A DNA stretch of 46,291 nt, the filler included, from Streblomastix strix (Eukaryota), in NCBI GenBank assembly GCA_008636045.1. It is 2 parts of 2 records of this genome, joined end to end, with 100 filler letters (N's around TTAATTAATTAA, not from the genome) between each part and the next. Parts side by side here need not be neighbours in the genome. Positions count along the whole stretch, not along the records: positions 1 to 23,118 come from SNRW01000299.1; 1 more part is not named here. One strand, given 5' to 3'. Shown here one piece after another: positions 1 through 46,291 of the stretch (positions within the stretch are counted from its first letter, which is position 1; each line of letters starts with the position of its first letter). Under the pieces are notes generated by a model. That model ran no database searches. It saw only the letters and a program-made list of their open reading frames with translations, and was not told the DNA's origin. A program made the translations under genes and the position numbers.

Positions 1-531
1 TATTATGTTTAATTAATAGATCCCTTATTTATTTACTTCCAAATGATGCTTCCCCATCTGATCTAATATTTGTAACGTACTCGGATTGAATTAGCGACTC
101 TAGAGCTGGGATTAGTGATCGTGTCTCTTTTGTTCGGGTTGGATAAATAATTAGGTACTTAGTGTTGACGTTGATAACAAAGAAGAACAGTAATTTGTTG
201 AAGAACCCTATATCAATTTCCCATGATCCTAATTGTGGAGAAAAGTTGGGCCTTTAATATTTTACCAACGGTTTCAATTTGTAATCTTTAATTTTTTCAT
301 GGGGTTAATATTAATATTGATTACTTTCATGTTATTTTACTTCTACTTTTATATAATTTTTGTATTGTATTCTTCTACATATAATTTATACCATTACTCT
401 ATACTTTTGCCTTAAAATTAATCTGATATTTTAATGTGTTTGTTAAACTAGTAATTAATGTTAGTGATAAAGTCCTTTATAGTTAACTTATTCGTTAACC
501 GATTTACCTTGTCAGTAATAAATTATTCCAT
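1..531 (-). pseudogene. Retroviral-like (rve) integrase, 3' part outside window, probable frameshift near 340
   Basis: Bases 301 to 1 read ...GSWEIDIGFFNKLLFFFVINVNTKYLIIYP...NIRSDGEASFGS, the first two Asp motifs of a DDE integrase. The upstream ATG at 531 is in a different frame, so the start is uncertain. Confidence 0.85.
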
Positions 532-625
532 TTAATTTAAATAAAAGGCGTTAGTCGAATTTCGGCCGACGAACAAATTGTGACGGTCAATTTCACCAAC
601 GGAATTACGTTGCTAGAACTTTACA

Positions 626-1448
626 TCAATTATATTATAGTTCTAATAGTAAATTATTATTCATTTCCATATATTATACAGGAACTTATCTACCAAAATT
701 ATCGAATAACTTAAATACAACTTCCTTATTCTACCCAATAACGTTTGTGTAAGATAGCATATTTTATCCCAATATTACTGGTGCATCAATTAAGTTCTAT
801 TTAAATACGTCATTACTAAATGAATTTTTATCCTACACCTTCATAGCTAGCCTTCTCTATTAATTGTTCACTGTTATTATTAACATCTGTGGATACTCCA
901 TGAAATTGACAATGAAAGGGCAAAATATAGGTAATGTTTAATGGTAGTCCTAAGTTTAATATTTCACTTTATAATTCCATGTTTCTAACTACATTTACTT
1001 TACACGATTGTTGTTCTCATATAGTTAATTACTATTGGTCAATTAAATATGTAAATTTTTTACTAAGTTCTATTTTTCCTAATTTATTTGGTAGTTCCAA
1101 CTTATCCCAATATAATTATTCTAATATCTCAGGTACAAATTATCCATAATCATTAGCGCGTTGTATACTAGTATAAATATAATCCCATTCATTAGCAAAT
1201 AGAGCTGATAAGGAAAATATTATTCTTATCGGATATGAATTAATTCAATTCGTTACTAATTATAAATTTGGCCCTTATACATTAATTGGTTATGTTTCAG
1301 CTAGTAATATTGATTCCCCATTAATCGTACATTATATTCCAAAATTATATCTAACACTAATGGACTTATTTTAGTCGTACATATGTGGTTCAACACTAGT
1401 TATAAAGTTATCTGTAGTAGGGTAATATAATCTAATTAACGCGATCAT
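626..1448 (-). pseudogene. Minor capsid (penton)-like protein, frameshifted
   Basis: The C-terminus ...PFIVNFMEYPQMLII...VVFKLFDNFGRQVPVQYMEMNNNLLLELQYN* resembles the Polinton penton C-terminal signature. ATG 1448 and the stop are in different frames. Confidence 0.65.
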
Positions 1449-1472
1449 TCGAAAGGCTACCTATAATTATTG

Positions 1473-1784
1473 TCAATAGATCCAGTAATGGTATAGAAAT
1501 GAATCAAGTTGTAAATTAATATAATTAATAACGGAAGAACAAATATCATCACCTATATTTTAGCCTAAGGTTTACTAATTTAATTATTTTTATGTATGCT
1601 CGTTTATGGCTGAATTAATGCTGATTGGTTCCCTATTAGTTGTATCAGGTAAACTAAAATATTATTCGGAATTATTGGCGAATTCTTTAAATTAATTATT
1701 CTTTAGGGCAATTACTTATGGGTTAAATTTATATCCCTAGTGTCCTTCTTAATTAACGTAATTATTATTAATATGAGTGTTCAT
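1473..1784 (-). CDS. Hypothetical viral protein, 103 aa
   Basis: ATG-to-TGA frame with TAR=Gln (MNTHINNNYVNQEGHQGYKF...HYWIY*), tightly packed between neighbours. Confidence 0.55.
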
Positions 1785-1790
1785 CTTAAT

Positions 1791-2057
1791 TCAGATTGGG
1801 GGAAGTTAATCAATAGCAGTTAATTTAAATTAATTATTCGATAATTATTCTTACACTATTACTTACTTATCTTCTGTAGATCTAATATTTAGGGTTATTT
1901 CAATGTAATCTTTGTTTAAATAGTACGTTAAGTTAATGTGAGCATTACAGATACTATTAACTTAAAATTAATTACTCCCCTAAGGGATAGTAGTTTACCA
2001 TTAAATAAATTCCTAATCTGTTGATGAAGAGAGTACTTTCATTCCTTATGCGGCCAT
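1791..2057 (-). CDS. Hypothetical viral protein, ~88 aa
   Basis: MAAQGMKVLSSSTDQEFIQW...IDQLPPI*. An alternative in-frame ATG lies at 2087. Confidence 0.5.
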
Positions 2058-2083
2058 TTATTTACAAAAATAATTTTTATCAA

Positions 2084-2677
2084 TCATAGTTACCATTACG
2101 CAATCTATCTATACTAATATTAATTTTTTACTCCATTAACATCCTAAGCACTTACAATTTCGTATTAACTATTACTTACTACTCTAGTATTTAACATTCT
2201 AAATTTTAAACCGTTGTGATAATAAATATTAAAATCCTGATCAAAACTATATCCTTCTAGATCGTGTCCTAGATATATATCTAAACGTTAACTTCCTTCT
2301 GGCAATTAATCAAAATACTAATAAGTTATTCCACGAAAATGGGATTTGTTCATTAAATTATCCCTATCACTAACCCAGCGTAAATTTTCAACATGATTAT
2401 CTGTTTTGATCTATGATTTATGATCAACAAATTAATAATTATTAGGATTAGGGATCCACTGTGTTGCTACAATTATATGTTTATAAACAAAACGGTGATA
2501 CTTTGGACCGAATTATAAATGTAACTTGATATAACTTTCTTCGCCATTTGTGTAGTGCGACAAGTGTTCTGCAACAATTCGCTAATTGTCACGCCTCCTG
2601 ATTTAATGAGGATAATTAACGTATATTTCGTATATATTGTTATATAACATTATTTCCCATTAATTATTATTTCCCAT
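2084..2677 (-). CDS. HNH endonuclease (NUMOD4/HNH_3, I-HmuI-like), 197 aa
   Basis: Uninterrupted frame containing YKHIIVATQWIPNPNNYQFVDHKSQIKTDNHVENLRWVSDRDNLMNK. Confidence 0.88.
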
Positions 2678-2773
2678 TTAAACAGTGGATAAAAAAATAA
2701 AAAAAATAAAAAAAATAAACGATTAATTTTACCAGACAGTTTTGGCTGGCTGAATTCCAGCTGGCCCCCCTTA

Positions 2774-3346
2774 TCAATAAATATCATATTAACTATATTA
2801 TTATTGCTGTTATTAGCGATAATATTATTGAGGTATTTATTCTTATTCTTCTTCACTTACTTCTTGTTTATTTTATACTTATTTTGGTTTCTATTTAACT
2901 CACTTCAACGCCTTTAATTTATTTTAATATTTCTCATTCTATTTGATTGCTTAAACGTGCTATTATTTTATAAATTTGTTCTCAGTTCGAAGTGAAATCA
3001 ATTCCTCTAAATCAAGTTGGGGATTAATATATTTAATTTGTGATTTGTTTTATACTTTCTTTTTAACAGGTTATGGTTTAATTTATTCCTATTATTCTTA
3101 TTCATCAAAATAATCACTTTCATTACTCGATTCTGAATCAAACAATTTCTGTTTTTATTTTTATGCAGTTCTTCTTGCTTACATCATTAATTTATTTTAT
3201 TAAACTTAAATAATTATTTTTAATCCTTTCTTACCATCTTCGAAACACTTAATTTGTTTCTTATCACGAATAAAATATCCACCATCAAAATATTCAATAT
3301 TTGTACCATTTCCCTTCATAAATTTATATGCTTGTGATTTGTCCAT
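2774..3346 (-). CDS. Hypothetical K/E/Q-rich viral protein, one internal TGA (2900-2902)
   Basis: MDKSQAYKFMKGNG...; the same frame and composition continue past the internal TGA to TGA 2774. Confidence 0.55.
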
Positions 3347-3377
3347 TAAATAATCAAGAAATCTTTATCGAATTTAA

Positions 3378-4082
3378 ATGATATGCGGAGTTGAAAGGAA
3401 TTTATTGCAGCTTTATAAAAGTAAAAAGTAAATGAAAGAACTGACTGACCCAAATAATTAATAAAGATTACAGTATATAGATAGTTTAATATCAGAAGCT
3501 ATTGAGAATGAAAATAACTAGCCCAACAATTAATCAAGTTAATCATAACGTTAGTTCAATAAAAACAAGTACACTGATGCTGATAGAACAACAGCTTAAG
3601 TAACCCCATAGGAAGTAATAGATAAATTAGTCCAGCCATCAATTTAGCCATCATTTTAGCCACTAGCCCAGCCAATAATTTAGCCATTAGTCCAACCGAT
3701 AATCATGGACAATCATTTAAACGCCTATTTGTCCCATCCTAATCTGGAGGGTATGAAGTTTGTAGTCGATTGTATATGGAGAACTGTTACACATAGAAAC
3801 AAAGGTGATGATTTCATTCTATCTTCTGATAATTTTATTAAATTTTGGTCTAGTAACATAGGAGAAGGAAGATGATATAGAAATTGTTTTAGAGGAAAGT
3901 ATTATTGCGACGCACTAATGCCTTAGTAAATAATATATAAAGAAGGAAATAGTTAGAGTTTTTGATGTACTGATAAAGAATTTTTCCATTAATACTACGG
4001 ATAATGTACTCTGGAATAGCGTGGAAAAATTATATAGAATCAATAAAGATCTAGTTAGATTAAGTTAAGTACCTGCAATTGA
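3378..4082 (+). CDS. Hypothetical viral protein with QPxx repeats, internal TGA at 3873 and 3963
   Basis: Single frame, ...LVQPSIQPSFQPLAQPIIQPLVQPII...; the TGAs sit in GEGR*YRNC and QSF*CTD. Confidence 0.55.
3628..3703 (+). repeat. Degenerate 12-bp coding tandem repeat (QPxx, about 6 units)
   Basis: (T/C)AGCCA recurs every 12 nt. Confidence 0.7.
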
Positions 4083-4132
4083 TCTTGACCCCACTGAGTT
4101 TTGAACATTAATTATTTTTGCAATTAATTTAA

Positions 4133-5178
4133 ATGGATGACCTTGAACTTCCTACCTAAGAACAATTATAAGCGATGAAAGAAGAACTAGATATAATAAA
4201 AGAAATCGATAATGAATAAAAATAATTCGAATTATTACGTGAGAAACTAACTCCCTACATTGAATAATAAATAATTAAGTATTTACTTATTTCAGTTAAT
4301 ATATTAGGAAAACGAGAGATATTGATTTATCAAATTTAATGACATTAGATATTAATCAAGCAGTAACAGGATTCAAATAATTTACACAATCAATATAAGC
4401 AGATAAATTTATCAAAATAATTGGAATAAATAACTAATTACTTCTAGGTAATGGTACTACTGCTGATGTAGATAAATTTTTTCCAAAACAGTATCCTCAT
4501 GCGATGGGTTAATTGATTATTGAACCGAGTGATACTATATTAGATTAGGGTATTAGGATAATGAAAAATAAAAATAATTGGGATAGTTTTGTTCTCACTG
4601 GCTGCAATATTGACCCTACGAATAGATATGGTGTAAGGAAAGTTGGTTCTACTTCATCATAATTTAGAATATAAAAATAAGAAGATTAAGCTTATGATTG
4701 TAAGGGCCTAATTATTGATTTCGATTGTTCATCACTTAAATTTAATAATTAAATTATATCCCCTCTACCTGATCCCCCTATTGATTATGCTACTTAATAT
4801 TCAATTGCTTATGGAATGTATGAACAACGTATATGGGGTACATTAACAAGATATAATGATAGAGTGTATATTTCTCTTCAAATAACACATTCTGATCTTA
4901 ATACATAAACGTATTCCGATTATACTATGTTTTCAATCAATAATAATGATATCAAACCTAAATTTACAGGAACAACTAGAAACATACCTATAAATGCAGT
5001 CTTGTTTGCGTAAAAAGTACTAGGTTATCCGATATATTGGAATGGTGCTATTCCTATTGATTGTTTTATTAACTCTAATGGTAATGTAATAATTAATACA
5101 TAGTGTTAAATTAATTTACCTGACGATTTTTGTGTATAGTTTTGCGATTCTAATGCCATACATAAATAATCAAGCTGA
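4133..5178 (+). pseudogene. Tail-fibre-like protein 1, frameshift near 4300
   Basis: LMTLDINQAVTGFKQFTQSIQADKFIKIIGINNQLLLGNG resembles phage fibre shaft motifs and is followed by a beta-rich head. ATG 4133 is out of frame with 4321-5178. Confidence 0.6.
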
Positions 5179-5208
5179 TTAAATTAAGCTAATTACAGCT
5201 CTTACTTC

Positions 5209-5269
5209 AGTCAGATAAAAAGCAGATTGCACCAACCTTTTATTTTTCAAAAATAATTTAAGTTTGACC
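5209..5269 (+). repeat. Dispersed ~60-bp viral intergenic motif, copy A
   Basis: AGTCAGATAAAAAGCAGATTGCACCAAC...TTTCAAAAATAATTTAAGTTTGACC. Confidence 0.85.
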
Positions 5270-5297
5270 TTTGGGCTAATTCAAGGGTTAATTTTAT

Positions 5298-6327
5298 TCA
5301 ATTTTATCTTTTAAATATATCGAAATTATTTAATGATTTGTTTATTATGATAAACTCGTATTTCTAAAGGTTGTTATAAATAATGATAAATTCCTATTCA
5401 TTCAATTCCTAAACATTATTTTCCTCATATATTTATTTCAAATCTTATTCTGATATGTTAGCCCCAACAGCAATAACATGGCTTAATACCCTCGTTGGTT
5501 TAAACAAATAGCTTGGCCTTTATGCGCAGAAGAATATGGTAATTTTGCTATGACGACTATCACTAACCAAATGTGTAGTTGATCTAGCTAGCTCACTAGT
5601 GTATTGTTAAATGTCCGTATTAGACTCAATATCATCAAATATCATTAATGTTGAAAGTAATGATGAATTAATTAATATAGGTATTTTTTTGAATTCGTAT
5701 TCACCATCTTGCTCTATTATTTTTAATTTTTTTGAATATTTAACCCCTTTAATTATCGGGGGAACATTGAATCGCATAATTGTTGTAGGCTAACTAAATT
5801 CGTTAATTATTTTTATACATTTCATTTGGAAAATATCCCGTAATCTATGTTGATTTTTATTTATCTGTTTTTTATTCTCCTCGTTCATCTTTTTATTAAT
5901 TATTTTTGACTATCGATTATTTCATTCTAGTTATATAATCTGAATCATATCTAATATCTCGTTCTTTTAACTTCCAATTCGTATAAATTTCTTTAACTTT
6001 ATATTTAATTTCTTCGAATTAAGGTAGAAAAGATTATGCTTCTGCGTAAGTTATATTAACTAACTTTATACCTTTATTATTTAAATTAATCGCCATTGTT
6101 TCATCTGGCCCAAAATTAGAGAAGTATAATATGTAGGGATTAATATATCGTTAATATAGTACAATTAATTTCGCCATTAAAGTTGTTTAACCACTTCCAA
6201 CCGATCCAACTATATAATGATTTGCGTTAATGAGAATGATAGAATGTGGGGCTAATGGCCTAATTTTATATTCCTCTAATAGTGATTAGTCGTTGAATGA
6301 TACTTAATTTATTTATTAGGTACTCAT
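5298..6327 (-). pseudogene. A32-like (FtsK-HerA) genome packaging ATPase, frameshifted
   Basis: Walker A YIVGSVGSGQTT (K to Q through AAA>TAA), Walker B TLMIFDD, and SDSRHSKITIFFCAQ (Arg finger and Gln sensor). Confidence 0.85.
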
Positions 6328-6710
6328 TTAAGTGAATATAAATGAATGTGATTAGTTTAATATAATTAGTTTTAAATTACTTATTTTATGGGATTAATTT
6401 TAAAGTATCGATTATCTCAATTAGTGTACCAATCTAATATATTTCGCTGATTAAACAATTATGGGGGTATCTGGACATAATATTAGTTCCTGTTAATATA
6501 ATTGTATATATAATTTAATTTTTCTGTGGTAGAAAGAAGATAAAATCAATTAACGAATCAACACTCAAATAATTTACCACCGAGTAATTGGAGTAATTAA
6601 TTAAGGAGGCAATCAAAAATAATGATATAAAATTAGCTAAAGAATATTGATATTAATTATATTTGAAGTTATTGAATAATTATCCCTGAATTAGCTATGA
6701 TTAATGTTCC

Positions 6711-6771
6711 AGTCAAACTTAAACTAATTTTGAAATTTTTTTCGTTGGTGCAATTTACCTTTTATCTGACC
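6711..6771 (-). repeat. Dispersed ~60-bp viral intergenic motif, copy B
   Basis: Reverse complement is GGTCAGATAAAAGGTAAATTGCACCAACG...TTTCAAAATTAGTTTAAGTTTGACT. Confidence 0.85.
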
Positions 6772-6990
6772 CAAATAATTGATGTAAAATGTTACCCTTG
6801 AAATTTCGTTGGACCCATTGATGTCGGCTCAAATTTGATACCAGCCCTTTATTTTTGTATACTTAAATGTAATAGATATAAGTGCTCACCAATTAATAGA
6901 GATCTGTTATTAGTTAATTAATTTCGACATAGATACAGTATTATTTGTAATATGTGAAAAATAAAAGTAGTAATTCAGGTGTAACATAAG

Positions 6991-8313
6991 ATGAAAATTA
7001 CCAACTATTTATAAATAATTAATCAGCATTGGTTTATGCCGATAAGTAGTGTATTTCTAATAGGAACAAGTACAGGAGCGCCATATATATAATTCTAAGT
7101 AACATGTAATACAAATGCTATGTAAACAATTGATTTGGTCCCTAACTATACCGTTAATGGAATCGTTGATTTATATGGTGTATTTACTGCATCATCTTAT
7201 GTATAACCAGCTTATAATATTTACTATGGAGTTGATTAGTTATTACATACTCATACTGGCTCTTACTCTTCAGCTGTTTATACAGAATGGATTCATGTGA
7301 TGACAGGTAGTGTGGTTATAACTGTTAATTTAAGTAATTAAAGCGAATTCTTTCCTTAACAAATTACTGAGATTCTAACGCAGGATATAGTTACCTCAAT
7401 TAGCGGTAGTTAAACATAGATACCAATGTCATATAATTTAGGTAATGGTGGAATAATAATTAATATGTTATAAGTTAATCCAACAGGTCGAAGTGCTAGT
7501 ACATATAATAATGGCATTAGAATCGGAAATTATAATAGTGAGTCATCATTATATTTAGGGTGTGCAACGACTGCTATAAATACTACTCAATCAGGTTAAT
7601 GGAAGATAAGTAAAACAAGTGATAATGCACTAACAATAAATCCTTCATCTTTACGGTAAGCTGACCATAGTGCTGGTCTAAGTATTAATAGTGATAGTTC
7701 AGTAATTAAATTTAATAGAAATGGATTAGTAGATGTTGGTATTGATTAAACAATCAATGGCAGAAAATCGTTCAAAAATAATCAATTTGAAATATAACTA
7801 ACTGAATCAAATTATCCATTAATTTTGTTCAATAATAACAATTATATAGAGTAATTATTAAATAGTAATGAAATGATATTAACTCTAAATACTAGTTATC
7901 CAGTTGGTATTCCATTATATATTAATTAACGGGAAAGTAATTTATGTTCATAATTTCCTGAATCTAAATTAGTTTAAAATTATGTTTTAAACACAGGTTC
8001 ATCAACTTCATTTGCAGGTGTTACTTCAGGTAATATTTAAATTTATCCTACAGCAACTAGTTATGATGATGGTTTGAGAATATCCAGATCTGATCCAGAT
8101 ACAGGTAACGCGACCATTTAATTAGGATGTAGTAGAACATCTAACACTGGTGCTATTGTAGGATAATGGTCAATATTTACTCCACCAAGTAGTTCTGAAA
8201 TTAATCCTTAAGGTTTTGCAATTGCAATATCATCTTAATCTGGCGATAATAATAGAGGATTACAAATCAGTACTGATGGAAACACATTAACTTTCAATGG
8301 TAGAGTACTTTGA
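6991..8313 (+). CDS. Tail-fibre-like protein 2, probably 5'-truncated
   Basis: ~440 codons, G/S/T/N-rich, with two internal modules (GIRI..LGC..GQW..GLxI..FN). Ends GLQISTDGNTLTFNGRVL*. Start uncertain. Confidence 0.65.
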
Positions 8314-8337
8314 AAAATAATATTTATTTTTATACAA

Positions 8338-8565
8338 ATGGATTAATTATTATAGATAGCGATCAAACTTGGATAAAAGATTAACGCGAACAATACCGAA
8401 ATGCATTATATTTATTAAGCTCTATTTGAACCAATAAAATATGAAGAAAGTGAAAATATAATTACTGAAGCAAACATAGAGGATGAAGGGGAATATATTG
8501 GAGATAAGAGTTAGGAAATAATAAATTATATAAATTACTTATCAATAATTACTTCGCATGAGTGA
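8338..8565 (+). CDS. Small acidic hypothetical viral protein, 75 aa
   Basis: MDQLLQIAIKLGQ...IITSHE*, directly after fibre gene 2. Confidence 0.5.
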
Positions 8566-8569
8566 AATA

Positions 8570-8999
8570 ATCAGATTTAATTTAATGAATAATAATTACT
8601 AAACTATTTATTTCCTACATCAGCAACAAAATTATTGTATATTTATTTTTCCTCATCATTTGTCTCTGTTAATATATACCGATTTAATTTTTTAGCTTGA
8701 GTACTTCTTAATTATTTATACTAATTATATTAACAAATACATTTATGATTATTTTAAGCGTAAATTTTATTAAGGTACTACTCTTGCTCTGCCTACTTAT
8801 TAAAAAATGTTAATTTTTATTATTGGTGGTCAAATTGTTATTTAATTTTTTTCAACTCATAGGATAATAATGGTTAATCTAATTAGGGCTACATTAAGTC
8901 CTTTAACTACTAAATTATTTCAGATATTAGATCTTAATATATATTATTTTTGGTTAATTGTTTGATTAATTATTTCAATTATATTATTAATGATTCCAT
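8570..8999 (-). pseudogene. Hypothetical coiled-coil viral protein, 3' end uncertain
   Basis: MESLIIQLKQLIKQLTKNNIYQDLISEIIQQLKDLM...; the frame degrades near 8660. Confidence 0.35.
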
Positions 9000-9025
9000 T
9001 TAATTAGTGTAAAAATAGTTTTGAA

Positions 9026-9220
9026 TCAATGATTAGTTAATTTTTTCGATTAATGTATATAATCAATTGGCTTTGGCTATAAATGTGTAGGCTTTATAAC
9101 AACAGCGTCACTTCTCAACTATGTTGAAGCTAACAATTTAGCTAAAGTATTAGGAACATAACCTGTTGCTTATTTTACACCACTTAATATTTTTGAACCA
9201 AAGTTCTTATTGGTTATCAT
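9026..9220 (-). CDS. Diverged paralogue of the pVI-like amphipathic peptide
   Basis: MITNKNFGSKILSGVKQA...; shares ~24 identical nt (9185-9208) with 9414-9437. Confidence 0.5.
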
Positions 9221-9254
9221 ATTTAAATATAAAAATAATTTATGGATTAATGTA

Positions 9255-9458
9255 TCATCGATTAAGGAATTTATTTGCCATTCCTGTTGCACCACCTACT
9301 CCTTTGGCTATCATACAAGCGGTTAAATTAATTACGCCTAATGGCCCTGAAACAGCACCCATAACTATATGAAGAACTGGAGCCACCCATTTAGCCGCAG
9401 AAGTTACCCCGTTTAATATTTTTGAACCAAAGTTCTTGAGACTTGACCAAAATCCTAT
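9255..9458 (-). pseudogene. Adenovirus protein VI-like amphipathic (membrane-lytic) peptide, start codon apparently ATG>ATA
   Basis: (M)GFWSSLKNFGSKILNGVTSAAKWVAPVL...GVGGATGMANKFLNR*; compare the adenovirus pVI helix WSGIKNFGST. Confidence 0.65.
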
Positions 9459-9491
9459 TTATATTAGTTTAAAATTTATTTCAATCAATAA

Positions 9492-11443
9492 ATGTCGTTC
9501 AGTGCTTCAGTTTATTTATCTCGTTTATCGTAAGCATCACATTCTGATTATGTTTCTTCATACTCTGCACTAAATGAAGTGCTAAGAACATTGACTATTG
9601 AACCTTAATCAATCGTACAATCTAGATAATAATTTTTTGATTAAGAAGTTAATACATTGTTTTCTAATGGTACTAAATAGACTCGTGCTCCATTAGGGGC
9701 TAGAGGTAGTGTTACTTGTTGCTGTGTTTAGACCTGTTAAGTTAATTGGACAATTACTATACCCGCTAATACTATAGAGATATAATTAAATAAAGTAATT
9801 GAGGCTAAGGGTATGTTATCTTATAACGAATATATGCGGGCTAGATCAAACTTTAATGGTTCTAAGACAGCTACAACTGCACTAGCCGATGAAATAAAAT
9901 AGGATACATAACATTATAATTGTAATGTAGTCATTAAATTTTGGTTAGGATTCTCTACAGCTTGTGGGCTATTCTAATAAATAGCAATTTGTCGTGATAA
10001 TACTAAATTATGGGAAACTTCTATTTACGCTAGAGAACAGGCTATAATATGTTCTAATTCGTTATTTGACCTTATCGTTAATAATAGTGTTACAGTTTCA
10101 CCATTATAGTGTATCGTTTAGTGTAAACGCCATTGCGGTGTGTTTATTGATATCCCATGTGATAATATTGATGCCAAAGGTGAAAATTTTTATTATCGAA
10201 TTCATGATCCTATTACATTTTCTAGGATATTAGATCTCAATTAATTGAACCCGATATTTAATGAATTCCCTGTTCTAACTAGAAACTACGCTTCATTATA
10301 TCCATAATTATGGATTACTGACCTCCTTCAAGATCTAAAAGTAGTTTGGTTAAATAAATCCCGTTATATTTACGATCAATATTTAGCTTACACTATGATT
10401 CTACCGAAGAAACCAGATATAATTACTTTACAAGATGATAGCGGAGATGTTAGCTATAATTACTATTCTGTTCGATTGATTAATTGTAAAGATTTGGATG
10501 ATGCAGCTACAGACCCAAAAAATAGTATTTAATAGCTTGACAACGCATTTTTCGAATATCTATCGATTCATAATTTATACTTCAACATGGAGAATAAAAT
10601 GGCGATAATTGATATGATTAGAGCTTAGAAAGTGATTTATTTTCCAACATAAGAACTTAAATCCTAGTCATCAAATTATCCAATAGCTCGATTTGAACCA
10701 ATTAGTGGGTAAATTTAGAGTATAATGTCCTTCTTTAACATCAAGGCTATGATTATGACCTTTGCTACGTAATAATATCCTACGTGGTTCTTTCCTATGT
10801 TATTCCACAACATGGACTTAATAATTGATTAACGACACGCTGTTCCTTCCTCTATGAAGCTCATACTTAAGCTACTAATGGTTCAATGTTTCAATGTTTC
10901 GTTTATCAGGATTTAGTTTCTCCCTCTAGTGATTTGTATCATTCACTTACTTTCAAGAACATTAATATAAATGATAAAAAGTATTGGTATGGTAAGAATG
11001 ATGGTCGTATACCCCTATAAGATAATATATTCTATAATACTTCTCTATTTACTGGTTCTAAATCAGTCAAAACGTATTATCCGAACAAATATATGCTGGC
11101 ATGGAAATTAGCTACAGATGATTCGTTCATAAGAGGATATAATAATACTAGAATAGGTGCGAGAACTAATATTCAAACTATATTAAATACTTAATTGATA
11201 ACAGGTATAGTGGATAATTACAAAATTGGCGATGATAATCTTATACCTGAAAATCAAAATACTTTAGCTGAATTTATGGGCACTAGAAGTTATCCCATGT
11301 GCTGGCAAACTGGATAGACCCCAATGTTACATTTCCTTTGTGACTCAATAATTAGAATTATGTTTGATGACAACCCTGAACAATAAGTATTAAATTTAGA
11401 AGTTATTGGAGAGATTGGTGGTAGTATGATCACAGCTGGTTGA
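9492..11443 (+). pseudogene. Major capsid protein (double jelly-roll), one frameshift near 10850
   Basis: ~650 codons, beta-rich, with KFWLGFSTACGLFQQIAICRDNTKLWETSIYAREQAII resembling parabasalid Maverick capsids. Start and stop are in different frames. Confidence 0.75.
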
Positions 11444-11495
11444 GAAGGCAGATTGCGCCAATCTTTTATTTTTCAAAATTATTTTTAGTTTGACC
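11438..11495 (+). repeat. Dispersed ~60-bp viral intergenic motif, copy C (overlaps capsid stop codon)
   Basis: GGTTGAGAAGGCAGATTGCGCCAATC...TTTCAAAATTATTTTTAGTTTGACC. Confidence 0.85.
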
Positions 11496-11989
11496 TAACA
11501 TTAATTATTACGCTAATACGGGGCTAATTTTAAGGGGCTAATTTTGATCCCTGAATTCGAATGTCAATATTTAGGCAGTCAAAAATAATAATATATAGTA
11601 TTTATGAAGTGGTGACCAATAAAATTACGATTATTCTATTTAAATTACACATTCATCGAAGCACTAGCGATAATAATCAGTTATCAGCATTAATCTATTA
11701 TTATTGCAATCTTATCGTTATTTTTCACTTGTTTCTATAATATTGTCGAATATTATTTTGAACTATTTATTTTATTAAAGAATTAATATTAATATTGATT
11801 TACCCTAATAAGGTATTAGATCTCCTCTATCGTAACTTAAATTACCAATTACATTATAATTTAGGTAATATTCGTTATAGGGACAACCTGATCCCGACAT
11901 TTATATACGATAAAAAAAGTTAATGGGGAAATTTAACCCTCTTGATTAATGTTTAAATTAGCCATGATTAGCGTAGTAATTAATGTTTC

Positions 11990-12050
11990 GGTCAAACTAA
12001 AATAATTTTGAAATTTATTTCGTTGGTGCAATCTGCCTTCTGAACTGACC
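11990..12050 (-). repeat. Dispersed ~60-bp viral intergenic motif, copy D
   Basis: Reverse complement is GGTCAGTTCAGAAGGCAGATTGCACCAACG...TTTCAAAATTATTTTAGTTTGACC. Confidence 0.85.
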
Positions 12051-12200
12051 TAAAATTAGTGTAAAATCGAACCGCCAATTTTCGATAGTCAAACTTTACA
12101 TATCTTACCTTCACAAGCATATTTTATTGCTGTCTCCCATATTGTTTTGAAGATAGAGTGCCAATTGATACCTAATTATTCTTTGATCAATTAAATTGTT

Positions 12201-15200
12201 TCATTCATCGGCATTTACTGTTGGCTAAAGATCAATATATTTTGTTGCTGATAATTTGTATATGAATGGTGCAGCTAATTAGCTCTGGGGTAATAGTATC
12301 ATTTTAGTGTGGATGCCAGTTAGATCATTTTTATTTAGGGATAATTTTGACATAATTCCATCTTTCTAATCTAAACGAGTATTTGTACACTTCATAATTT
12401 TTCCATCAATTGTATCTAATATATTTTATTTAGTTATCACATTTTATGACTAATTGATCCCTTTTAATTTAATTATTTCATTTTTGACGTTGATAAAATA
12501 ATTTTTGGTGGATAGTGCTATCATTATATCTCCTTCATTTTCAATCGCTAATCCTAATAACTTCTTTTATTCAATTAGATCGTCAGTTGTTGGAAAATAA
12601 TACTTAGCGTTCGTATCATAAAATTATTGATCAGTGATAATGTGGTTAAACCCCTGATTAATCGGTTAATTGATATTGCCCGCAACTGCGAAGTACATTG
12701 AATCTGAATCCCCTTCAATAAAATGAAACTTATTTTTATCTAAGCTCTTATACATAAAATTAAATATGAAATTAAGATACCAATACTTAGCACTATCTAG
12801 GGTAAAATATGCTTCCTATAATGGTGTTGTACATTTACATTTATCTGTATTATGTTAGACTGCGTATAAATTTTCTGTTAATTAACGTTCATTCATAAAA
12901 TTACCGGTTAAATATGAAATAATTGTGTCCGCTTTTGATCTTAATTTTACATTACTAAACTTCTCTGTATTCATCCCATTTGACCCATAGCTAGCGTTCA
13001 TAACTATTTTACAAAATTAATCTAGCCCCTTATTATTAGATCTAATCGCTTATATTCGCCTATTCATAAATATATTAACAAATATATTAAATTTATCGTA
13101 TTTGATAAATAAAATAAGTTAATTAATATCATCAATTACGAAATCACAGGTATCAATCAAGAACCATAAATAGTAAGAACAGAAGGACATAAATTAATTG
13201 TGAGTGGATAATAATTAAGTTAATTTTCTTTTTTCTTTATCTACCTTTATATTATTATTTTTCATAAAGTTATAGGTATAACTACCAATTGTTTGCTCGT
13301 TAGTAGTGTATGATAAATTTCTCAGGATAGGTGGAAAGTTAATGTGTTGATTAATATCAGATATATGTCCCTTAAGGGTAACGATAAATAATTAATCGGC
13401 CAGAGTATATCTAGTTGGGGAATTAATTATATTTAAACAACGTTATTTATTTTATTCATTAACATTGACCACCTCTTTTACTGTTCCTGCCATAAACAAT
13501 TTATGATTAGTGTACGGATTTAGATGGTGAAATTAACTGCTCATTACAGAAGGATATAATGAGTTAAATCCAGTCCTATAATATTAGTTACAATGTTATC
13601 TGTTTCAATTACTTTCACCTAATCTTCGTAAATTAATTTTTTTATTTTAGATTAGTTGGCAATATTTATTCGATTCATTACATTACTTAATCCACCTGTT
13701 ATCCCATCTCTAAGTGTTTGATATACTTATTAATTATTAGTTGCTGTAGGTAAATTATATTTTTAATAATAATTTTTTAATTATATCAAAAGCTTCATCT
13801 CTTGTTCGTTCCTATTACTTTTGACCTAGTTGCAATATAAACAGCACTATCTAACATAATTCTTAGTATGAGATAAGGAATTATTTATTCGATCTAATGT
13901 GAGCTTATTTTTAAATGAAAATTAATCGGAGCAAATATAACAAGGCTATCTAAATAATTTTTGGAAGTATTTATAGTCATTTTCTTTCATGTTATTATCA
14001 ATAGGTCGATGGGCTAACTTATCTTAGGACATATATCCTTCTACTTTAGCTTTCCAATATTAAGGTGTGAGATAGAATGGTGGATCAAACGTATTGATAC
14101 TATAATCGCCATCTAATTTAAATTCGTTATAGACCATAGAATACTTGACCGAATTAGCACAACTGGCCATCGAGATAAATTAAAACATATCTACTTTATA
14201 TTCAAAGAACAAAATAATTAAATTTTTTATCGGTTCAATCATTAACGACGTATTTAGTATATTATAATGTTTCAAATAATCCCATCTGTTATTGAATTAT
14301 TTGTAATCCTAGAGATAGGTTTAATATTCTTCATCTGTTATGGAACTATTTTTCAACGTGTTATTTAAATCAGATTAATTAAAGGGCGAGGTTTAACATA
14401 ATTATTTTTCATAGTCATCCTCCATTAGTTCGTATGGAAAGAGGCCCTTACTTTATTATTAGTTTGAGAAATTAAGTACAAATTAATTCAATGTCATTGG
14501 TGGTGCAACATATAAGAATGCGTCTAAAAATTTAAGTTTAACTGATAAATTATTGTCTGAAATAATTAACTATTTACAGAATTAAGAAATACCCAAATAT
14601 CTAGTTATTTTCCATTAGCTTGAGGATAGATATGGGAATAATAATGACATATCTAACTTAGCTGAATTATATCCAAGGATAGAAACTTCGATTGAATAGG
14701 GGATAAGTTCATCATCATAATTATTATCGTGTTTAATTTACACTGCTTCTTTAAATATTGTATCTAGCCATAAATTTACGAAGCTATTAGTTCGAATATC
14801 GAAATAAATTGATTTAGTACGTTTAGTTGAATAAATAGTGCTCGCAACAGATAGGGGGATTAATTTTTGATATTAATTTACTATCTTTACCGAAATTAGT
14901 ATTTATTTTTTATTCAAATGTTTCAAAATCATAAGTTATAAAGTATTAAGTTGGCTTAAATTCACTAGTTCTATTATGTGAGAGTAGATAGCGATATGTC
15001 TTATTTTACATGATATGCGGTACGAATGGACGTTGAATGTTATCCAACATAACTTATTTTTTAATTTAACCTTTATTTTGTCTACACTTTTCTATGTGTT
15101 TAACCATGTTCTCTTTAGTGTGTGAATCAACTTGAAAACAATGATTCTAGCAAATTGAGCAAAATAATAGTCCGGTAAGACGTTCTTTATTGGTCACTAG

Positions 15201-16400
15201 TAATGTGTGAATATTGATACCATTTAGTTCCTCAGATTAGATAAGTAATAAATTGATTTCGTTATCTCCTTCAATTGGAAAAGATTGGGCCAAATAATAG
15301 CGAAAAGAACTGTCGTCCTATTCAAAGGAAAATAAATTAACAGATAATTTAAAGTGTTTATGGATTAATTGTGTATCTGTTGCGCAATTGAATCCCTCAA
15401 ATGTTTTAGGATTAAATTTCCCATAAAAGAGAGTACCAATTTCCTTCATCTTATGTAGGACCTAATTATCGCTATATCTTTTTTCCTTACTATCTTTCAA
15501 CTAATATCTGGCAACTGCTTCAAGCACGCAAGTATTAGGATATGGGGAATTAACACATCTCAAACATTAATGTTTTTTGGATAAATGTAGCTTGATATTC
15601 GAAATTAATTTGCCACTGATTGGAAGTATATATGTTATTGCACTCATTGAATAAAGTGCTATATATTTTTCCTTTGTATTGGAAAATTTTCGCTCTTAAA
15701 TAGATATAATTAATGATTCAAAAATTTTTTATATAGTTCAATATCTTATTAATTACGTATTAATATTGGGGCTCTTCTTTCGGTCATTGATTCTCTAGGG
15801 ATAATATATTCTTATGTAATCCTTTCGTTATTATTTTTATTTCTATCTTTCCTCTCATATATGAACCCAAAATCAATGGCTAACTTATATATTTTATTAC
15901 CTATTGAAGCATGAATTGAATCGATGAAATCGTATATATTTAATACACTAGTTATTTAATTACTATAATGAGCTATTGTTATTAGGTTTCGTTCAACGTG
16001 ATTCTAATCTTAATAGTTAGATTTGGCATCATTGAGAACTTTAGTAAATTCTTCTAAATCTGCAGGATGAGCTAATAATAGTACCCCGTCATTAGCCAAC
16101 TTTAATAATTTACGTTAATGTGTTGTTTTAATTTGTTAATTAATTTTCTATAATTGAGGTTAGAATATTTACTATAATTTTGGTTCCAATTACTACTTTA
16201 TCTAGTTAAAATCAATTTTGGTTTATATTGGTTAACGTTGATAAAATTAGTTATCTAATCTAGCGTCAAGGTCAGTTAAAAATTAAGTTAAAATATTATA
16301 ATTGTTTCTTGATCCTTTACGTGGAAAATGATTTTTATCAAGTACCCGCTTTAATTATTACTTCAATTATTACTACGTTTTACTACTTTTTAATTACGGA
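12201..16400 (-). pseudogene. Protein-primed family B DNA polymerase with long N-terminal (terminal-protein) region, frameshifted; start approximate
   Basis: Exo motifs YDFET, ILGYNSAKLD and GLFPYE. Pol motifs LD(F)NSLYPSVM (frameshift inside), KIVMNASYGSNGMN and FIEGDSDSMYFAV. Confidence 0.92.
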
Positions 16401-16548
16401 GATATGATATAAAGTATATTTAATAATTAACCTTATGATAAGACCTTTTATAGTTATAAAAAAATATTTTTATTTTATCTAGGTAAGTTAAAGATAAATG
16501 AACTGGGTTCGCTATTTTCGTAGAGGCTTATTTTACAGGGTAAATTGG

Positions 16549-16610
16549 GGTCACGCTAGAAGGCAGATTGCACTTACCTTTAATTTTTCAAAATTAGTTA
16601 GGAGTTTGGG
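16549..16610 (+). repeat. Dispersed ~60-bp viral intergenic motif, copy E (subterminal, diverged)
   Basis: GGTCACGCTAGAAGGCAGATTGCACTTACC...TTTCAAAATTAGTTAGGAGTTTG. Confidence 0.7.
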
Positions 16611-16660
16611 GAAGAGCTAATTGCTACGCTAACTTCAGGTAGTTATTATTCAGAGAGAAA

Positions 16661-17071
16661 AGTAGTATAGTCACGGGAAAGTTGCTTCATTTAAAGTTAA
16701 ATTAATGGGCTAACTTATCCATTAAGGCCTTAAAAGCGTGCTAAAATAAAGGAAAAGAACTGATTCTTGATTAATTTGACCTTTATCTCCACATTATTCC
16801 TCTCTCTGCTTGGAGTTACGACAATAATACATTTCTCCCCATAAAATAACGTGAAATGGAGATAAAGATAAAATTAGCGGCGATTTTGGGTAAAACAATG
16901 GGAAAAACATTTCATAAAATAATTTACTACAGGAAATAAATAAAAACATAGGTCAAATTATTCAAGAATCAGTTCTTTTCCTTTATTTTAACACACTTTT
17001 GAGGCCTTAATGGATAAGTTAGCCCGTTAATTTAACTTTAAATGAAGCAACTTTCCCGAGACTATACAACT
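16661..17071. repeat. Large inverted repeat with ~120-bp arms (16661-16782 and 16950-17071) at the virus end
   Basis: Arms are reverse complements with roughly 7 mismatches. The spacer has a further CTTTATCTCCA/TGGAGATAAAG pair. Confidence 0.9.
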
Positions 17072-18035
17072 CAGGTTAGCACTTAACATCAAGTAATCAG
17101 CGAGAAACGGCTGCCGAAATAATGAGTTTGAGAGCTTTCACACAAGAAATATAGACTAACGTGACTCAGTACCTCAATCTACTGACAGATAATATGACTG
17201 TGATGTATTGCCTAAGAAAATGGAAAGCATGGAAACCCCTTTTTCATCTGGTTAGAATAATAGTATAAATATTCGAGGAGCTCAAGATAAGTTTAATAGT
17301 ATCTCACATCATTGGTCTGAACAATTCCCGAGCGGACTCTCTCAGTCGTCTAGCATGGTCCGGGGACTATATGTTGGATCCAATTATTAATCCGGAGGCT
17401 CTAAACACTTTCAAATTCTCTTCTACTTTGAATTGAATCTCTAATAGTACAAATAAACAATTGAAAAGGTATTGTTCCTTATCCTCGGATCACAACGCTA
17501 TAAAAGTTAATGCGTACACTATAAATTTGCGTCTAGAACCGGTCTTGATTCACCATCCGATTAATTAGATCCCGAAAGTTATCAACAAAATAACTAGAAA
17601 TCTTGCGAATGCCTTACTAATAATACCGGATTGGTGTAGGATTAGGTACTAACTATTAATAACAAATGTATCGAAGGAATTGAACCTAGGCCCATCACTT
17701 CAAGTACTTGTCCCAAGTAAGAGAATGCAGAACAACTATTTGTAGAAGTTACCTCCAGGAAACATCTTGGAACTACTAATGATAAGTCAGTGAACGGTGA
17801 AATTCTGTATGTCAATCTCCTGCATCTTGCTGGATTAACAGATGACGCTATTTTTCAGACTCTATGCACAATATCATTCGAAACTTGGAGGAAAAGAAGG
17901 ACAGCATTAACAAATTTAGTGGACTACATTGAAACAAATCTTATTGATATTGAACTATTACTAGGTGAATCTCCTGATATTCAAATTGTGAATGTACTCG
18001 TCAAATATTTAACCAATTTTTTGAACGACTACATT
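17072..18035 (+). mobile_element. DIRS-like tyrosine-recombinase retrotransposon fragment (RNase H, methyltransferase-like domain, start of next ORF)
   Basis: SSNQRETAA...LLTDNMTVMYCL...SHIIGLNNSRADSLSRL (RNase H), then RYCSL...LIHHPINQIPKVINKI...LIIPDW to TGA 17793. The overlapping ORF ...FETWRKRRTAL... is truncated. Confidence 0.85.
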
Positions 18036-18480
18036 CCCAATAAAGAAATAGAGGCTGTAATAAGGGTGAATGGGCTAAGCGAAACCCAGAGAGAAATGAT
18101 TTAGTTTTACTATTACCCAGAACCCTTCTTACAGCCTTCATTTTTATTATTCAATCAAATAAATCTAACTCGAACATTAATAAACAAATTTATTTCAATT
18201 ACTTCATTTTATTAATTTAACTCTCTTCATACACAACAACCCAGTTCCTTAACCCTTTGCAGCGAAGTTGTAGCCGAGTATGAGACGTCCGGATCAGACT
18301 CACTCAACTTTCTCAGCGATGAAACCGAAGATGAAACTCGGTCGCTCTGAAGCAGCAGGGATGTTTTGGCTATGTCGCAAAACGTTTAAAGCACTTCATC
18401 GCTTTTTGATACCAATTTTGTTTTGATTCTGGACCCATTAACAGCCACTATATTCCCAATAAAGAAATAAAGGCTGTAAA
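18033..18480 (+). repeat. ~28-bp direct repeat (about 18033-18060 and 18452-18479)
   Basis: ATTCCCAATAAAGAAATA(G/A)AGGCTGTAA occurs twice. Confidence 0.75.
18226..18460 (-). pseudogene. Orphan 3' fragment of a host-like helical protein gene
   Basis: GC-richer patch reading IGNIVAVNGSRIKTKLVSKSDEVLQTFCDIAK...RVKELGCCV*; no start seen. Confidence 0.3.
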
Positions 18481-19249
18481 AAAGAGTTTTGGGTAATATT
18501 AATAACCATCAATTTTTTTATTAAATGGAAATATAATTCAAAAATAAATGAAAAATTGAAAAATATATTATTTACAAATGATAATTTTTATTAGAATATA
18601 ATATTAATATAAATTTGAAAATTTAAAATAAATTTTAATTGAAATTTGAAAAAATTGGATGATTTCTGATAGAGCCGTTTCTTCTAAACTAGCGCAAAAT
18701 TTTTAAATATATAATAAAGCATATTTTAAAAAACAAAGCATGATGTGCAGAGTAAACGTACTCCTTTGAAATCGTTTCTACTAAAGGAGCCACAATCTAA
18801 TTAATAATAAGTAAAACGATAAATAGATGTTAAAGTATATTATTATAAGATAAATTAACAATAAATTTGTGCCATTTAGTAGTTTAGGTAAAGTTAGAGA
18901 AAAACTGAATACGGTATTGGATAAACTAGCTTTAATTTGGAAATCAACCTCTACAGTTAGAAAATTTTCTCAACAAGATTCATCTTTATAGATATGAAAT
19001 AAAATGTATTTACAACATCAGAAACGATCGAGAGGCATGCTCTGACATTTAGGTCAGTCTTTTTATCCCAATTGGAGCGTTATTTCGTCATCATTGTTCG
19101 ATGAATCGTAGAACCTGTATAATATTCGTCGACTCCGGCTAATATGATAAGACTAATGAGTTATTTTCCACAGAAGTAAGGTCTGACTTCATTACTATTT
19201 AATAAATTGAGTCACAATGAATTTTCATTTTTTTAGATATCTTTCTTTA

Positions 19250-19800
19250 CTACCAGCTGTGCATTGAGTGCCTAAACAAGATAGCATTTGCTTTTGCATT
19301 TCTTAAATCTTACTGTTTTTTCATCAATCTTACTGTTTTTGCAAGTCTCTGTTCTTAAGTTAAACTCAATATTTGTAAGTCTAATGTCTTCGAGTCTTAG
19401 TTTATATAGTTCTACTGTTCAAGAAACTGTGTAAGCAACTATTAAATCTATGACTATTTCTTAGATATTATTGAAAGTCATAAATATATTAGTCCTAATA
19501 TAAAAATGAGAATAATTTCAAGATGTTAAATGATATTGAGCCTCAGATTGCTCGATGAAGTAAGATGTTCAACAAACGTGAAGTCGCATATTTGTGGAAA
19601 TAAACTGACGTTTGTCGTCTTAGAAAATTAACTTTGTGTAATAGTTTCGTATATTTTCATGCTTTATGTTTATTATGAATCATTATAGTTCTTTTAATCT
19701 TTAGCCCAATTCAAGGCAAGTATTAGCACAACATTAGGACAATTACTAATTAATCTAATAATTGGGATGAAACATATCTTGAGATTATCGTCTTAAATGG
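19250..19800 (-). pseudogene. Possible degenerate Mutator-like transposase remnant
   Basis: Fragments CPNVVLIL and SYFIEQ...TS*NYSHFYIRTN loosely recall the MULE YF..W..WN..RTNN region. Heavily decayed. Confidence 0.25.
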
Positions 19801-19918
19801 CATGACTTGCACTCTACTTTCGTAAAAATTTTTAATTCAAAGCTTGATATCAAATTTTTGATAGTTCCAAATACAAATCATTTTGCAGAGGTAATTTTGA
19901 TGTTTAAATGTTCTCTTC

Positions 19919-20647
19919 TCATATTCTTATCTCAATTATTGCAATAATATTTATTATAAGTAGATTATACACAAATCTGTCCATATCTGGAAATTCCAAT
20001 TCCAACTGAGACGGTCCAAGATCTATTTGATTGAATATTCTCAAGATTAGTCATCTGGATTAATTGATGCGCTAATGAGGGAGAATTAGAAGAGCATCTA
20101 TTTATTTTTTATTTATCTTATTGAGATCTCGAAGAATCATCTCCATTAGGCAGCGGATCAAATATCTTTTGCTTGTCAAAATAAACGAAATTGCATTTCT
20201 TTTTACTGCTTTTCGGTTTAACTAAGGATAAGAATACTTTTCGAGTCGATTTTTTGTTAAAGATGTGAAGAGATCAAATGATGATACAAATTTCTATAAT
20301 GTTGTTGTTTAGCTGAGAATTAAAAATTTTATTGAGTAATCTCTTATACTTTCTTTTTACTGTTCAGCTTTTAATCTTCTTCTTTCATCTAAAATACGTC
20401 TTCTCTCATCCTCATCCCTTTTTCTTTTCCTTCTCGCTCGTTTCCTCTTTCTCAATTTTCGTTTTCTTTCTCTCCTAAGTACCTTCTTTCTATGTTTTCT
20501 GCCTTCCTCCGAGGTATCCGTTAAGTCATCGACGTCTTTACTTGTACGCACCACCTCATTTAGCATAAAAATAATCTGTGGTTGCTGTTAGTTTCCTTCC
20601 TTAATCCTCGCACTATCCAATTCAAGAGGTTCTGGTTTTTCCTCCAT
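19919..20647 (-). pseudogene. R/K-rich ORF running into a decayed DIRS methyltransferase-like segment
   Basis: MEEKPEPL...RRERKRKLRKRKRARRK...ILRDLNKINKKQIDALLILP...IDLGPSQ; the last part parallels the 17540-17720 segment. Confidence 0.45.
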
Positions 20648-21155
20648 TGCACAATTATTTCGCAAATATCTTAAAGAATAAAAATAATAAAATAAATAAT
20701 TATATTACAAGATGAAAATTATATTTATTTAATTTAGATATCAGATGCTCCCAAACAAGAATAATTGGAACAATCAATTACATATTTTTGAATATGTTTA
20801 AAATGTATATTTATCGGTGATTATATAAGTATTTATGTTTATTTATTTTTTTTAAATAAATTATAAGAAATAAAATTAAATTGAGTTTTTTTTTCTAAAC
20901 TCATTAGAATTAATCTATGATTTAGATTTAACTCTCAATCGATTAAAATTTTTGTTTGTTTGATAGAATCTCTCAAATAAATTCAAAACAACATATAATG
21001 AAAAAATTTATCTCTTAACTATATTCTTTTAAAAAAGTGAAAAATAAAATAATTTTATTTAGATGATTTGATTTTCTAATTGAAGAATTTGATTTTTATA
21101 CAAAATTTTAAATTAATGGGGTTTAATAAAATTTTTAACTATGCAATGTCAAATA

Positions 21156-22614
21156 CGCCCAATTGCCTGTTTCCGAAGGGGGCATTGGGGGCATTTGTTC
21201 AAATCGGTTTGTAATATTTATTTCTACAAATATCAACGAATCAAAGATTATTGAAAAGGTCCTGTTTGAAAACTGTAATTTTTCGCAATAAAAGTTTCTA
21301 AGTAGTTTAGCAAAGCAAACTGTCACTTATTCAGAAAATAAACATTTTAATAATTAAATTCATTGCTCATTATATATAATTTAATATAATAAATTAAATA
21401 TTATAGCGTTATTTAATAAATACGCTTTATTCGCCAACAAAATCATTTTCATATCTAATATATGATTTATCTTAATAATTATGTTGCATAATATATATTT
21501 CCTGTAATTTTACACTTGAAACATTCATAACACACCTATATAAATACATTTCTTTTCTTATTTCAGATCAACACTAACATCTGGAATGAATCAATCAATT
21601 TGTTTATGTACATACATGACTGCTCCATCATAACAGTGAATTTCATTATTAACTACTCAAATATTTAGAGATACTATTAGCTAGCAAAGTTTCTCGCTCT
21701 AACTGCGATTTCATCGTTTATATTGTATGCTATACTCTCTTTAAAATATTTTATTTTATAAGTTTATTTATTTTTGAACTATTAATTACTAAAATATAAT
21801 AATTTAGTTTTACTTGATAGATATTTTTAAAGATTTACGGAACACGATCGTGTTCCACTAAATCAACTTTAAACAGCAAAAATTAGGTTTGTATTCACTT
21901 TATAGTTTGATTTCTTTAAAATAATTAACTTATGAACATTATTAAAGTGTGGCTTAGATAAATGGCATCTAAAGTTGAACAATATTTAATTCCAGTAATT
22001 CTCGCGCTGGATGATTGTTAGAACACAATGCATGTTTTCATTATTTATTTATTTTGATTTATTTCATTTAATATTATTTTTTATCTATTTTTATAGAATG
22101 AAGTGAGGAGTAGTTTTCAGACTTGAATTTTGAAAAATCTAAAAATTCATATGGTATTCGAGTTCAAATTTAAATTCTAATCTCATTTTGTAGTATAACT
22201 TTTTATTGAAATGAAAATAGAGTAAAAACGAAAGCTAGTTTCACACTAATACCGAAGAAAAATATGATACAATCTTCTAATAAAATAAACTCAGATTCCA
22301 GTATCGACTTTCTGTATAGCATAAGTGTCCGACTGAACGATATATGTTAGCTATATTGCGAAGAATATCTCCTCATATTCAAAACTTAAGCCCCCTTCCG
22401 ATTACGTCCAATGTGCTTACATTTAAAAAATAGTCTTTATCTCACATCATACTGCCACATCACTTATATTCTAATATGTACAATGTCAGACCAATATAGT
22501 ACTATATATACAAAAAATTAGATAAATTGTATGTTTAGTTTTTAAATTATGGTTAGTTTAAGTCAATGCCCTAATGCCCTAAAATTATTAGGCGGTGCCC
22601 TAGGGGGCTGGGCG
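21156..22614. mobile_element. Putative decayed DNA transposon with imperfect GC-rich TIRs, flanked by TA
   Basis: Left TA-CGCCCA...GGGGCATTGGGGGCATT; right AATGCCCTAATGCCC...TGGGCG-TA. No intact transposase. Confidence 0.5.
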
Positions 22615-22742
22615 TAATAAACATTCCATATTTTTAACTTAATCTATAAAAAGGCTTGTATGAATAAAATTGATAATATATTTGTGATAACAATTTTTAA
22701 GGTTAATATTGATGAAATTAGAATAAAATTTTATGATTTAGA

Positions 22743-23058
22743 TGAAATTTGAGGATTTTTTTGTTGCTAACAATCAATTTCCTTGCAAATAATAATCATT
22801 TATTATACAATTCAAGTATTAAACTATATTATATATACGTATTTATTAGATACATATGTCCGATCTCTCATCTTATAATATTAAAGGATCTTTGAATGGA
22901 TTAGGAACTGAAATTCTAAGTGAAGTAGCTCGTGAAATGATTGATATAAATAATCTTAAAAATGTATGAAAATTATATTTATTTAATTTAGATATCAGAT
23001 GCTCCCAAACAAGAATAATTGGAACAATCAATTACATTTTTTTGAATATGTTTAAAAT
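22743..23058 (+). pseudogene. Multi-exon gene fragment next to the assembly gap
   Basis: Short exons bounded by GT..AG, e.g. DLSSYNIKGSLNGLGTEILSEVAREMIDINNLKN|ISDAPKQEQLEQSITFFLNMFK. Confidence 0.35.
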
Positions 23059-23118
23059 GTATATATATTGTTGATAATTAATAAAAGAATATAATCAAAA
23101 TTGCATCATTGCTTGAAA

Positions 23119-23218
23119 NNNNNNNNNNNNNNNNNNNNNNNNNNNNNNNNNNNNNNNNNNNNTTAATTAATTAANNNNNNNNNNNNNNNNNNNNNNNNNN
23201 NNNNNNNNNNNNNNNNNN
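23119..23218. other. Artificial 100-nt contig linker (N run with TTAATTAATTAA)
   Basis: 44 N, TTAATTAATTAA (23163-23174), 44 N. The two sides need not be adjacent in the genome. Confidence 0.95.
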
Positions 23219-23743
23219 ATCTCTTATGTTCTGTGTGTTGCTTAAGTGAGAAGCAGGCTTGCTTTTCATTCATCAAAAAAAAATTGCTTCCTATGCGCCA
23301 GATCGCTTGATTTGAAGCATTTAAGCGTTTCCGTTCATATTGCCCATATGCTATATACTCACAATTCTTGGGGTGATAATTGAGATATTATATTCTTGAT
23401 ATATGCTCCTGCCTATTCTAATTTTAAACCGAGTTTTTCTTGTTTATTACACTTCTTTAATATCTTTCATCTATATTTCTTATTTTGTACCCATATTTTG
23501 CGTATTATTTTCTACTTTATATCTATAAATAACTCTTTTATTAACGACTTATTATTACTATTATTATTTTTAAAAAATTTGAAAATTTCTCTTTAACTGA
23601 ACTGAAATCATACCTCATTCTTTTATTTATCAAAATAATCTATTCGAAACATTTTTTCTTCATTCTTCTTATAATTATTCCATTTCATCTTTAATTTTTG
23701 ATTTTATTTTTTCCATTTTTATAATAAATTTTGCAAATTTAAG

Positions 23744-36959: not shown

Positions 36960-38849
36960 TCAATCATTTTTAAATTCTAATTTATAATTTTCATATTCAC
37001 TTTCATTGTTAGTCTTATTTGGTTAGATTATTATTTATTAATCTTTGATATTGCTTGATAGATCTTCAAGAATAAAATTATAATCTTCTTAATTGGCTTC
37101 ATTCCTTGTTATTGAATTTTTAGTTTAGATAATTTCTTCATTTTGTATTTCTTTCTTTTATTTTAATTCTATATATTCATTTTTCGTTTTCTTTTGTACA
37201 GATCTAATATTACTCTCATTACATCTTTTCAATGTTTATATTTAATCTTCAAGTTCTTTCCCTCTTCTTTCAGATATGAACAGCGCAGTTTCTTTTATTT
37301 GGAGCTAGTGTGTAAGATATTTAATCTTTTCTTGTTGCTTATTGAATGAGGATCTTAATTGCTCTTCATTATTCCTAAGTTTCTTCGTGTTATTCTGTAA
37401 GATGAGAGATTCTGATACTAATATGTATAATAGAAATTTGAGTAAAAATCATAACATATATTAAATGTGAAATAATAATTAGATTTTCATACATAATATT
37501 TCAAATGGTTTCAATTTTACTTCATAAATATGATTCTAATCGCTAATTAATAATCCATTATCTTTTTCATGTATTTCTTTTTAAATTTCTTTAACTTTTT
37601 CTTTATTTTTAATTTTTTAATTAATTAATATATTCTTATTTTCAATAAATTCTGAAATATTAGATATTTTATTCTAAAACATGTTATTGTGAAGATTTTT
37701 ATTATCTTTCAGTTAAATTTGTCCCTCTTATTCTTTTTCTTATTAATTTCCATTCAAATTTTCTTTAGCACTCTTTTATAATTCATATTATTCTATATTC
37801 AGCACAGTTTATATTTCATTGTCTTCTTATTAATCTTATCTCCTTTCTTATTATTAGCTCAAATTTAATTTATTCTCTATTTCTGAATATATTCTTCCTA
37901 ATCCTTCTCTTCTTCTTTATTTATATTCATCCTCATCTTCTTCTTATTTCATTTTAATTTAATTTTCTTATTCAAGAATTTATTTATGATATGCAAAATC
38001 AAAAGGCTGCTAATGAAGATCCAGTCTGGAATTATAGAATTAATTATATGTCTAATTGAATAGATGAGAATTTTCTTTCTAAATTTCTTTAATTGATGTT
38101 GTACTAAGATCAAGTTTTTCTTCTTCAACTCTATATTAAAATGGACTTTCTGTTCTTCTTCTTTTGCATCCATTTTCAGAAATATCTAAGAATTAATTAA
38201 AACTATTGACTTTTCTCTTAAGTTTAAATGCAGAAGATTAAATATGAAATCCATCATCGTCACTATAATCAGAACTTTCATCTTATGCCAATTAAGGACT
38301 ACAACAACTATGCTTACAAATCTATGGAATATTAAAATCAAATTCTAAATTCTAATATGTCTAAGATTAATTAATATTATTCAGTAGATTCTTTTCAGTA
38401 CAAGCAACGTTCTCTATAATTCCTGAATTGAATAAGTGGTTATGTGGGTTAATCTACAATGATTGGGTATGAACTTTGTGTTTTTATAATTAGGAATCTT
38501 AGTTTTTTATAGATCTTTGATTTAATTTTGATTATTAAGAATCTTTATGATATAATAAATAATTTTATAAAAATATTAAGTTAAATAAGCTTTTTACCTG
38601 GCATATCAAACAAATGGCAATGATCTGATCTTAACGAAAGAATATCCAATGAATTTCCAGCATTTATAGGAAGTTTTCCTTTATGATTTGTTCTTGCATA
38701 TCCAGAATTGCCTTATTTCTTCTTCTTAAGAGCTTTGGAAGAAAATAATAAATAATTATTATTTTACAATTAATTTTCTAATGCATTCATCAATTTTATC
38801 AAATACCCTTAAGAACTGCAAACTCCCCACCAACCCAGTTGTGCTACAT
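36960..38849 (-). CDS. HEIP1/REDIC1 (C12orf40)-like protein with coiled-coil tail (introns 38733-38806, 38543-38597, about 37418-37492)
   Basis: Spliced N-terminus MQHNWVGGEFAVLKALKKKKQ...AGNSLDILSL carries both the NWVGG and SLDIL motifs of the family. The 3' end is uncertain if TGA 36960 is read through. Confidence 0.6.
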
Positions 38850-39784
38850 TTTATATTATTGAAGATTATATTCGGAGTTAGAGAGAAATAATCTATATAA
38901 TAATAATAAATTGAGTATTAAATTAGAATATGCGCATAATTGTATGAATAATGAGAATCATTAATAGCCGAATTTTTTTAATTGCATAAAAATTGCAAAA
39001 TATCGAAGAGTATAAAATGTATAAAAGTGAGTGTCAGTTTGGTAACTCAAAGAGTTGTTCATGAAGTCTCCATTTTTTCAATTGTTTCTCTCCAAGTCTT
39101 TATAAATTTAATAATTTATAATCTTTAAATAAGTTAAAAAAACAAAAATGAATAAATTTGCAAAAATTTTAAAAGTTGGTCTTAATTATGATCTAAATAT
39201 ATTATTTTATTGTATATGCTTATATTGTCAAACATGTGATTGATAGTTCGTACCTGATCGCACTGCTTTCAATTTGAAAATGACGCGATATTTATTTTTA
39301 CCGGTGCTAATTTAGAATAGACTAAGTAAGATTTTTAACACCGCAATAAATACAATTAATAAATAAAATTAAATAAAATTATATCAATTATTTTTTGACC
39401 ATTATGAATTAATTTTCGCTAAACAGTTTTTAATTTTCGACATTTATTGGTAATTTAGTTGGTCAAAGATATCATACACTTAAAATTTAATTGTATTATC
39501 TATGAGTTATTATTTTCATTTATTTTGAATATGTGTTTAATTCTTCTCTATGTATTTTGAATAATTATTCTTATTTCACAAGCTATGAAGATATTTAAAA
39601 TATTATTTTTCTCTATTTAAATTAAATACTCATTTTGTCACATAAATATACTAATTATTTTATTTAACATTTTAAGTTTGTGTAGAAATTTCTATTTTTA
39701 TTTATTTTTTCACATTTTCACTATTTATATTTAAAGCTTGCTTATTAATTTTATTTTTTCTTTCTTTTTAAACTTATAGAATTA

Positions 39785-41813
39785 ATGGCATTAAAATCTT
39801 TAGGAAGGGATGACTTTTAGAAAGACATTGAGCTTTATCTTCAACTGATACAAAAAGGAGGGAGCAAAATCTAAAAATAATAAACAAAGCTTACATCTGA
39901 ACTAGATGCCAAAATCGAAGAAATCATTTCCAAAGCAAAATCTTCAGGATAAGTATCATTAGACAAAACTAGCCGAGACCTTCTTTTGCTTGCTGGTCGG
40001 AAGGAGATTCTTATTATGAGCTAGGGATGTTTGTTATTATATTTATTTCTTATTTTTAATTATTTATTTTTTAGTATTAAATAAGATATTGAGTGATAAA
40101 ATTGATGAAAATCAAACAGGAATATTGAGGAAAAGTGAGCAGTTAGGAGTTTAAATATCTGATGATCTAAATGAAATTGTAATTAAAATCGCTTAAAGTT
40201 TGTTAATTACCTTTTATTTGTTATTATACATAATTTTATAATAATAATTTAGAGGGCTTCAAAACTAGTGTTCTTGATAATGTTGATAATAAGGATTCAG
40301 CTGAAGATATTAACAAGCTTCGTTTTGAAAATGAAGAATTGAAGCAAAAAGTTTCTGAATATGAAAAGCTTTGTGGTATTGATACTGGAGATTAAAAAAA
40401 GCCAAAATCTGGATCTAATACTCCGGGATCAACTAGATAAATAAGAGCTGGTGATTTAACATCAACTAAAAAGAGTACTGGACTCGCAAACACGACCAGT
40501 AACAGAAGCAAAAGCCCTGCAATTCAACTAAACTCTCGTCTTTTGCAGCAGACAGAGAGCAATAAAAACTCAATCATTGCTCGATAGAAGGAATTTGGGG
40601 ACACATTTGGAGCACGAGCTGCCCAGTCTGCTGTGACGCAGAGAGTTCTTGTGGAGGCTAAGTAAGCAGGAGTCAAACCTATGCATGTTGGACAGATAGA
40701 GGATCTTATTGACGACATTTCAAAGAACAAAATAGTTTGATTGTTATTTTGAAACAATATATTATTATTATTGTCTACTCTATATAGAAATATGATCAGC
40801 AATGTGAATCTCAAGGACTCCCTAGAGAAACGATGGGCATGTATCTAGCAACATATCTCAATATGAGATTTGGACTCAGAAATCTGATTGAAGAAACAGG
40901 AAAGTCACTCGCATATCACATGAATCTGTATCAAAATGTTAGCAATGATGTTGCTGTGTTTGGTTCGTTACTTCGCAATGAGATTGATGATGATTTCCGT
41001 TTGATTCAAAATTAATTGAAGGAGACATTGTCACATCTTATTCATGCATATCTTCGTGGGAAGTTCAGCAATGAAAATGAAGCTTTGATATCAGAACGTC
41101 ATCGTGAAAGATTGTCAGGCAGTTATATAGAGAATGATGAATGGCAAACTGCTGTGAACTTCTTGTATAATGAAGTTGACAATGCACATGTAACATCCAT
41201 TATCAAGGAGAAGATCGAATAGGAACGTCGCTCATTGGAAGAACGTTAGGCAGACATTGATGCTTCATTGCATTTGTCTCGCGCAGAAAAAAGGAATCGT
41301 GGTGTAGAAACTCCTAAACTTCGCTATACAGACCTCCTAAAGGCATTCAACACTCATCTTATATGTATATTTTTGATTTTATTTTGTTTATTATTATTTT
41401 AAATAGATAATTCTCGACTTCTAACTTCAAAAGCATATTGAATACATATCACCATTTCTTGAATTGTTCAAAAAATATGCTCTGCCTCGTGAATTTACAC
41501 CTGAAGAAAAAAAAGCGAGAGAAGAAAATGGAACAGAAGATGATATCAGTAGTGGATTAATAGATGAAGAAGGATTCATCAATCTAGTCTCAGAAATAGA
41601 CACGATAATTGAGAAACCATCAGGAAAAGAAGCAGTTGAAGAAATTCTCGAAAAGATTGATCCCATGGATTACAGGAGGATAACATTCAGTGATGTGTGA
41701 CCACTTTTCTCATATTTTACATTCATTCTTTATTTATTTCTTGATTATAGTGTGTGCGAAGTCTTTCTTCATAGATCGAGGTACTGAGCAAGTTGAAGGA
41801 GAAAAAAAAATGA
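39785..41813 (+). CDS. TSNAXIP1-like coiled-coil/EF-hand-like conserved protist protein, six exons
   Basis: KYDQQCESQGLPRETMGMYLATYLNMRFGLRNLI...NDVAVFGSLLRNEIDDDFRLIQ...IILDFQLQKH...ITFSD. Four GT-AG introns and one GC-AG intron (41343-41406). The gene model is firmer than the family name. Confidence 0.65.
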
Positions 41814-41952
41814 AATTCAATACAAGCAACATAATATTCTTTAATAATTGCATATTTGAAATCACATCATTTGACTATCAAAATATTAAAATAAATATAT
41901 ATAATAAAATAATAGCATATTCTGAACATTTTTATTGTTATTATGATAATTA

Positions 41953-44900
41953 TCATTCAACAAGATCTTCAATGGCAATTTCTTTTGCTCTGTTACTCCT
42001 TTAGCTCCCATTACTCTAATCTGATTCTATCCCTTCACTATTTGAACTGTTATTATCACTTCCTAGACTGCTGCTTCTTATGCTCTCGTGTCCATACCTC
42101 TGATTACTGTGCTAACTTCCTCTACTTCTGAGACTGTATACTCCACTATTACTTCTTCTGCTGCCTCTTTGATTTGCATCGTGCTCTTCTCCTTCACTAT
42201 TCATATATATTGTGCCTCCATATCCTTCATCATTATCCCTTTCATTATCATTTGCATCTTCTTTATCAGAATTATTACTATGCTATTATAATTTTCTATC
42301 AAGTTCTTCATATTCTGGTAATCTTCCATCACTTTCATCATTAAGCATCTAATTTGATGATCCACCATCTCTGAATAATTCATCCTTCATGTGTTCAGTT
42401 ATTAAATCATCATCATATCTTTGTTCTTTTTATTTGAGTTATGAATGTGAAAGTTCTAATGATGATATTGATGTATGAGATTAACCATATGATGAAGATT
42501 TAAATTGATCATGTGATTGAGAATAAATAGATATAGGAGAATCTTGTTTACTAATATCTGATTTAGATGTATTATGAGATGGAAGAGAAACTTTAGAAGA
42601 CTAAATATTAGAAAGATATTGAGTGGCTGATTTATCCAAATATCGAGAATTGGATGAAAGAAGAGACTAAATATCTTAACTTAATTAACTATACGATCTC
42701 TGAATTTCTGGTTCGTTTCCTGCAGTTATTATATTTTAAGAATTGTTGTGGTCAATATAAGTAGATCTACTATGTGATGCACTTCCAATATTACTAACTT
42801 TATCATAAATCTCTTAATCATAATTATTTCCCACATTTATTTCTCTATTCTTATATTAACTATCTTCCACTTCATCATCACTCTATTCATATACTTTTCT
42901 ATCTCTAATATCATCTCCACTTTCACTTGATTCTTTTAATCTATCTGTATTCAAATCTTATTTATAATAATTGGAATTCTATTATTATTTGTATGAAATT
43001 GAATAATTAGATTTTGAATTAGAGTTCGAAAAAGATGAAGAAGAAGTTGAAACTGTTGTTGGTGGTGTTCCTGGTTATGAGAATGTATTAGAAGATGAAT
43101 ATGATTATAGAGGCTTTTATGAAAATAATTCAGATTATTAGCGCAAAGGAATATTAGAATGAGAACCAGCTTAATCTTATAATGCAATTGTTACCATTGA
43201 ATATTAATTTTGTAATTAATGGCTAAGATAAGGATCAACTTAGTTATTATCATCATAAGGAGTTTCTAATTTAGAAGATGATTATTTCTATGATAATTAC
43301 GATTCACTTTAATTACTATTTGAATAAGAGGAAGGAAGATAATAAGTAGATTAAGAAGAATATTATAAATTCCTTTCCTATAATTTAGATGAATGATGAG
43401 ATGAAGGAGATGAAGTAGAATATTAAGATTATGATTTACTCTTCTTCAATTTATTAGAAGGTGATGATTCTGGAGAATGATACCCTATTTGATCTTAATT
43501 AATACTAATTTCTTCCTTAAATACATTAAGAGATTACTTTTATCTTAAACCACCTCCAGTTTACTATTATTATTAGTCCTATTTAACATCTTTAGAAGCA
43601 AGTGACTAAATTGAAGGAATAGAAAATTAAGACTCATTTGGAGTATGAAGAGAAGAAATTGATTTTTATTAGTAGTTTAATGGAGTTAAAAGAGGAGATG
43701 TTGATATTTATGATGCAATTGAACTAGATTTAGATTTTGAAGTAGTTGGCGTGTGTGACTAAGATTAATTATATTTTGAAAGTGTTTACAATACTTATTG
43801 ATTTGGAGACAATTCTTACTTTGATATTATTGCTGATCCAGTAATCGCTTATATTTATGATTACGTATGTGACTTATATAAATCTGGTGTTGAATTGATA
43901 ATAACTTTTTCATCTTTTAAATTATCTTATTTGGTTTAATAATTAGGTGAGCTCTTAACTTATAAATATCCTGAAGCTGAATGATATGCAATTCCATGTA
44001 GTTAAGAAGGTGATTAACGTTCTCTTATTCTATCATCTGAGTAGAAACGATCAATATTCGTTTAATATTATTTAGATTTCTAATCGTTATTATCTTCATT
44101 AATCTAATTCTAAATTTTTGAAGATTCAGATGATGATTGTTACTATTAATTTGATTATTATTGATGTTCTTATTCTGAATTTTATTTAATAAGTAATAAA
44201 TTTGATTATGAAACAGATCTTGTTTAATAAGGAGATGTAGAACGCTGAGGTTATTAATCATAAATATTTTTAAGGTTAAAATTATTATTCTGTGATTGAT
44301 TTTATTAAGCATGACTTATTGTATCACTGAATGTAAGAGATTTATTTAATTCATTTTGAGGTTTTGGAGAAGTTGATTTCTCAGGTTTTGGAATAATAGA
44401 TTTAGGTTTATCTTATAATTGTTAAAAAACTTTTATATTATTTTGCTATTGAGCAACTGGTGCTTTTTAAATAATTAAATTACGTAATTTCTCAGAATAT
44501 TCAATTTAAGCAGCCCTTCCTATTTATGAAGATGATTTTGATTGACTAATTTATTATTGATTCAATAATTAGATTGGAGAATGAGAAGCAGAATGAGAAT
44601 TAGAATGATGAGAATGTGTTGAGGGTGATGATTATCTTAATACTGACACTGAACGTTTAAATTATTTATTATCTTCTTCCTTATTACTCTTTTTAGAAGG
44701 CGATTGTTAATTAAATGATTATGATCTATTTCTTTATTATTCTTTTTATTACTATATTTCTTTTTCGGATTATTATTCTTATAATTTTGAAATAAGCTCA
44801 ATTACAGCTTCGGAAGGAATAAATATTTTGGAAAATTAGCTCTTAGATTGATTTAAATTACTATTTGATTATTATTATTTATTATTAACTTGTATATATT

Positions 44901-46183
44901 CACTATTTTTATGTGATATTGATGTTTTTGAAGATAAAATTGAACGAGATAGAGATTTATGAGATTAATTATTATTATTAAATTATTCTTATTCTTTAGG
45001 AGAAGATGATCTTGATTTTGATTGTGAATGAGATTATGATCGAGATATTGATTATTTATTATGAAGAGAAGTTGATGCAGTAGGAGATCTTGACCGAGGA
45101 AATTTAGATACTGACTATAATCTATCTTTATTTTATTATTCTTATTCTTATTGCAGTTTTACTGAAATTGAAGAAGAAGATTTTTAATTTTATTATTTAT
45201 TTAATTATTTATTACTTGACTCTTATTTAATATTGTTATTATTTTCAGATTATTCTTTTTCATCGTCATTCATCTCAATATATTCCTGTTTATTATTAAT
45301 ACTTTATTTCTTTATTGATTTACTTGATAATGATTATTAAATTGGATGAGGAGGTCGATTATTCTCTAATTAATTATTATTGTTGTCTTTTTAATATTAT
45401 TATGAAGAAGAAGAAGAAGAAGATACTAATGTTGTAGTTGATCGTACATTAAGTTTTTATTTAATTTATTTCTTTAAATCCTCTTTTTCTTTTTCTTCCC
45501 CTTTTACATTAATATTTTCTTTTTCTGACTAAATATCTTTCAAACTTTATTTATCTTTGAACTATTAGCTTTATTATGAAAGATTACGTGATAATGATTA
45601 TTATTTTTCATAACTTTCCTATTTTCTTATGTATTATTTTTCTATATATTACTAGTCTCTTTCTTTCAATCTTTCTAATAATTATCTTGATTATTCCCTA
45701 TCTTTCTATTATATCTCTTTATCTTTCTCAAATTCATATTTAAGTTATCTCTTTTTATCTTAATCAATTATATCAGTTTTTTAATTTTATTATTATTATG
45801 CTTATTCTTTTTCTTTCTCTTTTACTTAATCTCTCTATTTTGCTCTTTCATCCAAAATTGATTTTAATTTTTATTCTCTTAAATCTTTTGCCTTTTCTCT
45901 AAGATCTTTCTCTCTCTCTTTCTATCTTTCTCTTTCTTTATTTTTATTCATATCTATTTCTATCTATTTTTCTATTCTCTCTTTTTCCTTCTATTTTTCT
46001 ATTCTTTCTTTTTATTTCTATTTTTCTATTCTTTATTTATCTTTCTCCTATTTCTGTTTCATTTCCATCTCTTCTTATTCAATTCTTTCTTTTTCTTTCT
46101 CTTATTATCTGAGTTCTTTTTCTTTTTATCTTCTTTCTCTTAGTTTATCTGCAATTGTTTTCTTTTTCTATATTTCTTTCAAT
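41953..46183 (-). CDS. Large low-complexity protein (E/R/K coiled coil, then Q/S/P-rich), 5' end missing
   Basis: Long TAR=Gln frame ending ...RAKEIAIEDLVE*; no domain recognised. Confidence 0.75.
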
Positions 46184-46291
46184 ATAATAATTAATTAGAG
46201 AATAATCGTCCTCCTCTTCCCATTTAATAATCATTATCAAGTAAATCAATAAAGAAATAAAGTATTAATAATAAATAGGAATATATTGAGA
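45273..46291. repeat. Inverted duplication: 46184-46291 is the reverse complement of 45273-45380
   Basis: 108 nt with about 4 mismatches, running off the window end. Confidence 0.88.

What the first reader, a model, noticed from the sequence alone, without database searches (positions are those of the whole stretch)
1..17071. Endogenous Polinton-like virus adapted to the host's non-standard code, with a near-complete virion module
Seen: integrase, penton, ATPase, capsid, pPolB, HNH, two fibres and pVI-like peptides, all using TAA/TAG as Gln and almost invisible in the standard ORF track. Established: this gene set defines Polintons/adintovirus-like elements. Inference: it derives from a virion-forming virus of an anaerobic gut flagellate. 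This copy looks dead (frameshifts, Walker A K>Q). No maturation protease was seen in the visible part.
Basis: partly seen in the sequence, partly recalled or inferred. Interest (0 to 1): 0.75.

Follow-up and report, generated by a model that had tools for sequence, protein, structure and literature searches.

The report
Broken capsid-coding virus in recoded protist
A 17-kb, gene-broken copy of an integrating DNA virus, written in the unusual genetic code of its likely host (a termite-gut protist), carries a predicted capsid gene that likely belongs to a second, uncatalogued family in that host, plus a short peptide resembling the membrane-piercing helix of adenoviruses; code-matched viruses were already reported in this host, so it is a variant and not a new kind.

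Summary
Real, but the headline is published: Bellas et al. 2023 (PMC10120064) reported 820 code-6 capsid genes in Streblomastix strix, the species named on all 120 listed capsid homologues. An earlier scan note saw code-matched viral genes in another genome. Supported: TAA/TAG=Gln, family B polymerase, HNH, weak rve and ATPase matches, and a double-jelly-roll capsid (intact homologue, pLDDT 50; best fold hits all such capsids). Fibres are untested. 16661-17071 is a local arm-loop-arm with AGT ends, also in relatives, not half of a visible TIR pair. Possibly new: the capsid looks like a second family (0 of 61 members match DUF4106); the pVI-like peptide hits only adenovirus pVI in the PDB, below significance (E 0.19); a ~95-bp motif occurs five times. 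The copy is likely dead (nine frameshifts, three TGA stops). The left end is missing, so TSD and absence of a maturation protease are open.

The parts
1..531 (-). rve-type integrase, frameshifted near 300, cut by the window start
   Evidence: Pfam rve E 5e-4, below cut-off; frames
626..2057 (-). Penton (minor capsid) candidate, ~475 aa, three in-frame TGA stops, frameshift near 1056
   Evidence: Homologues colinear over both frames; fold failed; atlas lead Sputnik V18/19 at 0.87 for distant relative P0146
2084..2677 (-). HNH endonuclease
   Evidence: Pfam HNH_3 E 3.4e-7; PHROG HNH E 7e-12
2900..3346 (-). Charged ORF, unknown
   Evidence: no family
3378..4104 (+). ORF in two frames, unknown
   Evidence: only weak, low-complexity matches
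4133..5178 (+). Fibre-like ORF 1, frameshift near 4330; fibre role untested
   Evidence: Shares a repeat with ORF 2 (BLASTP E 0.002); no informative family match
5205..5300 (+). ~95-bp element motif, copy 1
5298..6327 (-). Packaging ATPase candidate, frameshift near 5830, Walker A Lys position is TAA
   Evidence: PHROG terminase large subunit E 5e-5; codons
6336..6650 (+). Small hydrophobic ORF, unknown
6680..6775 (-). Element motif, copy 2
6958..8313 (+). Fibre-like ORF 2, open under code 6; fibre role untested
   Evidence: no family match
8338..8565 (+). Small acidic ORF, unknown
8571..8999 (-). Coiled-coil-like ORF, unknown
9026..9220 (-). pVI-like peptide 1 (shares a short motif with peptide 2)
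   Evidence: hydrophobic moment 0.45
9255..9461 (-). pVI-like peptide 2, amphipathic N-terminal helix, no ATG at its start
   Evidence: 6 of 6 PDB hits at E<=10 are adenovirus pre-pVI, best E 0.19; moment 0.54; longer query gave none
9492..11443 (+). Major capsid protein, predicted double jelly-roll, frameshift near 10847
11432..11527 (+). Element motif, copy 3, directly after the capsid stop
11580..11900 (-). Possible small ORF between motif copies 3 and 4
   Evidence: no family; uncertain
11958..12053 (-). Element motif, copy 4
12089..12214 (-). 41-aa ORF after the polymerase
12201..16450 (-). Family B DNA polymerase, likely protein-primed, in four pieces (frameshifts near 13570, 14864, 15721): possible terminal-protein region, vOTU-like Cys/His (by eye), exonuclease, endonuclease VII-like insert, palm; start position uncertain
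   Evidence: PHROG DNA polymerase E 1.7e-6, endonuclease VII E 5e-6; motif B aligned to PolII at E 0.6; domain concept
16545..16645 (+). Element motif, copy 5
16661..16801 (+). Inner arm of terminal inverted unit, begins AGTAGT
16802..16930 (.). 129-nt loop; 85 nt shorter in two related contigs
16931..17071 (-). Outer arm, 89% complementary to the inner arm; right end of the element
   Evidence: depth falls to flank level beyond it

Best explanation
This is a gene-broken, likely dead, integrated copy of a Polinton-like DNA virus of a code-6 oxymonad (likely Streblomastix strix), and its predicted double-jelly-roll capsid likely belongs to a second family in that host. Shown: code-6 genes, a diverse multi-copy family, a polymerase, an HNH nuclease, an arm-loop-arm right end with Polinton-type AGT termini. 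Inferred working cycle of an intact member: host RNA polymerase II transcribes the integrated genome, with the five-copy motif acting as a DNA-level regulatory site between gene blocks; the polymerase copies the linear genome by protein priming after a vOTU-like domain releases the terminal protein; the ATPase packs it into a capsid-penton shell with fibres; the amphipathic peptide breaks the vacuole membrane on entry and, since its helix is already N-terminal, would need no adenain cleavage; the integrase inserts new copies. Using TAA/TAG for most Gln codons would confine the virus to hosts with this code.
For: Code. Family: 257 capsid homologues, all 120 listed named S. strix; 23 of these 120 are 620 aa or longer, 50-92% identical, with ~160 near-invariant columns and 16 of 21 inner branches strongly supported, which fits long selection on the capsid; 8238 related contigs at 90% identity or more in one run. 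Fold: all 5 PDB matches at E<=0.001 and all 30 rows shown are double-jelly-roll capsids or hexons; 3 of 3 BFVD matches at E<=0.001 are viral capsid-type proteins; the first 42 of 50 VIA rows are such capsids or D13. Second family: 0 of 61 members match DUF4106, which marks the Trichomonas capsid that seeded the published cluster holding all 820 S. strix capsids; six family accessions and three family motifs are absent from the stored part of that supplement. Linkage: penton homologue P0123 and capsid homologue P0099 have locus tags two apart on a contig of the same length. Decay: nine frameshifts, three TGA, Walker A TAA; 16 of 160 near-invariant capsid columns changed against 1 of 160 in P0002; arms 89% alike. 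AGT end motif as in Mavericks.
Against: The capsid model is weak (pLDDT 50, pTM 0.46; TM about 0.2; best Z 5.3, rmsd 4.2, 137 aligned, mostly one barrel) and is of a homologue. The penton model failed (pLDDT 34.5) and its atlas lead is under 0.9. Fibres have no informative family match. The pVI match is not significant, the 25-aa query was chosen after seeing the resemblance, and the 66-aa query gave only isocitrate lyases. Integrase and ATPase matches are weak. The published tables that list S. strix capsids (rest of S5, S6) were not visible, and by eye the published representative shares distant motifs with this family, so it may sit in the same loose cluster. Only 17-53% of depth at four frameshift sites shows the alternative indel. 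All sequence support comes from one sample that may be the window's source. No particle, transcript or activity was observed.
Confidence: 0.75

Rival explanations
1. The capsid family is already inside the published Metamonada cluster of 820 S. strix capsids, so the element is simply one more catalogued copy.
For: The published cluster is loose (25% identity over 30% length); by-eye motif similarity to the representative printed; UniRef already labels some homologues 'Major capsid protein'; supplement cut.
Against: 0 of 61 DUF4106 matches although published S. strix capsids are ~32% identical to Trichomonas ones over ~527 aa; ~650 aa against ~560 aa; none of the five published S. strix loci seen is among the 120 listed of 257 hits.
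Confidence: 0.3
2. The family is helper-dependent, like a virophage: it replicates only with a co-infecting giant virus, and the five-copy motif is a helper-type promoter or terminator.
For: Best PDB fold hit is the mavirus capsid and the penton lead is Sputnik V18/19; helper-like motifs are reported for virophages.
Against: Fold ranks are near ties; the motif has no consistent orientation to gene starts and no conserved RNA fold; no virophage-type protease seen; no helper looked for or known here.
Confidence: 0.25
3. The copy is not dead: the breaks are assembly errors from mixing many similar copies.
For: Bellas et al. mention erroneous stops in assembled multi-copy elements; thousands of similar contigs.
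Against: Several independent contigs match the window with no difference (tables 8); breaks come with many substitutions at invariant capsid columns and diverged arms.
Confidence: 0.15
4. 16661-17071 is a separate non-autonomous mini-element made of two Polinton ends, and the true right end of the large element lies elsewhere.
For: It has a left-type and a right-type end of its own; depth steps up sharply at 16661 (96 to 3203).
Against: The 6 bases flanking it differ, so no target duplication; contigs of relatives also have the motif tail just before the inner arm and an arm-loop-arm with a shorter loop.
Confidence: 0.2
5. A capsid-less transposon; the large ORF is not a capsid.
For: No Pfam, PHROG or PDB sequence match for the capsid; weak model.
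Against: Fold hits are uniformly double-jelly-roll capsids in two libraries.
Confidence: 0.04

Closest known systems
Metamonada-group endogenous viral elements of Streblomastix strix and Trichomonas vaginalis (Bellas et al. 2023, PMC10120064; passages and supplement rows seen)
   Same: Same likely host, same code 6, hundreds of copies, highly divergent capsid recognised only by structure.
   Different: Capsid ~650 aa without DUF4106 match, likely a sister family; peptides, motif and end structure are not described in the passages seen. A 2026 preprint (10.64898/2026.06.19.733378, passages) says Metamonada elements remain ungrouped.
Polintons/Mavericks/adintoviruses (PMC8097293, PMC8502044; passages)
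   Same: Family B polymerase, rve integrase, ATPase, capsid, AGT end motif, ~17 kb or more; polymerase N-terminal Cys/His as in vOTU (10.1101/2024.03.18.585575, passages); membrane-active accessory proteins are known there (PLA2X, GasderminX, cupiennin-like).
   Different: No adenain seen; capsid has no listed sequence relatives outside S. strix; penton candidate is long (475-600 aa); local arm-loop-arm end.
Adenovirus protein VI
   Same: A 12-15-residue stretch matches pre-pVI residues 40-54; this is the membrane-lytic helix (recalled).
   Different: Here a stand-alone ~66-aa peptide with the helix at its N-terminus; match below significance, convergence possible.
Virophages and PLVs with terminal palindromes in Halocafeteria (10.64898/2026.07.28.741278, passages)
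   Same: Palindrome at the element end; hairpin priming proposed.
   Different: There 52-nt palindromes, mainly in elements without pPolB; here 141-nt arms around a 129-nt loop in an element with a family B polymerase.

Membership tests
Polinton/Maverick | Family B DNA polymerase (protein-primed type) | tested here: met
   PHROG DNA polymerase E 1.7e-6; palm motifs visible; protein priming itself inferred
Polinton/Maverick | Retroviral-like (rve) integrase | tested here: met
   Pfam rve E 5e-4, below curated cut-off, truncated by window start
Polinton/Maverick | Double-jelly-roll major capsid protein | tested here: met
   Model of homologue P0002, pLDDT 50; weak scores, uniform hit class
Polinton/Maverick | Single-jelly-roll penton | tested here: inconclusive
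   Model pLDDT 34.5, no fold match; atlas lead 0.87
Polinton/Maverick | A32/FtsK-like packaging ATPase | tested here: inconclusive
   Walker motifs by eye; PHROG terminase E 5e-5, AAA_22 E 0.11; no A32 profile hit
Polinton/Maverick | Adenain/Ulp1 maturation protease | tested here: inconclusive
   No protease family hit in the ORFs scanned; left end of the element missing
Polinton/Maverick | AGT/ACT end motif | tested here: met
   Both arms begin AGT(A/T)GT; motif from PMC8097293; right end only
Polinton/Maverick | TIR pair at both ends and 6-bp target duplication | not testable with these tools
   Element runs off the window start; no genome held; contigs too short
Metamonada MCP cluster of Bellas 2023 (DUF4106 type) | Capsid matches DUF4106 / Trichomonas capsid | tested here: not met
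   0 of 61 members at E<=0.05
Metamonada MCP cluster of Bellas 2023 (DUF4106 type) | Listed among the 820 S. strix capsids | tested here: inconclusive
   6 accessions and 3 motifs absent from stored text, but Table S5 is cut and S6 not held
Metamonada MCP cluster of Bellas 2023 (DUF4106 type) | Uses translation table 6 like the host | tested here: met
   flanking host ORFs also open under table 6
Virophages (mavirus-like) | Virophage-type capsid plus cysteine protease | tested here: inconclusive
   Mavirus capsid is the top Foldseek hit (E 1.5e-4, TM 0.2) but not the top VIA row; no protease seen; no tree
Adenovirus protein VI | Homology beyond the amphipathic helix (NLS, C-terminal protease cofactor) | tested here: inconclusive
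   Only the helix matches, E 0.19; whole peptide gives no pVI hit

The most novel reading that the evidence does not exclude
An unreported lineage of metamonad polintoviruses that has dispensed with the maturation protease: it makes the adenovirus protein VI membrane-lytic helix as a ready, stand-alone peptide, and ends in a 410-bp fold-back whose 3' end can prime replication. It would be a protist source for the adenovirus entry peptide and a second, code-locked virus family in oxymonads.
Probability: 0.15. Interest if true: 0.75.

Novelty: new variant of a known kind. Interest (0 to 1): 0.45.

Why it matters
Metamonad Polinton-like viruses are still unplaced in virus classification, and standard-code searches miss recoded ones. 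A second capsid family in S. strix would raise the viral share of that genome above the published estimate (about 11%) and give gene-level anatomy for the group. If the pVI-like peptide is conserved and lytic, it bears on how protist polintons enter cells and on where adenovirus protein VI came from. The code match itself is already published.

Tried and rejected
No whole genome held, so no left end, TSD or copy census. No relatives found by pattern scan: capsid in viral and metagenome contigs, polymerase and P0146 in viral contigs, motif in metagenome contigs; these exact-pattern scans miss diverged or recoded sequences. No RNA holder listed, which says nothing on expression. Both penton word searches were limited to 128-408 and 138-440 aa and could not return a full-length copy; the profile search returned 29 proteins, one full-length (P0146) and one repeat-like chance hit (P0150) left out of alignments. 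The penton alignment used 14 of those proteins; C-terminal fragments misaligned and were dropped. Penton model failed; its fold search is meaningless. A second atlas query on part of P0146 did not complete. Motif as RNA hairpin terminator: rejected (z -0.83 to 0.61, no covariation). Motif as recombination site: joints at motif copies are explained by the motif being repeated, so not taken as rearrangement. Programmed frameshift in the penton: disfavoured, homologues P0125 and P0151 read through. Amplification chimera for the end unit: disfavoured, arms differ at 11%. vOTU, penton C-terminus and capsid profile had no meaningful PDB sequence match. No polymerase tree and no tree with outside capsids were built: no outside homologues were obtained. 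Literature searches; only PMC10120064 held both Streblomastix and Polinton. Subscription papers and bioRxiv supplements are not covered.
Full report
OBSERVATION. Under table 11 no stop-free frame of 100 aa or more lies in 1-17071. Under table 6 the region fills with long frames. In 14 hand-picked gene segments, 235 of 282 Gln codons are TAA/TAG and 2 of 3759 codons are TGA (frames were chosen for fewest TGA, so the second figure is biased low). In the capsid gene 23 of 32 TAA/TAG sites face Gln as the majority residue of homologues, against 2 of 84 Lys, Glu and Tyr codon sites. The homologues are presumably code-6 translations, so this shows conserved in-frame use, not independent decoding. 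Flanking host ORFs also open under table 6.

HOST AND PRIOR ART. The capsid search gave 257 homologues; all 120 listed are named Streblomastix strix. Bellas et al. 2023 (PMC10120064; passages; supplement rows) already report endogenous viral elements in this species that use the host's table, with 820 capsid genes, all in one cluster seeded by the Trichomonas DUF4106 capsid.

CAPSID. 9492-11443 is one gene with a frameshift near 10847; the pieces are 72% and 81% identical to the intact 652-aa P0002. A model of P0002 from 61 homologues is weak (pLDDT 50, pTM 0.46). Still, all 5 PDB matches at E<=0.001 and all 30 rows shown are double-jelly-roll capsids or hexons, led by mavirus. The 3 BFVD matches at E<=0.001 are adomavirus LO7 and two giant-virus capsids. 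The first 42 of 50 VIA rows are such capsids or D13 (best Z 5.3, rmsd 4.2, 137 aligned; a second look, mostly one barrel). Among the 23 of 120 homologues of 620 aa or more, identity is 50-92% and about 160 columns are near-invariant, which fits long selection on a capsid.

SECOND FAMILY? None of 61 members matches DUF4106, while published S. strix capsids are ~32% identical to Trichomonas ones. Six accessions and three motifs of this family are absent from the stored supplement, but Table S5 is cut and S6 is not held. By eye the published representative shares distant motifs with P0002. I put about 65-70% on a distinct sister family. A 2026 preprint says Metamonada elements remain ungrouped (passages).

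PENTON. The gene runs 2057 to 626, with three TGA stops and a frameshift near 1056. A profile search found 29 proteins; 8 of the 10 looked up are S. strix fragments, one is a repeat-like chance hit, and one is a full-length 597-aa unnamed relative, P0146, colinear with the N-terminal part (hhalign 96.5%) and weakly with the C-terminus. Its model failed (pLDDT 34.5). The atlas gave Sputnik minor capsid V18/19 clusters at 0.87 and 0.85, ranks 5 and 26, a lead only. Penton is likely by gene set and pattern, not shown.

OTHER GENES. HNH is solid. The polymerase is in four pieces with an endonuclease VII-like insert. Its N-terminal part has a Cys and a His placed as in the vOTU protease of polinton polymerases (concept; by eye; no PDB match). 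The integrase match is below cut-off and cut by the window start. The ATPase has Walker motifs by eye and a terminase profile hit at E 5e-5; its Walker A Lys position is TAA. The two fibre-like ORFs share a repeat but match no informative family. Fibres are common in PLVs (passages).

PEPTIDES. A 25-aa query from peptide 2 returned 6 PDB sequences at E<=10 out of 177,635, all adenovirus pre-protein VI, at residues 40-54 of the precursor and 7-21 of the mature chain (best E 0.19). I chose that query after recalling the resemblance, and the 66-aa query returned only isocitrate lyases. The helix is amphipathic (moment 0.54; 15 of 2035 background windows reach 0.50). It stands at the N-terminus, so it would need no maturation cleavage. 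That is inference. Other membrane-active accessory proteins are known in adintoviruses (passages); my searches showed no pVI-like peptide in a protist polinton.

ENDS AND MOTIF. 16661-16801 and 16931-17071 are 89% complementary arms around a 129-nt loop; both begin AGT(A/T)GT, the Maverick end motif. Related contigs show the same unit with a loop 85 nt shorter, and the motif tail before the inner arm, so it is likely the family's end structure. Depth falls to flank level past 17071. Terminal palindromes with proposed hairpin priming have a precedent. A ~95-bp motif occurs five times, only inside the element (5 matches, 0.98 expected, pattern taken from the repeat). Three copies follow gene ends in sense. 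It has no conserved RNA fold, so a DNA-level regulatory site is my best guess.

STATE OF THE COPY. Nine frameshifts (integrase, penton, 3378 ORF, fibre 1, ATPase, capsid, three in the polymerase), three TGA stops, no ATG on peptide 2, and 16 of 160 near-invariant capsid columns changed against 1 of 160 in P0002, second worst of 24 rows. Related contigs differ by one base at four frameshift sites, in 17-53% of depth (12 of 33 indel rows shown). Summed depth over the element is 890-13,351 against 46 in the flank bin; the tool warns this is no copy number, and the three runs are one sample, possibly the source.

MECHANISM AND VERDICT. Best reading: a decayed provirus of a nuclear, integrating, virion-forming Polinton-like virus confined by its code to oxymonad hosts. 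Shown are code, gene set, family size and end structure. Predicted are the capsid fold and polymerase domains. Inferred are virions, entry by the peptide, protein priming and the motif's role. It works like a Polinton. Formal membership is incomplete, since protease, TIR pair and TSD could not be tested. New variant of a known kind; interest 0.45.

Noticed in passing
window 17072-17775 (+): The right flank reads like an RNase H followed by a Dam-methylase region of a DIRS-type retroelement, starting abruptly at the element's end (recalled motifs; no Pfam, PHROG or NCBIfam support). The virus likely inserted into it.
   Followed up: partly
window 23119-23218: Two runs of 44 N around a 12-base spacer, a scaffold joint. 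The element lies on the 23,118 bases before it and runs off their start.
   Followed up: partly
P0146: Full-length 597-aa relative of the penton candidate from an unnamed source, 17 Gln in 597 residues; suggests related viruses in another host, perhaps with the standard code.
   Followed up: partly
P0121, P0123-P0151: None of the penton-family fragments named S. strix is full length, whereas 23 of 120 capsid homologues are 620 aa or longer; gene calling or preferential decay could explain it.
   Followed up: no
window 629-1057 and 1250-1530 (-): The two halves of the penton candidate share a short pattern, enough to mis-align them; possible internal duplication.
   Followed up: no
window 6769 and 9025: A related contig joins the motif directly to the end of peptide 1 (depth 504, 30 letters on the short side); fibre-like ORF 2 and two small ORFs may be a variable block.
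   Followed up: partly
P0033: A gene model fusing capsid and HNH pieces, so in another copy an HNH gene likely lies next to the capsid gene; gene order varies in the family.
   Followed up: no
window 27913-32084 (-): Host gene in pieces for a surface protein with beta-helix-like repeats, one transmembrane segment and a long Ser/Lys/Asp tail (by eye).
   Followed up: no
window 20681-20824 and 22935-23078: 144-nt direct repeat, 88% identical, 2254 bases apart.
   Followed up: no
window 45273-45380 and 46184-46291: 108-nt inverted repeat, 96% complementary, at the window's end inside a long ORF; possibly an assembly or amplification artefact.
   Followed up: no

What the first reader, a model, noticed from the sequence alone, without database searches (positions are those of the whole stretch)
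5209..16610. Five copies of a conserved ~60-bp motif punctuate the viral genome at gene boundaries
Seen: consensus GGTCAG..AGAAGGCAGATTGCACCAAC..TTTCAAAATTATTTTAGTTTGACC at 5209(+), 6711(-), 11438(+), 11990(-) and 16549(+), each followed by a GCTAAT-rich tail. The ends (GGTCA/TGACC) are self-complementary. Copies lie just after the fibre-1, capsid and pPolB stops and near the terminus. A/B and C/D face each other around the ATPase block and a ~0.5-kb block. Inference: a structured 3'-end/termination signal, a packaging or replication signal, or recombination sites that let gene cassettes invert or swap. If TGA is ambiguous, a 3'-end signal right behind the stop might also help define real stops.
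Basis: partly seen in the sequence, partly recalled or inferred. Interest (0 to 1): 0.72.

Follow-up and report, generated by a model that had tools for sequence, protein, structure and literature searches.

The report
Repeated boundary motif in protist virus
A virus lodged in the genome of a termite-gut protist carries five copies of a 60-110-base DNA motif, in alternating orientation, in the gaps between its genes; it shows no sign of folding as an RNA and likely works as a protein-bound signal that marks where viral transcripts end.

Summary
The five copies are real (0 of 100 shuffles give any) and confined to a decayed Polinton-like endogenous virus whose capsid homologs are all labelled Streblomastix strix. 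The conserved part is two arms around a fixed 8-nt spacer, plus a tail of TAAT boxes about 11-12 bp apart. Orientation alternates + - + - +. A diverged sixth copy lies at 541-633. Only three copies follow a same-strand stop, and D follows a 39-aa ORF, not pPolB. New here: spacer positions 3-8 hold AATAAA, the oxymonad poly(A) signal, forwards in D and reversed in A and C. Facing pairs therefore have unlike spacers, which argues against recombinase inversion of the ATPase or 0.5-kb block. Contigs from one sample show tandem, absent and relocated copies in sister elements, and no large excess of the motif over viral genes. Best reading (0.4): a protein-bound DNA boundary element with a built-in poly(A) signal, built like baculovirus homologous regions. 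No RNA data and no independent relatives were available, so function is inferred.

The parts
5209..5296 (+). Copy A: core, T-type spacer (TTTATT at 5239-5244, i.e. AATAAA on the minus strand) and two tail boxes; lies between the convergent stops of fibre-1 (5178, +) and the ATPase (5298, -)
6670..6771 (-). Copy B: A-type spacer (AAAAAA at 6736-6741) and four tail boxes; tail faces the stop of a 102-aa ORF (6342-6650, +); 5' side lies about 95 nt from the fibre-2 start (6867, +)
6772..6855 (-). Diverged tandem partner upstream of B (shortened CCAAC-GAAA-TTTCAA core and ATTTTACA box); similar to the 541-633 copy
   Evidence: (I25)
11438..11545 (+). Copy C: begins in the last codon and TGA of the capsid gene; T-type spacer (11465-11470); four tail boxes
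11547..11900 (-). Content of the C-D block: an ORF of about 118 aa starting at TAAATG, with no stop of its own before copy C in this decayed copy; no homolog found, so its status as a gene is open
   Evidence: searches 39 and 61 empty
11930..12050 (-). Copy D: closest to the others; A-type spacer with AATAAA at 12014-12019; four tail boxes; 38 nt behind the stop of the 39-aa ORF
12089..12208 (-). 39-aa ORF overlapping the pPolB stop; deeply covered in sister elements; 4 of the 6 listed substitutions fall on third codon positions
16549..16640 (+). Copy E: most diverged; spacer TTAATT; no TGACC end; two tail boxes; about 70 nt upstream of the pPolB start (about 16476, -) and 20 nt from the terminal inverted repeat
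541..633 (+). Diverged sixth copy F (left arm ATTTCACCAAC, no intact right arm) between the integrase start (531, -) and the stop of a minor-capsid-like ORF (626, -; label recalled)
16661..17071 (.). Inverted repeat (141-nt arms, 89%) beginning AGTAGTATAGT; probable element terminus or mini-derivative (AG/AGT termini of Polintons recalled); carries GGGCTAA and TTTGACC boxes; no target duplication seen
1..17071 (.). Host element: decayed Polinton-like endogenous virus read with TAA/TAG=Gln (rve integrase, HNH, ATPase, capsid, protein-primed polymerase); left end is off the contig

Best explanation
The motif is a virus-specific, dispersed non-coding repeat that likely acts as a protein-bound DNA boundary element, with a built-in poly(A) signal, where viral transcription units end or meet. 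Shown: two conserved arms at a fixed 8-nt distance, a strand-polar tail of TAAT boxes about 11-12 bp apart, alternating orientation, no stable fold, and AATAAA at spacer positions 3-8 in either direction. Inferred: host or viral DNA-binding proteins occupy the arms and phased boxes; the spacer supplies the AAUAAA/AAAUAA signal to whichever gene runs into it (ATPase at A, the small ORF at C, the pPolB/39-aa unit at D); the complex stops read-through into the next unit and may also enhance nearby starts (B, E, F). As a dispersed repeat it would secondarily serve as a substrate for ordinary homologous recombination, giving the tandem, absent and relocated copies seen in sister elements.
For: Of 9 gaps over 40 bp in a hand-made gene set (8 internal, plus the terminal one), 5 hold a copy and 1 the diverged copy; 2 of the other 3 look coding. 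Five of six copies adjoin at least one stop, and A and C sit between convergent ends. Three divergent gene pairs, including the capsid start, have gaps of 7-14 bp and no motif, so it is not the promoter. The motif follows same-strand stops of four different genes: fibre-1, capsid, the 39-aa ORF, and in a sister element the ORF ending at 9026 (joint 6769-9025). AATAAA is perfect in A, C and D, where an ORF on that strand runs towards it, and one base off in B and E, where none does. AAAUAA and AAUAAA are the putative poly(A) signals of the oxymonad Monocercomonoides exilis (PMC8767320, passages). The first two tail boxes sit at +50/51 and +61-63 from the core in all five copies. The arms hold short palindromes (GCA-N3-TGC, TTG-N3-CAA). 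Depth on the core (25,000-33,000) is about twice that on the adjacent viral ORF (12,000-18,000), with flanks at 70-430.
Against: No RNA evidence at all. One convergent pair (8565/8571) has no motif, so it is not needed for 3' ends. E has no stop beside it. The + strand genes ending at A and C have a conserved hexamer only in A (AAATAA). AATAAA occurs 2.8 times per kb per strand here, and both spacer correlations are 1-in-10 events with five related copies. The partner ORF at C has no homolog and no own stop. Some sister copies lack the whole block (joints 6689-6849, 11916-12090, 545-626). A poly(A) signal alone does not explain conserved GC-containing arms. Depth of contigs is not copy number, and all runs are one sample.
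Confidence: 0.4

Rival explanations
1. Enhancer or replication-origin repeat of the baculovirus hr type, with no role in 3' ends; the AATAAA is incidental A/T-tract.
For: Dispersed intergenic copies in both orientations; tandem cores in sister elements (joints 12032-11999 and 12039-11954); phased boxes; similar boxes in the terminal repeat; B, E and F lie 55-100 nt from the starts of fibre-2, pPolB and integrase. hrs act as origins and Pol II enhancers (PMC1976136, passages).
Against: Protein-primed replication starts at the termini, so internal origins are not needed (established knowledge, recalled). No 30-bp palindromic core. The capsid start has no copy nearby; A and C lie between stops.
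Confidence: 0.2
2. Site-specific recombination sites that bound exchangeable gene modules, as pdif sites do in Acinetobacter plasmids: two unlike arms, a fixed spacer in two incompatible types, and alternating orientation, so that modules are swapped or excised but not inverted.
For: Strict + - + - + alternation; spacers match 7-8 of 8 among same-orientation copies and 1-3 of 8 between opposite ones, while right arms match 10-11 of 11. All 3 long-range joints among the 15 shown have one end at a motif edge. In dif modules C and D types alternate and only like spacers recombine (PMC13141974, abstract and passages).
Against: No recombinase found in the 17 kb held (the left end is missing). The inner arm ends are not palindromic as in dif sites. 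Joints map to motif edges, not to the spacer; 6769-12089 is explained by cross-mapping between copies, and 6769-9025 has a motif on one side only. The strand-spacer link has p = 0.1. F and A are both on the + strand.
Confidence: 0.13
3. A small selfish insertion (MITE- or SINE-like) tolerated only between viral genes, which itself creates the gaps.
For: Absent alleles at three loci in sister elements, each removing the block between a stop (or near it) and 14-19 nt before the next start; genes without the motif nearly abut.
Against: No target-site duplication; homology runs past the supposed GGTCA/TGACC ends on both sides; core and tail occur separately (loose ends); no copy in the 29 kb outside the element; depth only about twice that of the adjacent viral ORF; no tRNA-like head found. 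The 'absent' joints may hold other letters.
Confidence: 0.12
4. A structured RNA (terminator hairpin, ribozyme or stability element) closed by the GGTCA/TGACC stem.
For: Four of five copies can form a short terminal stem; 76% of cells pair.
Against: RNA z-scores -0.93 to +1.43 in 15 folds; DNA z-scores -1.05 to +0.71 in 10 folds; consensus energy about -1 kcal/mol with 0 compensatory pairs on either strand; no Rfam hit on any copy; sister variants lack TTTGACC.
Confidence: 0.05

Closest known systems
Baculovirus homologous regions (hrs)
   Same: Dispersed, AT-rich, genome-specific intergenic repeats; variable number of core units per locus; rearrangements nearby (PMC1976136, passages).
   Different: No central 30-bp palindrome; mostly one core per locus; polar tail of phased boxes; AATAAA inside a fixed spacer; host is a Polinton-like virus of 17 kb or more that should replicate from its ends.
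pdif sites and dif modules of Acinetobacter plasmids
   Same: Two unlike arms, fixed-length variable spacer, alternating orientation around one- to few-gene blocks (PMC13141974).
   Different: Spacer 8 nt with only two types; arms lack inner palindromy and any XerC/D likeness; no recombinase found; no crossover in the spacer shown; eukaryotic nuclear virus.
Promoter motifs of virophages and Polinton-like viruses (mavirus TCTA, type-specific EMALE motifs; AAAATTGA in PgVV)
   Same: Repeated cis motifs in the intergenic DNA of related elements (PMC8547959; bioRxiv 10.1101/2022.07.28.501842; passages).
   Different: Those are short and sit upstream of ORFs on the coding strand; this one is 60-110 bp, absent from three divergent promoters and present between convergent stops.
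Oxymonad poly(A) signal AAAUAA/AAUAAA
   Same: Same hexamer, in U-rich context, 53-69 nt behind the ATPase and 39-aa stops.
   Different: Here it is embedded in a long conserved repeat and occurs in both directions relative to the arms; cleavage sites are unmapped.
Hairpin 3'-end signals of Mimivirus and Sputnik (recalled, no call)
   Same: Repeated at gene ends of a related class of virus.
   Different: Those are defined by stable hairpins without sequence conservation; this is conserved in sequence and does not fold.

Membership tests
Polinton-like endogenous virus, Metamonada capsid group (host element) | Capsid, ATPase, protein-primed polymerase and integrase genes read with TAA/TAG=Gln | tested here: met
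   Capsid: best 120 of 257 homologs all S. strix, several named major capsid protein; rve E 3e-4, below cut-off; ATPase-like and DNA polymerase weak PHROG hits; group described in PMC10120064 section 9.
Polinton-like endogenous virus, Metamonada capsid group (host element) | Paired terminal inverted repeats and target duplication | tested here: inconclusive
   Only the right end is in the contig; a local inverted repeat at 16661-17071. Capsid model too poor for a fold match (pLDDT 40.7).
Baculovirus hr-type repeat | Dispersed homologous intergenic loci with variable unit number | tested here: met
   Five copies plus two diverged ones; tandem cores in sister elements.
Baculovirus hr-type repeat | Imperfect palindromic core of about 30 bp | tested here: not met
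   Only 9-bp palindromes in the left arm; no stable fold.
Baculovirus hr-type repeat | Enhancer and origin activity | not testable with these tools
   Needs reporter and replication assays.
pdif / dif modules | Alternating orientation of sites with two unlike arms and a fixed spacer | tested here: met
   A-E alternate; 8-nt spacer in 5 of 5.
pdif / dif modules | XerC and XerD binding sequences and a cognate recombinase | tested here: not met
   Arms unlike the pdif table; no recombinase family hit in the element ORFs scanned; left end missing.
pdif / dif modules | Crossovers within like spacers | tested here: inconclusive
   Short contigs; 15 of 292 joints shown, ends at motif edges.
Structured RNA terminator or ribozyme | Stable, covarying secondary structure or Rfam match | tested here: not met
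   (only five sequences)
MITE | Terminal inverted repeats bounding the homology, with target-site duplication | tested here: not met
   Homology passes the 5-bp ends; no duplication.
MITE | High copy number outside the host element | tested here: inconclusive
   0 copies in 29 kb outside; depth about 2x the adjacent ORF; no whole genome held.
Oxymonad poly(A) signal | AAUAAA/AAAUAA 20-30 nt before the cleavage site | not testable with these tools
   Hexamer present in 3 of 5 spacers; no RNA run listed.

The most novel reading that the evidence does not exclude
A eukaryotic DNA virus builds its genome from exchangeable gene modules bounded by alternating recombination sites with two incompatible spacer types, a dif-module-like cassette-exchange system in which the spacer doubles as a poly(A) signal.
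Probability: 0.12. Interest if true: 0.85.

Novelty: new variant of a known kind. Interest (0 to 1): 0.42.

Why it matters
How integrated Polinton-like viruses start and end transcripts in the host nucleus, and why their gene order is so variable, are open questions. S. strix holds hundreds of related capsid genes (257 hits), so one 60-bp motif gives a handle for both questions with existing assemblies. If the boundary reading holds, it is a compact cis element of a nuclear Polinton-like virus in a metamonad. If the recombination reading holds, it would be a cassette-exchange system in a eukaryotic virus. I found no description of the motif in searches of the open-access library; the one paper that covers S. 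strix elements has no occurrence of 'motif' or 'promoter' in its main text (PMC10120064; its supplements were not read).

Tried and rejected
No whole genome is held. IMG/VR motif scan: 1 match, a chance one in a phage-like contig. GTDB scan with a strict pattern: 0. Protein-based locus searches found no relative in IMG/VR or GTDB. No RNA holder listed. Homolog searches for the motif-spanning frame and for the C-D ORF were empty within their length limits; the profile search of representatives could not be run. Capsid model pLDDT 40.7, no fold match. No tRNA. Only 4 of 120 capsid gene models touch other parts of the window, and none the motif. One search used a mis-registered stem and was replaced. 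Earlier-findings look-ups gave nothing on this genome and only bacterial REP/BIME-like repeats. Considered from memory and dropped for lack of the required pairings: hairpin, HDV-like and hammerhead ribozymes, snRNA-like RNA, ENE, tRNA-derived SINE. Resemblances to W-box, Myb, C/EBP and homeodomain sites are recalled and untested.
Full report
Setting. The window has almost no long ORFs in the standard code and many when TAA/TAG are read as Gln. Bases 1-17071 hold an rve-like integrase, an HNH nuclease, an ATPase, a capsid gene and a protein-primed polymerase. The best 120 of 257 capsid homologs are all labelled Streblomastix strix; one is 100% identical over the aligned part and lies on a 23,118-bp contig, the length of the window's first N-bounded piece. 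Endogenous viruses of S. strix that use this code are known (PMC10120064, passages and section 9). This copy is decayed: capsid, ATPase and polymerase are each split over frames, whereas P0002 is a whole 652-aa capsid standing for 29 sequences.

The observation. The core pattern matches 5 times, and never in 100 shuffles. A profile of the five finds nothing else below E 0.22, including in the 29 kb outside the element. A diverged sixth copy lies at 541-633, and a similar stretch lies in tandem upstream of B.

Anatomy. The constant part is a left arm ATTGCACCAAC, an 8-nt spacer in 5 of 5 copies, and a right arm TTTCAAAATTA (10-11 of 11 identical in all pairs). The left arm holds two short palindromes. 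The tail holds TAAT/TAAC boxes; the first two lie at +50/51 and +61-63 from the core in all five copies, and further ones follow about 10-14 bp apart. GCTAAY occurs 9 times on the motif strand and 0 times on the other, against 0.37 expected. Orientation alternates + - + - +. The spacer has two types: CTTTWATT in A, C, E (all +) and GAAAWAAA in B, D (both -). Positions 3-8 read TTTATT in A and C, its reverse complement AATAAA in D, and one base off in B and E. With five copies the strand-spacer link is a 1-in-10 event.

Not a structured RNA. Single folds are no better than shuffles (15 RNA folds, z -0.93 to +1.43; 10 DNA folds, z -1.05 to +0.71). Consensus folds hold 3-4 pairs with no compensatory change. 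Five sequences give little power for covariation.

Position. A lies between two convergent stops; C overlaps the capsid stop; D follows a 39-aa ORF by 38 nt, not pPolB directly. B and E sit head-to-head with the fibre-2 and pPolB starts; B's tail faces the stop of a 102-aa ORF inside the A-B block. In a hand-made gene set, 6 of 9 gaps over 40 bp hold a copy or the diverged copy; two of the other three look coding. Three divergent pairs (gaps 7-14 bp) and one convergent pair (5 bp) have none. So the motif is not the promoter of the capsid gene, and it is not required for every 3' end.

Sister elements. Three DNA runs of one sample were laid on the element; they are short contigs, depth is not copy number, and they may be the window's own source. 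On D alone, depth is 25,000-33,000 on the core, 12,000-18,000 on the 39-aa ORF and 70-430 on the immediate flanks. That fits a few copies per element rather than a genome-wide MITE. Loose ends (12 of 49 shown) include variants without TTTGACC and a tail without core. All 3 joints concern the motif: two tandem duplications and one absence. In one search (15 of 292 joints shown), 6769-9025 puts a motif 17 letters behind another gene's stop, 6769-12089 is a D-type locus mapped onto B, and 6689-6849 and 545-626 skip B and F. No inversion of the A-B or C-D block is among the rows shown; contigs that break at repeats make this a weak test.

Mechanism. Fixed spacing, short palindromes, phased polar boxes and lack of fold point to double-stranded DNA read by proteins (inference). 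The position behind stops of four different genes, and an AATAAA that is intact where an ORF runs into it, point to 3'-end formation; AAAUAA and AAUAAA are the putative signals in the oxymonad M. exilis (PMC8767320, passages). I put this boundary reading at 0.4. A pure enhancer or origin like baculovirus hrs gets 0.2. A dif-module-like exchange system gets 0.13: the alternation and two spacer types fit, but no recombinase, no inner palindromy and no crossover in a spacer were found. A selfish insertion gets 0.12, a structured RNA 0.05. Inversion between facing pairs is disfavoured under any recombinase that needs like spacers (1 of 8 and 2 of 8 matches).

Limits. No whole genome, no RNA run and no relative with DNA context in IMG/VR or GTDB were available; the metagenome scan was uninformative. 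Searches found no description of the motif; promoter motifs of related elements are short and upstream (passages). Supplements of PMC10120064 were not read and might annotate these elements.

Verdict. A real, probably undescribed cis repeat of an oxymonad Polinton-like virus: new variant of a known kind, interest 0.42. A genome-wide table of orientation, spacer type and neighbouring genes would separate the main readings.

Noticed in passing
window 16661-17071: 411-bp inverted repeat with AGT-type ends at the element's right end; both a left-type and a right-type terminus are present, so it may be a mini-derivative or a rearranged terminal repeat; no target duplication.
   Followed up: partly
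window 12089-12208 (-): Unannotated 39-aa ORF overlapping the pPolB stop, deeply covered in sister elements, with mostly third-position changes.
   Followed up: partly
window 1-17071, gene starts: Most plausible viral starts read TAAATG or AAATG, like the poxvirus late initiator (recalled); TAAATG is no more frequent per ATG than in the rest of the window (5.9% against 5.3%), so it may be a host start context.
   Followed up: partly
window 17072-18350: Fragments resembling the RNase H and recombinase N-terminal region of a DIRS/Ngaro-type retroelement abut the viral end (recognised from recall; no Pfam or PHROG hit for 17220-18347). Ngaro elements are reported to favour virophage intergenic DNA (PMC8547959).
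   Followed up: partly
window 13544-14932 (-): An endonuclease VII-like domain lies inside the polymerase gene (PHROG E 1e-6).
   Followed up: no
window 9026-9480 (-): Two small Gly/Ala-rich ORFs share a duplicated 34-bp stretch (9175-9208 and 9404-9437, 91%); amphipathic, possibly membrane-lytic peptides (recalled analogy).
   Followed up: no
window 45273-46291: Inverted repeat with 108-nt arms (96%) at the far end of the window, 803 nt apart.
   Followed up: no
window 20681-20824 and 22935-23078: 144-nt direct repeat (88%) 2,254 nt apart, outside the element.
   Followed up: no
window 23119-23218: Two runs of 44 N around a 12-nt palindrome: the window joins at least two separate contigs.
   Followed up: yes
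P0033, P0040: S. strix capsid gene models that run into HNH or fibre-like sequence, hinting at other gene orders in sister elements.
   Followed up: no
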